Origin: an uncultured delta proteobacterium | GTDB taxonomy: Bacteria > Myxococcota_A > Polyangia > Polyangiales > B10-G4 | DNA length: 64,000 nt | NCBI GenBank assembly: GCA_963727445.1 | Contig: CAVSGI010000015.1 | Location: 128,001-192,000, forward strand | Direction of reading: 5' to 3' | Part shown: positions 1 to 64,000 of the stretch, piece after piece | Layout: each line of letters opens with the position of its first letter | Position numbering within the stretch: position 1 is the first letter of the stretch | The notes under the pieces: model-generated | Database searches by the model: none | Told to the model about the DNA's origin: nothing | What the model saw: the letters and a program-made list of their open reading frames with translations, nothing else | Translations under genes and position numbers: made by a program

Positions 1-3
1 GAC

Positions 4-624
4 ATGTCGCTGGCCCGCTTCATTCAGGAGTGGGGCGCGGTTCCCATCCGCCTCACCTACGGCCCCGACCCTCTCGCGTATCTCACGCCGCTCACCAGCA
101 TGTTCATGCACGGCGGCTGGCTCCACATCATCGGCAACATGTGGTTCCTCTGGGTCTTCGGTGACAACGTCGAAGACGTGCTCGGCAAGGGCCGCTTCAT
201 CGTCTTCTACCTCGCGTGCGGGCTCTTCGCCGTCGCCGCGCAGGTCTTCATCAATCCCGGGAGTCAGGTCCCGATGGTCGGCGCCTCGGGCGCCATCGCC
301 GGCGTCCTCGCGGGCTACGTGATGCTCCACCCGAAGGCGCGGGTCACGACGTTGATCCCGTTCATCTTCATCATGTTCGTGGAGCTCCCGGCCTACGTCT
401 TCATCTTCGTGTGGTTCGGCTACCAGCTGATCCTCGGCGTCGGCTCCCTGGGCATCGGCGACCAGGGGGGCGGCACCGCCTTCTTCGCCCACATCGGCGG
501 CTTCCTCGCCGGCCTCGCGCTCATCAAGGTGATGGCGCCCCGTGGACCCCGGCCGCCCCAGCGTCGCGTGCTCGAGCCGCACCCCGGCGAGTGGGGCTAC
601 GACCGACACCGTCCGCTCCACTGA
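4..624 (+). CDS. Rhomboid family intramembrane serine protease (5' end probably outside window)
   Basis: HGGWLHIIGNMWFL, catalytic GASG and AHIGGF motifs; several TM segments. Confidence 0.9.
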   Translation: MSLARFIQEWGAVPIRLTYGPDPLAYLTPLTSMFMHGGWLHIIGNMWFLWVFGDNVEDVLGKGRFIVFYLACGLFAVAAQVFINPGSQVPMVGASGAIAGVLAGYVMLHPKARVTTLIPFIFIMFVELPAYVFIFVWFGYQLILGVGSLGIGDQGGGTAFFAHIGGFLAGLALIKVMAPRGPRPPQRRVLEPHPGEWGYDRHRPLH

Positions 625-655
625 AAGCCGGCGAGCTCGCCCTCGGGCGCGCCGC

Positions 656-2545
656 TCAGAAGGGATTGTCTGGAACGCCGCCCGACGACTCCATGGTCGT
701 TTCCATGGTCGCTTCCATGGTGGGCTCTGCTTCCATGGTCGCCGCCTCCATCGTCGCGGCTTCCATGGTCGTTTCCATCGTCGTCATGGCCGTGACCTCT
801 GGCTCCCCACCTTCATCGGGTGTCGTCATGGTGGTCGTGGTCATCGCCATCACGCTCGTCATCGTGGGACGGGCGCCGTGCTCGCGCTCTTCGAGGGAGA
901 AGCTCACCCGCGCGACCATGCGCTCCCCGTCCTGCGTGAAGGCGTTGCGGAGCACGGTCTGGGTGTCGCTCTCGAAGCCCGAGGAGCTGGCGGTGACGCT
1001 GACCGGGCCACGCGGCTCGTTTCGCAGGACGATCTCTCCCTCGTCGTTGGGCGTGGCCCCGGCGGAGACTACCCGTGCATCGCTTGGCGTCACGCTGACG
1101 GCGACGACCCAGGGCATCGGCTCGAGCTGCACGGTGAGCGGGCCTTGATCTTCGGTGGCCGTGACCATCTGACGCGAGGACACGAAGCCGTCCTTGCTCA
1201 CCACCACCTCGACCTCGTGACCGATGGGCAGGCGGATGGCGAAGGGCGTCTCGCCCTCCTGCGCTTCGCCGGCCACCTCGACGCTCGCGCCAGGAGGTGA
1301 GGTCGCGACGCGCACTTCCACCCGCGGCGCGTCCTCGGGGATCGCGGCCATCTCACCATCGGCCGCCGCTGCGTCGGGCTCCGCCACGGAGGTGTCGGGC
1401 GTCTCGTCGGCCTCGCTGATGGTGCCTACGTCGTCCGTCGTGCCCGCCGGGTTCTGCTGGCTGTAGATGAACAGGCCGATGCCCACGACCGCGGCGACGC
1501 CGATGAGGATGGGGACCATCATCGAGCGCGGCTCCTCGGGCTCCTTGGCGGGCGCTGCGGCCGCCTTCTTCGGCTCGTCCTTCCTGGCGGCGGCCTCGCG
1601 ATCGCGGCGCTTCGCGGTCGCTTCGGCCTTCTTTCGCTCCGCCTCGGCCTTCTTTCGCTCCGCCTCGGCCTCGGCAGCCTTGTCCTCGGCGGCCTTCTTC
1701 TCCGCCGCCTTCTTCTCGTCAGCCTTCTTCGCGGCGGCCTCGTCGGCACCGGCCTTCTTCGCGTCGGCCTTCTTCTCGTCAGCCTTCTTCGCGTCAGCCT
1801 CGTCGGCACCGGCCTTCGCCTCGGCAGCCTTCTTCTCCGCCTTGGGCTCTTCCTTCTTCGCGGGCGCGGCCGAAGCCGCCGCGGCCTCGGCCTTCTTCTC
1901 CGCCTTCGGCGCTTCCTTCTCGTCGGCCTCGGCCTTCGCCGCCGCTTCCTTCTCCCGACGCGCCGCTTCCTCGCGCTCGCGCGCGATCTCCTCGCCACGC
2001 TTGCGCGCGCGCTCCGCGTCCTGGGCGGCCTCCTTGGCCGCGTCCTCGTCGCCTGCCGAGAGCGCCTCCGCGAGGAACTCGCTCGCATGCCGGACCTGAG
2101 TGCTGTCCTCGGGCGCGGGCAACTGATCCTGGGGCAGCGGTGCCGGGAAGAAGGCCTGGGTCTTCTTGACGCTCTTGACCTTCTTGCGCCCCTGCTCGAA
2201 CTCGCCCGGGCTATCGCCGCGCTGCGAGACGATCTGCTCGACCAGGCTTCGGCTCTGGGGATCCATCTTGATGAACTTGATGCCCATCCCCGGCGGCTTG
2301 TCCTCCTCGCCGCCGTCGCGCTTCCAAACCACGCGACCGACCCCGTGGATCAGACGCGATTCGTCCTTGAGCTGAAACTCGAACTTGAGCAGCGTCCCGA
2401 TCGGCATCGGGCTCTTGCTCTTGATGAAGATCCCGCCGCGGGAGATGTCCATCGCGTACTGCTCGACGAACTCGTCCACGGTCGCGCTCTTGAAGCGGAC
2501 CTTCAACGAAACGGGCGCGCGTCGATCCTTGCGCGTATCAGCCAT
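656..2545 (-). CDS. TIGR02266-type PilZ domain membrane protein with Ala/Lys-rich linker, TM helix and PEGA-like domains
   Basis: RKDRRAPV...DISRGGIFI...GMGIKF PilZ motifs; TM ILIGVAAVVGIGLFIY; TSPPGASVEV PEGA-like start; ends PDNPF. Confidence 0.85.
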   Translation of the reverse strand: MADTRKDRRAPVSLKVRFKSATVDEFVEQYAMDISRGGIFIKSKSPMPIGTLLKFEFQLKDESRLIHGVGRVVWKRDGGEEDKPPGMGIKFIKMDPQSRSLVEQIVSQRGDSPGEFEQGRKKVKSVKKTQAFFPAPLPQDQLPAPEDSTQVRHASEFLAEALSAGDEDAAKEAAQDAERARKRGEEIAREREEAARREKEAAAKAEADEKEAPKAEKKAEAAAASAAPAKKEEPKAEKKAAEAKAGADEADAKKADEKKADAKKAGADEAAAKKADEKKAAEKKAAEDKAAEAEAERKKAEAERKKAEATAKRRDREAAARKDEPKKAAAAPAKEPEEPRSMMVPILIGVAAVVGIGLFIYSQQNPAGTTDDVGTISEADETPDTSVAEPDAAAADGEMAAIPEDAPRVEVRVATSPPGASVEVAGEAQEGETPFAIRLPIGHEVEVVVSKDGFVSSRQMVTATEDQGPLTVQLEPMPWVVAVSVTPSDARVVSAGATPNDEGEIVLRNEPRGPVSVTASSSGFESDTQTVLRNAFTQDGERMVARVSFSLEEREHGARPTMTSVMAMTTTTMTTPDEGGEPEVTAMTTMETTMEAATMEAATMEAEPTMEATMETTMESSGGVPDNPF

Positions 2546-2615
2546 CCAATCTCCTTGGGCTCCGGCGGGGCCGCGAGCGGGGCGTATCGTAACGAAAGAC
2601 GCCGCTCATCCACAA

Positions 2616-3101
2616 TCACTTGGGTGCCCTGAGCGCCTCGCGCACGGGTTTTGGCGGGCCTCCGAGGACGGAAAGTCGCTCGTGGAGCGCGGAGGGCGCC
2701 TCGGGCAGCACATCGAGAAGCGGCGCCAGGGCGAAGCTGCGGTCGAGGAGGCGGGGATGGGGCACCGTGAGCTGAGGCATCTCGATCGCCTGCTCCGCCC
2801 ACAGAATGTCGATGTCGAGGGTACGCGGCCCCCATCGTTCGTGGCGCACCCGGCCCGCCGCCACTTCGATGGACAGGGTGAGCGAGAGGAGGTCGGGCAG
2901 CGCGAGATCGGTCTCGAGGCGCACCGCCGCGTTCAAGAAGCGCGGCTGAGGTGGCCCGACTGGATCCGTTTCGTAAACGGGTGACACCGCCATGACACGT
3001 ACGCCGTTCGCCCGCGCGAGGGCGTCCACCGCCTCCTGCAAGCGAGCGAAGCGATCGCCGAGGTTCGAGCCCAGGCCGACGACGACGACCTGCGCCTTCA
3101 C
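2616..3101 (-). CDS. folK: 2-amino-4-hydroxy-6-hydroxymethyldihydropteridine diphosphokinase
   Basis: VGLGSNLGDR, SPVYET, FLNAAV, WGPRTLDIDIL, PHPRL; GTG start at 3101 overlaps the upstream TGA (GTGA). Confidence 0.95.
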   Translation of the reverse strand: MKAQVVVVGLGSNLGDRFARLQEAVDALARANGVRVMAVSPVYETDPVGPPQPRFLNAAVRLETDLALPDLLSLTLSIEVAAGRVRHERWGPRTLDIDILWAEQAIEMPQLTVPHPRLLDRSFALAPLLDVLPEAPSALHERLSVLGGPPKPVREALRAPK

Positions 3102-3439
3102 TGGAAGGTGCGCACCTTCGCGGTCGGACGCTCCTCGCCGTTCCACCGGAGCATGCCCCCGACCAGGTGGTAGACCTCGACGAAACCGTGGTCCTGCACC
3201 AGCGCCACGGCGGCGTCCCGACTCTCGCGACCGTCGTTGCAGACCACGACGATCGGCGTCGCCAGGTCGACCCCCTCGAGGCCGCTGTCGCGCAGCTTCT
3301 TCAACGGGACGTGGTGCACGCCGTGAATGTGGCCCATGTCCCCGAGCAGGTCCGACTCCTCGGCCCGCACGTCGACGAAGTACAGGTCGTCCCGCCGTGC
3401 CACGTCCCCGGGCCGGACCTGCGCGTAGCCCTCGGGCAT
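3098..3439 (-). CDS. Rhodanese-like domain protein
   Basis: FVDVR, GHIHG, VVVCNDGRES, LVGGMLRW; ATG 3439 has GGAGG upstream (alternative start 3463). Confidence 0.85.
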   Translation of the reverse strand: MPEGYAQVRPGDVARRDDLYFVDVRAEESDLLGDMGHIHGVHHVPLKKLRDSGLEGVDLATPIVVVCNDGRESRDAAVALVQDHGFVEVYHLVGGMLRWNGEERPTAKVRTFQ

Positions 3440-3489
3440 CCTGTGTGCCTCCCCGATGCGCATCCCTCTCTACGTGTACCATGCGCGCC

Positions 3490-4950
3490 GTGTCGACGCT
3501 GGACCTCTTCGACCGGCGAGGTCGGGATGACGAGCCCGAGAAGCCGACGGTGCTTCGCGTGGCGGAGGTCAACCGCGCGGTTCGCCACCGCCTCGAGAGC
3601 GAGTACCGTGACGTGTGGATCGAGGGCGAGCTCTCCGACGTGACGCGGGCGTCGAGCGGCCACGTCTACTTCACGCTGAACGACGAGCGGGAGCCCGCGC
3701 AGCTCAAGGGCGTGATGTTTCGCGGCGACGCGCGGCGCGCCAAGGCACGCCTCGAGCGGGGCGCCGTCGTTCGCATGCGCGGCCAGCTCACCCTCTACGA
3801 GGCACGAGGCAACTACCAGCTGGTGGCGCGGATCGCCCTGCCCGCGGGCGAGGGGGATCTCCACGCGCAGTTCGAGCGGATTCGGCGCAAGCTCGACGCG
3901 GAGGGACTCTTCGCCGACGCGCGCAAGCGCCCTCTGCCGCGCTTCCCGAAAGTCGTGGGCGTGGTGACCAGCGCCGCCGGCGCGGCGATGCACGACATCG
4001 TGCGGGTGGCCGCGGGCAGGTGCCCGGTGCGGATCGTGGTGGCCGACTGTCGGGTGCAGGGCCAGGAGGCTCCTACCAGCATCGTTCGCGCGCTTCGACT
4101 GGTGGCGCGCCTTCCCGAGCTCGACGTGGTCATCGTCGGCCGCGGCGGCGGCAGCGCCGAGGACCTCTGGGCCTTCAACTACGAGTCGGTGGCGCGCGCC
4201 ATCGCCGAGTGTCCGGTGCCGGTGGTGAGCGCCGTGGGTCACGAGGTGGACGTGACCATCGCCGACCTCGTCGCCGACGTACGTGCCTCCACGCCCTCCA
4301 ACGCCGCCGAGATCGTCGTCCCGGACAAGCGGACGTTGCAGCAGGAGATCGAGGCCTGGGAGCGTCGCCTGTCGCGCGCTCTCGACGGGCGCATCGCCCA
4401 GGGCCGTCTGCGTCTCGAGCGGCTGGCGCGAGCCCTGGGCGACCCTCGACATCAGCTCGAACGCGATCGCGGGCGCCTCGACGCCCAGACCGCCGCGATG
4501 GTGCGGGCGATGCAGCGCTACCTGGCGGAACGCAGAGAGACGGTCCAGAAGGCCGAGGCCACGGCCCGCCGAAACGATCCGCGCGCGCGCATCGCGAAGG
4601 GCCGTAGGCGTCACGCCGAGCTCGACGCGCGCCTGAAGGCCGCGCTCGGACCCGCGATGAACGCGCGGCAGCGGGCGCTGTCGGAGCTGACGTCTCGGCT
4701 GACCCAGGCGGAGCGAGCCTTCATCGAGCGGCGAAAGGCGACGCTCGGTCGGCGCGTCGCGAGCCTCGAAGCGCTCTCGCCCCTCGCCGTGCTCTGTCGC
4801 GGCTACGCCATCGCCCTGTCGGAGCGCACGGGCCAGGCCCTCACACGCGCCGAGGACGCAGCGGTAGGCGACGCCCTCGACATCGTCCTTCACCAGGGCC
4901 GCGTGCGCGCGCGCGTGGAGGAGACGAAGCCACCGGAGAAAGGCGAGTGA
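3490..4950 (+). CDS. xseA: Exodeoxyribonuclease VII large subunit
   Basis: VWIEGELS, SGHVYFTL, GRGGGSAEDLWAFN, SAVGHEVD, STPSNAAE, LSPLAVLCRGY; start 3490 (GTG) or 3481 (ATG). Confidence 0.95.
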   Translation: MSTLDLFDRRGRDDEPEKPTVLRVAEVNRAVRHRLESEYRDVWIEGELSDVTRASSGHVYFTLNDEREPAQLKGVMFRGDARRAKARLERGAVVRMRGQLTLYEARGNYQLVARIALPAGEGDLHAQFERIRRKLDAEGLFADARKRPLPRFPKVVGVVTSAAGAAMHDIVRVAAGRCPVRIVVADCRVQGQEAPTSIVRALRLVARLPELDVVIVGRGGGSAEDLWAFNYESVARAIAECPVPVVSAVGHEVDVTIADLVADVRASTPSNAAEIVVPDKRTLQQEIEAWERRLSRALDGRIAQGRLRLERLARALGDPRHQLERDRGRLDAQTAAMVRAMQRYLAERRETVQKAEATARRNDPRARIAKGRRRHAELDARLKAALGPAMNARQRALSELTSRLTQAERAFIERRKATLGRRVASLEALSPLAVLCRGYAIALSERTGQALTRAEDAAVGDALDIVLHQGRVRARVEETKPPEKGE

Positions 4951-5792
4951 GCGCGCTTCGATTCGCGGTCATCGGCTCTCCGATCGCGCACTCGCGCTCA
5001 CCCGAGATGCACCAGGCCGCGTACCGTGCGCTCGGGATCGACGCGACCTACGAGCGCATCCTGGTCGCGCCCGAGGCGCTCGAGGGCTTCGTCGCGGCGC
5101 TCCCGACGAGCGGCCTCGGCGGTGTGAACGTGACGCTGCCGCACAAGGAGCGCATCGCCAGCCTGGTGGACGTCTCGACGAAGGTCGCGACGAGCGTCGG
5201 GGCGGTCAACTGCGTCACCGTCCTGGACGACGGCCGCCTCGAGGGCGACAACACCGACGCCCCGGGTTCGATCCGCGCCCTCGCCGAGGCCGGATGCGAG
5301 GTGTGTGGCCGCCGCTGCGTCGTCCTCGGCGCAGGTGGCGCGGCGCGTGCGGCGGTGGTGGGTCTCGTCGAAGCGGGGGCCGAAGAGGTGGTGATCGCGG
5401 CGCGGCGACCCGACGCGGCCGAAGCCCTGGTCGCCGGCCTCACCCGTCATCTCGGCGCCCCGCCGCTTCGCGCCTCTGGGCTCGGCGAGGAGCTCGAGGG
5501 GGTCTTCGCCGCTGCGGGGCTCCTCGTGCAGGCGACGAGCGCGACCCTCAAAGACACCGAGACCGCCCGCACATTCGCGGCGTCGCTGCCACTGGCCGCG
5601 CTCCCCGCCACGGCGGTGGTGACGGATCTGGTCTACGCGCCGCTCTGCACCACGGTCCTGGCGGCCGCCGAAGCCCGCGGCCTCACGACCGTCGACGGGC
5701 TCGGCCTCCTCATCCACCAGGGTGCCCTGTCCTTCGAACGCTGGCTCGGCCGGACCGCGCCGATCGACGTCATGCGCCGCGCTGTCGTCTGA
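4947..5792 (+). CDS. aroE: Shikimate dehydrogenase
   Basis: GSPIAHSRSP, NVTLPHK, GAVN, NTD, GAGGAARA, DLVYAP, GLGLLIHQG. Confidence 0.95.
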   Translation: MSALRFAVIGSPIAHSRSPEMHQAAYRALGIDATYERILVAPEALEGFVAALPTSGLGGVNVTLPHKERIASLVDVSTKVATSVGAVNCVTVLDDGRLEGDNTDAPGSIRALAEAGCEVCGRRCVVLGAGGAARAAVVGLVEAGAEEVVIAARRPDAAEALVAGLTRHLGAPPLRASGLGEELEGVFAAAGLLVQATSATLKDTETARTFAASLPLAALPATAVVTDLVYAPLCTTVLAAAEARGLTTVDGLGLLIHQGALSFERWLGRTAPIDVMRRAVV

Positions 5793-5831
5793 GATGAGAC
5801 ACGCGCGCGCCGAGACGGTATCGTGGGCCCC

Positions 5832-6545
5832 ATGAAGCGATGGGGGTGTGACATGAGGTTCGGCGGTTTCGCTCTGGGCATGACGATCGTCGCAGGAGCC
5901 TTCGTCGGGCTCGGGGGCGCCGCCGAGGCGCAGAGCTGCCCCGCCGGGACCACCTGGAACCCACAGTTCCATTCCTGCGAAGCCGCGCAGCAGCAGACCC
6001 AGCAGCAGCAGCAGACCCAGCAGCAGCAGACCCAGCAGCAGCAACAGGTGCAGCCCGTTGGTCAGCAGCAGCAGGTCGTCCCCGTCGGTCAGCAGCAGCA
6101 AGTGGTCCCCGTTGGTCAGCAGCAGCAGGTGACGTCTGTGAACACGGTTCCAGTACAGGCGCAGCAGACCCGGAGCCGACCGCGCTTCGGCCTCATGATC
6201 AGCGGCGTCATCATGTTCGTCGTGATGTACGCGCTGACCGCTTCGATCGTCTCGCTCGGCGACGGCGGAAACGAAGACTTCATGTATATCCCCGTCGTCG
6301 GGCCGTGGGTCGCCCTCGGCGCGAGCGGCACCGACGACTGGACGCCGCTGATCTATCCGAGCGGCATCATCCAGGTCGCGGGCATCACCCTCTTCATCCT
6401 CGGGCTCACCCTCCGCCGCGAGGTCGTGGTGCGCGCCGACGGCGGCATGGGCATCCCCATCGCCGACGGATGGTCGCTCTCGCCTGTGGTCGCGCCGTCG
6501 ACGAACGGCGGCTCGGTCGGCGCGCTCCTCTCCGCGGATCTTTGA
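5832..6545 (+). CDS. Exported/membrane protein with Gln-rich repeats
   Basis: Signal peptide (..AEAQ), poly-Q and PVGQQQQV repeats, C-terminal hydrophobic YIPVVGPW region; start 5832 or 5853. Confidence 0.7.
   Translation: MKRWGCDMRFGGFALGMTIVAGAFVGLGGAAEAQSCPAGTTWNPQFHSCEAAQQQTQQQQQTQQQQTQQQQQVQPVGQQQQVVPVGQQQQVVPVGQQQQVTSVNTVPVQAQQTRSRPRFGLMISGVIMFVVMYALTASIVSLGDGGNEDFMYIPVVGPWVALGASGTDDWTPLIYPSGIIQVAGITLFILGLTLRREVVVRADGGMGIPIADGWSLSPVVAPSTNGGSVGALLSADL
5987..6130 (+). repeat. CAG-rich coding tandem repeats (QQQQT and PVGQQQQV units)
   Basis: Repeated CAGCAGCAG runs; three ~27-bp CCCGTYGGTCAGCAGCAGCARGT units. Confidence 0.85.
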
Positions 6546-6555
6546 GCTCCGGCGC

Positions 6556-7971
6556 TCAGGCGAGGAAGCCAGGAAGCGAACCCGTCAGGTCGATGGTGCT
6601 TCCGTCTTCGGCGGTCGCGCTGGTGATGCCGAGGCTGGTCCGGTCGAGGCCGAAGGCCTGCATGATCGAGACGAGGAGCTTGGTGTGCGGCGGACCGATG
6701 GTGAGGCCGCGGCCGCCCGGGGGCGACGGCAGGTTCTGGTCGTAGCGGAGGTAGCGGCCGGTGGGGATCGCGCCACCTGCGCCACCCGCCATCACGAACA
6801 TCATGTCGTGCATGTCGTGCCAGCCATTGGCGTGCTCCGGCATCCAGATGAGCAGGCTGTTGTCGAGCATGGTGCCGCCGTCTTCGGGGACCGAATCGAA
6901 GGCCTCCACCAGACGCGCGAACTGCTGCGCGTGATAGCTGTAGTAGTTGACCATCCAGGTCTGCGCCGGGTCGGACTGAGAGGGATGGGAGACGTCCTGA
7001 TGCACGTCGAGGCCCGAGGGCGCGCCGATGTCGCTGGTGCTCAGCTGCCCGGCGGCGAGCATGCCGACCCGCGTGAGGTCGCAGGCCATCGCCACGGGAA
7101 AGAGCTGGGTCAGAGCGCTGTCCGTGACCTCGGCGGTGGACAGGCCCGAGGCGGGCGAGGCCGGGCGCTCGCAGGAGAGCGCCGCCGCGGTGGAGACGCG
7201 GTTTTCGAGGTCGCGGATCATGTCGCGATGTCGCTCGAGCTTCTGTCGGTCCTCGAGGGAGAGGCGACCGACCACCTGATCGTATTCGCCGCGCACGAGC
7301 GCGAGCGTGCTCTCGCGGCGCATGCGGCTCATCTCGAGGGGCGTCGGGGTGGTGGGCGCGCCCGAAGCGGGGAGCGCCCCGAAGACGCGATCGAAGGCGT
7401 TCGGCAGGAAGCTGAAACCGCCGAGACGACCCGGGTTCACCTGAGAGCCGGCGGTGTCGTAGATGGGGGAGCTCGACCAGCAGGCGCAGCTGCCATTCGA
7501 GTAGAAGAGGTAGGGGAAGCCGCCGGAAGGCGTCGACGCTTCGGCGATGAGCTGGTCGTAGGACGGGCCGGAGACGCCGCCCTGAGCGGCGAGGCGATTG
7601 GCGATGGCGGCGCCGTGGTTGTTCGAGCTGAAGCCGTGCTCGATGTAGGCCGAGGTCATGGAGAGGCCCTCGACGATGTTGAGCTTTTCGCGGTGCGGAT
7701 GGAGCGGCCGGAGCACGTCCGAGAAGGACATGGGATCGGGATCGTCGAGAGGCATCACCCAATCGGAGCCGGTGTCGGGGTAGCCGGGCCGGCGCATCTC
7801 CCAGCGACCGGTGGGCGGTCCATGCTGGCTGAAGAAGATCATCAGACGCTTCGGCGGCACGGCGCGGGCGGTGCGAGGCCCGAAGAGGGAAGGCAGAAAG
7901 AGCGAGCCCGAGGCGAGGCCCATGGCCTGGAGGAGACGTCGACGGTGGATGCCTCTGGATCGTTTCTTCAT
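6556..7971 (-). CDS. DUF1552 domain protein, Tat-exported
   Basis: RRRLLQ twin-Arg signal; PKRLMIFF, LRPLHPHREKLNIVEGL, MACDLTRV, EDGGTMLDNSL, TGRYL; ATGA overlap with upstream gene. Confidence 0.9.
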   Translation of the reverse strand: MKKRSRGIHRRRLLQAMGLASGSLFLPSLFGPRTARAVPPKRLMIFFSQHGPPTGRWEMRRPGYPDTGSDWVMPLDDPDPMSFSDVLRPLHPHREKLNIVEGLSMTSAYIEHGFSSNNHGAAIANRLAAQGGVSGPSYDQLIAEASTPSGGFPYLFYSNGSCACWSSSPIYDTAGSQVNPGRLGGFSFLPNAFDRVFGALPASGAPTTPTPLEMSRMRRESTLALVRGEYDQVVGRLSLEDRQKLERHRDMIRDLENRVSTAAALSCERPASPASGLSTAEVTDSALTQLFPVAMACDLTRVGMLAAGQLSTSDIGAPSGLDVHQDVSHPSQSDPAQTWMVNYYSYHAQQFARLVEAFDSVPEDGGTMLDNSLLIWMPEHANGWHDMHDMMFVMAGGAGGAIPTGRYLRYDQNLPSPPGGRGLTIGPPHTKLLVSIMQAFGLDRTSLGITSATAEDGSTIDLTGSLPGFLA

Positions 7972-9650
7972 CGCCCTGCCTCGAATGCTGGCCGCTCTGT
8001 GAACGCGGGCTTCATCGCGAAGGAGACGAGGAGCTCGCGCATGTCTCCGCCCGATGCCTCGAAGTCGTCGAAGACCGACGCGACCCGGCACTGATCGGTG
8101 GCGTCGCTCGCGCGCCCCGCGGCGTACTCGAACCAGCGACCCGCGACGCAGCCCAGCGCTTCGTCGCTGTCGGCGAGGCGGTGGCTGAGATCCACCGCGT
8201 CGGCGATGTCCCAGGTCTCGCCGTCGGCGTCGAAGGTGCCGGTGGCGTCGACCGGCAGGCCGTTGTCGGTGGTGCGGAAGCGGCCGATGGCGTCGAAATT
8301 CTCGAAGGCGAAGCCGAGGCCTTCGAAGTTCGAATGGCAGCCGTGGCAGGCCGGTGGAGACGTGCGCTCCTCGAAGAGCTGGCGGTTGGTCATCGTCCCC
8401 GCGCCGCTCGACGCGGGCTCGCTGAGGTCGGCGTCCGCTGGGGGGCTGGGCGGAGCGCGGCAGAGGATGCGCTCGTAGACGAAGATGCCGCGGAGGGGCG
8501 GCGAGCCCTCGAGGCGATGGGCGCGTCCGGCGAGGAAGCCGGCGCGGGTGAGGATGCCGGCGCGCTCGGTGGCGTCGAGGGTCGCGGGCTGCCAGCCGCT
8601 CGACGGCGCGGACACACCGTAGAGATCGGCGAGCGCGGGGTTCACCTCGGTCTCGGTGCTGGTCAAGAGCGCGCGGAAGGTCCCCTCGCCCTGCCAGATC
8701 ACGCGCGAGACGAAGCGATCCGATTCCTCGCGCGCCGCCTGGACGAGCGACGAATCCCATTCGGGATAGCGGCCGCTGTCCTTCGATTCGTCGTAGAGCT
8801 GGTCGAAGTCGAGCCACTGGCGGTGGAAGTCCTCGAGCATCCGGCTCGCGCGCGGATCGTCGAGCATCCGCCGCGCCTGCGCCTCGCGCTGCTCTGGCGT
8901 CGTCAGCTCGTCGGCCCCCGCCACCGCGAGGAGCTCTTCGTCCGGCGCGCTGCCCCAGAGCAGATACGACAGCCGCGTCGCCACCTCGTAGGGTGTGAGC
9001 TCGAAGGTGGTGTCGGTCCCACCGCTGGGCCGGCCGAGCTCGAGACGGTAGAGAAACTGCGGCGCCTGGAGCATCGCCTCGACGGTGAGCTGCACCGCGG
9101 TGTCGAAGCTGCTCGCCGCGCGCTCCGCGTCGAGGAAGGTCTGGTAGCGATCGATCTCCTCGGCGGTGAGTGGACGCCGGAAGATGCGCAACCCGACCTG
9201 CGCGAGGAAGGTGGCGGCGCAAGCGTCCTCGCCATCGACGCTCGCGTCGCAGGGCATCCACGAGGCCTTGTCGGCGATCGCCGCCGCCGCGACCTCCGCC
9301 GCCACGTCGCTGTACTGCTCGATGAGGAGCGGCTGCGGGCTCAGAAGCTCCGCGCGGTTTTCGAACCCGTGCTCGTCGGGATCGGAGACCAGCTCGAAGT
9401 CGACGCTGACGGTCGGGAAGAGGTCCTCGAGGGTGGCGCGATACTCGGTCCGGCTCAGCCGCCGCACCGGCGCGGGCGCGACGTCGGTGCAGAGCTCGGG
9501 GTTGGTCACCGTCCCGGGCGGCGGCGGCGGCGTCGTGCTCCCTCCGCCGGGCGTCGTCGGCTCCTCGGGCGACGCCCCGGGGTCGAAGATCAGCCCGGTG
9601 CACCCCGTGAGGAGCAGCGAGAGAAGTCCGAGCCGAGCGAGAGCACCCAT
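7968..9650 (-). CDS. DUF1592/DUF1588-family lipoprotein (DUF1587-1595-1592-1588-1585 architecture) with CxxCH
   Basis: Lipobox LLTGC; RRLSRTEY, PQFLYR, RLSYLLWGSAPD, RAGILT, CHGCH, GFAFENFDAIGR. Confidence 0.9.
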   Translation of the reverse strand: MGALARLGLLSLLLTGCTGLIFDPGASPEEPTTPGGGSTTPPPPPGTVTNPELCTDVAPAPVRRLSRTEYRATLEDLFPTVSVDFELVSDPDEHGFENRAELLSPQPLLIEQYSDVAAEVAAAAIADKASWMPCDASVDGEDACAATFLAQVGLRIFRRPLTAEEIDRYQTFLDAERAASSFDTAVQLTVEAMLQAPQFLYRLELGRPSGGTDTTFELTPYEVATRLSYLLWGSAPDEELLAVAGADELTTPEQREAQARRMLDDPRASRMLEDFHRQWLDFDQLYDESKDSGRYPEWDSSLVQAAREESDRFVSRVIWQGEGTFRALLTSTETEVNPALADLYGVSAPSSGWQPATLDATERAGILTRAGFLAGRAHRLEGSPPLRGIFVYERILCRAPPSPPADADLSEPASSGAGTMTNRQLFEERTSPPACHGCHSNFEGLGFAFENFDAIGRFRTTDNGLPVDATGTFDADGETWDIADAVDLSHRLADSDEALGCVAGRWFEYAAGRASDATDQCRVASVFDDFEASGGDMRELLVSFAMKPAFTERPAFEAGR

Positions 9651-9779
9651 CCCCTCTGAGACTAGGGAACCGCTGTAATCCCCGCACTTACAGTTCGTTC
9701 GCGGTCGCCGAGAGGCGCCCATGACGCGGATATCCGGGCGGATCCGCGCGGCATGCCTCGTGAGTTACCATCGCGTTCG

Positions 9780-10712
9780 GTGCGAGCTCCGGCGGCCATC
9801 GCAATCCTCTTCCTGCTCCTTTCGGGGTGTGGCGACGCGAGCGCGGTCGACGACGCAGGCGCTGACACCGCGGCCCCCTTCGACGGAGGCCCGGGGGTCG
9901 TGCCCAGCGGCCCGGACATCCTTCCCCGGGACTGCGTCCCCCGCTCGCTTCTCGTCGTCTACGACCCCTTGGGCATGTCCACGGACGACCCGAGCCATCC
10001 CCTCGCCGCCGTCCCGCTGGAGGTCGACGGTGAGCCGGTCTTCGTCTCGGCGGGCCTCCGGTTCTCCGATGCGACAGGCGCCATCGCGATCCTCAGCGTC
10101 GGCAGCGACCTCTACCGCCTCACCCCCGGCTACGAGCTGGGTTTCTTCGGCGAGGCCAAGGATCTCGCCGGCAACCTCGTGTCCCCCGACGCGCTCTTCG
10201 ATGGCGTCCTCACCGGCGGTCTCTTCGGCGCGGAGATGCGCCTGTTCACCGCGGCTCAGGGTCAGTTCGGCTCGCCGTTCACCCCCTACCGGAACGACAT
10301 CGAGGACGTCCCCCCCTTTCCCTTTCGGCCCCGGAACATCCTGTACGTCGAGATCCCTCCCTTCGCCTTCCTGGTCGCCGTGACCGGCACGGGCGAGATC
10401 CTGAGCGCCGACGCCACTTCGAGCCGGGACGTGTTCGGGATGTCCTACGTGGTGAATCGACTGCATGGGGCAACTCCAAAGACGGCCCCTCTCTCAATCC
10501 AGCAGCTGTTCCGGTTCGAAACAGAGTTCGGCGCCATCGACGAAGGGCGGGTCATCTATCAGGCCAACTTCGAGAACTCACCAATCGTGGACTTCGACCT
10601 GGTCGTGCATCTCGAGGCCGACCCGCGCGTGGGCGCGCATCCCCCGCGCGCCGTCGTCTATCAGCCCACGATCCACAGGCTCCTGGTCGTGGAGGATCTG
10701 CCTTGCGAGTAG
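9780..10712 (+). CDS. Hypothetical lipoprotein
   Basis: Lipobox LLSGC; GC3-biased frame; GTG 9780 follows a TACCAT -10-like hexamer (alternative start 9753). Confidence 0.65.
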   Translation: MRAPAAIAILFLLLSGCGDASAVDDAGADTAAPFDGGPGVVPSGPDILPRDCVPRSLLVVYDPLGMSTDDPSHPLAAVPLEVDGEPVFVSAGLRFSDATGAIAILSVGSDLYRLTPGYELGFFGEAKDLAGNLVSPDALFDGVLTGGLFGAEMRLFTAAQGQFGSPFTPYRNDIEDVPPFPFRPRNILYVEIPPFAFLVAVTGTGEILSADATSSRDVFGMSYVVNRLHGATPKTAPLSIQQLFRFETEFGAIDEGRVIYQANFENSPIVDFDLVVHLEADPRVGAHPPRAVVYQPTIHRLLVVEDLPCE

Positions 10713-12556
10713 CGTGTCGTGCCGCCGCCCTCCTGGCCGCGGTCGCCGGATGCGACGCGAGCTGGACGATCGACGACGGCGCCCTCGCGTCGGAGCCCAC
10801 CGACGGAAGGCTCGTCATCACGCGCTTCGCCGACGGGGCGTGCACCGACGAGGCCGTGTACTGGGCGGAGGCGAAGAGCGCCGAGCCGCCCGCGCCGCTC
10901 GATCTCGCGGCCGGCGACTACTGCTTCTACGCCTACCGGTGGGATGACACCTGTTCGGCCGCGTCCCTCGGCTGGGGCGTCGCCGAGAACGTCTCCCTTC
11001 CCTCGTCCTCGGCCATCGTGACCACCCTCGAGCCCGGGTGCGAGGGCCCGTGCTTGTCGGCCTGCACGCCACCAGCGCAGCTCTGGCCTCAGGAAGCGGA
11101 CTTTCTGCGCCGCGAGGACGTCACGTTCCGCGTGGCCATCCCACCGCGACCGGGATCGGAGCATCCGCGGCCCGATCGCTTCGTGGTCCGCGTCCAGCCG
11201 TGCGCGGGGGAGGCCTGCGGGAAGCGCGACGATCCCCTCGAAGGCGCGGGCGAGACCCCCGCCATCCGCGTGGCGGAAGACGAGACGAGCTGGACCGTTC
11301 CCCTCTCGAGCGTTCCCGGCCTCACGCCCAGCGGCCGCCTCGCATGGCAGGTGGAGGCGTGCTTCGGCGCGCGATGCATCCGCTCGCCTTCGCGCTACTT
11401 CCATGCCGGCCGCTCCCGCCGAGACGTCGATGGAGACGCCCTCGACGACGTCACGGTCGGTGACACCCTCAGCGGCAAAGCCTACTTCTACCGGACCGGC
11501 CCGGGCGGGAGCCATGCCCAGAGGCTCGACGAGGTGTGCACCGACGACGGCACCGGGATCGTCTTCGACAGCGTCGGCGACGTGAACGACGACGACAGGG
11601 GACAGCTCGCGCTCTCGCGGCGCGGCTGCAGCGAGGTCACCTTCTTCATCGCGGACCCTGGCACCGGCTACCTCGAAGCCGACCGAAGCGTCGGCGTCGA
11701 CGGCCGCGTGTCCGGGATCAGCGCCGGTGGAGACGTCGACGCCGACGGCTGGCTGGACGTCCTCGTCGCGACGACCTCTTCGGTGCAGAGGCTCGGAAGG
11801 GACGGCGACGCCATCCCCCTCGAAGGACCGCCGAGCGCGCGCGCCGGCAGGCGCCCGATCGCCGGAGGCGCGGACTTCGACGCCGATGGGTTCTCGGACT
11901 TCGCGGTCCTCGGCCCGACCGGTCCGGTCCTCTGTTTCGGCGCCGCCTCCGCGGCGACCGATGCGCTCGACTGCCACTCGCTGCCGCTGTCCGACTTCGT
12001 CGCCGACGGCGCCTCCATTCGATTCGCCACCGACGCGAACGGTGACGCCTTCGCCGACCTGGTGATCGGCGAGGCCCAGGGCACGGAGGCCGTCTGGGTG
12101 GTGTTGGGGAACGAGGCCCGGACGTACGCGCCCCTCGAGGTGGGACCCTTCGACCCTCGCGGCTCCCTCGCGACCGGCGACGTGAACGAGGACGGCCTGT
12201 CGGATCTCCTCGTCGGTCGCCCCGGGAGCAACCAGGTCGATGTCTACATCGGGGTGGCGGGCGACCAGCCCTACCCGGTGGAAGCGATCACCGTCACCGA
12301 CCAGCGAACGGTGCCGCCGGTGCCGAACGTGGTGACGGATATGGGGCGCGCCGTGGTCGCCGCCGGCGGAAGACAAGGTGCGCAGCGCTACGACTTCGGC
12401 CTCGCGCGGCTCATGGCCTATGCGGGCGGCACGATTCCAGAGGTCCGTCTCTACGAGTGGTCCGATCGTCTGGGCCCGCGCCCCAGCGTCACGATCACGG
12501 CGCCCGATCTCACGAGCACCTCCGCGATCTCCCTGGGCTTCGGAGGCGAGCTGTGA
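10703..12556 (+). CDS. FG-GAP/VCBS repeat lipoprotein
   Basis: VAGC lipobox; repeats DVDGDALDDV, GDVDADGWLDV, DFDADGFSDF, DANGDAFADL, GDVNEDGLSDL. Confidence 0.8.
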   Translation: MRVACRAAALLAAVAGCDASWTIDDGALASEPTDGRLVITRFADGACTDEAVYWAEAKSAEPPAPLDLAAGDYCFYAYRWDDTCSAASLGWGVAENVSLPSSSAIVTTLEPGCEGPCLSACTPPAQLWPQEADFLRREDVTFRVAIPPRPGSEHPRPDRFVVRVQPCAGEACGKRDDPLEGAGETPAIRVAEDETSWTVPLSSVPGLTPSGRLAWQVEACFGARCIRSPSRYFHAGRSRRDVDGDALDDVTVGDTLSGKAYFYRTGPGGSHAQRLDEVCTDDGTGIVFDSVGDVNDDDRGQLALSRRGCSEVTFFIADPGTGYLEADRSVGVDGRVSGISAGGDVDADGWLDVLVATTSSVQRLGRDGDAIPLEGPPSARAGRRPIAGGADFDADGFSDFAVLGPTGPVLCFGAASAATDALDCHSLPLSDFVADGASIRFATDANGDAFADLVIGEAQGTEAVWVVLGNEARTYAPLEVGPFDPRGSLATGDVNEDGLSDLLVGRPGSNQVDVYIGVAGDQPYPVEAITVTDQRTVPPVPNVVTDMGRAVVAAGGRQGAQRYDFGLARLMAYAGGTIPEVRLYEWSDRLGPRPSVTITAPDLTSTSAISLGFGGEL

Positions 12557-13305
12557 AGTCCCTCCTCCTCGCCATGCTCTGTTGGCTCGCCCTGACGAGC
12601 GCCGCGGCCGCGACCGCCCCCGACCTCGAGCGCGCGCGAGAGCTCTATGAAGCGGCGTCCTTCGAGGAGGTCCTCGAGGTGCTCGCCCGAGTCGAGGCCG
12701 GCTCGGAGCTGTCGCGCAGAGAGGTGAGCGAGATGCTCTTCCTCCGCGCGCTCACGCGCCGCGCGATGGGCTCGGAGGACGCTGCCGAACGCGACCTCGA
12801 ACGCATCGCCTACCTCGACCCCGACTATCAGCTTCCGGCGGAGGCACCGCCTTCGATGCGCGCGATCTTCCAGTCGACCCGCGCGGCGGTCGAGCCGCTG
12901 CGCCTCCTCGACGAGCTCACCCGCACCGCCGACGGCGTTCGCTTCGCGGTCCGCGCTTCGGGGGATCCTCGCGGCACGGTGCGCAGCATCGACGCCGCGT
13001 GCCGCACCGGCGATGGCGGGTGGCAGCGGGGCGACGGGGGCGTCGTGACGATCCGCGCCCAGGAGGGAGCCACCGTCGAGTGCGCGTCGAAGCTCGTGGG
13101 GCCGGGCGGCGCGGTGCTGCGCGAGCGCGGAACGCGCGAGGCGCCGCTCGGGTTCACCGTGGGCCCACAGATCACGGCCGACGAGGGCCCGAGCGCGTGG
13201 CCCTTCGTCATCGCCGGCGCTGGCGTGCTGGTGGCGGCGGCGATCGCCACCGTCATCATCTTCGCGGTGGCGCCGCCCAACACGACCGTGACCCCGAACC
13301 TCTGA
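12553..13305 (+). CDS. Exported TPR-like protein with C-terminal membrane anchor
   Basis: GTGA overlap; signal peptide; LERARELYEAASFEE helical region; LDPDYQLP..PP; C-terminal TM. Confidence 0.7.
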   Translation: MKSLLLAMLCWLALTSAAAATAPDLERARELYEAASFEEVLEVLARVEAGSELSRREVSEMLFLRALTRRAMGSEDAAERDLERIAYLDPDYQLPAEAPPSMRAIFQSTRAAVEPLRLLDELTRTADGVRFAVRASGDPRGTVRSIDAACRTGDGGWQRGDGGVVTIRAQEGATVECASKLVGPGGAVLRERGTREAPLGFTVGPQITADEGPSAWPFVIAGAGVLVAAAIATVIIFAVAPPNTTVTPNL

Positions 13306-13310
13306 GTCGA

Positions 13311-14675
13311 TCAGCCCGAGAGCAGCCCGGCGAGCGGCCCATCCGGCCCCTCGTCCAGGCTGCCGAAGCGGTCGATGTCGGACAGGCCCATGTAGCGACA
13401 CATCGCCACCAGGAGGCGATTGTGATCGGTGTCGGAGAAGGAGAGGAAGCGACCGGTGCGGACGCCGCCCGCGCCGCCACCCGCCACGACGAATGGCACG
13501 TTGCCGAAGTCGTGATCGTAGCCGCGGCCGAGCTCGCTGCCCCACACGACCATGGTGTTGTCGAGGAGGGTGCCGTCGCCCTCGGGCACCGAGGCGAGCC
13601 GATCGAGGAAGCGGGCGAAGTGCTCCGCGTAGAAGGAGTAGATTCTCGTGAGCTCCTCCTCGGCCTGCGCCGTGCGCTCGTGGGTGATCAGGTGATGCAC
13701 CTCGCGACTGACGCCGATGAAGTCGTAGAGCATTCCGTCGTTCTCTCCCACCGCGTACTGCATGCTCGCGACCCGGGTCAGATCACAGGTGAGCGCCGCG
13801 GTGATGAGCTCGAATTGCCGGTCGAAGATCTCGGGCACGTTCGCCCGGTCGAGGAGGTCGAGGGGATCGCCGATGTCGGGGATGGCGCATTCGAGCGTCG
13901 TCGACAGGCCACGCTCGATGTCGCGGACGGACTCGAGGTGCGCGTCGATCTTGTCCCGATCCGCGCGGGCGACGCGCGCGCGCATTCGCCCGAGGTCGGC
14001 CGTGAGCGAGTCGAGCACGCTGCGTCGTTCCGCCATCCGACGCTCGTTCTCGGCGCCGGGAGCGCCGGCTCCGAAGACGCGTGAGAAGAGCGCGTGGGGG
14101 CTTGGCTCTGGCGAGACCGGCTGCTCGGCGCCGCGATAGATCATGCGGTGCCCCGGGTGATTGCCGCCGCTCGCGAGCCCGGCCTCGATCGAGCGATAGG
14201 GCAGCTCTGCTCCGATGCGATCGGCGATCACCTGATCCACCGACGGACCGCTGTTCCAGCCGTAGTAGTAGACGCCCATCCCGTCGTCGCGGGAGAAGGT
14301 GCGGTCCTCGCGCAGGGGCGAGCCGGTCCAGAGCAGGGGCGGGCCCTTGGTGTGAGGGGCGCCCACGCTCTCGGACGCGCGCATCCGGAGCCCGTCGAGC
14401 ACCACGATCTGATCGCGGTGGCGCTCGAGCGGGGAGAGGATCTCGCCGAGGGTGAAGTCCGTCTCGCCGCCGGAAGGCAGCCAGCGGTCGTGGACGGTCC
14501 CGTGGGGCGTGAAGAAGAGGACCAGGCGCTTGGGCGCGACCTCGCCGTCTCCGCTCGCGTTCAGCAGTGGGACGAAGGGGCTCAGCAGGGCGGCCGCGCC
14601 CGCGGCGCCTGCCCCCTCGAGGAAAGCGCGCCGCGACAAGCGCCGTCGACCGGGGCGTCGTGCTCGGTTGCTCAT
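13311..14675 (-). CDS. DUF1552 domain protein, Tat-exported (second copy)
   Basis: LSRRAFL; PKRLVLFFTPHG; SVDQVIA; LTCDLTRVAS; EGDGTLLDNT; TGRFL. Confidence 0.92.
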   Translation of the reverse strand: MSNRARRPGRRRLSRRAFLEGAGAAGAAALLSPFVPLLNASGDGEVAPKRLVLFFTPHGTVHDRWLPSGGETDFTLGEILSPLERHRDQIVVLDGLRMRASESVGAPHTKGPPLLWTGSPLREDRTFSRDDGMGVYYYGWNSGPSVDQVIADRIGAELPYRSIEAGLASGGNHPGHRMIYRGAEQPVSPEPSPHALFSRVFGAGAPGAENERRMAERRSVLDSLTADLGRMRARVARADRDKIDAHLESVRDIERGLSTTLECAIPDIGDPLDLLDRANVPEIFDRQFELITAALTCDLTRVASMQYAVGENDGMLYDFIGVSREVHHLITHERTAQAEEELTRIYSFYAEHFARFLDRLASVPEGDGTLLDNTMVVWGSELGRGYDHDFGNVPFVVAGGGAGGVRTGRFLSFSDTDHNRLLVAMCRYMGLSDIDRFGSLDEGPDGPLAGLLSG

Positions 14676-14684
14676 GCTCTGCTC

Positions 14685-16334
14685 CTATTCGGTGGGGACG
14701 ATGCGATGTCGAAAGCCGTCGCTGACGGCGATGGCGAAGAGGAGCGCGCGCAGATCGTCGGGCTCCTCCATGGCGGCGTCGAGAGACGCGAGGGTGCAGG
14801 CGTCGGCGTCCGTCTCCCGCCGCCCGAAGGCGAAGCGGAACCACTGGCGCGCGACGCACGCTTCGACCTCCGGGCTCTCGACCAGGCGCTCGGTGAGCTC
14901 GGCCGCGCCGGTGAAGGGTCCGTCGACGTCGGTGCGGGTGAGACGCCCGCTCGCGTCGACGGGCACACCGTTGTCCATCGTGCGGAAGGCGCCGATGGCG
15001 TCGTAGCTCTCGAGGCCGAAGCCGATCTCGTCGATGAGCTCGTGGCAGGAAGCGCAAGGGGGAGCCGTGTGCTCGGCGAAGCGCTCCCGTGTGGTGGCGC
15101 CCGGCTGCGGCTCGGGCAGGGTGATGTCGACGTCGGGGGGCGGATCAGGCAGGTCCTGACAGAAGAAGCTCTCGCGAACGAGCTTGCCCCGGAGCGTGAG
15201 CGACGACTGCGAGACGTGGGCGTGCGCGGTCAAGACGCTCGGATGGGTGAGGATGCCGTGACGCTCGCCGGGCAGGAGCGCCACGCGATCGCCCTCCGCG
15301 TATCCAGGAGGCTCGGCGATGCCGTAGAGGTCGAAGAGCGGCCCGGTCGGATAGGAGAAGTCCGCGGTCAAGAGCGTCCGGAGGCTCCCGTCGCCGCGCC
15401 GGATCACCGCGTCAGCGAAGGTGAGCGTCTCCTCGCGCATGGCGTCGACCAGCGCGGGATCGAAGCTCGGATAGAGCACCGGGTTCTTCACGGCCGTGCC
15501 GAGACGCTCCAGTCCGAGCCACTGCTCGTGAAAGTCGGCGATGCCGCGCGCCGCGCGCGGATCGTCGAGCATCCGCGAGACCTCCGCGCGCACCCCGTCG
15601 GCGTCCTCGAGGAGGCCCGCCTCGGCAGCGTCGAGGAGCTCCGCGTCGGGCGCCGCGCGGAAGAGGAAGAACGAGAGCCGCGAGGCGAGCGCGTGAGGCT
15701 CGAGGGGGACCATCGCGCCGGCGGTGCCCTCTTCGGGGACGAGCGCGTCGGGGTGGTAGAGGAAGGCCGGCGAGGCGAGCATCGCGGTGAGCGCCAACCG
15801 CCGGCCCTGCGCGTAATCGTCGGTGCCGTACGACACGAAGAGCGCGATGAGCCCCGCGCGCTCGGCGTCGGTGAGAGGACGCCGGTAGACGCGGCGGCCG
15901 ACCGCGGAGACGAATCGTTCGGCGCATTCGGCGACGCTCGTCGTGAGACGGTTGCAGTCGTCGAGGGGGCCGTAGTCCACCGAAGCCGCCGCCGCCTCCG
16001 CCGCCTCCAGGTACTGCTGCACCTCCAGGCGACCCACGGGCGTCAAGGCGTTGCTGGTGAACACCCCGGCTCGCTCGTCGACGGGCAGCGAGATCTCGCT
16101 GTCCAGGCGCACACCGAAGAGGTCGAGGAGCGTGTTTTCGTACTCGGTGCGGGTCAGCCGCCGGAGCGGCGTGGGGCCGGTGGTGAGCATCGCGGCCGGA
16201 TCGCAGAGGACGGCCGGACCGGGAGGATCGGGGGGACCCAGAGGTCCGTGACCGTCGCCGATGACGCCCTGGCAACCCAGGGCGAGCGCCGCAGTGAGCG
16301 CCACCGGCAGAGCGGATCTCGGGATGGGCCTCAC
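14685..16334 (-). CDS. DUF1592/DUF1588-family lipoprotein with CxxCH (second copy)
   Basis: Lipobox LALGC; LRRLTRTEY, SPAFLY, LASRLSFFL, RHGILT, CASCH, GFGLESYDAIG; GTG overlaps the upstream TGA. Confidence 0.9.
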   Translation of the reverse strand: MRPIPRSALPVALTAALALGCQGVIGDGHGPLGPPDPPGPAVLCDPAAMLTTGPTPLRRLTRTEYENTLLDLFGVRLDSEISLPVDERAGVFTSNALTPVGRLEVQQYLEAAEAAAASVDYGPLDDCNRLTTSVAECAERFVSAVGRRVYRRPLTDAERAGLIALFVSYGTDDYAQGRRLALTAMLASPAFLYHPDALVPEEGTAGAMVPLEPHALASRLSFFLFRAAPDAELLDAAEAGLLEDADGVRAEVSRMLDDPRAARGIADFHEQWLGLERLGTAVKNPVLYPSFDPALVDAMREETLTFADAVIRRGDGSLRTLLTADFSYPTGPLFDLYGIAEPPGYAEGDRVALLPGERHGILTHPSVLTAHAHVSQSSLTLRGKLVRESFFCQDLPDPPPDVDITLPEPQPGATTRERFAEHTAPPCASCHELIDEIGFGLESYDAIGAFRTMDNGVPVDASGRLTRTDVDGPFTGAAELTERLVESPEVEACVARQWFRFAFGRRETDADACTLASLDAAMEEPDDLRALLFAIAVSDGFRHRIVPTE

Positions 16335-17503
16335 GGCGCCTCCGCCTCGAGGTAGACGAGCTCGTCCGTCCCGTCGCCGTCGATGTCGGCCGCGAGGATC
16401 GAATCGGGCACCACCTCGGCGCCGCTCTCGTCGCGCAGGGTGAAGGTCTCCGTGAGGCAGCCGGAGGTCGCCGAGAGCTCGTAGACGGTGGAGCCGTCGA
16501 CCACGAGGACCGCGTCGCCCGGGCCGGAGAGCCGCGCGCCGACCAGGAAATCGCCGGCGACCGGCACCCCGTCGGTGCACCGAACCACCCCCGGCAACAG
16601 CTCGATGAAGCGCAGCATGTCGTCGAGGACGAGGAGCCGACCCGTGGCGTCGATGGCGGTGAGCGCGCCGGCGCCCGAACCGTAGAGGTCCACCAGGTCC
16701 AGCGTCACCGGCTCGAAGGGACGCGTCGTGCCGCTCGCCGCCACGTACTCGACGATCGGCAACGGCCCGGAGAACGTGCCGGCCGACGCGGACAAGAGCC
16801 AGAGGCCTTCGCTGTCCTTGGCGGCGACCACCGGCGTGCTGGCGACGCGGCCGGTGATCAGGAGCTCGGGCGAGAGGAAGCTGTCGTCTTCCTTCTTGAG
16901 ATCGACGGGCGTGGTGAAGGCGTGGGTGGCGGGATCGAGCTGCCAGGCCTCGTGGCCGTCGACGAAGATCAGCTCTTCACCGCCGGTCCCGTCGAGGTCC
17001 ACTGCGCCGCCGAGGTCGAGGGTCAAAGGGACGCCCTCGTCACTGCGGGTCTCGAAGCTCAGCGGTCCGGAGCCGAGGCGGATGGTGACGCGCGAGGTGG
17101 GCCCAGCGCATCGGCAGACGGTGCAGCCGTCTTCATCCACGGCGAGGCCCGCGGGGCAGGGGAGGTCGCACTCGGGAGCGAGTGGGCACGTGGCTTCGCA
17201 CTCGCCCTCGTGGTCGATCTCGACCATCGCACACTCGGCCTCGCACGCGTTGCCGTAGGTCTCGCCGTCGACGCCGCAGACCGGCGCGTAGACGTCGGAG
17301 CAGACACACAGAGCGCGGCAGACGCCCTCCTCCCGGTCGCAGTACTCGCCGTCGTCGCAGTCGGCGTCGTTGGTACACACACCACCGGCGTCACCACCGG
17401 CGTCACCACCGGCGTCACCACCAGAGGGCGGCGAGCCCGAGGCCATGCAGGCGGAGAGAGCGAGGACGGGGAGCAGGGCGCTCGGGAGGAAGATTCGATT
17501 CAT
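16331..17503 (-). CDS. Lipoprotein with Kazal-type and antistasin-like Cys-rich domains plus FG-GAP-like C-terminus
   Basis: LSAC lipobox; CVCSDVYAPVCGVDGETYGNACEAEC..EGEC; CDLPCPAGLAVDEDGCTVCRC; DLDGTGGEEL, DIDGDGTDEL; GGDA x3 linker. Confidence 0.8.
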   Translation of the reverse strand: MNRIFLPSALLPVLALSACMASGSPPSGGDAGGDAGGDAGGVCTNDADCDDGEYCDREEGVCRALCVCSDVYAPVCGVDGETYGNACEAECAMVEIDHEGECEATCPLAPECDLPCPAGLAVDEDGCTVCRCAGPTSRVTIRLGSGPLSFETRSDEGVPLTLDLGGAVDLDGTGGEELIFVDGHEAWQLDPATHAFTTPVDLKKEDDSFLSPELLITGRVASTPVVAAKDSEGLWLLSASAGTFSGPLPIVEYVAASGTTRPFEPVTLDLVDLYGSGAGALTAIDATGRLLVLDDMLRFIELLPGVVRCTDGVPVAGDFLVGARLSGPGDAVLVVDGSTVYELSATSGCLTETFTLRDESGAEVVPDSILAADIDGDGTDELVYLEAEAP

Positions 17504-17558
17504 GGTGGGCACCTCGGAGAGAGAAGGGGGAGGCGATGTCGCCTCGGTGCCCACCATG

Positions 17559-17574
17559 TGCGAGAAGCGTACCG
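17559..17574 (-). promoter_or_regulatory. Putative sigma54 (-24/-12) promoter of the Kazal-DUF1592-DUF1552 operon
   Basis: Minus strand CGGTACG-CTTC-TCGCA (GG-N10-GC) ~55 bp upstream of ATG 17503. Confidence 0.6.
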
Positions 17575-17651
17575 TCGGAGATCACTGCGCTTTCACGCAG
17601 CTCGGTCTCGGACCTGTTCCCTCGCCGTCGACACCTGCTGTGCCAGCTTCT

Positions 17652-19577
17652 TCAGTCGAGGGGAACCGTGATGCGCTGTCGACCGCCGGGCTCCACCACG
17701 ACCCGGACGCGGCGGCCGGGTGGTGTCCCGTTGGGGCGCACCTCGAGGAGATGCTCGCCGGCTGGGAGGGTGAAGCGGCCCGGCGTCTCGCCGAGGCGGC
17801 GGCCGTTCAGGAAGACCAGCGCCCAGCCGCCGGTGGTGACGACGTTCACCGTGCCCTCGCCCGAGGGTTGGCTCTGCGCCACCGCCGTCGCGCTTTCCAT
17901 CGCGCCCGCTGCGGTCATGGTCATGCGCGGGCGGCGGCGGCGGCGTGCCGAGGGCGTCCGCGTCTCGTCGCTCGTCGAGGACGGCGACTCGTCGGCCACA
18001 GGTGGATCGCCGGCGTGCGACCCCGGCGTCTCGGGCGAGCCCGCCTCTTCGGTGCTGGGCGGCTCGTCCCCCTCGTCCACTTCGGACCCGTTCGCCTCTT
18101 CGGCGGTCGCCGCTTCCCCGGCCGCCGTCTCGTGGGCCTGCGCGGGCGCGGGCGGGTTCACGAACGCGCCTCGGAACGCGACGAAGGAGCCAGCGATCAC
18201 CGCGAGCCCCACCGCCGCAGCACCCACGACGAGAGCGCGACGGGGGCGAGGGGTGGGCGCGGGAGCGGGCGCGGCGCGCGGACGCGTCGGCATCTGCGAT
18301 TGGCGCAAACCCTCCGTGGGTATCGTGGAAGCCCGCGCATCATCCGGCGCGGGCTCGGCGGCCTTGGCGCCACGGCTCGGCCGCGGGGAACCGCCCGCAC
18401 CGACGGTGGGCGACAGGGGGCTGACCGCCGTCTCGAGCTGGCTGCGCCGACGCTTGCGCCGCGGTGGGTGCACGCCGGACTGTCCCGGGTCGTCCTCGAT
18501 GTCGCCCATCCGCGCCTCGGAGACCTGCGGCACGGGGACGGCGGCCTGGTTCGCGAGCTCGAGGAGCTGCTGCTTCTGACTGAGCGCCGCCGGGAACAGA
18601 TCCTCGAGCCACTCGGCGATGTCCGGCAGCCCGATGGTCACGCCTTCGGCGTTCAGGAAGCGGAGGATTTCCCTCCCGAGCTCGCGCGCGCTCCGGTGGC
18701 GCTTCTTCGGGTCGCGATCGAGTGCGCGCATCACGATCGCGTCGAGCGCCGGCGGCACGCGCGGGTCCGCATCGCTCGGCTTGGGGATCGGTTCCATGGT
18801 CACGGCCAGAACGGTCTTGGTCGCGGTCTTGCGATGGAAGAGGCGCTTGCCCGTGGCGACCTCCCAGAGCACCACGCCCATCGACCAGACATCGGTGGTG
18901 CGATCGACGGTCTCGCCGTGGGCCTGCTCGGGGGACATGTACGCCCACTTGCCCTTCACCGAGCCGGTGGTGGTGTCGTGGATCTGATCGGCGGCGCGCG
19001 CGATCCCGAAGTCCACCACCTTCACTCCACCGTCGAAGGTGACGAAGAGGTTGTGTGGCGAGATGTCGCGATGCACGACGTGGAGCGGATCGCCGCGCGT
19101 GCCGCGCAGCTCGTGGGCGGCGTGGAGGCCTTCGCAAGCGTCGGCCACGATGCGGCAGCCGATGAGCATTCGCTCGCGCCCCCCGCGGCCCTCGACTCGC
19201 GAGCAGCCAGCGAGGATGCGCGATAGCGGCTCGCCCACCAGATAGTCCATCGCGATGTAGTAGGTGCCGTCCTGTTCGCCGAAGTCGAAGACCGAGCAGA
19301 CGTTGGGGTGGCTGATGCGTGAGGCGATGCGGGCCTCGTCCAGGAACATCTCGACGAAGGTGCGCTCCTCGGCGAGGTGGGGGTGGATCCGCTTGAGCGC
19401 GACCAGCTTCTCGAAGCCCTCCGGCCCCTCGGCGCGCGCCAGGAAGACCTTCCCCATTCCCCCGGCGGCGAGCTCGAAGCAGAGACGGTAGCGGCCGTAC
19501 TTCTGGTCGGACTCGGCGGGGACCGAAGCAGACGCCTCGGGGGAGATGGTGTCGTCGGGGAGGGGAAGAGTGCTCAT
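17652..19577 (-). CDS. Membrane Ser/Thr protein kinase with C-terminal PEGA domain
   Basis: GGMGKV, VALKRI, HRDISPHN, DFGIA, GKWAYMSPEQ, DVWSMG; TM; PEGA-like tail. Confidence 0.95.
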   Translation of the reverse strand: MSTLPLPDDTISPEASASVPAESDQKYGRYRLCFELAAGGMGKVFLARAEGPEGFEKLVALKRIHPHLAEERTFVEMFLDEARIASRISHPNVCSVFDFGEQDGTYYIAMDYLVGEPLSRILAGCSRVEGRGGRERMLIGCRIVADACEGLHAAHELRGTRGDPLHVVHRDISPHNLFVTFDGGVKVVDFGIARAADQIHDTTTGSVKGKWAYMSPEQAHGETVDRTTDVWSMGVVLWEVATGKRLFHRKTATKTVLAVTMEPIPKPSDADPRVPPALDAIVMRALDRDPKKRHRSARELGREILRFLNAEGVTIGLPDIAEWLEDLFPAALSQKQQLLELANQAAVPVPQVSEARMGDIEDDPGQSGVHPPRRKRRRSQLETAVSPLSPTVGAGGSPRPSRGAKAAEPAPDDARASTIPTEGLRQSQMPTRPRAAPAPAPTPRPRRALVVGAAAVGLAVIAGSFVAFRGAFVNPPAPAQAHETAAGEAATAEEANGSEVDEGDEPPSTEEAGSPETPGSHAGDPPVADESPSSTSDETRTPSARRRRRPRMTMTAAGAMESATAVAQSQPSGEGTVNVVTTGGWALVFLNGRRLGETPGRFTLPAGEHLLEVRPNGTPPGRRVRVVVEPGGRQRITVPLD

Positions 19578-19623
19578 CCCGTGCGGGTGATTCTATCATC
19601 GATCGAGCTGCTACCCTCCTGGT

Positions 19624-20946
19624 GTGAGCGGCGACGAATGGGCGGTCGACGCGACCGTGAAGACCGACGATGCGCTCCTGGTGCGGCGCTTCTCGCTTCG
19701 CGTCCTCGAGGGTCCGGACGCCGGCGAGGTCTGGCGCTCGAATGCCGACGCCTGCTCGATCGGCACCAACGCGGCCAACGATCTCGTGTTGAGCGACCTG
19801 ACGGTCTCGCGCTTTCACGCGGAGGTCCGGATCGAGGAGCGAGGCGCGCGGCTCCGCGACCTCGGGAGCAGCAACGGGACGCGCCTCGACGGAACGAAGG
19901 TGCTCGACGCGCTCCCGCGCAACGGGAGCCTCATCCGCATCGGGCGCACGACCCTGGCATTCGACGTAGGCCAGAGCCGCAACCGGCTGCCCATCAGCGA
20001 GCACCGGCGCTTCGGCACGCTGGTCGGCGAGTCGGCGGCGCTACGCGCGGTCTTCTCGACCCTCGAGAAGGTCGCCCCCACCGACGTGACGGTGTTGATC
20101 GAGGGGGAGACGGGCACCGGCAAAGAAGAAGTGGCCACCAGCATCCACCAGGGCAGCGCGCGCGCCGACCAGGAGATGGTGGTGGTGGACTGTGGGGCGA
20201 TCCCGGCGAACCTGATCGAGAGCTACCTCTTCGGCCACGAAGCCGGCGCCTTCACCGGAGCCACGTCGGCACGCGCCGGCGCCTTCGAGGAGGCAGACGG
20301 CGGCACCCTGCTCCTGGACGAGATCGGAGAGCTGCCCCTCGAGATGCAACCCAAGCTGCTGCGCGTCCTCGAAGCCCGTGAGGTGCGGCGGATCGGAAGC
20401 ACCCACGAGCGCCCGGTGGACGTGCGCGTCGTCGCCGCCACGAACCGCGACCTCCGTCGAGAAGTGAGCGAAGGACGGTTTCGCGAGGATCTCTACTACC
20501 GTCTCGCCGTGGTGCGGGTGACGATCCCTCCGCTCCGCGAGCGGCCCGAGGACATCCCCGTCCTGGTCGACGATCTTCTCGGACGGCTGCGCCTCGATGA
20601 CGAGGCGCGCGAGCGGCTCTCCTCTGCCGAGCATCTCGCCGCTCTCCGAGCTGGGGCGTGGCCCGGCAACGTCCGCGAGCTCCGCAATCACCTCGAGCGG
20701 GCGGCGCTCTTCGACGACGTGGTCATCACCGCTCCTTCCGGCGCCAGCTCCCTCGACAATCTCGTCGATCCGACGCTGCCCTACGCCGAAGCGCGGCGGC
20801 GCGTCCTCGAGCTCTTCGAGGCGAGCTACGGGCGCGCGCTCGTCGAGCGTCACGGAGGCAACGTCAGCAAGGCGGCGCGCGAGGCCGGGATGGGGCGGAC
20901 CTACCTTCACCGGATCCTCAAGCGCCACGGCTACCGGCGGGAGTGA
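19624..20946 (+). CDS. FHA-domain sigma54-dependent enhancer-binding protein (FHA-AAA+-Fis HTH)
   Basis: [66 protein letters not shown]. Confidence 0.95.
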
Positions 20947-21056
20947 GCGCGCTCGGCTCCCGTGAGGAGCGCGAACGTGTCCCCTCCGCGTGTACACCCA
21001 CCGGGCACGCCCGGTCTCTCGGCGCGCTGCCCATCGTGAACACGAGCGATTTCGGA

Positions 21057-21072
21057 AGGCACGAGCCTTGCC
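21057..21072 (+). promoter_or_regulatory. Putative sigma54 promoter
   Basis: AGGCACG-AGCC-TTGCC, near consensus TGGCACG-N4-TTGC; GGAGG at 21086-21090; ATG 21097. Confidence 0.75.
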
Positions 21073-21096
21073 TTGGCCGGGGGGCGGAGGTTCTCG

Positions 21097-23631
21097 ATGT
21101 CGCTTCGCCCGCTGCTCTGGCTCTCTGTGCCCCTGACCCTCGCACTCGCGTGCGCGCCGCCGAGCGCCGTCGACGGCGCCGATGGGGGCGCCGCGCCCGA
21201 CGGCAGCGTTGGCGACGATGGGGGTGGTGGCGGCGACGCCGCGCGGCGACCTCCTACGGGCGACCCCATCGCGCGCTTCTTTGCGTCACACCTGAGCCAC
21301 GCCGACTCGGGAGGTGCCGCGTCGGAAGTGGTCGCGATCCTCCGCGACACCGCGGGCGTCGAACGGGACGAGGTCGTCCCGGTCTCTCTGCCTTTCGCGC
21401 GCGGCCAGGTGAGCGACCTCTCCACCCTGGCGCTGGTCGATGCTGCGAACGGAGAGAGCTTCGACACGAGCTGGCAGCCGATCCGCCATTGGCGTGACGG
21501 CACTGTCCACACCGCGATCGCGCACGCGCGGATCTCCCTCGGTCGCAGCGAGACGCGCCGCCTGGCGCTCGCGACCGACGCCACGTCCACCGACGCCGCC
21601 TTCCAGCCGCACCCCTGCGTCGGCGATCCCGCGAACGCGCTGCTGGAGGTGGAGGTCCGCGATCGACCGGGGGCGACCTACGCGTTCGACGCCAGCGCCC
21701 CCGACGCCCACGACCGGGTGGAGGTCGTCAGGGAGGACCCCTTCGGGCAGACGGTCCGGATCGACGGTTGGCTGCGCACCAGCGATTCCCTCGGTGTCAC
21801 CTACGATGACGGGACGCCCCGCGACTTCCTGCACGTCATCGCCTACGTGCGGACGCCCTCCGCCCTCGCCCCGCCCGTCGTCACCGTCGAGCTCGCGCTC
21901 GCGAACGACTACCTGGGCTGGGGCAATCCCACCGAGGGCTACGGCGACGATGAGCTCGGACCGCCGCCGAGCGACGACCCCACCTTCTTCCCCCTCGGCC
22001 CGGTGCTCGTCGCCGACGCGCGCGTGCACCTCCGCGGCGGCTCGAGCACCGTCGCCTTTCTCGAGGACGCGAACGGCCTCGAGCGGATCGAAGGCGAGGG
22101 CGAGACGACCTTCGTCCTCGGCCGAGACTTTCTCCTCGCCGACCACCAGCGTCTGGGCACCCGCTACCGGGTGGGCTACGCGTGCGAGACCGAGGGGACG
22201 CCCAGCGAAACCGCGCTCGCCGCCTCGGTCGAGCACGCGCTCCTCGGCATCGCCACCCCCACCGCCCACGCCGATGCCGGAGCGCTGGGTCTCGTCGGCA
22301 CCCTCGACGTAGGCGCGATCCCCAACGACGCCGCGGCGCGCGCGAGCGACGAGCTGGACGGATGGCCGAGCCTCGACGCCGATCCGTTCTCGTCCTTCGG
22401 CGAGTCGAAGACGCCGAACGGCGGTGGCGGCTCTCCGCTCATGGGTGCGATCAGCGAGCCCTACCTGCGCATGATCCTCACGGGCGACCCGCGCTATGCC
22501 GACAAGCTCCGCCAAGCCGCCCTCAACCGACTCAAGTGGCCCGAGTGGCTCCACGGGCTCGGAGCCCACCGCGCCGACGTCGACCTCTTCTGGCAGCAGG
22601 GGATCCACTTCGCCTCTCGCAACCAGCTCGGCCGCCCCCGCGAGAGCCAGTGGCGCACGGCGGTGCTCCATCCGGAGCTCGCGCCCGCGGACCTGCCCGA
22701 GGGTTATCCGCACGACTACCCCGGCAACGACAGCCAGCACTGGACGATCAATGCCCTCGTCGATCACTTCGCGGTCACGGGCGAACGCTGGGCCTGGGAC
22801 GCCGTCCGTGACGAGGCCATCCTTCTGACGCGCGCGCTCCCCAACGAAGGCTATGCATCCGCACCGAGCGGCCAGAACCGCAACGAGCGCGAGACGGGGT
22901 GGACCTTCTATGCGATGGCCCAGGCCATCGCCATCGGAGTCGATGTCGACGCGGACCGACCGCTGACCACCTGGCTCGAGGACCGTACGCGCCTCCTCGT
23001 GGAGGCGAGCGACAATCCCTTGGAAGCCGGCGCGACGCCACCGGTCTTCACCGCTCACACGCCGGACGCGCGATCTGGCTACGATCTCGTCGGCGCTCGC
23101 GACTACCGCATGTCCATCACCTGGATGGTCGGGATTGCGATCCTCGGCGGCGTCGCCGCCTACGAGCATGCCGGGATCGACGAGGCGCTGGAGGGCCTGG
23201 TGGCGCCGGCGCTGCGCTCCCTCGCCGATGGCTATGAGCGCGACTTCACAGATCCGGTCACCGGGGCGCACTTCACACACGGTCTGCGCTACATGACGAT
23301 GACGCACCTCGACGAAGGCTCGGGCCTGGTTCGCATCCATCCGCGCCAGGCCGACGCGCTGCGTTCGGAGGGTGCGGGCCTGTCGCTGGGGAGCACCCGC
23401 CGCTTCTCCTTCACCGGCGTGACCGCCGCCGTCGCCTTGTTGCCCGAGGGTAGCTACGAGCGCTCCATCGCGCAGTGCGTCGGCTCGGCGCTCTACGACT
23501 CGGGAACCGGCACCCGTGAGCGCTCCGCGTGGGAGCGCTACGATCTGCTGGGTGCCGGCTTCGACTACGACACTTCGGGCTGCGCCGCGATGATCGCCGC
23601 CCGCGACGCCGCGTATTCGTCTGCACCCTGA
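21097..23631 (+). CDS. Large lipoprotein, PcRGLX/YetA-like (RIFT barrel + alpha/alpha barrel), putative glycan-acting enzyme
   Basis: LALAC lipobox; VPVSLPFARGQV..LALVD..WQPIRHWRDGTV; DSQHW..LVDHFAVTGE; RETGW. Confidence 0.6.
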   Translation: MSLRPLLWLSVPLTLALACAPPSAVDGADGGAAPDGSVGDDGGGGGDAARRPPTGDPIARFFASHLSHADSGGAASEVVAILRDTAGVERDEVVPVSLPFARGQVSDLSTLALVDAANGESFDTSWQPIRHWRDGTVHTAIAHARISLGRSETRRLALATDATSTDAAFQPHPCVGDPANALLEVEVRDRPGATYAFDASAPDAHDRVEVVREDPFGQTVRIDGWLRTSDSLGVTYDDGTPRDFLHVIAYVRTPSALAPPVVTVELALANDYLGWGNPTEGYGDDELGPPPSDDPTFFPLGPVLVADARVHLRGGSSTVAFLEDANGLERIEGEGETTFVLGRDFLLADHQRLGTRYRVGYACETEGTPSETALAASVEHALLGIATPTAHADAGALGLVGTLDVGAIPNDAAARASDELDGWPSLDADPFSSFGESKTPNGGGGSPLMGAISEPYLRMILTGDPRYADKLRQAALNRLKWPEWLHGLGAHRADVDLFWQQGIHFASRNQLGRPRESQWRTAVLHPELAPADLPEGYPHDYPGNDSQHWTINALVDHFAVTGERWAWDAVRDEAILLTRALPNEGYASAPSGQNRNERETGWTFYAMAQAIAIGVDVDADRPLTTWLEDRTRLLVEASDNPLEAGATPPVFTAHTPDARSGYDLVGARDYRMSITWMVGIAILGGVAAYEHAGIDEALEGLVAPALRSLADGYERDFTDPVTGAHFTHGLRYMTMTHLDEGSGLVRIHPRQADALRSEGAGLSLGSTRRFSFTGVTAAVALLPEGSYERSIAQCVGSALYDSGTGTRERSAWERYDLLGAGFDYDTSGCAAMIAARDAAYSSAP

Positions 23632-23684
23632 GGTGGGCGAGCCGGCTCGGACTCGGCGAACCCGCGTCAGAAGCTTCTGATCGA

Positions 23685-23873
23685 ATGTATGCTCGTGGCG
23701 GCCAATCCGAGTACGGGATCGCGGGCAACGACAACCCGCTGGTGATCGCGCTCGGTCAGGAGTCCTCGGAAGAGGGCAGCTCGACGCCGGGATCGTCGAC
23801 CCTGAACGATGGCGTCCTCGACGAGCTCCGCCTCAGCTCGGTCCGGCGGGACTTCAGCCTCGTCGCACCCTGA
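23685..23873 (+). pseudogene. C-terminal remnant of a LamG/concanavalin-like domain protein
   Basis: NPLVIALGQE...DGVLDELRLSSVRR resembles a LamG C-terminus; no N-terminal part present. Confidence 0.45.
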
Positions 23874-23917
23874 ATCGCGGACCGCTCGCGGAGCGGTGCT
23901 GTTAGGATGCGGCTCCC

Positions 23918-25243
23918 ATGGAGGTCAACTTCGACGGCATCGTCGGCCCGACGCACAACTACGCGGGGCTCTCGCTGGGTAACGTCGCCTCCGCGACCCA
24001 CGGCGGGCAGACCTCGCGACCGCGCGCGGCGGCGCTTCAGGGCCTCGACAAGATGAAGGCGCTCTTCGATCTGGGCGTTCGCCAGGCGGTGCTCCCACCG
24101 CACGAGCGTCCGCACCTGCCGACGCTCCGTCGCCTGGGCTTCTCCGGTTCGGACGCCGACGTCCTCGCTGCGGCCGCCGAGGAGCCCCCTCTGCTGGCGG
24201 TCGTGAGCTCGGCGTCGGCGATGTGGGCGGCGAACGCGGCGACCGTCGCGCCCAGCGCGGACACGCGCGATGGTCGGGTGCACCTCACCCCGGCCAACCT
24301 CCGCGCGACGCTCCATCGCTCCATCGAGCCGCCCGCCACGCGCGCGATCCTCGAGCGCATCTTCGCCGCGCCGGCTTTCGTCGTTCACGAGCCGCTCCCC
24401 GGGAGCGCACATCTGGGCGACGAGGGGGCGGCGAACCACACCCGCCTCGTCGCGCCAGGGCGCGAGGCCCTCCACGTCTTCGTGTACGGACAGACGGCGC
24501 TCGACAGCGCGACCGCTCGGCCGACGCGCTACCCAGCGCGCCAGACCCTCGAAGCCTCGCGCGCCGTCGCCCGCTTGCATCAGCTCGACCCGGCGCGATG
24601 CCTCTTCGTCCACCAGAACCCCGAGGTCGTCGACCGGGGTGTGTTCCACAACGACGTGATCGCCGTGGGTCACGACAACGTGCTGCTTCATCACGAGCTG
24701 GCCTTCGTGGGCGGCGACCGGGTGGTCGACGAGATGCGTTCGCTCCTGGATGGCGACCTCGAGACGATCCGGATCAGCGAGAGCGAAGCGAGCGTCGACG
24801 AGGTCGTCGCGTCGTACCTCTTCAACTCGCAGATCGTGAGCACCGCCGAGGGCAGGCGGATCCTCGTCGCCCCGACCGACTGCCGCGAACGCGCCGCGAC
24901 ACGGCGTGTCGTCGACAGGATCGTCGAGGGTCGGTCCCCCATCGACGACGCTCTCTACCTCGATGTCCGTCAGAGCATGGACAATGGAGGCGGCCCGGCC
25001 TGTCTGCGCCTGCGCGTCGAGCTCACGGACGAGGAGTGGGGCGCCGTGCTGCCGAGCGTTCGCTTCGACGACGCGCTCCACGAGAGGCTCCGCGCCTGGG
25101 TGGAGAAGCACTACCGCGAGGAGCTCCATCCCGACGACCTCTCGGATCCCGCGCTGCTCCGCGAATCGAGACGAGCCCTCGACGCGCTGACCCAGATCCT
25201 GGGTCTCGGCAGCGTCTACGCGTTTCAGCGATCCGCTGCGTGA
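23918..25243 (+). CDS. astB: N-succinylarginine dihydrolase
   Basis: EVNFDGIVGPTHNYAGLSLGN, SAMWAANAATV, GDEGAANH, GVFHNDVI, SMDNGGGPACLRLRV. Confidence 0.97.
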   Translation: MEVNFDGIVGPTHNYAGLSLGNVASATHGGQTSRPRAAALQGLDKMKALFDLGVRQAVLPPHERPHLPTLRRLGFSGSDADVLAAAAEEPPLLAVVSSASAMWAANAATVAPSADTRDGRVHLTPANLRATLHRSIEPPATRAILERIFAAPAFVVHEPLPGSAHLGDEGAANHTRLVAPGREALHVFVYGQTALDSATARPTRYPARQTLEASRAVARLHQLDPARCLFVHQNPEVVDRGVFHNDVIAVGHDNVLLHHELAFVGGDRVVDEMRSLLDGDLETIRISESEASVDEVVASYLFNSQIVSTAEGRRILVAPTDCRERAATRRVVDRIVEGRSPIDDALYLDVRQSMDNGGGPACLRLRVELTDEEWGAVLPSVRFDDALHERLRAWVEKHYREELHPDDLSDPALLRESRRALDALTQILGLGSVYAFQRSAA

Positions 25244-25312
25244 GCGATCGGCGCGCCCTTGGCCAACGTCGAGATGGACCCCGCCTCGGAGCGAGCCTCT
25301 TCACGAGGCAGG

Positions 25313-25897
25313 TCAGCCCGCGGTGGCCGGCGGATGCGGCGGCCCGACCACCCCGCAGGCGATGGGCTCGGCGGCGCCAGCGGGCGACTGGTCACCGGTG
25401 TGCGGACCAGCGTGAACGACGATCGCATGTCCGACGACGCTGGGTCGCTGATCGCCTCCGACCGACAGCGTCTCGAGCCTGCGGGTCACGTCGACCCGGC
25501 CTCGGTCGTCGGCCGTGAAGTCGCCCATGTCCCCCACATCGCGCCCGTTGGCAGCGAGGGGAGCCTCCTCGCCGGCGCTGTTCATGCTGTCTGCGTCACA
25601 ATCGCCGCCCTCGTCGATCCGGAACGAGTGTGCGCTGTGCGGCGCGAGGCCGCTGATATCCACGTGCATCTGCACGGCATCTCCGAGGCGCTTGAAAGTG
25701 ACGCTGCCTGCGACATCGTCGTTCCCCTCGGTGGGAAGGAGCACCGCGCCCGCTTCGGGCGCTTCACTCGCTTCGGTCTCTTCGACGTGCGTCTGGTCGA
25801 TCGCCTCCGAGGGTGATTCCACTCCGATCTGATCACAGCCGGTGAGCATCGTGATCTGCGCCGCTACGAGAATCGTGACTCGAATGATCTGTTTCAT
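25313..25897 (-). CDS. Cu/Zn superoxide dismutase-fold lipoprotein with degenerate metal ligands
   Basis: LTGC lipobox; GSVTF, ISGL, GDC, GDMGD, VVGHAIVVH, IACGVVG; HxH replaced by RID. Confidence 0.75.
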   Translation of the reverse strand: MKQIIRVTILVAAQITMLTGCDQIGVESPSEAIDQTHVEETEASEAPEAGAVLLPTEGNDDVAGSVTFKRLGDAVQMHVDISGLAPHSAHSFRIDEGGDCDADSMNSAGEEAPLAANGRDVGDMGDFTADDRGRVDVTRRLETLSVGGDQRPSVVGHAIVVHAGPHTGDQSPAGAAEPIACGVVGPPHPPATAG

Positions 25898-25923
25898 CTG
25901 TGGCCCTTTCTCGCTCGAGGAGC

Positions 25924-25939
25924 AGCAACAGACGTGCCA
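25924..25939 (-). promoter_or_regulatory. Sigma54 promoter (consensus match)
   Basis: Minus strand TGGCACG-TCTG-TTGCT upstream of ATG 25897. Confidence 0.8.
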
Positions 25940-26070
25940 TTCCGAGGCGGCCGGATGTCGCGGGTGACCCGCGAACAGCGCCGCTTTTCGTGTCGAGATG
26001 CCACGATCGTGGCAGTTCACGACAGCTCCGCGTCGCCCGCTCGTCCCGCATTTCGTGTGATGCTCTGGGC

Positions 26071-27721
26071 GTGGCTCTGGACCGCGAGGCTGCCAGCGAA
26101 TGGTTGGGTGAAGTCGTCGGGGCGGGTCGCTATCGGCTCGAGGCCGTCCTCGGCGGCGGCGGGATGGGGGTCGTCTTCGGTGCGCGCGACCTGCGCGACC
26201 AGCGCAGAGTCGCCCTGAAGCTGCTCCACCCCGACCTCGACGAAGAGGGAAAGTACGCCGCGAGATTTCGCCGCGAGGCGGAGCTCGCCTCGGCGGTGGA
26301 GCATCCACACATCGTGCGCCTGCTGGACTCAGGCGCAGGCGAAGGCGAGGCCCCTTTCCTCGTGATGGAGCTCCTCGAGGGCGAGTCCCTCGACGCACGG
26401 ATTCGAGCGGGAAAGCGCGCTCGACACGGCGTTCGTCGTGCAGATCGGCCGCGAGATCGCGTCGGCGCTCGATGTCGTCCACTCCATCGGAGTCATCCAC
26501 CGCGACCTCAAGCCGGCCAACGTCATGCTGGTGGAACAGGGCGGGACCGAGCACGCGAAGGTCGTCGACTTCGGCCTGGCACGCCTGATGGAAGGGCGGG
26601 GCTACGAGAAGCTCACGAGGACCGGGCAGGTCGTGGGCACGCCCGCCTACATGGCGCCGGAGCAGCTCTTCGGAGGACGGATGGACGAGCGCACCGACGT
26701 CTATGCGCTCGGCGCGCTGCTCTACACCGCGCTCGCCGGAGGCCGGCCCTACTCGGGCGAGCCCGCCGAGCTTCTCGCGAAGGTCCTCGCCGGCGAGCAC
26801 CGGAGCCTGCGCGAGGTCGCTCCGCTGGTCCCGCCCCGACTCGCCGAGATCGTCGAGCGCGCCATGTCACCCGAAGCGGCGGATCGCTTCGCCACGATGG
26901 GCGAGCTCGCGGACGCCCTGTCGTCGCTCGCCTCCGGGCCGCTGTCCTCCCTCGTCGGATGGAAGCCCGCCGTGCCCATCGAGACGCTGAGGCAACGGGC
27001 GGAGAGGCTCGAGCAGCCACGAGACGAGCCGCCGCCCGAGAGCCCCGTCACCGTGGTGAGCTCCCCGCCTCGACCGTCCCGCCGCGTCTTGCTGCTCGCC
27101 GGATTCGCGGCCGCGCTCCTCGGCGCGTTGGTGGTCGGCGCCGTCCTCTTCTTCGCGGGGCCGAAAGGCGCCTCGGTGGTCGCGGTTTCGGACGGTCCCG
27201 TTCTTCCTGCCGTGACTCCGGTGTCCGTGGTGGAGGATGCCGCGATCCAGCCGCAGGATGCCTCCCCGCCCGATGCGACCGACGACGGTGAGAAGCGCCG
27301 GGGCGCCGCGAGCAGCGAGGCGCCCGAGGTCGCACGCGTTCACCGGCGACAGCCGCCACCTTCCTCGGCGCCGCAGCATCACGACGCGGGATCAGCGTCG
27401 CGCATCCGGATCTCCATCGTTCACATGGAGCGAGACGAAGCGCTGTCGGAGGCGAGCATCCGGCGGGGTTTCGCGCGCCAACGGGGCGCGATCGAACGTT
27501 GCCTGGCTGGGCTTTCGTCGCTGCCGCCGCGGCCCCTCGAGGCCGAGGTCTCTCTGGGAGTGGCCGAGAACGGAGCGGTACCCGGTTTCGGCGGGCACTT
27601 TCCGAATGGTGCTCATGGGTGCTTCAGCAGTCTCCAAGACGAACGGTACTCGCGTCGGCCATCGCCGCGGCCGACGGCGACCGTCCGGATCACCATCAGC
27701 ATCGAGGACGCTGGTGAGTAG
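26071..27721 (+). CDS. Membrane Ser/Thr protein kinase with one +1 frameshift at ~26403
   Basis: GGGGMGVV, VALK, HPHIV in one frame; HRDLKPAN, DFGLA, GTPAYMAPE and TM in the next. Confidence 0.85.
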
Positions 27722-27795
27722 ACGCGGGCGCGATCGCCTCATCGGCCCTTAATGAAGGGCGTGACGATTCTGTATGGACCTGTCGGAGAAGGCCC

Positions 27796-28776
27796 ATGCA
27801 CCCATTCGACTCCGCGCGATTTGCTTCCCTCTGTCTCGGGCTCGCCCTGACGCTCGCCGCCGGTTGCCACGATGGCTCCCGAAGCCGCGGTCCCGACCTC
27901 GTCCCCCCGACCGACGCCGGCGCCACGAGCGACGCCGCGACCGACGACGCCGAGGTCGTGACGCCGCCCGACGGAGGTGCCGACGCCTCCATCGCCTGCG
28001 CCCTGGGTCCGGAGGACGACTGGCCTTCCTGCACCGATGGGTGCAGCAACGACGGCGACCCCTACGTCGACTGCGATGATCGCGACTGTTGCGCCGTCCT
28101 CGCCGACTGCCCGGCGACGACCTGGTGCGGAGGCGGCGAGTCCATGGATGACGCGGGCGCCGCGACATGCACGCCCGGCCCCGAAGACTCGGCGGCGCTC
28201 TGCAGCGACGGTTGCAGCAACGACGGCGACCCGTTCGTGGACTGCGACGACTACGACTGCTGCGACGCGGTCTCTTGCCCGGCGAGCAGCGCGTGCGGCA
28301 CGCGGAGCACCACCCCCAGCGACTTCGTCAGCACCCGAGCGACGGAGTGCGTCGGAAGCGGATCGGTCTGGTACACGTTCTCGGGGGAGAGCTACGAGAT
28401 GGTCACGGTCGCCTTCGCGACGAGCTCGGGCTATCAGGTCTTCGGCTACACGAGGGGAGACATCACCAGCGGCCCCTTTCCACTCACCGGCACCACGGGG
28501 GAGCGACAGGTACGCGTGGCCGACCTCGGCTCGGGCCTGCAGATGGCGCTCTCACGCTGGGGTGGCAGCTCGTGGACGGACAGCGAGGGCGGCGCCGCGA
28601 GCTTCTCGGACAGCACCACCGTGAACCTCGCGACGGACGCCGACGCTCGCTACGCCACCCACGCGTGCGTCGGCTACGTGGAAGGCTCGGCCACCGCACC
28701 GGTGCTCGGCGGCGTCGACTTCATGCACTTCGAGTTCGTGGCGCCGGTGCTCGGCCTCGCGTTTCCGGGGATCTGA
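27796..28776 (+). CDS. Cys-rich repeat lipoprotein
   Basis: LAAGC lipobox; two CxDGCSNDGDPxVDCDDxDCC repeats. Confidence 0.75.
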   Translation: MHPFDSARFASLCLGLALTLAAGCHDGSRSRGPDLVPPTDAGATSDAATDDAEVVTPPDGGADASIACALGPEDDWPSCTDGCSNDGDPYVDCDDRDCCAVLADCPATTWCGGGESMDDAGAATCTPGPEDSAALCSDGCSNDGDPFVDCDDYDCCDAVSCPASSACGTRSTTPSDFVSTRATECVGSGSVWYTFSGESYEMVTVAFATSSGYQVFGYTRGDITSGPFPLTGTTGERQVRVADLGSGLQMALSRWGGSSWTDSEGGAASFSDSTTVNLATDADARYATHACVGYVEGSATAPVLGGVDFMHFEFVAPVLGLAFPGI

Positions 28777-28847
28777 AGAAGCTCGACGGACGGTGTCGGC
28801 GGGAAGGCGGTTGGCTTCCGTGGAAGCTGGAAACGAGACCGCTGAGT

Positions 28848-30521
28848 GTGCATCCTGTCCTCGTGACGTCCACAGCGGCGCCCCTTCACACCCCGCATCT
28901 GCTCACAGCATGCGGCCTCGTCCTCGGGCTGACCGCCGTCGGCTGTCACGGCTGTGACGACTCCCCTCGCGCGACCGATGCCGGAGACGCTCGGCCCCCC
29001 GTAGACGCGGCGGGTGACACCGGAGCCGCCCCGGAGAACACCCTCGCGGCGTGCATGGATGGTCGCGACAACGACACCGATGGACGGTCCGACTGCGACG
29101 ACCCGGACTGCGCGGCGTTCTGCGGTCCGGCCAGCTGCACGGTCAGCGACGGGCTCGACGGCACACCTGGGCCCTGCGAGGTACGCGCTCCGCCGAACAG
29201 CTTCGAGCCAGACATCCAGTGGGCTTGGAGCGGCGAGGGCGAGGACGTCCTCAGCGTGGTCATTCCGCTGGTGGCCAATCTGAGCGACGACAACTCCGAC
29301 GGCGCCATCGACCTCTGCGACGTTCCCGACGTCGTGGTGATCGCCTCACCCGGCATTCAGGGTACCCTCCTCGCCCCGGGCCATGTGTACGTGCTGGATG
29401 GCGCGACGGGGGCGATGATCCGGCGCTTCGAGCATCCCGTCAGCCCGGTCGTCCACCCGGCGCTCGGCGACCTCGACGATGACGGGATCCCCGAGATCGT
29501 GGCCTACACACTCGACGACGAGCTCATCTGCTTCGAGCACGATGGCACGGTCAAGTGGACCACGCCGGCGATCGGCGGGAGTTCGGTGGCGCTCGCCGAC
29601 ATGGACAACGATGGAGACGTCGAGATCAGCTACGGGCCAGCGATCTTCGATCACCGTGGCGAAGTGGTGGTCGCGATGGCGCTCGCCAGTTATGGAGGGC
29701 TCGCCACGTTTGCGGACATGGACGGTGACGGAGACCTCGAGCTCGTCATGTCCGGTGGGATCGTCGAGACGGACGGGACCGTCTCCGTGACCTTCGAGGT
29801 AGCTGGACTGTATCCGCATGTGGCTGACTTCGACCTCGACGGCCTGCCGGAGGTGCTCATCACCGGCGTCGACGGGATTCACATGTTCGAGCACGATGGC
29901 GCGCGGATCTTCGGCCCCCTGGTCCCCAGCGGCGCGCCGATGGAGTGGGGTCGGCCTGCGGCGGTGCACAACATGGATGCCGACGCTGCTCCCGAATTCG
30001 TCGTGGCCAACGCCCACCAGCTCCACGTGTTCTCCGCGGATGGATCGGAAGAGTGGAGTGCACCCATCGTCGACGAGAGCGGAGCCGCGGGCGCCACGGC
30101 TTTCGATTTCCTGGGCGATGGCTCGGCCGAGGCGATGTACGCCGACGAAGAGTCGCTCTACGTGTTCGGTGCGATGGGCGATGTCCTGCTAGAGACGCCT
30201 CGCACCAGCGTCACGTTGACCGAATATCCGGTCGTCGCCGACATCGACAACGACGGATCGGCCGAGATTCTCGTCGTCTCCAATCATTTGATCACCGACC
30301 CCAGCGTGCGCTCCGCTCCGACGCTGCAGGCGATCCGAGACGTCGACGACCGCTGGATTCAAGCCCGTCGGATCTGGAATCAGCACACGTACCACGTGAC
30401 CAACGTTCGCGAGGACGGCACGGTGCCGCAGTTCGAAGCGCCTGCCTGGGAAGCGCTGAACACGTTCCGAACGAACGCTCAGATCGAGGGCGATCGCGTC
30501 TGCGTACCCGACCTGATCTGA
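28848..30521 (+). CDS. FG-GAP/VCBS repeat lipoprotein with Cys-rich N-terminal motif
   Basis: AVGC lipobox; CMDGRDNDTDGRSDCDDPDC; GDLDDDGIPEI, DMDNDGDVEI, FDFLGDG, EYPVVADIDNDG, WNQHTYHVTNV; start approximate. Confidence 0.8.
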   Translation: MHPVLVTSTAAPLHTPHLLTACGLVLGLTAVGCHGCDDSPRATDAGDARPPVDAAGDTGAAPENTLAACMDGRDNDTDGRSDCDDPDCAAFCGPASCTVSDGLDGTPGPCEVRAPPNSFEPDIQWAWSGEGEDVLSVVIPLVANLSDDNSDGAIDLCDVPDVVVIASPGIQGTLLAPGHVYVLDGATGAMIRRFEHPVSPVVHPALGDLDDDGIPEIVAYTLDDELICFEHDGTVKWTTPAIGGSSVALADMDNDGDVEISYGPAIFDHRGEVVVAMALASYGGLATFADMDGDGDLELVMSGGIVETDGTVSVTFEVAGLYPHVADFDLDGLPEVLITGVDGIHMFEHDGARIFGPLVPSGAPMEWGRPAAVHNMDADAAPEFVVANAHQLHVFSADGSEEWSAPIVDESGAAGATAFDFLGDGSAEAMYADEESLYVFGAMGDVLLETPRTSVTLTEYPVVADIDNDGSAEILVVSNHLITDPSVRSAPTLQAIRDVDDRWIQARRIWNQHTYHVTNVREDGTVPQFEAPAWEALNTFRTNAQIEGDRVCVPDLI

Positions 30522-30532
30522 GACGAGCCGCC

Positions 30533-30853
30533 CTACTCTTCGCGGTCGGGCATCCGCGCTTCGATGGCGTCCACGCGCGCGGCGAGCTTCACGAGATCAT
30601 TCTCGATCTGACGGTCTCGGCGCGTGCCCGCCTTGAGCCAGCGTACGACGAAGGTCTGTTGTTGGGCGAGGTCGACCATTGTCAGCTCGAGATGCCCGAG
30701 GCGCTGGTTCGTCTCGTCGAGGCGTGCGTTCGTCACGTCGAGGCGTGCGTTCGTCTCGTCTAGACGACTCGTCAAGTCGACCCGTGTCTCGCGGAGCTCA
30801 TCCCTGATCTCTCGGAGGACTCCGAGCATGAGCGCGTCATCGGTCAACGGCAT
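30533..30853 (-). CDS. Small coiled-coil protein with 7-aa repeats
   Basis: RLDETNA-RLDVTNA-RLDETNQ from 21-bp repeats; GGGAG before ATG. Confidence 0.7.
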   Translation of the reverse strand: MPLTDDALMLGVLREIRDELRETRVDLTSRLDETNARLDVTNARLDETNQRLGHLELTMVDLAQQQTFVVRWLKAGTRRDRQIENDLVKLAARVDAIEARMPDREE

Positions 30854-30940
30854 CTCCCTTCGATTCTAACGCCCGGCCCCAGGCGGGGCCAGGCGTCCCG
30901 TTATCGACGCCGCATCTCTGCGGTTGCGTCCGCGACGGGG

Positions 30941-33271
30941 CTACTGGGCGAGCTCGCGGATCTCGATCTGGTACTGGCCGGTCTCGCCTGCGCGGTAGCT
31001 GTTCGCCCACACCGCGTACGCGCCGTCTCGGGGAGCGGTCCAGACGAGGCGGCTGTCGGTGCCGAAGGCGTCGTCGTTGGCGGCGATGCGCTCATCGGTC
31101 GCCGGATCGACGAGGAGCAGGTAGGTGTCGAAGTCCTCGCTGCGCATGGTGGCGACGTAGGTGTTTCCGCCCGTGACCTCGAGCGGGTAGGCGTCGTAGA
31201 AGCTGCCGTCGCGTGCGGTCTCATCGCCCTCGGCGAGAAGGCCGGTGGCGTGGACGCGCTCCTCGCCGGAGAGCTCCGTGGTGACCGAGAGGGTGTAGGG
31301 GCCGCCGCTGCTCTCGGACGCGGTGTTGGCGATGACATGCACCAGGCCGTCGCTCGTGGCGTCGTAGACGGTGCGGGCCTCACCGACGACGTCGGTGGAC
31401 TGGCTCTGCGTGAGGCGACGCCCGTCGTCGTTTTCGACGAAGACCGCCGGACCGAAGCCCTCGGCGCTCATCACCACCACGTAGGTCTCGCCGGCGGTCA
31501 CGCGGAGCGCGTAGCTGTCGTAGAGCGTGTCGTCCTCGTAGTAGAGCGCGTCCTCTCCCTCGCGAAGGAAGCCTTCGGTGGGCGCATCGGCCACGAGGAG
31601 AGGATCGCCTTCCACACGCGCCGACAAGAGGTAGTTCCCACGTCCGGTGTCGCGCTCGCTCGTGACCAGGACGTCGTATGTGCGCGCCTCGGGCGACGCG
31701 TCTATCACCACCTCGGCGCTCCGGCCGAGCCCGGGGGCGTCGTGACTGGTCATGAGCTCGAAGCCGCCTTCGTCGCGCAGGACCAGGACTGGATCGAAAT
31801 CGGCGGAGCGCAGCGTCAGGACGTAGGTGGTGTCGGGGGCCGCTTGGAAGGGCACGCGATGAAAGGCGCTGCCTTCTTTGGGGCGGCGATCGTCGTCGTC
31901 CGTCAGCTCGTCCTCGCGCGCGGCGCCGACGCCGAAGGCGGGTGTGACGGGTGGGGCGACGAGCGCTGCTCCCGCATCGCCTTCCGCACCTTCGCTGGGC
32001 TGTTGCTGCTGGCGCTCGGCCACGTAGAGGCCGAGGAGGGTGAGCACGCCGATGACGAGGGCGATGATCGCGCCGGTGCGCCAGTCGATGGGCTCGTCCT
32101 TCTCGGCGGCCGTCGGGGGCGCGGGCTCGGGGTCTCCGCTCTTGCTCGCGCGCGAGGCGTCACGAATCGCGCGCGTAGTGCGTGGCGCGGCGAGGTCGAG
32201 CTCGTCGATGGCGTCCACCAGGTCGTCGGCCGACTCGAAGCGCGCGTCCGGGTCCTTCTGCATGAGCCGCTCGAGGATCGCGAGCAGACCGTCGGGCACG
32301 TCGTCGCGATCGATCGGCGCCGGGTCGAGCGTGGCGTGCGCCATCAGCTTCTTGAGCATGAGGCGGTCGGCGAAGGGCGCGCGACCGGTGAGCATGTAGT
32401 AGAGGGTGCAACCGAGACCGTAGAGATCGCTGCGCGCGTCGGCGGCGCTCGGATCGCCCGCCTGCTCGGGCGAGACGTAGTCGAGGGAGCCGACGAGCTC
32501 GTCGATGAAGCTCTTGCGCCCGTCGCCGTCGTCGTCGCGGATGGCGAGACGGGCCAGCCCGAGGTCGACGATGCGCAAGACGCCCTCGTCGTCGACGAGG
32601 AGGTTCGAGGGCTTGACGTCGCGATGCACGAGGCCGGCGTGATGGGCATGAGCGAGGCCTTCGGCGGCCTGGCGCAGATAATCGGCGGCTTCGGTGGCGC
32701 TGAGCGGGCCCTCGCTGCGCACCAGGCGCGCGAGATCGCTACCCGCAACGTGCTCCATCACCAGGTAGAGCCGCCCGTCGTGCTCCGAGGCGTGCATCGC
32801 CGTGACCACGTTTCGGTGTGGGCGAAGCGACGCCTGGGCCTTCACCTCGTCGCGAAAGCGGCGCACGGCGGCCGGGTCGTCGGCGAGGAGGGGCCTGAGG
32901 ACCTTGATGGCCACCGTCTTTTCGAGGTGGCGGTGATGCGCGCGGTAGACCTCGCCCATCCCGCCGTAGCCGAGGAGCTCTTCGATGACGTGATCGCCCA
33001 GCTGCTCGCCGGGCGCCAGGAAGCGGCGACCCGCCGGCACCTCGGGCTCGCTCTCGCCGGCCGGCTCCGCGGCGTCCATCGCGACGCTCGCCGCCGTCTG
33101 ATGAAGCGAAGCGACCAGCTCGAGCTCCTCGCGGAGAGCGTCGCCCAGATCGGGATGGCGCTTCATCCAGGTCTCCACGTCGACCGGCTCGCCGGCGAGG
33201 AGCGCTTCGACGAAGCCGTCGAGGGCTTCGAAGATCCGCGGATCGGTCTCGGGTTCTTCGGTCTCGCTCAC
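30941..33271 (-). CDS. Membrane Ser/Thr kinase with three extracytoplasmic PPC-like domains
   Basis: GGMGEVY, VAIK, HRDVKPSN, DLGLA, YVSPEQ; TM; repeats LRSADFDPVLVL / MSAEGFGPAVFV / MRSEDFDTYLLL..NDD; GTGA overlap with sigma gene. Confidence 0.9.
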   Translation of the reverse strand: MSETEEPETDPRIFEALDGFVEALLAGEPVDVETWMKRHPDLGDALREELELVASLHQTAASVAMDAAEPAGESEPEVPAGRRFLAPGEQLGDHVIEELLGYGGMGEVYRAHHRHLEKTVAIKVLRPLLADDPAAVRRFRDEVKAQASLRPHRNVVTAMHASEHDGRLYLVMEHVAGSDLARLVRSEGPLSATEAADYLRQAAEGLAHAHHAGLVHRDVKPSNLLVDDEGVLRIVDLGLARLAIRDDDGDGRKSFIDELVGSLDYVSPEQAGDPSAADARSDLYGLGCTLYYMLTGRAPFADRLMLKKLMAHATLDPAPIDRDDVPDGLLAILERLMQKDPDARFESADDLVDAIDELDLAAPRTTRAIRDASRASKSGDPEPAPPTAAEKDEPIDWRTGAIIALVIGVLTLLGLYVAERQQQQPSEGAEGDAGAALVAPPVTPAFGVGAAREDELTDDDDRRPKEGSAFHRVPFQAAPDTTYVLTLRSADFDPVLVLRDEGGFELMTSHDAPGLGRSAEVVIDASPEARTYDVLVTSERDTGRGNYLLSARVEGDPLLVADAPTEGFLREGEDALYYEDDTLYDSYALRVTAGETYVVVMSAEGFGPAVFVENDDGRRLTQSQSTDVVGEARTVYDATSDGLVHVIANTASESSGGPYTLSVTTELSGEERVHATGLLAEGDETARDGSFYDAYPLEVTGGNTYVATMRSEDFDTYLLLVDPATDERIAANDDAFGTDSRLVWTAPRDGAYAVWANSYRAGETGQYQIEIRELAQ

Positions 33272-33885
33272 TCCATCGTCTCCCGAAGCTTCTTGAGGGC
33301 GCGCACCCAGATCTGTCGCACCGCCGCTTCGCTCTTGCCGAGACGCGCCGCGATCTCCGCGTGGCCGAGCCCTTCGAAGTGGCGCATCTCGAGGACGCGC
33401 TGCTGCTCGGCGGGCAGGCGCGACAGGCCTTCGAGCATGCGCGACGCCTCCTCGCGCAGGGCGATCTGCCGGCTCGCGGTCGGCGCCCTTCCGACGAGAC
33501 GGGGCGCGGCTTTTTCCTCCTCGTCCTTCGCGTGGATGGCGCGGCTGCCCGCGACGGCGTCCTCCTTGGCGACGTGGCGGCGATCCTGATGCCAATAGCG
33601 GAGCAGGTTCCGCGCCTCGTTGCGGACGATCACCACCAGCCACTTCTGCCACTCGCCGCGGGTGGTGCCGCGGAACTGATCGAAGCGCTCGACGCCGGCG
33701 AGCATCCCCTGCTGCACGACGTCGGAGACGTCCACCTTGCCGGCGAGGCGATCGCGGAGGATCCCGGCCGCCACCGCGCGGAGGTAGGGGCGCACGTCGT
33801 CGGAGGCCCGCCACAGGGCGGAGACGTCCCCCGCGCGCGCCTCCTCGAGCGCCGAGCTCAGGTTCTTCTCGCTGTCCCCGCCCAC
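33268..33885 (-). CDS. ECF sigma factor, planctomycete-like kinase-associated type
   Basis: ARAGD, KVDVSDVVQ, FDQFRGTT..WL, LPAEQQRVLEMRHFEGLGHAEIA..KSEAAVR. Confidence 0.9.
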   Translation of the reverse strand: MGGDSEKNLSSALEEARAGDVSALWRASDDVRPYLRAVAAGILRDRLAGKVDVSDVVQQGMLAGVERFDQFRGTTRGEWQKWLVVIVRNEARNLLRYWHQDRRHVAKEDAVAGSRAIHAKDEEEKAAPRLVGRAPTASRQIALREEASRMLEGLSRLPAEQQRVLEMRHFEGLGHAEIAARLGKSEAAVRQIWVRALKKLRETME

Positions 33886-34032
33886 GACAAGAGCAGGATA
33901 TCCCAGCGGTTTTCAGCCTTCTTCAAAAAAGCTCGGGGCGGCTGTCACAGATCCGACGGGACGGTTTCCAGGTGCTCACGGGCGGAGACGCCCCGACGAA
34001 AGCCGCCCGAAACGAATCACCTGGAGACAGCC

Positions 34033-35235
34033 ATGAACACCACCCTCGCCAAGCTCGCCATCCTCTTCGCCCTCGTCTTCGGCGTCCTCGCGCCCACCGT
34101 CGCGAGCGCCGATTACCACGGCCACACCTACGCGGTGCTCGTGGGCATCTCGGACTACGACGGCGCGCCCCTGCCCCGCACGGACGAGGACGCGGCGCGC
34201 ATCGCCCGCGCCCTCGAGGCGAACATCCCGGCAGACCGCCTCGAGATGCACCTCCTCCTCAACCACGACGCCACCCGGGCCAACGTCGCGCAGGCCTTCA
34301 GCGACATCTCCACCCGAGTGACGCGCAACGACCACGTGGTCTTCTTCTTCTCGGGTCACGGCACGCCGATCGAGGACGCGGGGGTCCGCGACGAGGCGGA
34401 CGGCAAGGACGAGGCGATCGTCCTCATCGACGGAACGATGAGCGACGACGAGCTCGCCGCCGCCCTCGACAACACCAAGGGCGCGACAGCGATGGTCGCC
34501 CTCGACAGCTGCTTCAGCGGCGGCTTCCTCTTCGACGTGACCAACGCGAAGGGCCGCATGGGCTTCTTCAGCTCGGACGAGGACGTGACCAGCGGCGTGC
34601 CCACAGACGCGGGCGGCTACCTCTCGAAGGCGCTCGCCGAGGCCCTCGAGGGTCAGGCCGACGGCGTCGCCGACGGCGTGAGCGGTCAGGGCCGCGACGG
34701 CAAGCTCAGCGCGCTCGAGCTCGAGATGTACGTCCGCAACCACGGCACCCCCGGCGTCGAGGCGAGCGACGACCACGGCCGCACCGTCGGCTACCAGTTC
34801 ATCGACATCAAGCGCAGCGACGTGAGCCCCGACTACGTCTTCATCGCCCTTCAGACCGGCGCGACCCCGGACGCCCCCGTCGCTCCCGAAGAGAACGTTG
34901 TCGCGACCCTCGAAGCGCAGACCCTCCCCGGCACCGTCGACTTCGCCCAGACCCCGAACTTCGGTGACTTCCAGCTCGAGGCCGGCCACACCTACGTCAT
35001 CGAGACCTACGCCCTCGAAGGCGCCACCGACACCGTCCTCGAGCTCCGCCAATCCAGCGACCCGCGTCAGGCCGTGGAGAGCGACGCGGTCGTCGCCGAG
35101 AACGACGACACCGACGGCCTCGCTTCGCGCGTCGAGATCACCCCGAACGAGAGCGGCGCCTACTACGCCCACATCCGCCCCTACAGCGCCGAGACTGGCG
35201 GCACCTTCTCGGTCCGCCTCATCGAGGTGCGCTGA
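34033..35235 (+). CDS. Secreted caspase-family (C14) peptidase with C-terminal PPC-like domain
   Basis: GGAG RBS; signal peptide; AVLVGISDY; FFFSGHG and LDSCFSGG catalytic His/Cys; DTVLEL..ENDD..LASR. Confidence 0.9.
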   Translation: MNTTLAKLAILFALVFGVLAPTVASADYHGHTYAVLVGISDYDGAPLPRTDEDAARIARALEANIPADRLEMHLLLNHDATRANVAQAFSDISTRVTRNDHVVFFFSGHGTPIEDAGVRDEADGKDEAIVLIDGTMSDDELAAALDNTKGATAMVALDSCFSGGFLFDVTNAKGRMGFFSSDEDVTSGVPTDAGGYLSKALAEALEGQADGVADGVSGQGRDGKLSALELEMYVRNHGTPGVEASDDHGRTVGYQFIDIKRSDVSPDYVFIALQTGATPDAPVAPEENVVATLEAQTLPGTVDFAQTPNFGDFQLEAGHTYVIETYALEGATDTVLELRQSSDPRQAVESDAVVAENDDTDGLASRVEITPNESGAYYAHIRPYSAETGGTFSVRLIEVR

Positions 35236-35322
35236 ACGACGAACACGCTTCGCGCGAGCGGCCCGGTCGACTTCATGTCGGCCGGGCCGTTTGGCGTGCA
35301 ACCTTCGTCGGCACACGGGAGC

Positions 35323-35961
35323 TCACCGGCGAGGGTGGCCGTGGCCGCGTCCCCGTCCCGGATGACCGTGGCCGTGTCCGCCTCCGTGGCCCCGCGGATG
35401 GGCCCGAGGCCGATCGTCGTCATCGTCACGGCGCCTGCCGCGATGTCGACCCTGGTCTTCGTTTCCCTGCACGCGGACGTGGCCCGGAGGCCCCGCCGGG
35501 TTCCCCCGAGCGCGCACGCCCACGGTGCGACGGGGCTGCCGGGCTTCGACCCGTCCGTGCCTGGCCGGCCCGCCTCGGACGTGCACCACCCCTCGGTGAC
35601 CGCGTGGGTGGACGACCCGGCGCCGTGCGTTCCGGCGTGCGTGGAAGCCGACGTATCTTCGCGGTCGGTCGATGCGACGGATGGTGGCCGGGACCACGCT
35701 GAGCTGCACCTGCGTCCAGGAGCCGCGATAGACGGGCGAGCGGTACCAGACGCCGCCCGCGTACCGCCAGTAGTAGTCGTGGGCGTAGAACACGGGGACC
35801 GGCTGGTCCTCGACCACCCACACCCCGGGCCCGATGGCCACCAAGGCGGGGGAGCGTACCGTGGCCGTGCCGTAGACGTGGCCCACGCAACCCGCCGCGC
35901 AGGCGAGGATGGCGCTGAGCAGCCACGCTCGAATGAAACCCGGTCCGCGGGTCGCGCGCAT
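35323..35961 (-). CDS. Hypothetical lipoprotein with Trp/Tyr-rich domain and Arg/His/Gly tail
   Basis: AAGC lipobox; VFYAHDYYWRYAGGVWYRS..W. Confidence 0.7.
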   Translation of the reverse strand: MRATRGPGFIRAWLLSAILACAAGCVGHVYGTATVRSPALVAIGPGVWVVEDQPVPVFYAHDYYWRYAGGVWYRSPVYRGSWTQVQLSVVPATIRRIDRPRRYVGFHARRNARRRVVHPRGHRGVVHVRGGPARHGRVEARQPRRTVGVRARGNPAGPPGHVRVQGNEDQGRHRGRRRDDDDDRPRAHPRGHGGGHGHGHPGRGRGHGHPRR

Positions 35962-35963
35962 CG

Positions 35964-36140
35964 TCACCTCGTCGACGACGTCAGGTGACCGATCACGCTC
36001 ACCGCCGCGAGAACCAGGAATCCGACGAAGAGCACCTTGCCGATCCACGCCGCGCCGCCTGCGATTCCGCCGAAGCCGAAGAACGCAGCGAAGAGAGCCA
36101 ACACGAAGAACCCCAGAGCCCATCCCAATACCTTGGTCAT
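35964..36140 (-). CDS. DUF1328 (YtjA/UPF0391) small membrane protein
   Basis: WALGFFVLALFAAFFGFGGIAGGAAWIGKVLF; AAAGGAG RBS. Confidence 0.9.
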   Translation of the reverse strand: MTKVLGWALGFFVLALFAAFFGFGGIAGGAAWIGKVLFVGFLVLAAVSVIGHLTSSTR

Positions 36141-36166
36141 CACATCTCCTTTCGGTCGGAGCGGGT

Positions 36167-36182
36167 TGCGAAGCTCGTGCCA
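36167..36182 (-). promoter_or_regulatory. Sigma54 promoter
   Basis: Minus strand TGGCACG-AGCT-TCGCA upstream of the DUF1328 gene. Confidence 0.75.
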
Positions 36183-36301
36183 GCCGAACGCTCGCAAATC
36201 GGTCTCGGCGCCGAGACAATCCGCCACGATCGAGGCGGGTTTGTTCCGATCTTCTTGTCGCGCTTGCAGCGGGACTAGGGGCCGCATCGAAGGAGGCCCA
36301 C

Positions 36302-36928
36302 ATGCCCAAAGGATTCACTGTCATCGTCATCGCCGCGTTGGTCAGCTGCGCGGGTTGCCAGAACGAGCAGGAAGAGCACGCGCGAGAACGAGCGACGTTC
36401 ACCGTCGGGAGCCAGCCCCAGACGGAGGACACACCCACCGAAACGATCGATCCGGGCGGCGCGCATCCCCAGGACGTGGGCCACGCAGTCGCCGTGATGA
36501 GACCGACCGAGGGCAACACGGCTTCAGGCACCATCACCTTCCGGCAGACCGACCAGGGGGTCGAGGTGAAGGCGGACATCGAGGGGCTGCCGGAGGGTGT
36601 CCACGCCTATCACGTGCACCTGCTCGGCGACTGCAGCGCGCCGGATGGTACGAGCGCGGGCACGCACTTCAACTTCGAAGGCAGCTCGGAGCATCCACCG
36701 GCGGACATCCAGCGCATCACCGGCAACCTCGGCCAGCTCGAGGCGGACGCGAACGGCCGCGCCCAGGCCGAGGCGACGATCCCACACGCATCACTCACGG
36801 GCCGATACTCGATCATCGGCCGCTCCGTGATCATCCACTCGCGCGGCAACGATCCCTCGTCGCCACCGATCGGTAATGCGGGGAGCCGCCTCGCCTGCGG
36901 CGTGATCGGGATGAGCGAAGCCTCCTGA
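36302..36928 (+). CDS. sodC: Cu/Zn-family superoxide dismutase lipoprotein
   Basis: AGGAGG RBS; HAYHVH, GDC, AGTHFN, GRSVIIH, GNAGSRLACGVI. Confidence 0.88.
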   Translation: MPKGFTVIVIAALVSCAGCQNEQEEHARERATFTVGSQPQTEDTPTETIDPGGAHPQDVGHAVAVMRPTEGNTASGTITFRQTDQGVEVKADIEGLPEGVHAYHVHLLGDCSAPDGTSAGTHFNFEGSSEHPPADIQRITGNLGQLEADANGRAQAEATIPHASLTGRYSIIGRSVIIHSRGNDPSSPPIGNAGSRLACGVIGMSEAS

Positions 36929-37062
36929 GCGTCTCGATCGAGGAGACCAAAGAAGCGGTAAGAAGAGACGCGTCGTAGCGAAATGCCCCGATCTCGACCG
37001 TCCTCGCGGTTGCACGGCTCGAAGGAACACGAGTTGCAATCTTCGAGAGCCCGAGGTGAACG

Positions 37063-37500
37063 ATGAAGGAACGAGACGATCGCGACACGACGACTTCGAC
37101 ATCCGAGGACCCCGACGACCCGCTCGCCAGAGCGCGCCGGATCGGACTCGCCGAGGAGCTGCGCGCTCTCGAGGATCGCAGCGCTCTGGAGATCGACGTC
37201 GCACCCCGTGGCGGGCCCCCGAGGCGCAAGGACCTCGTGGTGCTCCCCGACAGGCTCGGACGCCGATATCTCGAGGACGCGACACAGCAGCCCGAGGAGA
37301 TCGAGGAGCTCGATGAAACCGAGCGCGAGGGGACGGGCGACCTTCCACTCGCGACGCTCGGAGAGCGCTACATGCGCGGGCAGTCACCGGAGGCGAGCGA
37401 CGCAGCCGATCGTCTGGTGACGCGGATGCCCGACCGGTCCGAGCACGAAGCCCGCATCTCCAGGCTCGCCCGCGCTACGCACGGGAAGAAGAGCGATTGA
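37063..37500 (+). CDS. Hypothetical acidic protein
   Basis: GAGGTG RBS; LGRRYLEDATQ; weak sigma54-like AGGAACACGAGTTGCA at 37023-37038. Confidence 0.6.
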   Translation: MKERDDRDTTTSTSEDPDDPLARARRIGLAEELRALEDRSALEIDVAPRGGPPRRKDLVVLPDRLGRRYLEDATQQPEEIEELDETEREGTGDLPLATLGERYMRGQSPEASDAADRLVTRMPDRSEHEARISRLARATHGKKSD

Positions 37501-37581
37501 TCGAGACGATCGAGCGCCGAACGGACGCGGCGTGACAGCGAACCATCGGCCGGCCGGCGCGAGGTCGAGTACGATACCGTC

Positions 37582-38403
37582 GTGTCCGTCGATCTCCGCG
37601 AGCTCGTCCCCGCCTTCGTGATCAGCCGTGCGTCAGGGGCCGAGTGGCGCAGCGGGCGAGCCGGAATGCTCTATCGCGATTTGATCCCCGGCCGACAGGG
37701 TGGGCGCTTCATCGCGTCCCAGATCCGGATCCCCGACGGCGGGGACGTGGGGGACTGGGTTCATTTTCACCGCGTTCGCTTCCAGATCATCTTCTGCCAT
37801 CGCGGCTGGGTCCGGGTCGCGTACGAGGATCAGGGACCACCGGTGGTTCTGCGCGCGGGGGACTGCGTGGTGCAGCCCCCGACGATCCGCCACCGCGTGC
37901 TCGAGTGTTCGGACGAGCTGTCCGTTGTCGAGGTGGCGTCCCCGGCTGCGCACGAGACGTGCGCGGACGACCAGCTCACGCTCGAGGCCGACGCCTATCG
38001 ACCACAGCGGACGTTCGAAGGGCAGCGCTTCGTCTTCCATCAGGCGGAGGGTGCCGCGTGGCGCGCTCATCGTCTCGCGGGCTTCGAGGCGCGCGACACG
38101 TCGATCGGTGAGGCGACCGGTGGGGTGGGCGCGGTCGTCGTGGTACGCCCGAGTGAAGCGATCCGCCCGACCGTGTTCAGCCACGACGCAGAACTCCTGT
38201 TCTGGTTCGTGCTCGAAGGGAGGACGACGCTCCACGCGAGAGGCCAGGGCGCCCAGGCACTCGGCCCGGGCGACGCAGTGTGTGTGCCCGCGGGACTCCA
38301 GCACGCGCTGAGCGAGTGCTCGGAGGTGCTGCGCCTCCTCGAGGTGTCGGTGCCAGCAGCCTTCACGACGTGCACGCATCCCGAAGCGGAGGTGCCGGCA
38401 TGA
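37582..38403 (+). CDS. Two-domain cupin protein
   Basis: GRAGMLYRDLIP; HFHRVRFQ..GDCVVQPPTIRH; second cupin HDAELLFWFVLEG..GDAVCVP..H. Confidence 0.85.
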   Translation: MSVDLRELVPAFVISRASGAEWRSGRAGMLYRDLIPGRQGGRFIASQIRIPDGGDVGDWVHFHRVRFQIIFCHRGWVRVAYEDQGPPVVLRAGDCVVQPPTIRHRVLECSDELSVVEVASPAAHETCADDQLTLEADAYRPQRTFEGQRFVFHQAEGAAWRAHRLAGFEARDTSIGEATGGVGAVVVVRPSEAIRPTVFSHDAELLFWFVLEGRTTLHARGQGAQALGPGDAVCVPAGLQHALSECSEVLRLLEVSVPAAFTTCTHPEAEVPA

Positions 38404-39110
38404 TCCGCTGGGCGTTCCTCCTCCTCGAAGAGCACCCCTACGGCCGCGAGATGCTCCAGGCGCTCCTCGACGCGGGGTTCGTCCCGGATCTCGTCATCGA
38501 GGAGCGCTCGAAGATCGCCGAGATCGAACGCGACAAGTTCCTGGTGCGGATGGACGGCTTCCCGATCGCGCCGACGATCAGCGAGCAGCTGACAAAGCGC
38601 ACGGTGCGCAGGGAGATCGTGACGAGTCACAACGATGGCCGCTGCTCACAGCTCCTCTTCGCCCTCGCGCCCGACGTGATCGTCCTGGGCGGAACGCGCA
38701 TCTTGAAACCGGAGGTCTTCGAGACCGCCACTCGCGGCGCGCTCAACTCACACCCGGGTCTGTTGCCCGAGGTGCGGGGCTCGGCGTCGGTGGCGTGGGC
38801 GATCCACCGGGACGAGCCCGTCGGCTGCACCTGTCACTTCATCGAGGCCGGCATCGACACCGGTCCCATCGTAGGCCGCCGCGCGATCGAAGTGCACCGC
38901 GGCGACACCTACGAGAAGCTCTGCCACGCCACCACCGTCCTCTCCGCTCGACTGATGCGCGAAGCGATGGAGGCGCTCCGTGACGGGACCCTGACCTCCG
39001 AGCCCCAAGGCGAAGGCCCACCCGCGCACAAGAACATGCCCGACGAGATGGTCGAAGCCGTGAAACGCAAGCTCAGGGCCGGCGCCTATGCGCGCTTCGT
39101 CGACGAGTAG
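38400..39110 (+). CDS. Formyltransferase-family protein
   Basis: LNSHPGLLPEVRG, GCTCHFIEAGIDTGPI; ATGA overlap with cupin gene. Confidence 0.85.
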   Translation: MIRWAFLLLEEHPYGREMLQALLDAGFVPDLVIEERSKIAEIERDKFLVRMDGFPIAPTISEQLTKRTVRREIVTSHNDGRCSQLLFALAPDVIVLGGTRILKPEVFETATRGALNSHPGLLPEVRGSASVAWAIHRDEPVGCTCHFIEAGIDTGPIVGRRAIEVHRGDTYEKLCHATTVLSARLMREAMEALRDGTLTSEPQGEGPPAHKNMPDEMVEAVKRKLRAGAYARFVDE

Positions 39111-39968
39111 GGCGGCGCTGGGAAGAAGCCGGGCGCTCGAACGCCGGCCCTTTTCGTGATCCCACGCCGTGTACTGCTTCATCTTGGCGTCGACGGCCGA
39201 CGCGACGTCCTTGGTGAAGCCGGGGTAGATGTCGAGGCCGGCCTGGTAGTACGCGGTCCAGTACTCGTGGGCTGCCTCGTGGTAGAGCCTCTCGTCGTGG
39301 GCGGTGGGGTAGTGCTTGGCGTAGAGCTCCTCCTTGGCCTTTCGCTCCGCCAACCAGAGGTTCCACGCCTGCTCGTGTGCCAGGGCATGAACGCCGTTGC
39401 CGAGGTAGAAGGAGGCCGCCGCCATGCCGGGAGTCACCTCGTTCACGGCACCGCAGCTCGCGCACTTCTGCTGTGTCGACGTGGCGAGGGTCTCGACGCG
39501 GATCTTGGCGCCGCACTCCGAGCAGGGGACGCCGCGGGCGATCTCCTCGTCGGCGATCGAACGGAGCCGCCGCGCCCAGTCCGCGCTCTTCTGCATCTCG
39601 ATGGTGTAGTGCGACAGCTCGATGTGATCTTGCATCTGCCGGTACTTCTCCGACGACGCCTCGGGGGCGCTCGAGATCAGCGCCCATTCCTCGGGGGTCA
39701 GGCGGTCGAGCTCGGTGACCTCATGGAGCTCTTCGCGGATCTTCTCGAAGGCGTCGGTCACCTTGGTGCCGAGCCCGTGAAACCGCGATTGAATCGCGCT
39801 GAACGCCGCGCCCATCGGCCCATAGTCCTGCGCGTGCTGTTCCATCAGCTGATCGATCCCCGCGTCGGCTTCCGCCAGCACTTCGTCGATTCGGGCGTTC
39901 ACCTTTGCCAGGAAGCCGTCCCACTTCTCGATGACCTCGTTCACCTTGCTTTGGACTTCCGGGCGCAT
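39110..39968 (-). CDS. Helical protein with double CxxC zinc ribbon; 3' end uncertain
   Basis: GGAGGAG RBS; CSECG...CASCGAVN; frame runs on antisense into the formyltransferase to 38748. Confidence 0.65.
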
Positions 39969-40000
39969 CGCTCTCCTCCTCGCGGGCGGGTCTCTCCTTT

Positions 40001-40837
40001 TCAGGGTGCGGCGTTGGTCGAGCACACCGCCGGAAAGAACACGCTCCGGCAGTCGCCTTCGTAGCGCGTCTCGCGGTCGGTGGCTTCGCTGGGCCAGGTG
40101 ACGCGGACCTCGGTGGCGCGCTCGACGTTGGCGATGGTGTTGTCGCGGTGGGGGGTGTCGGGGGGCACGATCCGCTTTTCGACGATGCCGCTCGGGAAGT
40201 CCGCGTCTCCCTCGTAGCGATAGAAGATCAAGAGCACCGCTTCGCCGGCGAGGCTCAGCTCGTAGGTCGCGGGGCGGCCCTGTCCGTCGTAGCTGCACTC
40301 GTCGCTCTCGGCGCGCGCTTCGAAGCCTTCGGCGCGATCCTCCGGCGTCGGCAGCCACTCGTGGTCGCAGCGCACCGGACGCTGCGCGTCGTCGTAAAAC
40401 CAGGTGACGCGCTCGAGGAGCGCGCCGTCCTCGGAATGCTCGCCCACGATCTGACCGTCCGCGCGCGTGCCCTGGTAGCGCATCTCGAAGGGCGGCCGTG
40501 GCTCCTGCCCCTCGGCGAGCTTCTCCACGCGCACGCGGCGCGGGTCGTCGTCCCATTGGTAGCGCGTGGTGAAGGTGCGGTTCGAGACCGTGTCGGTCGC
40601 TACCACCTCGCTGAGCACGCCGTGGTCGAAGGTGTATTCGGAGACGCGGCCACCGTCCGCTTCCTCGACCACCACCCGGCAGGTGGAGCGCGCCGGTGCG
40701 GCGGGGGCGCTGCTGCCGCTGGTCGCCCCGGTCGCCCCCGTCGAGGGATGCTCCGTCGTCTCACCGCCCGACGCGCTCTCCCCGCCGCCGCACGCGGTGA
40801 CGAAAGCGACGAAGAAGAAGGTCGGCCGGACGCGCAT
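40001..40837 (-). CDS. Hypothetical lipoprotein with YD-like beta repeats
   Basis: VTAC lipobox; YTFDHG, YQWDDD, FYDDAQR, SYDGQGR. Confidence 0.7.
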   Translation of the reverse strand: MRVRPTFFFVAFVTACGGGESASGGETTEHPSTGATGATSGSSAPAAPARSTCRVVVEEADGGRVSEYTFDHGVLSEVVATDTVSNRTFTTRYQWDDDPRRVRVEKLAEGQEPRPPFEMRYQGTRADGQIVGEHSEDGALLERVTWFYDDAQRPVRCDHEWLPTPEDRAEGFEARAESDECSYDGQGRPATYELSLAGEAVLLIFYRYEGDADFPSGIVEKRIVPPDTPHRDNTIANVERATEVRVTWPSEATDRETRYEGDCRSVFFPAVCSTNAAP

Positions 40838-40879
40838 GGCCGGGACTCTATCGCAAGTTTCGCGAAGCGTCTGGGGCTC

Positions 40880-43837
40880 TCAGTCGATGGCGCGATGGAT
40901 GCGATTCGCTAGCCGGCGCTCCGCATCCGCCTCGTCGTCGGCGCCCAGCGCCTCCAGGCACGTCGCGATCTTCTCCGTCAAGAAGGCATCGGCCGGCGTC
41001 AGACGGCGCGCCTCCTGGTAGCGGCCGAGGGCGAGCTGCGGCCGCCCTGCGCGAAGCTCGATGTCGCCGAGCGTGGTGAGCGCGTCGGCGCGTATGAAGG
41101 GCGGCGGGTCGAGGTCGAGGACCGTCAACAGTGCGTCCCGCGCCTCCAGGTCCTCGCTCACCAGCGCGTGGGTCTTGCCGCGCGAGAGGTAGAGCGTGGC
41201 GACCGATTCGAGGAGCGACGGATCGTCGGGCAGAAGGCCGATGGCTCGCTCACCCGCGCTGATGGCCGCGTCCTCCTCGCCCGCGAGCGCGCGGAGTGTG
41301 AGCGTGCGACCGAGTCCGCCCGCCTCGATCGCCTCGGGCATGACCGCCGCCAATGCGCGCCCCCCGGGCGTGCTCGCCTCGACGCCGATCGCCGAAGGGA
41401 GGCCCGGCAGCTCGGCGAATGCGGCGAGCGCCGTCTCCGATGCGTCACTGTAGAGCGCGCGCGCCGCCCGCGCTTCGAGGCCACCGTCCCGCGCTCGGAG
41501 GATCGGGCTGTCTCCCCCGAGCACCGCCACCCCTTCACCCAGGGTGACCAGACGCGCGAGGATCCCGGGCGGGCTTCCGATACCCGCGCGCCTGAGCCGC
41601 TCAGCCACCTCCGGGTCGGTCGCGCGCTCGGCGATGGCGTCGAGGTCGACGTGGATCGGGATGCCGGACTGGCGCCGCCCGACGAGCATGTAGTCCTGGC
41701 CGCGTACGAGCTCCCAGAGCGTCGCTTCGGGGAACACGTCGTGGAAGGTCGCCGCGATGCTGCGAACAATCGCCATGTCCGTGCCGTAGACGTGGAACCA
41801 GGAAGCGAAGACGCCGCCCTCGTTCAGCCGCTCGCGCGCCGCCGCGAAGGCCTCGCGCGAGAAGAGCTCGCCCATCCCCGCCACCCACGCGTTCGACGGC
41901 TCCGAGACGATGAGGTCGTACTTCGATTCGCCGTGGCGGAGGAGCATCGTACCGTCGACGGGGCGCACCACGACGCGCTCGTCGTCGAGGACGTGCGAGG
42001 TGAAGCGCGCGAAGACCGGGGCCGCGTAGCGGACGCCATCGACGAGCTCCGCCACCTCCACCCGCTCGATGCCGGGAACCGCGCGCACCGCGTCGGCGGT
42101 GGCGCCGGTGCCGAGACCGATGACCAGCGCGCTCTCGGGCGCCTCGGCGAGGACCGCGGGCAAGAGGCCGACCAGGATCTGCGTGGGCGCATCGCCCTGG
42201 CCGCTGCCGTCCACCTTGCCGTCGATCTGCAGCAGGCGCTCGGTTCCGACGGCGCGCACCGTGACCGTCGCTTCGACGCCGTTGTGGACGAAGACCACCT
42301 CGCCCAGCTCCGGGCTCTCGGCGCCTGCGTAGAGGAAGGGGCCGCGCGTGAGGCGGTCTGGATCGAAGCGGCGCGGCGCGCGCACGAGCGCGAGGGCGAC
42401 CAGCGCGAAGCAACCGACGAGGACGCCGGCGTGGCGCGCGCGGAGCGGCGGGCGGCGGGGCTCTCCGCGAAGGCCCGCGACGGCTGCGAGCGCGCCGCCG
42501 GTCGCGAGTGAAAGCGCCGCCGCGACGAAGGCGGGCGACAAGCCGAAGGCCGGCACCCACCAGAAGGTCGAGAGCAGGACGCCGGCGACGTTGCCGAGCG
42601 CACCGGCGGCCACCAGCCACCCGACGTCGTGGGCGGGGGCGCGCTTGCCGTCGCGGCCGAGGGCGGCCACGCCGAAGGGGAAGGCCGCGGCGGCGAAGGC
42701 GATCGGGGCGACGACCGGCAGAAAGAGTGGGAACGAGAGGGAGAGCCAGGGAGGACTCTCGCCCGCGGCGACGCTTTCGTAGACGTGCGCCGCGGCCTCG
42801 GGCCACGAGCCGACGGCGCCGATGCCGAAGAGCGCGGCGGTCGCGGCCAGGAGCACGAAGCCCGCGTACCAGGCGGCGGGCGAGGAGACGCTGCGCGAAA
42901 AGGGCGCGGTGGCGAGGGCGCCGACGGAGAGGGCCAGCACGTAGAGGCCGGCGACGATCGCGAAGCCCTGGATGCTCGGCCCGATGGAGAGGCCCGCCAT
43001 GCGGGCCCACAGGCTCTGGAGCGCCGCGGTGCCCGTGCCGGCGAGGCCGGCGGCGGCGAGGAGGGCGAAGACGAAGGGCGAGGTCGGTGCGGCCACGCGC
43101 GCGCGCTCGGCGGCGGAGGCACCGGCGCCGGCGTCGCGGTTTCGGGCGAGGACCTGCGCTGCGCCGGCGACGCCGAGCTGGATGACGGCGGCGAGGGCGA
43201 CCGCGGTGGGGACGCCGAGATCGGGCACGAGCCAGAACGCGGCGGCGAGCCCGCCGACGACGCCGCCTGCGGCGTGCACGGAGTAGAGCACGCCGGCGTC
43301 GCGCGGGGTGCGGCCGGCGGCGGCGCGCGCCTGCGCGAGGAGCGGAAGGCCGGCGCCCATCGCGAGCGAAGGCGGGGCGAAGAGGACCATGGCGATCAGG
43401 AGCGAGACCACCGTGAATGCCGGGCCCTCGCCGAAGGCGCGGAAGGCCGAGCCGACGATGCCGTCGAACATCGGTGCGACCCAGGGGACCGAGAGGGCGA
43501 TGATCGCGGCGGCGCCTTCGACGCGGGCGAAGCCGCCGAGGGCGCCGAAGCGGCGCACCACGCGGGAGGCGAGGAGACCGCCGAGGCCCATGCCGCCGAG
43601 GATGGCGACGAGGGTGACGGCGACGCCGGCGGCGTCTCCGCCGAGGAGGCCGCGCGCGACGCGCGTCCAGGTCACTTCGTGAACGAGGGCCGCGGCGCCG
43701 ACCAGGGCGTAGAGGCCGGCGATCCAAGCGGCGGGCGGCGCGGCGGACGCCGAGGAAGCGCGCGCCCCTTGCTGAGCCTCGGGCGTGGGCCCTGACTTCG
43801 CCGCGGAGCTCTTCTTCTTTCGGCGCTTCTTCGCCAC
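40880..43837 (-). CDS. Fused MFS-like membrane/spermidine synthase-like SAM domain protein with C-terminal TPR
   Basis: Many TM helices; LQIDGKVDG, LVIGLGTGAT, YDLIVSEPSNAW, LFSREAF; TPR tail. Confidence 0.9.
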   Translation of the reverse strand: MAKKRRKKKSSAAKSGPTPEAQQGARASSASAAPPAAWIAGLYALVGAAALVHEVTWTRVARGLLGGDAAGVAVTLVAILGGMGLGGLLASRVVRRFGALGGFARVEGAAAIIALSVPWVAPMFDGIVGSAFRAFGEGPAFTVVSLLIAMVLFAPPSLAMGAGLPLLAQARAAAGRTPRDAGVLYSVHAAGGVVGGLAAAFWLVPDLGVPTAVALAAVIQLGVAGAAQVLARNRDAGAGASAAERARVAAPTSPFVFALLAAAGLAGTGTAALQSLWARMAGLSIGPSIQGFAIVAGLYVLALSVGALATAPFSRSVSSPAAWYAGFVLLAATAALFGIGAVGSWPEAAAHVYESVAAGESPPWLSLSFPLFLPVVAPIAFAAAAFPFGVAALGRDGKRAPAHDVGWLVAAGALGNVAGVLLSTFWWVPAFGLSPAFVAAALSLATGGALAAVAGLRGEPRRPPLRARHAGVLVGCFALVALALVRAPRRFDPDRLTRGPFLYAGAESPELGEVVFVHNGVEATVTVRAVGTERLLQIDGKVDGSGQGDAPTQILVGLLPAVLAEAPESALVIGLGTGATADAVRAVPGIERVEVAELVDGVRYAAPVFARFTSHVLDDERVVVRPVDGTMLLRHGESKYDLIVSEPSNAWVAGMGELFSREAFAAARERLNEGGVFASWFHVYGTDMAIVRSIAATFHDVFPEATLWELVRGQDYMLVGRRQSGIPIHVDLDAIAERATDPEVAERLRRAGIGSPPGILARLVTLGEGVAVLGGDSPILRARDGGLEARAARALYSDASETALAAFAELPGLPSAIGVEASTPGGRALAAVMPEAIEAGGLGRTLTLRALAGEEDAAISAGERAIGLLPDDPSLLESVATLYLSRGKTHALVSEDLEARDALLTVLDLDPPPFIRADALTTLGDIELRAGRPQLALGRYQEARRLTPADAFLTEKIATCLEALGADDEADAERRLANRIHRAID

Positions 43838-43912
43838 CGCGCGGGAGGCTAGCAGGCCCGAGGCCTGGTGGCAGATGACCGGCGGAGGTGGGGCGCGGGG
43901 GCGGGCGGCGGG

Positions 43913-44515
43913 TCAGCTCTTTTGGGGTCGCGCGAGGAGCTTGGCGGAGAGGGCGCCGGCCAGGAAGCCGAAGAGGTGGCCTTCCCAGGAGATGCCGAGC
44001 TGTCCGGGCAGGACGCCGAAGATCATGCCGCCCCACAGGACGAGCACGAGGAGAGACAGGAGGATCGAGCCGAAGCGTCGCTCGAAGAGGCCGGCGAAGA
44101 GGAGGTAGCCGAAGTAGCCGAAGACGAGACCGCTCGCGCCGATGTGGACCGAGCCCGATGCGCCGATGAGCCAGGTGCCGAGGCCGCCGGCGATCCAGCT
44201 GAGCGCGGTCACGACGTAGAAGTGGCGCTCCTCGCGGAGCATGATCATCCAGCCGAAGAGGAGGATGCCGAGGGTGTTGCCGAAGAGATGAGCGAGGCCG
44301 CCGTGGAGGAGCGGAGCGAAGAGGATGCCCCAGAGGCCGGCGATGCTTCGGGGCTGGATGCCGAAGGCGTCGAGGCGTTGGCCGAGGAAGACGTCGATGA
44401 TCTCGAGGCTCCACATCACGGCGAGGAATCCGAAGAGCACCATCGCGTAGCGCCTGAGGTCGCGCTTGATGGCCGTGAGCTCTTCGCGCGTGCTGAGCTT
44501 CGCTTCGGTTGTCAC
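43913..44515 (-). CDS. Rhomboid family intramembrane serine protease
   Basis: APLLHGGLAHLFGN, HIGASGLVFG, SWEGHLFG. Confidence 0.92.
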   Translation of the reverse strand: MTTEAKLSTREELTAIKRDLRRYAMVLFGFLAVMWSLEIIDVFLGQRLDAFGIQPRSIAGLWGILFAPLLHGGLAHLFGNTLGILLFGWMIMLREERHFYVVTALSWIAGGLGTWLIGASGSVHIGASGLVFGYFGYLLFAGLFERRFGSILLSLLVLVLWGGMIFGVLPGQLGISWEGHLFGFLAGALSAKLLARPQKS

Positions 44516-44634
44516 TCTGTCACTCGCTCGCGGATCCTCGTTGTCACCATGTCAGAGTACGCCCGCCCTTGCTCGCGCATTCCCGCTTTTCGGTGGGATC
44601 GGGGGCTGGCATGGCGGCTGCAGAACCGGGTGAC

Positions 44635-45075
44635 ATGCAGCGACTTTTCCTTCCGGCGCTCGCGGTGCTCCTCGGCGGCCTCAGCGTCTTCCTCGTGGCC
44701 GATGCCCTGGTGATCACCGACGAGGAGAAGCTCGAAGCCTTCGTCGACGAGCTCACCCACGAGACGCCAGACAAGCGCGTGGATGGAGCGCTCCACTACG
44801 CCGACACCTCGCGCGTCGACGTCGAGGTCACGAGCCCCGAAGACCGCGCGCAGTACGGCGACGGGGAGGACCTCGAGCTCGCCGATCATCTTCGCGACGC
44901 CCTGGCCTCTCTCGACCACGGGTCGGTGAGCCTCATCCAGCGCACGGTGCGCGTGGACGGCGACGACGGCATGGCCGCGCTTCGTCTCGACACCGAAGAG
45001 GGCGTCGTCGACGCCGAGTTCCGTTTCGTCCGCCGCGCTGACGGCTGGCTCCTCCGCCGAGTCCGCGTCCGCTGA
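44635..45075 (+). CDS. Hypothetical membrane-anchored protein
   Basis: N-terminal TM; VITDEEKL; ends WLLRRVRVR; possible sigma54 site TGGCATGGCGGCTGCA at 44607-44622. Confidence 0.65.
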   Translation: MQRLFLPALAVLLGGLSVFLVADALVITDEEKLEAFVDELTHETPDKRVDGALHYADTSRVDVEVTSPEDRAQYGDGEDLELADHLRDALASLDHGSVSLIQRTVRVDGDDGMAALRLDTEEGVVDAEFRFVRRADGWLLRRVRVR

Positions 45076-45329
45076 AAGGGGGACGGTCTACACTTTTCAA
45101 CTTTCCCAAAAGGGGGACGGTCTACACTTTTCAACTTTCCCACCGCGCCCGGGGGCCGAAGTTCCTGCTCTTGCGCTCCCTCCTACGAGTGCACCGAACC
45201 AACCACCCCGCAAGAGTGAGAAGTTTGGGCGTCCGGGCGCGCGGAAAGTTGAAAAGTGTAGACCGTCCCCCTGGGCGAGAAGTTTGGGCGTCCGGGCGCG
45301 CGGAAAGTTGAAAAGTGTAGACCGTCCCC
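45075..45329. repeat. REP/MITE-like element with four copies of a 28-bp core (two direct, two inverted)
   Basis: GGGGACGGTCTACACTTTTCAACTTTCC at 45079-45106 and 45113-45140; reverse complement at 45243-45270 and 45302-45329. Confidence 0.9.
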
Positions 45330-45330
45330 G

Positions 45331-45612
45331 TTAGAGGGAGTGGATGGCGGTGGGGGGGATGCCTTCGATGTGGAGGAGCTTGTCGCGGCCGGTGTCGCCG
45401 CGGAGGATGGTGATGGCGCGCTTGGGGACCTTCAGGCGCTTGGCGAGCAGGGCGATGATGGCGGCGTTGGCGGCGCCGTCGACAGGCGGGGCAGTGACGG
45501 AGATCTTGAGGGCGCCGTCGTGGGCGCCGCCGATCTGATCGCGCTTGGCGCGCGGGCTGACGCGGATACGGAAGGTGACGCCGCCGTTCTTCTCCTCGAC
45601 CTCGACCGACAC
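45331..45612 (-). CDS. DUF167 (YggU/UPF0235) family protein
   Basis: IRVSPRAKR, LKISVTAPPVDGAAN, GDTGRDK. Confidence 0.92.
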   Translation of the reverse strand: MSVEVEEKNGGVTFRIRVSPRAKRDQIGGAHDGALKISVTAPPVDGAANAAIIALLAKRLKVPKRAITILRGDTGRDKLLHIEGIPPTAIHSL

Positions 45613-45629
45613 CGGGGTATCGTAGCGCC

Positions 45630-46184
45630 GTGACGAGGAAGAAGCTCGGCGTGGTGTCGCCAGCGTCTCAGGGCCTGGGCCTTCCGACGATCATGGAGCC
45701 GGAGCTCGCCCGCGTGCACGGCGTCCGCTACGTCCACCTCGCCGCCTTCGCCATCGACGTCGACCGGGTGCGCGACGAGGTGGAGACCGAGGCCCTCGAC
45801 CCGCGCTGGCCCTTCGGCTTCGAGGTCTTCCTCACCGAGGTGTGGATCCTCGAGTCGCTCGATGCCGAGGCCGAGCGCGCCATCCTCGAGGCCGCCTGCG
45901 TCGGGGTCATGAAGCGCAGCACCGAGATGCCGGGGCAGCTCTTCGGCGCCCAGCTGCCCTTCGCCGTCTACGACGCCGTCGCCCGCGGCGCGCTCCCCAA
46001 AGAGCTGCGCGCGCTTTTCCGCGCGTGGAAGAACCCGCCGCGCGAGCTGATCCGCGAGATCGCGCCGCTCTGGGAGCGCGCCGACGCCGAGAAGAAGCGC
46101 CTGTCCGCCGCGTGCCTGACGGTGGAGCTCGACCCGCCCCTCGCCCCGCCGACCCTCGCCACACTCGAAGCCTGGGCGACGTGA
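45630..46184 (+). CDS. Hypothetical protein
   Basis: GC3-biased ORF filling the gap, divergent from DUF167. Confidence 0.7.
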   Translation: MTRKKLGVVSPASQGLGLPTIMEPELARVHGVRYVHLAAFAIDVDRVRDEVETEALDPRWPFGFEVFLTEVWILESLDAEAERAILEAACVGVMKRSTEMPGQLFGAQLPFAVYDAVARGALPKELRALFRAWKNPPRELIREIAPLWERADAEKKRLSAACLTVELDPPLAPPTLATLEAWAT

Positions 46185-46203
46185 GCCGAGGACCCGCGCG
46201 CCT

Positions 46204-47169
46204 CTACTGATCGCCCCCTTCGGGGCCCTCGGCCGGCGGCGTCTCTCCGGCCGCTTCCTTCGCCTGCGAGAAGGCGCGAAGCACGGTGGGCGAGGTGCGC
46301 GCCACGTCGAGCTCGAGGTCGGGCTGAACGCTGATCGCCGCGGCGAAGGCCTCGACCGCGAGGTCCGAGCGATCGAGGGCCACGTAGGCCGTGCCGAGCT
46401 CGCGTTGGATGCTCACGATCTGATTGCCGGTGAGCTGACCGCCGCCGAGGAGGCGGTTGCCGAGAGAGACCGCTTCGGCGAAGCGCCCGTGCCTGAGGTC
46501 GTCGCGCAGCTCGGGGATGCGCTCGTCGATCTGCTGCTGCAGCTGCCGGATGCGTCCACCGGTGATCTCTTCGCCGATGGCCTCCTCGATGATCTGCCTG
46601 CCTTCCTCGGAGAGGGTCAGGTCGGAGAGGGGCACGAGCACCACCTGCCCGCGCGCCGGGCGGAGGCCGCGCATGCCGTTGAAGCGCCGGAGCAGTCGCG
46701 CCCCTTCGGAGCCGAGGTCGGGGAAGTACTCGGTGCGAGAGGCGCCGCAGGTTTTCGTTCTGCCCGGCGACGTGACGCAGCGGGTAGGGGATCAGGAGCT
46801 CGGCCCCGACCGCGGGTTGCTCTCCCGCCGCGGTCTCGTTCGCGGTCGTGAGCAGGAATTGGCGCGACCTATCGCCATAGTAGCGCTCCGCGATCTCCGC
46901 CCAGGTCTCCCCTTCCTGCACGATGTGATGCTGCACCCACGGGATGACGAGCCTGAGGCCCACCACGATGGCGGAGCCGCCCTGGGCCGTCAGCCCGTTC
47001 TCGGCCACCAGCACCGTCTCGCGTTGCGGGTCGCCGTAGTAGCTGCTGCGCGATCGACGCGAGGGTCTCGCCTTCGCGCACCACGTGTACGAAGCTGTTG
47101 CCGTCGGCGCGCGCAGACGACGGCCGGCAGGCACGCCGCCAGCGCCATCACGAGCCCGACGCTAGACAC
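46204..47169 (-). CDS. Multi-LysM + TPR exported protein, several frameshifts
   Basis: HVVREGETLASIA/YYGD, HIVQEGETWAEIAERYYGD and a third LysM, then TPR (LGTAYVALDR..A..AF), split across frames; start approximate. Confidence 0.75.
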
Positions 47170-47175
47170 GAGCTG

Positions 47176-48540
47176 TCAGCCCTCGTCATCGGCGCCCTCC
47201 CCTGCGTCCGCTTCGGGGATCGGCTCGTGAAGGGGCGTGAGCTCCTCTTCGAGCACCTGTGTCTCGCCGGTGACGATGCGCACCTCGCGATCGACCTCGA
47301 CGTAGTACGGGTTCTTCAGCTTCACGTAGTGGAGCCCCGGCGAGAGGGGAACGGCGGCGGCGCGCGGCGTCGTGAACACGTGCTGTCCGTCGATCTCCAC
47401 CTCGGCCCACGGATCGACCACGAACTGGAGATAGCCAGCGTGCGCCGGAATCACGGAGTTGCTCGTCTGCGAGCGCGAAGCTCTCCGCGCCCCTCGTCGA
47501 AGCGCCCGCTCGCCACCTGGATCGCGCCGCCGGAAACGACGATCGCCACAGCCAGAGCCGCCTGGACCATGGCCACGTTCTGGACGAGCTTCCTGTCGAA
47601 GCGGACCGCGTCGCACCGCGCTGCGTGGCCCGGCGGCGGCGAGGATCTCCTCGGCCTCGTCGTCGGTGAGGACACCCGATGTCGCGCAGGTACATCACCA
47701 GCCGCGCGTTGTGGTTCATCGGCACCCGCGACGCGAGGAACTCCATCAGGTCGTCGATCAGCGCCTGGGTGGTCGGATACCGGTTGGCCGGCATCTTCTC
47801 CATGCAGCGCGCCATGATCCGCTCGAGCCCGCGCGGCACCTCCGCGTTGAGCTTGCGCGGGCCGTGTAGCGGTCGAGGCGGATCTTCTGCATCACGGTGC
47901 GCGAGTCGTCCTCGACGAAGGGCTTGCGACCGGTGAGCATCTGGTAGAGCACGATGCCGAGCGAGAAGATGTCGCTGCGGAAGTCGAGCTTGTCGCCGAG
48001 GATCTGCTCGGGGCTCATGTAGCTCGGCGTGCCCAAGCCCGGTGCCGGTCTCCGTGAGGTCGCAGAGCGTGTCGTCGCGGGCGATGCCGAAGTCCATCAG
48101 CTTCACCTCGCCCTGATGCGAGATCATGACGTTGGCCGGCTTGATGTCGCGGTGGATGATGCCGCGGAAGTGCGCGTAGTCGAGGGCGCGCGCGACCTGC
48201 AGGGCGATGATGGCGGCGACCTCGACGGGGAGCACGCGGCGTGCGCTCGAGGAGGTCGTAGAGGTCGATGCCCTGCACGTACTCCATGATGATGTACATC
48301 GTCCGGCCGTCTTTGATGAAGTCGTAGACGTGGAGGATGTTCTCGTGCTGCAGCGAGGCCATGAAGTGGGCCTCGCGCTCGAAGCGCTTCGCGAACTGGC
48401 TGTCGACCGCGATGGACGGCTTGAGCGCCTTGATCGCGACCTCGCGGCCCGAGCGGCTCCTGCACGGCCTTGTAGACGACGGCCATGCCGCCACTGCCGA
48501 TCTCGCCGAGGATCCGGCAGTTGCCGATCTTGTCCACCAT
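47176..48540 (-). CDS. Ser/Thr protein kinase with PEGA tail, several frameshifts
   Basis: GSGGMAVVY / VAIKAL..HENI / [13 protein letters not shown] / [10 protein letters not shown] / [11 protein letters not shown] in successive frames. Confidence 0.85.
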
Positions 48541-48653
48541 GACAGCCGTGCGAATCTTACCAGGCACCGGGAGATTTCGGTCAAAACAACCCCCTACAAT
48601 TCCGGTCGCTTAGCGGTTGACCCCCAAAGCCGCGCTCGGCAGGATGGAAGCTC

Positions 48654-50093
48654 GTGTCCTCACTGCCCCCCCGCCCGGACGCCGACGACGCGGCCCTGGT
48701 CCTGGGACTGCGGGAGCGGGACCCGAGCGCCTGGGAGCTCTTCCTCTCCCGCTACGGTCGCGCCCTGCGCACGGTGGTCGTCCGCGTGGTGGATGAACGC
48801 CGGGGTGGAACCCTGGGTGAGGTGCCAGCCTGCGTCCAGGTCGCGGGCAAGTTCCTCAAGGAGGGTCTGCTCGAGCGCTATCGGGGCGACGCGTCTCTCC
48901 GCTGCTACATGGCCTCCGCGGTGCGCGGCGAGATCACGTCGTATCTGCAGGACGTCACCCCGCCCGCCAGCCTGATCGCGTCGCTGCCGACCCCCGCGAG
49001 CCTCTTCCTCGACGAGGTGCTCGCCGAAGAGCCGGCGAAGCGCGCCGGGAGCGTCGTCGACCGGATGACGCCCAACATGGCGGGCCTGCTCCGCCTGCGC
49101 TTGCGCGGCCTCGACCGCGCGGACATCGGGGGCACGCTCGGGCTCACCGACGAGACCGTCCGGGGTCACCTCGAGCATCTCGCCCAGCGCCTCGGCGAGC
49201 TCGACGAAGAGGAGCCGGACTACGCGGACGTCGCATGGCGGATGCTCCTCGACGCGGCGCCCGTCGACGAGCGGGTCGCGACCGCGCGCCGCACGCTGCG
49301 CGATGCGCGATTCGCGCGGGTGCGCTCTGTGGTGGAGAGCACCTTCCGCGCGCTCCGCCTGCGCGAGCTCCTGCGCCTGCATCCCAAGGTCGCGGAGTGC
49401 CTGGACGAGGAGGCCGCCGCCTCTTTCGTGGACGGCTCGGCGAAGGGTCCGGATCGCACGCGCGCGGAAGGACACATCGGCACCTGTCCGCGCTGCATCG
49501 ACGCCGTGGCGACGCTCACCATGGACGTCCGCACCATCGACGCCCTGCGGGACGTGACCGACTGGAACGCGGAGCTCGCGGTCGCGGCGGCGTGCATCAC
49601 CACCACGCGCTTTCGCGCCGCGGAGATGTTGGCGGAGGGCGCCCATGGCCCGGAGGAGCGAACGCGGGCGATCATCCGCCTCGCGCGGATCGGGCTCTCG
49701 CTCACCGGTGGCGTGCGCGAGATGGTGGCCGAGCCGAGCGGCGTGGTGCCCATGAACGTACCGAGCGACTCCGATGCGCCGCTGGTCGCGCTCGAAGCGC
49801 TCGTGCGGGCGGACACCCACTCGGCTCTGCGCGCCATCGACGACGAGCTGGCACGCGGGGTGGTCGGCGCCCGGCTGCGTCTCCTCGCGCTGGCCGGGGA
49901 GGACGACGCGAGCGACGGAAGAGCGCTGGCTGAGGAGATCCTCGGCCGCAGCCAGTCGGACCCCGGCCTGGTCACCGACGCGCGCGCCACACTCGCCATC
50001 CCGCCGGGCGACTCCATGCCCCGTGAGATCCTGATCGAGCGCGTGCGCGACACCCTCCCGGCCGTCGTCCGCTACCTCGCGACCACCCTCTGA
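48654..50093 (+). CDS. ECF sigma-like protein fused to a zinc-finger anti-sigma (HxxxCxxC) domain
   Basis: DAALV..RDPSAWELFLSRY; RLRGLDRADIGGTLGLTDETVRGHL; CLDEEAAASFVDG...HIGTCPRC. Confidence 0.65.
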   Translation: MSSLPPRPDADDAALVLGLRERDPSAWELFLSRYGRALRTVVVRVVDERRGGTLGEVPACVQVAGKFLKEGLLERYRGDASLRCYMASAVRGEITSYLQDVTPPASLIASLPTPASLFLDEVLAEEPAKRAGSVVDRMTPNMAGLLRLRLRGLDRADIGGTLGLTDETVRGHLEHLAQRLGELDEEEPDYADVAWRMLLDAAPVDERVATARRTLRDARFARVRSVVESTFRALRLRELLRLHPKVAECLDEEAAASFVDGSAKGPDRTRAEGHIGTCPRCIDAVATLTMDVRTIDALRDVTDWNAELAVAAACITTTRFRAAEMLAEGAHGPEERTRAIIRLARIGLSLTGGVREMVAEPSGVVPMNVPSDSDAPLVALEALVRADTHSALRAIDDELARGVVGARLRLLALAGEDDASDGRALAEEILGRSQSDPGLVTDARATLAIPPGDSMPREILIERVRDTLPAVVRYLATTL

Positions 50094-50095
50094 AA

Positions 50096-50295
50096 GCCCC
50101 GCCCGACGGCTACCCGCCCCTGTCGCCGGCCGAAGGCCGCGACCCGGCGGCGAAGCCGCCGTGCAGGGGAGGCCGACAGCACCCCCAGCTCTATCCGGGG
50201 CGGCGGTATCGCCGCCCCGCTCCTCGCCCATCTGTCGGTCGGCCGCGGGGACGCAGTCCCCGAGGGGAGCGTGGAGGGGGCGAAAGCCCCCTCAC
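50096..50295. repeat. Cluster of GC-rich hairpins (REP-like) between convergent genes
   Basis: GGCGGC-GAA-GCCGCC; GGGGCGGCG-GTAT-CGCCGCCCC; GAGGGGGC-GAAA-GCCCCCTC. Confidence 0.6.
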
Positions 50296-50338
50296 CAAAA
50301 CAAAACCTCGTCTCGCGCAGCTCGTTCCGTCGGACTCC

Positions 50339-51310
50339 CTACGGAACGGCGCAGAGGTAGCGCGTGGTCCAGTCGGCACCGCCGCGCTGATCGATCAACG
50401 TGAAATAGAAACGCACGAGCGTGCCGTCGGCGGAGAGCTCTTCGGCGGCCGGATAACTCCACTTCACGGTCGGCGCCGGGGTCATGTCGTCGATCACCGA
50501 GAACTGCCGAATGGGCGCTCCCAACGTGGAGTAGTGGGCGAAGACGAGATCCTCGCGCATGTCGCCGGTGCTGCTGGTGTAGCTCTCGCGGTCGGCGTCG
50601 TTGCCGCTGATCCCGATCTCGTCCTGCGGCGCGTCGTTGCCCATGGTGTCGAGCCCGGTCTCCGCCGCCATCGAACGCGTCGCGAGCGGCAACTCCGCCG
50701 TCCCCGCCATGGACGCGCAGCCGGTCTGTGGTGGCTCGCTCGTCGGCTCGCTCCAGGCGCTGCCCGCGAAGGTGAAGGCATCGTCGGGGATCGACGGGTT
50801 CATGTTCGCGAGCCCGTCCCGCTCGATGTGGATCGAATAGCTCACGAGCTGCCCGCCCTGCTCGCCGCCCATGCACGAGACCTCGGGGGTCATGAGATCG
50901 ACGACCGGCGTTCCGTCGGGGCAGATCACGCCCTGAACGAGCACCTCGGCGACGTCGGCGAGGGCGGTGCTGGTGACGAGGATCGGAAAGCTCGGCGTGT
51001 CGGTGCTGGGCTCCATCTGGAACTGCAGGTCGATGGGATCGCCGGTGCAGTAGCGCACGCCGGTGGGTGTGATCGCGGCGGGGCAGACCACGAAACCCCA
51101 GCCGACGCTCGGTGCGCCCGTGGGGCTGGCGAGCTGCCAGGTGATCGTCCCCATCTCGTCGAGACGCGGCCAGGCCCGCTCGGGCTCACCATCGACCTCG
51201 AAGCGCGCGCCGAGCACGCGCGTCTTCTCGATGACCTGCACCGGCGGCAGATCGTCGATGCATCCGGAGAGGAGCGCGACCACGCCGAGGCCGATGAAGA
51301 GCCCGCGCAT
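50339..51310 (-). CDS. Lipoprotein associated with the TonB-dependent receptor
   Basis: LLSGC lipobox; TRVLGAR; C-terminal DQRGGADW; TGATG coupling. Confidence 0.75.
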   Translation of the reverse strand: MRGLFIGLGVVALLSGCIDDLPPVQVIEKTRVLGARFEVDGEPERAWPRLDEMGTITWQLASPTGAPSVGWGFVVCPAAITPTGVRYCTGDPIDLQFQMEPSTDTPSFPILVTSTALADVAEVLVQGVICPDGTPVVDLMTPEVSCMGGEQGGQLVSYSIHIERDGLANMNPSIPDDAFTFAGSAWSEPTSEPPQTGCASMAGTAELPLATRSMAAETGLDTMGNDAPQDEIGISGNDADRESYTSSTGDMREDLVFAHYSTLGAPIRQFSVIDDMTPAPTVKWSYPAAEELSADGTLVRFYFTLIDQRGGADWTTRYLCAVP

Positions 51311-53949
51311 CAGATCTCGCCCCGCACGCCCAGCGTCGGAAGGATGGGGATGCTCGGAAGGTTCACGCTCTGGGTGTAGTCGTACCCGTAGATCCGGCCC
51401 TCGGAGTTGGTGGCGTTCCAGACGTTCTGGACGTCGATGTAGAAGGCGAGAGCGAACCACTCGCTGAAGACCCACTTCTTTTCGACGCGCAGATCGAGCC
51501 GGTTGTACATCGAGGCGCGCGCGCTGTTGATCGCGCCCGGGATGGGCGTGTAGCCGATGGTGTTCGCGTTGAAGTTGCTGCCGACGAACGGCGTGTAGGG
51601 ATTGCCCGAGATCAGCCGGAGGGTGGCGCCGGCTTCCCAGCCGCGCGGGAAGCGGTAGACCGCCGCGAGCGAGAAGATGTGCGTCTGGTCGTAGTCGAAG
51701 AGGCGCCACTGGGCGCTCGGGTCGTTCGGGTGGTCGAGGCGCTCGCTGCGCATGAGCGTGTAGGAGAGAAAGCCGAACCAGTTACGGCCTGTCGGCTGCA
51801 CCCGCCCCGACACCTCGAGACCGTAGATGCGGCCCTGCCCTTCGCTCACGAAGCGCGAGCCCGTGCCGCCGAAGGTGGAGACAGCGCGGTCCCAGATGTA
51901 TTTGTAGAAGCCCTCGAGGCCGACCTTCATCCCCTCGGCCAGATCCCACTCCCAGCCGACGTCGGTGTGGAGCGCGTGCAGTGGAAGGAGGTTCGGGTTG
52001 CCGAGCTCGGGGCTCGACTCCTGAAACTCCGGCGGCTGGGTGAAGCTGCCCACGCCCGCCTTGATCCGGTGGTTGTCCCCCAGGCTCACGATGGTCACCA
52101 GGCGCGGATCGAAGGACCACCGTCGGATCTCGTCGTACCAGTCGAGCCTCAGCCCCATCACGACCTGGAGGAAGTCCCAGGGCCGGAGGTCCGCCTCCGC
52201 GTACATCGCAGGCCGATACGCGGTGCCGCTGGTTCGGATGTTCAGAGGCTGCTGCTCCTTGAACTGCCCGCCGTTGGACGGGTCCGTGCCCTCGCTCTGC
52301 TGAATGGGCGGGCCGTTGTACGTGATCGTGTACGGCGCGATGTCGATGTCGAGACCACCGATCAGCCGCACCCGTTCGGTGAGACGGCCGATCCACTCGG
52401 CGCGACCGTTCATCTGGATGATGTCGGATTGGAAGCCGAGCGCGTCGCCCACGGAGAAGTCGAGGAGCGTCGGCCCGATGGCGAACTGCACGCTCTGGTC
52501 GACATCGGGGCTGAGCTTGCGCTGCCAGCGCACGTAGGCCCGGTGGAACTGGGTCGACAGATTGAAGTTGCCGCGGATGTTGGGATCGCCCTGAGGCTGG
52601 CTGAAGATCAGCGCGAGGCGATCGCTCGAGCCGTAGACGTTGAACTTGATCTTGTCGACGTCGCTCGGCCGCCAGACCATCGTCGCCTGGTAGTCGTAGT
52701 AGACCGGGGCGGTCACGACGTCGAAGAGGTCCTTCGGGATGACGTTCTGGAAGAAGAAGTCCATGTAGCTTCGCCGCGCGGCCGCGGAGAAGGAGACGTG
52801 CTCACCCAGGGGGGCCTCGACCAGGAGCGAGGCGTCGAGGGGGAGGTTCACGTTGGCGATGGCGTGAAAGCGATCGATGGCCGGGTCGCGGGAGGTGACG
52901 TCGATCACGCCGCCGATCTTGCGGCCGTAACGCGCGGAGAAGTTGCCCGGGTAGAAGTCGATCTGATCGAGCAGCCGGGAGTTGTAGAAGCTGGTGAGGC
53001 CGCCGAAGTGGTAGAGGAGCGGCACGGGCGCGTTGTCCAGGAAGACCTGGCTCGACTGGGGGCGTGAGCCGCGGACGATGATCTGACCGCTGCCGAAGGG
53101 CGGACGCCCGACGCCCGGAAGGAGCTGGACGGTGCGGAGCGCGTCCCCGCGGGTGCCGGCGACGCTGAAGAGCTCGTCGTGGGTGATGGTGCGCCGCACG
53201 ACCTCGCGAGGCGGGGCTTCGATGCGCGCCGTGGCGCGAAACTCGAAGCCGCCCCCGAGCCCCACCAGGCGGTAGACCACCTCGGTGGCTTCACCGGCGT
53301 TGATCCGCTGGCGATCGTTCTCCTCGCCGAACTCGTCGGCGACGATGTGGATGCGATAGGTCGCGGGCGGCAGGTCGTCGAAGCGAAAGGTGCCCTGGGG
53401 GCTGACCGTCATTGTGCGCGTGACCTCGCCGTCCTCGGACTCGATCGTGACCTGAGCGCTTGTCACGGGGAGGTCGTCGCCCGCGGTGAGGATCTCGCCG
53501 GAGAGTCGACCCGGCCGCCCCGTCGTCTCGGTCGTCTGCGTCTGACCCGTCTGCGTCTCCTCCGGCGGCACCTCCACGTGACGGATCTCGAAGACGTAGC
53601 GGTAGCGTATGCGCGAGGGGATCCCGACGCCGTCGCGGCGCGCGGGCTCGAAGTGAAAGCGTTCGACCGCGGCGACCGCCGCCTCGTCGAAGCCGTGTCC
53701 GCGCGGCGTGATTACCCGCGCCTCGGTCACGTCCCCCGCGGCGTCGATGGTGACCTCGAGCTCCACCGTGGTCTCGAGCCCCTCCGCCTCGGCCGTGGGC
53801 GGATAGTCCGCCTCGACGAAGTCGACGAGCTCTGGGGGCGTCAGCACCGGCTGATGCTCCTCGCCCTCCTCCTCCGACTGCGCGGATGCAACAGGCGGCG
53901 AACCCAGGAGCGCGATCAGGCCGAAGGTGACGATCCGAAGGGCTCTCAC
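51310..53949 (-). CDS. TonB-dependent outer-membrane receptor with N-terminal TonB-C and carboxypeptidase-regulatory-like domains
   Basis: PPELVDFVEADYP..GFDEAAVAAV..FEPARRDG; plug GDALRTVQLLPGV..YHFGG..YPGNFSARYG; barrel ending LGVRGEI; start approximate. Confidence 0.9.
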   Translation of the reverse strand: MRALRIVTFGLIALLGSPPVASAQSEEEGEEHQPVLTPPELVDFVEADYPPTAEAEGLETTVELEVTIDAAGDVTEARVITPRGHGFDEAAVAAVERFHFEPARRDGVGIPSRIRYRYVFEIRHVEVPPEETQTGQTQTTETTGRPGRLSGEILTAGDDLPVTSAQVTIESEDGEVTRTMTVSPQGTFRFDDLPPATYRIHIVADEFGEENDRQRINAGEATEVVYRLVGLGGGFEFRATARIEAPPREVVRRTITHDELFSVAGTRGDALRTVQLLPGVGRPPFGSGQIIVRGSRPQSSQVFLDNAPVPLLYHFGGLTSFYNSRLLDQIDFYPGNFSARYGRKIGGVIDVTSRDPAIDRFHAIANVNLPLDASLLVEAPLGEHVSFSAAARRSYMDFFFQNVIPKDLFDVVTAPVYYDYQATMVWRPSDVDKIKFNVYGSSDRLALIFSQPQGDPNIRGNFNLSTQFHRAYVRWQRKLSPDVDQSVQFAIGPTLLDFSVGDALGFQSDIIQMNGRAEWIGRLTERVRLIGGLDIDIAPYTITYNGPPIQQSEGTDPSNGGQFKEQQPLNIRTSGTAYRPAMYAEADLRPWDFLQVVMGLRLDWYDEIRRWSFDPRLVTIVSLGDNHRIKAGVGSFTQPPEFQESSPELGNPNLLPLHALHTDVGWEWDLAEGMKVGLEGFYKYIWDRAVSTFGGTGSRFVSEGQGRIYGLEVSGRVQPTGRNWFGFLSYTLMRSERLDHPNDPSAQWRLFDYDQTHIFSLAAVYRFPRGWEAGATLRLISGNPYTPFVGSNFNANTIGYTPIPGAINSARASMYNRLDLRVEKKWVFSEWFALAFYIDVQNVWNATNSEGRIYGYDYTQSVNLPSIPILPTLGVRGEI

Positions 53950-53986
53950 CGGGGCCGATGATAGGGGCGTCACTTGGGAGGGCAAG

Positions 53987-54445
53987 CTACTCGAAGGGAA
54001 AACCCTGGACCGAAGCGACATACGTTCCGAGCGCCACGACGACGAACGCGAGGATGGCCGCGAGGGCGTAGAAGACGGCCGCGACCTGGCGCAATCGCTT
54101 CGCTTCTCGTGGCGCCGCGAAGGCCGCGACCCCGGCGCCGAGGGCGAGGGTGAGCACACCCCAGGCCAGGTGCTCCTTCGTCTCGAAGAGCATCCCCACC
54201 TCGAAGCTGCCGAGCAGGAGCGGGCGCTTCACCACCTCGCGATAGTCCTCGTAGATGAAGATGCCCATGGAGAAGGCGAGGAAGACGACAAGCGTGGTGA
54301 GACCCACCGACCAACGCATCCCCCGCGAAAGGGGACGTCCCTTTCGAAGGAGGATCGCAGGATGGATCAGCGCGACCGCGGCCAGGACGCCGAGGTGACC
54401 GTGGATGCTCTCGAGGATCCGTAGGAGGGTCACGGGAAGATCCAC
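53987..54445 (-). CDS. Hypothetical multi-pass membrane protein
   Basis: Hydrophobic helices; HGHLG, FETKEHLAW. Confidence 0.7.
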   Translation of the reverse strand: MDLPVTLLRILESIHGHLGVLAAVALIHPAILLRKGRPLSRGMRWSVGLTTLVVFLAFSMGIFIYEDYREVVKRPLLLGSFEVGMLFETKEHLAWGVLTLALGAGVAAFAAPREAKRLRQVAAVFYALAAILAFVVVALGTYVASVQGFPFE

Positions 54446-54765
54446 GCGAGGACGGCGAAGAGGGCGACCACCACGGCCACCGTCCAGGCGGCGCGGGGCC
54501 CGAGCGCCGGCAGCCGACGCGCACCGAGGGCGAGCACCACCAACGCGGCGAGGCCGCCCCAGAACGCCGCCGTGCTCGCGCGCCAGAAGTAAGCGACGTG
54601 GGTCTGGCGAAGCATCGAGAGCGGATCGACGTCGCCGGCGAGGGCGCGGTCGATCAGTCGCTGAACGATGTATGCGACCAGGGAGCCGAGACCGAAGGCG
54701 AGGCCGGCGAGCGCCTGCGTGCTCCTACGATCGTCGCCTGCGGGCCGCGCCACGGCGCGGAGCAT
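54430..54765 (-). CDS. Hypothetical membrane protein
   Basis: Three hydrophobic helices; overlaps the next gene. Confidence 0.6.
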   Translation of the reverse strand: MLRAVARPAGDDRRSTQALAGLAFGLGSLVAYIVQRLIDRALAGDVDPLSMLRQTHVAYFWRASTAAFWGGLAALVVLALGARRLPALGPRAAWTVAVVVALFAVLAWIFP

Positions 54766-54772
54766 ACGACGC

Positions 54773-55473
<701 letters not shown>

Positions 55474-55627
55474 CTGGCTGAACCTTGCACCCGCGTTGTT
55501 TCGACAGGTGTGACGCAGCGGGTGGCGGGGTGGCAACGGGTGACCCTCGCCAGATCATTGAGTTTCCGCACCCCGGCGCGGCTTCCTTTGCGCTTTCGGG
55601 GGGCTCGCGCTAGATCGTCCGCCCTCC

Positions 55628-56735
55628 ATGGCCCTCTCGAGTCGGAATCGTCGGTCTTCCAAACGTCGGCAAGTCGACACTCTTCAACGCGCTGTCTTCG
55701 GCCGCAGGCCGAGGCGGCGAACTACGCCTTCTGCACCATCGAGCCCAACGTGGGCGTGGTGCCGGTGCCCGACCCGCGCTTCGACGCGCTGGTGCAGCAG
55801 TACACGCCGAAGAAGGTGGTGCCCGCCACGGTGGAGTTCGTGGACATCGCGGGGCTCGTCAAAGGCGCGTCGAAGGGCGAGGGCAAAGGCAACGCCTTCT
55901 TGAGCCACATCCGCGACGTCGACGCGATCGCGCACGTGGTGCGGTGCTTCGAGGACGACAACATCGTGCACGTCGATGGGCGCGTGGACCCCGCGGCGGA
56001 CATCGAGACCATCGAGACCGAGCTGATCCTCAAGGATCTGGAGACGGTGCAGAAGCGCCTCGATCGCGCGCGGCGCGCGGCGAAGGGACAGGACCCGCTC
56101 GAGAAGAAGGCGGTGGTGGTCTGCGAGGCGCTCGAGAAGATCCTCGACGGCGGCGAGCTGGCGCGGCATCTACGAGCCGAACGACGTGGACGAGGCGAGC
56201 ATCGTCCGCGACATGTTCCTGCTGACGCGCAAGCCGATCTTCTACGTGGCGAACGTCTCCGAGGAGGACGCCGCGTCACCCGACGACAACGAGCGCGTGA
56301 AGGCGGTCCGGGCGATCGGCGAACGGCGCGGTGCGCCGGTGGTCACCATCTGCGCCGCGATCGAAGCGGAGATCATGCAGCTCGCGCCGGAGGAGCGCGG
56401 CGACTTCCTCGAGTCGGTGGGGCTCGAGCGAGCCCGGGCTGAACGAGGTGATCCGCACCGGCTACCGGATGCTGAACCTGATCACCTATTTCACGGCGGG
56501 CGAGCCGGAGGTGCACGCGTGGACGATCGTCGACGGCACGAAGGCGCCCCAGGCAGCCGGCAAGATCCACACGGACTTCGAGCGCGGATTCATCAAGGCC
56601 GAGGTCATCCACTGGAAGGACCTGATCGACCTCGGCAGCGAGTCCGCCGTCCGCAGCGCCGGCAAGCTGGGCATGGAAGGCAAGGAGTACGTCGTCAAAG
56701 ACGGCGACGTCATGCACTTCCGATTCAACGTGTAG
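55628..56735 (+). CDS. ychF: Redox-regulated ATPase YchF, four apparent +1 frameshifts (~55637, ~55703, ~56167, ~56430)
   Basis: [78 protein letters not shown]. Confidence 0.93.
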
Positions 56736-56743
56736 CTGAAGAC

Positions 56744-56992
56744 GCCCGGAGGGGCCGCAGGCCCCGACCCGGCCGCGAAGCGGCCGCGGGGGGCGAAGGG
56801 CCGAAGGCCCGCGAGCCCCCCGCAACGAGAACCATGCCCGGCCGCACGCGAGGACCCCGAGGGGCATCGGAGCGGTCGGGGATTCGGCGACGACAATTGA
56901 CCACAGAACCTCGAGGGTCGCGGAACGAACGGGTGCTCCCACCCGCCCGGCCCCACGACCGCCTCAACCCCTCGGGGTCCTCGCGCACGGCC
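56744..56992. repeat. Palindromic element with GAA hairpins and an 18-bp perfect inverted repeat (MITE-like)
   Basis: CGCGAGGACCCCGAGGGG at 56847-56864 and its reverse complement at 56968-56985; GGCCGC-GAA-GCGGCC hairpin. Confidence 0.7.
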
Positions 56993-57040
56993 TTACGATT
57001 TTGCGAAATGCGCGTAGCTGGAGACGTCCGAAAGGACCCC

Positions 57041-57700
57041 TCATCCAGCCGATGCAGCTGATTTGAGGTCGCTCATGTATCGACTGAAGCTCGGACAACG
57101 CTTCGCTAACACCTCGAGGTCACACTCCGAAACGATCCGAAGGCGAGTCTCCGCGTGATCCAGCTCCTCTTCGCTGAGGGCGTTGGCCAGCCTCTTCTTG
57201 GCTTCGCCACGCTTGAGGGTCTCGGGCTTGCTCGTGCCTCGCCCAAGAGACGACACGATCTCCCCGAGACATTCCCGGTCGGCCAGAAGCCAGGACTCGA
57301 ACTCCTGAACGGAGACGGCCAACACGACTTGGAGGAGAAGCGTCTCGCGGATGTCGTCCAATAGTTTTCGACGGCCGCGATCGCCATCCTGATCGATCAT
57401 CACGATTGCCAGGTGTGGTTGAAGCCGGGGATTTGCCCACGTGAGGAGCTGGCGCAGGCGAGCGGGTTTGTGGAGGTCACTTCCCACTGGCAGCCGGCCT
57501 CGCAAGCGAGCAGGGGAGTCGAACCGGACGGCATCGACATCCAGCGCGGCCAACGCCCGCCGCGTGAGGATGTGCGCCGGGCCTAGCATGCTTTCCTTCA
57601 GCGGGCTTCCCGTTGCAGGAAGGCGGGTTTGGTTCCCACGCGTTTCGCCGGGTCCCTCGGCGTACAGAACGATCCGGATTTCCTCAGCCTGGGACACCAC
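57041..57700 (-). CDS. DUF4276/TOPRIM-like protein
   Basis: IVLYAEG, VMIDQDG, AVSVQEFESWLLAD, CPSF; overlaps the ATPase gene. Confidence 0.7.
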   Translation of the reverse strand: MVSQAEEIRIVLYAEGPGETRGNQTRLPATGSPLKESMLGPAHILTRRALAALDVDAVRFDSPARLRGRLPVGSDLHKPARLRQLLTWANPRLQPHLAIVMIDQDGDRGRRKLLDDIRETLLLQVVLAVSVQEFESWLLADRECLGEIVSSLGRGTSKPETLKRGEAKKRLANALSEEELDHAETRLRIVSECDLEVLAKRCPSFSRYMSDLKSAASAG

Positions 57701-58598
57701 CGGCAGTACCGGACATCCAAAGGCTGCTCAGCGACTCCTGGTGCGCTTCATACGCTTGCTTCCAGTTTTCTGAGTCGACGTCTGCGGCCTCGATGGCAAC
57801 AGAACCGTCTGTTTCGTTTCTGGTCAAGAAGCGCACCTCGGAGGGATCCAGATGGTCCAAGAGCTCACCAGATTGCGTCGCGATCAGGATCTGAATGGGC
57901 CGAGGTCCCGTCTCGCCTGACGAAACGCCGCGCAGGAACTCGACGATCTCCCCCAACAAGAATGGGTGGAGTCCGTGCTCGGGCTCTTCGATTGCTACGA
58001 GGTCTAGTGGAAACGGGAGATGCTGAATCACGAGCAAAGCCAGCACGAGGAGCGTTCCATCCGAAACGTCGCTCGGCTCGTACCAAAGACGCTCATCCCA
58101 TCTGTCTTGAAAGACGAAACGGTGCTGCCCCGTGCCCTGGGGCCTCAGCGTTACGTCATTGACCACGGGAACCAGCTGCGAAAGCGACTGGGCGATCTCC
58201 TCTTGTGTCCTCCGCGGGAGGGTTCCGAAGACATTCGCCAGGTTGTGTCCGTTCGACGACAGGAGCTTGGCTTCCTGCAGCTGAATCGGTTGGCGAAGCA
58301 CACGGGTGTCGAGGTGGAGGTAGAGACCGCCTGGCCTGGCGCTACCCTTCTGGCCTCCGTTGGCGATTTGAATGGTCTTGGGTGCGTCCTTGCCAGACTC
58401 CAGCCATCCGATCGTGCACTTCGCTTGTGGCTCGTGGCGCCACACGCTCATTTGGTTGGCCACATGTTGTCCAGCGGCAGCCTTGAGCAACGAGCTCTTC
58501 CCGCTGGCATTCGGCCCCACGAAAGCCGTGAGGGGACCGAGGTCCACTTCCGCCTCACGAAAACAGCGGTAGTTCTGCAGCTCCAGTCGCTCCAGCAC
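57684..58598 (-). CDS. ABC-superfamily (AAA_21-like) ATPase
   Basis: LELQNYRCF, GPNASGKS, SDGT signature, VAIEEPEHGLHP, IATQS. Confidence 0.9.
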   Translation of the reverse strand: MLERLELQNYRCFREAEVDLGPLTAFVGPNASGKSSLLKAAAGQHVANQMSVWRHEPQAKCTIGWLESGKDAPKTIQIANGGQKGSARPGGLYLHLDTRVLRQPIQLQEAKLLSSNGHNLANVFGTLPRRTQEEIAQSLSQLVPVVNDVTLRPQGTGQHRFVFQDRWDERLWYEPSDVSDGTLLVLALLVIQHLPFPLDLVAIEEPEHGLHPFLLGEIVEFLRGVSSGETGPRPIQILIATQSGELLDHLDPSEVRFLTRNETDGSVAIEAADVDSENWKQAYEAHQESLSSLWMSGTAGGVPG

Positions 58599-58676
58599 AC
58601 GAGCATTCTACCACGGCGGCAAAGCGCGCCCAGTTCGTGGGGTTCCCCGACGAATGCCCATTTCACAGGAAATGGG

Positions 58677-60644
58677 TCAAGCCCGGATGCGCTTGCGGGG
58701 GACGTCGATGTTTTCTTCGCGCTCGGTCTCGGCGCGGCGGACGCGGAGTTGAACGGTGGTGCCTTCGGGGCCCCGGATGTGGGCGAAGGTTCCGGAGAAG
58801 CCGAGCTCGGTGGCGGGGAGGCCATCGACGGCGAGGATGACGTCGCCCGGGACGAGCCCCGCTTGGTCGGCGCCTCCGCCCTCGACGACGCGGCCGATGA
58901 TCAACCCCTCGTCGTGGGCGCTCAGCACGGCGCCGATACCGACCAGCTCGGTGCCCGGCTCCTCGCCCTCTTCGGTCGACGTGAGATCGATGCTCACAAA
59001 GGACGTCGCTCCCGTCGTCGCGACCCACGAGATCAGGCGGCCGTGATGATCCTGCGCGGCGGCGAAGAGGTTCTGCAGACCCGGCGGAACGCCGGTCAAA
59101 GTGAAGTGGCCATCCTCGCCGGTCACGGCGCTGGCGAAGAGCGGGACCGCGCTGCTCCCGCCGTCGCCGAGGCTCTCCTCGAGTGAGACGCGGGCGTTCG
59201 CGAGCGGCGGGCCGTCTTCGCCAGAGACCACGACACCCTCGACCGTCCCACCCCGTCCGAGAGCGATCTCGACGTCGGTCGGCGCGCCCCCCTCCGCGAG
59301 CACGGGACGCGGCTCGCTCGCGGCGTAACCGTAGGCCGTGGCCTGGACCAGATAGCTCCCCGCGGCCAGCCCGTGCACCGTGAATCCACCGTCGGCGGCG
59401 AAGGTCGTCTCCGTGGCGATCACCTCGCGCGCCAGCGGCCCGGTCTCGCGTAGCACCACGACCGTCGACGACGCGAGGGGCTCGCCGCTCTCCTCGTCGA
59501 TCACCTTCCCGGTCAAGAGCGCCTCCGGCCCGAGGGTGAGGGTGACGTCTCGTGCCGGCGCCTCCGCGTTCACGCGCGCCGTCGCGTAGTCTGGCGCGCC
59601 GGCGGTGACCAGATGAGGGCCGACGTCGACGCCTTCGATCTCGAAACGCCCGTCGTCGTCCGTCGTCGCCTCGCCGATGGGATGCAGCGCTGCCGAGGGC
59701 TCTGCGGCGTTGTCGGGTCGCGGCACCGCACGCACCGTGACCTCGGGCATGGGCGTCCCATCGTCGGTGAGGACCTGCCCGCTGATGCGCGCGGCGACCA
59801 TGCCCGGTTGCGCCTCGCCGGAGAGCGTGATGCGCAGCTGGTACGAGGCCTGCGCCCCGAAGTCGACGCGCGCACGGCCGCGACCGGCTTCCGGATGGCG
59901 CGCCTCGAGGAGCGCCCCGTCGGCGGCGTGGAAAGTGAAGGTCCCGTCGGGGCCGCTCTCCCAGGCATTGTCGCCCGGCGGCATGGAGGCGCGCTCGGCG
60001 TCGGCCTCCGAGAGCAACCGGATGCTCGCCCCCGCGACCGGCTCGCCCTCCGCGTTCACGACCAGGCCGGAGTAGGGACGATCCGGAACCAGATAGACGA
60101 CCACCCCCTCCACGCGCTCCCAGCGCTCGGGCCGGAAGGTGAGGGGGCTCGTGTCCCACTCGGGCGCGTAGGGGCGATAGCCGTCTGCGGTGACGATGGA
60201 GAGGGTGTGCTCGGCCGCCGCGCCGGCGGAGTAGTGGAACGCGCCCTCCTCGTCGGTGTGAACGGCAACGGTGCGACCCGCCGCCGCGAAGGTGAGCTCG
60301 GCGCCGGCGATGGGCGCGTTCGTCGACCACGAAAGGACGTGCCCCGCGATGACGCCGAAGCGCGCGGAGCGGTCGGTCCGCGCCGTCGCCGGGCTGAGGA
60401 TGAGTGGCGCACGATCCGTATGTTCGCGAGGGTTCGTGCCCGCGTTCTGTGGTTGTGCCTCCGACGACTCCTCTTCCGGGGGCGGCGGCTCGGCGCCACC
60501 GGGAACGACCTCGGCGCCCATGCCCGCGCCCTCCACCGACTCCTCGATCGTGTGGCTGCGATAGTAGAGAAATCCGAGCGCCATCACGACGGCGAGGAGC
60601 ACGGTGGCGGAGACGGCGCGCTTGCAATCGGGTGGCTCGCTCAT
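58677..60644 (-). CDS. Membrane-anchored carboxypeptidase-regulatory-like repeat protein with C-terminal PDZ
   Basis: Repeated G.V....G.P....V / TD..G.F units; GIGAVL..GGGADQAGLVPGDVILAVDG..IRGPEGT. Confidence 0.85.
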   Translation of the reverse strand: MSEPPDCKRAVSATVLLAVVMALGFLYYRSHTIEESVEGAGMGAEVVPGGAEPPPPEEESSEAQPQNAGTNPREHTDRAPLILSPATARTDRSARFGVIAGHVLSWSTNAPIAGAELTFAAAGRTVAVHTDEEGAFHYSAGAAAEHTLSIVTADGYRPYAPEWDTSPLTFRPERWERVEGVVVYLVPDRPYSGLVVNAEGEPVAGASIRLLSEADAERASMPPGDNAWESGPDGTFTFHAADGALLEARHPEAGRGRARVDFGAQASYQLRITLSGEAQPGMVAARISGQVLTDDGTPMPEVTVRAVPRPDNAAEPSAALHPIGEATTDDDGRFEIEGVDVGPHLVTAGAPDYATARVNAEAPARDVTLTLGPEALLTGKVIDEESGEPLASSTVVVLRETGPLAREVIATETTFAADGGFTVHGLAAGSYLVQATAYGYAASEPRPVLAEGGAPTDVEIALGRGGTVEGVVVSGEDGPPLANARVSLEESLGDGGSSAVPLFASAVTGEDGHFTLTGVPPGLQNLFAAAQDHHGRLISWVATTGATSFVSIDLTSTEEGEEPGTELVGIGAVLSAHDEGLIIGRVVEGGGADQAGLVPGDVILAVDGLPATELGFSGTFAHIRGPEGTTVQLRVRRAETEREENIDVPRKRIRA

Positions 60645-61159
60645 GTCTTCGGCACCCGCAGCTTCACGCGCACGTCGGGCTTGATCTTCAGCGTCCCCAG
60701 CATCGCCTTGTAGGGCTCGATGCCGAAGTCGGGTTGGTGCACGACGACTTCCGCCTCCCAGGTGTCGCCAGCGTCGCGAACGCGCGCGCGGATCTCGCGC
60801 GTGCGGCCGTGCAGCGTGAGGTCACCGACGACGCGCAGCGCATCGCCCTCCTCCTCGACGCGCGTCGAGCGGAACTCAATCTTCGAAAACCTCCGGGTGT
60901 CGAGGACGTCTTTTCGGATCGTGTCTTCGATCTTGCGAAAATCCGATCCGCTGAGCGCGCCCGGGTTGTCGCGCCCCGACGCGAGGCAGGTCTCGACCAC
61001 GAGCGAGGTCGGGTCGAAGGTGGCGACGACGGACCGCTCCGCCGGTGCCCCCTCGCCTTCGATCTTCAGGTCGAAACGATCGACGCGAATGCGCAGGTCG
61101 TGGGCGACCTTGGAGAGAAGGCCCTCCTTTTCGGTGAAGACGTGACAGGTCGCGGACAT
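60641..61159 (-). CDS. YceI-family lipid/polyisoprenoid-binding protein
   Basis: GLLSKVAHDL, VLDTRRFSKIEFRST, GDLTLHGRTR, DFGIEPY. Confidence 0.85.
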   Translation of the reverse strand: MSATCHVFTEKEGLLSKVAHDLRIRVDRFDLKIEGEGAPAERSVVATFDPTSLVVETCLASGRDNPGALSGSDFRKIEDTIRKDVLDTRRFSKIEFRSTRVEEEGDALRVVGDLTLHGRTREIRARVRDAGDTWEAEVVVHQPDFGIEPYKAMLGTLKIKPDVRVKLRVPKT

Positions 61160-61236
61160 CGAGGTCGCGTTCTACCATTCGACGCCATGCCGCGCTCGCT
61201 CCTGCTGGCCGCGGATCGCGGCCGTCGACCGGCGAT

Positions 61237-61274
61237 AAAAAAAGGAGGGCGGCGATCGCAGATCGCAGCCCTCC
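61237..61274 (-). terminator. Intrinsic terminator
   Basis: Minus strand GGAGGGC-U-GCGAUC / UGC / GAUCGC-C-GCCCUCC followed by U7. Confidence 0.85.
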
Positions 61275-61664
61275 TTCGTGATTGCTGGCCTCTCGAATCC
61301 GCCTGCGGGAAGCCTCGCGGCACTCCCGGCAGCGGCTGAGGGAGGTCAGGGAGCTTAGCTCGCTACCACCCCCATCGAGAGGCCAACGATACTGTGTTCA
61401 TTCATGTGCAACTTGCTCCCCCGGCTTTCGCCGGCACCCAGGGACACACCGGCCTCGAAGCTGATGCCGGGCCACGATCTGGGCGTTCCGTCTAGGGGAT
61501 CCACTTCGGCGCGGGCGGACGAACGGGCTGAGCCGTGAAGTCGCGCTCGCGGTGCGGATCCCGCAGTCAAAGTGGCAGGATTCCCAGAGGGAATTCGAAC
61601 CATTCCGGGGCTATTGCCCATCCGCCACATATCAGACGCTCCCCGAGCCGAGACCCGGTGAACC
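61237..61664 (-). ncRNA. Candidate large structured non-coding RNA (~430 nt), class unrecognised
   Basis: Bounded by promoter and terminator; about ten nested helices; GAAA and GCGA tetraloops and G-U pairs that work only on the minus strand; no credible protein gene. Confidence 0.6.
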
Positions 61665-61669
61665 ATTTG

Positions 61670-61698
61670 AGGGTAAGGCCGAGGAAGCGAGTCGCCAA
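61670..61698 (-). promoter_or_regulatory. Sigma70-type promoter for the candidate ncRNA
   Basis: TTGGCG (61698-61693), 17-bp spacer, TACCCT (61675-61670). Confidence 0.6.
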
Positions 61699-61783
61699 GC
61701 ATTCGGAGAATTTTTTCTAGACCGAAGCCGGATCCAGAGACGTCTGGGCCCTCACCGGATCGAGAGATTTCTTGGAGGGCTCG

Positions 61784-63208
61784 ATGGAAAAGACTGCTGC
61801 GAAGAGCGTGCTGATCGCGCTCGTTTCACTCATGGCCGCCTGTGGCGGCGCCTCGACGACCGAGGTCCAGGACCCGGGCGTCGTCTCCCTCTCGGGCACC
61901 CTGGGCAACACCTTCGTTCCGGCCGGCGAAAACGGTGAGGTCCTCGCGCGGGTTCGCGTCTCGACCCGCGCGCTGGACGGCAGCGCCCGACCCCCGATCA
62001 ACCTGGCGCTCGTCGTCGACACCTCGGGCTCGATGGCGGGAGAGCCGATCGAAGACGCGCGCGAGGCATCACTCGCGATCCTGGATCTCCTGCGCGAGGG
62101 CGATCGCCTGAGCGTCGTCGCGTTCCACAGCACGACCGAGGTGCTCCTTTCGTCGACGGTGATCGAGGACAACCTGGACGAGCTCCGCGAGGACATCGGT
62201 CGGATGGAGGCGCAGGGGACCACCGACATGGCGGGCGGCCTCCAGGCGGGGCTCACCGAGCTGATGTCGCACTACGAACCGAACGGTGTGAACCGCCTGG
62301 TGCTTCTTGGCGACGGCGTGCCCAACGACGAGGCGGGCATCGTGGCGATGGCCCAGGCGTCGGGCGAGCGCGGCATGAGCGTCACCGCCATCGGGCTCGG
62401 GCTCGACTACAACGAGACGCTCATGGGCGACATCGCCCAGGTCAGCGGCGGGCAGTTCCACTACGTCGAGGAGTCCGAGCAGGTGGCTTCGCTCTTCCGT
62501 GACGAGGTCATTCGCATGCAGCGCGTGTCGGGGCGCAACGCCGTGGTGCGGCTTCAGCCGGGCCCGGGCGTGACGATCCAGAGCGTCGTCGGGCAGAACG
62601 TGCAGAACCTCGGGGCCTACGTGGAGGTGCACCTCGGCGATCTGCACGAGGGCGAGCACCGTGACCTGATGGTGCGCGCGACGGTGGAAGGCCGCCGCCC
62701 GGGCGCGACGGTCGAGCTGATGGACGTCCACCTCGGCTTCGACGACGCGGTGATGGAAGGCGGCCGTCTCGAGCGGCGCGTGTTCCTGGGCGCGAAGAGC
62801 ACCGACGACGTCGAGGAGCTGGCGAGCGGCCGCAACACGGACGTCGAGCGCGAGGCGGCCCGGATGCAGGCGGCGGCGGTGACCATTCAGGCGGTGCGCA
62901 TGACCCGCGAGGGCGAGCTCCAGGCGGCGCGGGCGATGCTCGAGCGCGCCGAGCAGGACGCGCGCAACTTCGTCGACGAGGAGAGCGATGGCGACGAGGA
63001 CTTCGCGGCGCAAATCGAGACGATGAGCGCCTTTCGGCAGTCGCTCGGCGCGCCCAGCACCGGCACCGCCGCGGCGGGCGCCAGCGACGATTACGACGAG
63101 CCCGAAGCCGACGTGAGCGAGCCCTCTGCGCCGCCCATGCCCGCCGTCGACCGCGCGCGCATCCAGCGCGAGGTGCACAGCGAGAGCCTGGACGCACTCG
63201 GCTACTGA
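61784..63208 (+). CDS. von Willebrand factor A domain lipoprotein (YfbK-like)
   Basis: GGAGG RBS; MAAC lipobox; NLALVVDTSGSM MIDAS; LLGDG; GLGLDYNE. Confidence 0.9.
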   Translation: MEKTAAKSVLIALVSLMAACGGASTTEVQDPGVVSLSGTLGNTFVPAGENGEVLARVRVSTRALDGSARPPINLALVVDTSGSMAGEPIEDAREASLAILDLLREGDRLSVVAFHSTTEVLLSSTVIEDNLDELREDIGRMEAQGTTDMAGGLQAGLTELMSHYEPNGVNRLVLLGDGVPNDEAGIVAMAQASGERGMSVTAIGLGLDYNETLMGDIAQVSGGQFHYVEESEQVASLFRDEVIRMQRVSGRNAVVRLQPGPGVTIQSVVGQNVQNLGAYVEVHLGDLHEGEHRDLMVRATVEGRRPGATVELMDVHLGFDDAVMEGGRLERRVFLGAKSTDDVEELASGRNTDVEREAARMQAAAVTIQAVRMTREGELQAARAMLERAEQDARNFVDEESDGDEDFAAQIETMSAFRQSLGAPSTGTAAAGASDDYDEPEADVSEPSAPPMPAVDRARIQREVHSESLDALGY

Positions 63209-63250
63209 GCACCGAGACGGCTCGGACACCCGGTATGACTCTCGCGAGCC

Positions 63251-64000
63251 GTGGTTCGTCTCGCCTTCGCATTGCTCTTGCTGGCCGGCTGCGGTCCGTG
63301 GCAGCGGCCGGTGCGGAGCACCTGGGCGAGCGGTCAGGGCCTGCCGCATCACTTCGCGCCCGACGTGGTGACCAACCCCGGCGCGGGCGTGGATGTCACC
63401 GCGAAGTTCGCCTACGGCTTCTACAGCGTGGACCTCGAAGGGGAGGAGGTGAAGGCGTCGATTCGTCTTCGCCGGGGTTGGGTGACGCTGGGCACGGCCA
63501 CCACCGACGACGAAGGCTGGGTCCGCGTCGACGTCCCACCGAACCTGCTGCGTGAGCCCGGCGTCTACCCCGTTCGCCTCGTCGTCGCCGACGGAACCGC
63601 CGCCGAGGCCCGGGTCTTCGTGCTCGCACGCGGCACGCACATCGCGGTCTTCGACGTCGACGGCACGTTGACCCGCGACGACCTCGAGCTCCTCGATCAG
63701 ATCACCGGAGGCACCGCCGACGCCTATCCCGGCGCGGACGACATCGTCTGGCACTACGCCCGGCGCGGCGTCCAGCCCGTCTACATCACTGCGCGCTTCT
63801 ACCTCTTCGGCCGCATGACCCGCCGGTGGCTCGCCGACGGCGCCTTTCCCCCCGGTCCACTCTTCGCGACCCGTTCCCTCGCCGAGTCGGGCGCCAGCGA
63901 TGCAGACGGCGCCCACACCTTCAAGCGCAAAGTCCTCGCGGATCTCCAAGGCCGCCTGGGCCTCGTCATCGAAGCCGCCTATGGCAACGCCGACACCGAC
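63251..64000 (+). CDS. LNS2/PITP (Lipin/Nir-like) HAD-fold lipoprotein, partial (runs off window, absent from the ORF track)
   Basis: VVRLAFALLLLAGC lipobox; KFAYG..DLEGEEV; AVFDVDGTLT; VYITAR; FK; AAYGNADTD. Confidence 0.8.
   Translation, partial: MVRLAFALLLLAGCGPWQRPVRSTWASGQGLPHHFAPDVVTNPGAGVDVTAKFAYGFYSVDLEGEEVKASIRLRRGWVTLGTATTDDEGWVRVDVPPNLLREPGVYPVRLVVADGTAAEARVFVLARGTHIAVFDVDGTLTRDDLELLDQITGGTADAYPGADDIVWHYARRGVQPVYITARFYLFGRMTRRWLADGAFPPGPLFATRSLAESGASDADGAHTFKRKVLADLQGRLGLVIEAAYGNADTD

What the first reader, a model, noticed from the sequence alone, without database searches (positions are those of the whole stretch)
61237..61698. Candidate undescribed ~430-nt structured ncRNA with its own promoter and terminator
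Seen in sequence (minus strand): TTGGCG-N17-TACCCT predicts +1 near 61664, and a 13-bp stem plus U7 terminator ends at 61237. Most of the interval pairs in two domains. The 5' domain has helix 61633-38/61489-94 enclosing (a) junction 61620-28/61572-81 with hairpins GGGC-AAUA-GCCC and GGAAU-GGUUCGA-AUUCC (T-loop-like) and (b) a long hairpin closed by 61554-62/61496-504. The 3' domain has 61472-77/61276-81 enclosing CCGGC..GCCGG, a GUGUGU/GCACAU helix carrying CCGGC-GAAA-GCCGG, and a 15/16-bp helix 61375-90/61281-96 holding GAGC-UAA-GCUC and a GCGA-capped arm. G-U pairs and GNRA loops favour the minus strand. Established: it lacks the RNase P, tmRNA, SRP and 6S hallmarks and the riboswitch cores I can recognise. 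Inference: a stand-alone large RNA of a new or lineage-specific class, or a complex attenuator leader of the yceI-PDZ operon starting ~80 nt past the terminator.
Basis: partly seen in the sequence, partly recalled or inferred. Interest (0 to 1): 0.88.

Follow-up and report, generated by a model that had tools for sequence, protein, structure and literature searches.

The report
Myxobacterial structured RNA with mini-ORF
A previously uncatalogued, single-copy RNA gene found across a large group of myxobacteria folds into a conserved scaffold and carries a tiny reading frame whose peptide sequence drifts freely, which suggests the RNA recruits a ribosome as part of its own mechanism rather than to make a protein.

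Summary
The RNA is real but not simply non-coding. It has no Rfam match and is not tmRNA, RNase P, SRP or 6S, which lie elsewhere in this genome. Covariance models found it, one copy each, in 118 Myxococcota genomes (Polyangiales, other orders of the class, one family of another class). Its helices covary strongly. Metatranscriptome contigs from three studies cover the RNA and not the flanking genes. The peptide shows no purifying selection (dN/dS 1.3). A second SD-like hexamer sits 7 nt before the last codon; 29 independent metagenome hits confirmed the ORF (29 of 29) and this hexamer (23 of 29). Neighbours and orientation vary and the terminator is not switchable, so it is not a yceI attenuator. 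Best reading (inferred): a stand-alone translated RNA in which a ribosome, held at the stop codon by the second SD, opens a long helix and so ties the RNA's state to translation. Target and function are untested.

The parts
61670..61698 (-). sigma70-type promoter candidate (TTGGCG-N17-TACCCT); +1 inferred near 61664
   Evidence: similar -35/N17/TAnnnT spacing seen by eye in G001, G023, G005; TAnnnT within 60 nt upstream in 46 of 70 homologues vs 26% of shuffles; not found by the strict scan
61237..61664 (-). whole RNA gene (about 428 nt here; median about 330 nt among 61 homologues)
   Evidence: RNA-library contigs cover 61395-61649 only
61572..61628 (-). 5' four-way junction: P1 (61628-21/61580-72), P2 61619-61608, P3 61607-61596 (most conserved hairpin, NUNN loop), AA, P4 61593-61581
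   Evidence: (94.5% of cells paired, 15 of 19 pairs with two-sided changes in 52 sequences)
61496..61562 (-). P5, hairpin of variable length
61421..61488 (-). invariant GAA (61488-86), helix P6 (61485-79/61441-35) with a variable inner arm, stacked hairpin P7 (61434-61421)
   Evidence: 93% paired, 9 of 12 pairs with two-sided changes in 44 sequences; five P6 pairs among the top six MI-APC pairs
61416..61422 (-). Shine-Dalgarno site directly 3' of P7
61355..61405 (-). mini-ORF, ATG...TAA, 16 codons (MNEHSIVGLSMGVVAS)
61368..61373 (-). second SD-like hexamer (GGGGGU here, GGAGGU consensus), 7 nt before the last sense codon
61284..61387 (-). long helix P8 (61387-75/61296-84) and P9 (second SD paired with the C-rich arm 61347-38), burying the ORF's 3' half when no ribosome is present
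   Evidence: median pairing probability of the hexamer 0.81; 79 of 113
61237..61276 (-). intrinsic terminator, not switchable in folding models
60641..61159 (-). yceI-like gene (neighbour, not part of the element)
   Evidence: PF04264
61772..63208 (+). VWA-domain gene (divergent neighbour)
   Evidence: PF00092

Best explanation
A stand-alone, single-copy, translated structured RNA of a large part of the Myxococcota. SHOWN: a conserved covarying scaffold (four-way junction, GAA-P6-P7), own terminator, variable gene context, a conserved SD + start + 12-24-codon frame + stop, no protein-level constraint on the peptide, and an SD-like hexamer kept 4, 7 or 10 nt before the last codon. INFERRED: the ORF is translated; what matters is the ribosome's passage, not the peptide. 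The ribosome opens P8/P9. At the stop codon the second SD lies in the same register as an initiation SD and pairs with 16S rRNA, which slows release of the post-termination ribosome. The RNA therefore switches between a closed ribosome-free form and an open ribosome-bound form with the C-rich 3' arm free. Its activity or half-life then follows initiation, termination and recycling, and it acts in trans. The 5' scaffold is probably bound by a protein or by the ribosome itself. Step odds: stand-alone translated RNA 0.9; function at RNA level rather than through the peptide 0.65; ribosome held at the stop as the working step 0.4.
For: Distribution and single copy. Covariation. ORF: 112 of 113 scored are 12-24 codons, starts ATG 95 / GTG 18, stops TAG 55 / TGA 39 / TAA 19; the start-to-hexamer distance takes 16 lengths and 94 of 103 sequences keep one frame. 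dN/dS 1.29 over 29 disjoint pairs. Hexamer: anti-SD pairing of -6 kcal/mol or better in 91 of 101 vs 10.7% of 1500 own-genome gene ends, peak at 7 nt. Its Glu codon is GAG 86 times and never GAA, while Glu codons earlier in the same ORFs are GAA 20, GAG 6; the preceding codon ends in G across many amino acids. Independent set chosen without the stop or hexamer: 29 of 29 ORFs of 14-17 codons, 23 of 29 with the hexamer, 22 at exactly 7 nt. In vitro, an SD upstream of the stop slows mRNA release 50-fold (PMC5737721, passages). Transcript.
Against: No ribosome profiling, proteomics or mutant data exist; translation is inferred from conservation alone. The hexamer could be conserved only as one strand of P9 or as a protein-binding site. 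The homologues share one origin, so the counts are not independent events. An N-terminal M-H/D-S-T-x-G pattern recurs across distant families, which fits a working peptide. dN/dS rests on 166 differences in close pairs. 10 of 113 lack a strong hexamer, some with G-AAG-G instead. The C-rich 3' arm is not conserved in sequence (an anti-SD-like pentamer in 69 of 113 vs 17 of 106 controls). Hfq and CsrA were not found in this 86%-complete genome, so a usual sRNA chaperone is not evident.
Confidence: 0.45

Rival explanations
1. Mini-gene for a functional 12-24-residue peptide (signal or regulator); the 5' scaffold is a regulatory leader (protein- or ligand-binding) that sets its translation.
For: Strong SD and an A/U-rich start region; a recurring MHST-x-G-(L/F/S)-x-x-E pattern across families; own promoter and terminator.
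Against: dN/dS 1.29. Length varies from 12 to 24. Conserved positions are conserved as nucleotides: Ser3 is AGT 42 vs AGC 4 in a genome using AGT:AGC 2545:31762; codon 2 varies among His/Asp/Asn/Gln/Lys; the hexamer occurs in a second frame in 9 of 103. No tailoring enzyme or exporter is a constant neighbour.
Confidence: 0.2
2. Dual-function sRNA of the RNAIII/SR1/Pos19 type: a base-pairing or protein-titrating RNA in which the ORF only protects or stabilises the transcript and the second GGAGG is just a helix strand.
For: Stand-alone transcript with a small ORF; C-rich stretches after the stop are enriched (69 of 113 vs 17 of 106). Pos19 regulates without its ORF being translated (PMC5036791 abstract).
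Against: A helix strand may covary freely, yet the hexamer keeps its SD sequence and its distance to the stop. No conserved single-stranded seed is evident. Hfq and CsrA not found in G000.
Confidence: 0.25
3. Ribosome-mediated transcription attenuator (leader peptide) for yceI or another downstream gene.
For: Leader-like anatomy: SD, short ORF, stop-proximal SD (reported as common in attenuator leaders), terminator. yceI lies 78 nt downstream here and also follows the RNA in f2, f5, f23, f24 and one f9 genome.
Against: Mean terminator probability is 0.92 free, 0.91 with a ribosome at the stop and 0.93 with the ORF blocked, in 94 loci. The downstream gene differs between families and is often convergent. 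The element is inverted relative to yceI in f22. No run of regulatory codons.
Confidence: 0.05
4. A divergent copy of a known housekeeping RNA or a motif already described outside Rfam.
For: Single-copy, core-like distribution. The supplement of one motif survey could not be read.
Against: tmRNA, 6S, RNase P and SRP are present elsewhere in G000. No Rfam match on the RNA in the window or in 21 homologue loci. The main texts of three motif surveys do not mention these taxa.
Confidence: 0.05

Closest known systems
Ribosome-mediated attenuator leaders (trp/his/ilv type; uORF candidates such as ilvB-II and fthC in PMC11109978)
   Same: SD, short ORF, stop-proximal SD-like sequence, ORF overlapping a helix, downstream intrinsic terminator.
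   Different: No antiterminator, no fixed downstream gene, often convergent context, no regulatory codon run, and a large covarying scaffold upstream of the SD.
Dual-function sRNAs (Pos19, PMC5036791 abstract; SR1, PMC8501984 listing; RNAIII and SgrS recalled)
   Same: Stand-alone 200-500-nt transcript with a small ORF and its own terminator.
   Different: No sequence match (Rfam). The frame is conserved while the peptide drifts, a second SD is fixed relative to the stop, and a multi-helix junction is conserved across orders.
tmRNA (RF00023)
   Same: Structured RNA of similar size holding a short reading frame; the stop often lies near a hairpin tip.
   Different: The ORF has its own SD and AUG/GUG; no tRNA-like domain or CCA end; ARAGORN finds nothing in the window and finds the true tmRNA on contig C19.
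Large orphan bacterial ncRNAs (raiA motif, OLE, GOLLD, ROOL; recalled, raiA also in the listing)
   Same: Highly structured, stand-alone, function open.
   Different: No Rfam match; those are not known to carry an initiated mini-ORF (recalled).
Pxr (RF01812), the known myxobacterial sRNA
   Same: Myxobacterial trans-encoded RNA.
   Different: 109 model positions, described for Myxococcales (PMC8538405 passage); no match here (the control rang nowhere, so it is weak).

Membership tests
Any Rfam 15 family | covariance-model score at gathering threshold or significant E-value | tested here: not met
   only chance-level hits (sR23 E 1.1, CcsR1 E 0.21 on a terminator) and an unrelated neighbouring tRNA
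tmRNA | tRNA-like domain with CCA end and a resume codon without SD/AUG | tested here: not met
   the ORF has SD and ATG/GTG
RNase P / SRP / 6S | family model match; being the genome's copy | tested here: not met
   true copies on other contigs
Ribosome-mediated attenuator | short leader ORF with SD and stop | tested here: met
Ribosome-mediated attenuator | antiterminator competing with the terminator according to ribosome position | tested here: not met
   (equilibrium folding with blocked segments; 5-8 of 94 below 0.5, mostly mis-picked hairpins)
Ribosome-mediated attenuator / riboswitch | consistent co-oriented downstream gene | tested here: not met
Type I toxin-antitoxin toxin mRNA | hydrophobic membrane peptide | tested here: not met
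   median GRAVY -0.55, maximum 0.82
CsrB/RsmZ-type sponge | CsrA in the host and many loop-exposed GGA motifs | tested here: not met
   no CsrA match in G000 (86% complete); GGA motifs lie in stems or the SD
Dual-function sRNA | stand-alone transcript with a small ORF | tested here: met
Dual-function sRNA | ORF translated in vivo | not testable with these tools
   needs ribosome profiling or a reporter fusion
Dual-function sRNA | base-pairing mRNA target or protein partner | not tested
   no target prediction run; Hfq not found
Mobile-element or phage RNA | multiple copies, or presence in phages or plasmids | tested here: not met
   one copy in G000; 0 and 2 viral pattern hits, both starts of long genes; only chance hits in phage and plasmid records

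The most novel reading that the evidence does not exclude
A new kind of ribosome-engaging RNA: a conserved scaffold plus a sequence-free mini-ORF and a stop-registered second SD, built to load a ribosome and hold it after termination. It would act as a sensor, store or regulator of ribosome recycling in myxobacteria (it often lies near ychF, a ribosome-binding ATPase), with no protein product and no cis-regulated gene.
Probability: 0.3. Interest if true: 0.92.

Novelty: new variant of a known kind. Interest (0 to 1): 0.8.

Why it matters
Large structured bacterial RNAs conserved across whole orders are rare, and the review passages read on myxobacteria name only Pxr and an M. xanthus survey. 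This one is near-core in many Polyangiales families and reaches other orders and a second class. It joins two features normally seen apart: a covarying multi-helix scaffold and a reading frame kept for something other than its peptide. It gives a natural, directly testable case of an SD placed to act at termination, an effect measured in vitro on model mRNAs. Gene callers miss both the RNA and the ORF, so it is likely unannotated wherever it occurs.

Tried and rejected
Rfam at gathering and E-value thresholds: nothing on the RNA. The GTDB-wide 5' pattern scan gave 78 matches; 15 scored 34 bits or more with the 5' model and 14 of these had the downstream part (the other is cut by a contig end). 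The other 63, including Acidobacteriaceae and Proteobacteria look-alikes, were treated as chance; five checked directly lacked the downstream part. The 5' models missed families f11, f16 and f17 because the junction is reduced there; the 3' model found them, so the early 'absent' reading was wrong. Weak model hits dropped for lack of the other half: L170, L171, L174, L180, L181, L186, L187, L189-L191, L195, L222-L224, L305-L307; L114 and L121 are cut by contig ends. Forty genomes of other families of the phylum gave no true hit; these are samples, not proof of absence. The idea that the P3 loop (UGG) pairs with tRNA CCA ends or with the CCACC linker was rejected: only the second loop base is conserved and no such covariation appears. 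Reinitiation or programmed read-through at the stop was rejected: all three stops are used and no start codon is conserved nearby. Run X4 held none of the RNA, and no contig covered its 3' 160 nt, which proves nothing. Earlier findings of this scan: nothing alike; one unrelated micro-ORF note. Five literature searches plus one search showed no description of this RNA; subscription journals and the supplement of PMC11109978 were not visible.

Full report
Observation. The interval lies between a divergent VWA-domain gene (61772-63208, +) and a yceI-like gene (60641-61159, -). The promoter-like hexamers, the terminator and the five helices given by coordinates are in the sequence as described, although the strict consensus scan reports neither promoter nor terminator. 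The minus strand folds at z -4.2 against dinucleotide shuffles and -3.1 without the terminator; the plus strand scores equally. Rfam 15 gives nothing at gathering threshold for the whole window, nothing better than E 1.1 on the region and nothing on the RNA in 7 and 14 homologue loci. The genome's tmRNA, 6S, RNase P and SRP RNAs are on other contigs, and there is no second copy of this element.

Distribution. BLAST matched 9 of 61 genomes including the own; seven of the others are true homologues. A 5' pattern matched 17 of 401 genomes of the order, with 0 control matches. In the GTDB-wide scan, 15 of 78 pattern matches were true; their record titles read Polyangiales (9), Myxococcales (3), Myxococcota or Deltaproteobacteria (3). 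A covariance model of the 5' domain matched 64 of 151 genomes of the order (the tally includes one unpublished genome that was not used further). A model of the 3' core reached families the 5' models had missed: 27 of 40 chosen genomes at E up to 0.5, including 9 of 10 of the largest family; 37 of 151 class-wide; 26 of 151 phylum-wide. Outside the class only family f75 gave true copies; 40 genomes of other families gave 3 weak, false hits. After dropping weak hits that lacked the other half and two cut by contig ends, 118 genomes remain, one copy each (101, 17). Nothing true was found in viral contigs, phages or plasmids.

Structure. The 5' domain is a four-way junction. In 52 sequences 94.5% of cells pair and 15 of 19 pairs show two-sided changes, against 33-49% pairing when partners are slid (that alignment was fitted to the model, but the plain alignment of 16 sequences gave 97% and 7 of 19). 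Structure-blind mutual information ranks the P3, P1, P4, P6 and terminator pairs at the top. After a variable hairpin comes an invariant GAA, helix P6 and hairpin P7: 93% paired, 9 of 12 pairs with two-sided changes in 44 sequences. Enforcing these helices costs the window RNA only 0.6 kcal/mol. In f17, f11 and other orders the junction is reduced or diverged, while GAA-P6-P7 persists.

The mini-ORF. Directly after P7 is an SD, then ATG or GTG, then a short frame. All 60 homologues scored had one; the window was added by hand because its SD variant escaped the pattern. Of 113 scored, 112 are 12-24 codons long and one is 41; five further f38 copies were left out by the pattern, four of which are listed with 13-codon ORFs and the fifth was read by eye. 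All three stop codons are used. The distance from start to the 3' motif takes 16 different lengths, and 94 of 103 sequences keep one frame. The peptides are hydrophilic (median GRAVY -0.55) and show dN/dS 1.29 over 29 disjoint close pairs. Conserved positions look nucleotide-driven: Ser3 is AGT 42 times and AGC 4 times, the reverse of genome usage. Against this, an MHST-x-G start recurs in distant families, so a peptide role is not excluded.

The second SD. A hexamer pairing with the anti-SD motif (recalled, 7 nt) at -6 kcal/mol or better lies 3-11 nt before the last sense codon in 91 of 101 copies, against 10.7% of 1500 long genes of the own genome; the peak is at 7 nt, the register of an initiation SD when the last codon is in the P site. 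Its Glu codon is always GAG (86 of 86), while other Glu codons in these ORFs are mostly GAA. The 3' model includes this region and so favours it. An independent check used 29 metagenome contigs selected only on P7, SD and the first four codons: all 29 have a 14-17-codon ORF (23 distinct), 23 have the hexamer, 22 at exactly 7 nt, and 25 have GAA-P6. Without a ribosome the hexamer is mostly paired (median 0.81), and the ORF's 3' part pairs with the downstream arm in 79 of 113.

Cis or trans. Neighbours include yceI, VWA, ychF, hrcA, a metallo-beta-lactamase-fold phosphodiesterase, an ABA4-like gene and others. A loose neighbourhood persists in some families (ychF within 8 kb in 14 of 41 wide loci), but order and orientation are shuffled, and in four f22 genomes yceI is upstream and divergent. 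A rough heuristic calls the next gene co-oriented in 54 and convergent in 40 of 113 loci (19 unscored). A terminator was found in 94 of 101, and its probability does not change when ribosome-covered segments are blocked (0.92, 0.91, 0.93). This is not an attenuator or riboswitch for a downstream gene.

Expression. Three metatranscriptome runs from three studies hold contigs at 99% identity or better (one other letter each) covering 61395-61649, 61421-61647 and 61454-61645, with no cover of yceI and only short unrelated pieces on the VWA gene; two runs also hold a related variant of the same RNA; a fourth run holds none. Contigs cannot show strand, ends or level, and DNA carry-over is not formally excluded, but the cover is confined to the predicted RNA.

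Mechanism. I commit to a stand-alone translated RNA whose ORF serves to bring a ribosome, open P8/P9 and hold it at the stop through the second SD (confidence 0.45 for the whole chain). The physical premise is published: an upstream SD raised mRNA affinity 7-fold and slowed mRNA release 50-fold in post-termination complexes, and such sites are reported near the stops of attenuator leaders (PMC5737721, passages read). From memory, SD-induced pausing during elongation has been disputed; the passages read of PMC6377232 only confirm that ribosomes pair with internal SD-like motifs. What the open form does is not shown. Hfq and CsrA were not found in this 86%-complete genome. Rivals: dual-function sRNA with a passive ORF (0.25), functional peptide with a regulatory leader (0.2), attenuator (0.05), known RNA (0.05).

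Novelty. Term searches in the main texts of PMC11109978, PMC8632094 and PMC5737381 found no mention of these taxa; passages of the review PMC8538405 name Pxr and an M. xanthus survey; for Pos19 only the abstract was read. The supplement of PMC11109978 could not be read, and a motif listed only there or in subscription journals cannot be excluded. It is a new RNA family that works like a translated small RNA; if the ribosome-holding step is confirmed it would be a new kind.

Noticed in passing
window 57041-58598 (-): AbiEii-like AAA ATPase (PF13304) plus a DUF4276 gene, inserted between ychF and the PDZ/carboxypeptidase-repeat gene; looks like a type IV toxin-antitoxin or defence pair.
   Followed up: no
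window about 55600-56735 (+): The ychF homologue appears split over two frames (ORFs 55411-56442 and 56331-56735; two pieces): a frameshift, either a sequencing error or real.
   Followed up: no
L262, L273, L282 and related wide loci: A cNMP-binding Crp-like gene, a class II cAMP phosphodiesterase-like gene, an OmpR-type two-component pair and a RimO-like radical SAM gene recur within 8 kb of the RNA in 10-13 of 41 loci, in shuffled order.
   Followed up: partly
L235 (G026): The only copy with a long frame (41 codons); it may have lost its stop or be degenerating.
   Followed up: no
L248, L249, L250, L253, L255 (family f17): A conserved ~209-aa protein with no Pfam match lies next to the RNA in five f17 genomes, downstream in four.
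   Followed up: no
L293, L294, L295, L297, L299, L303 (family f38), inner arm of P6: A strongly conserved segment of about 30 nt in the otherwise variable P6 arm, suggesting a lineage-specific subdomain.
   Followed up: no
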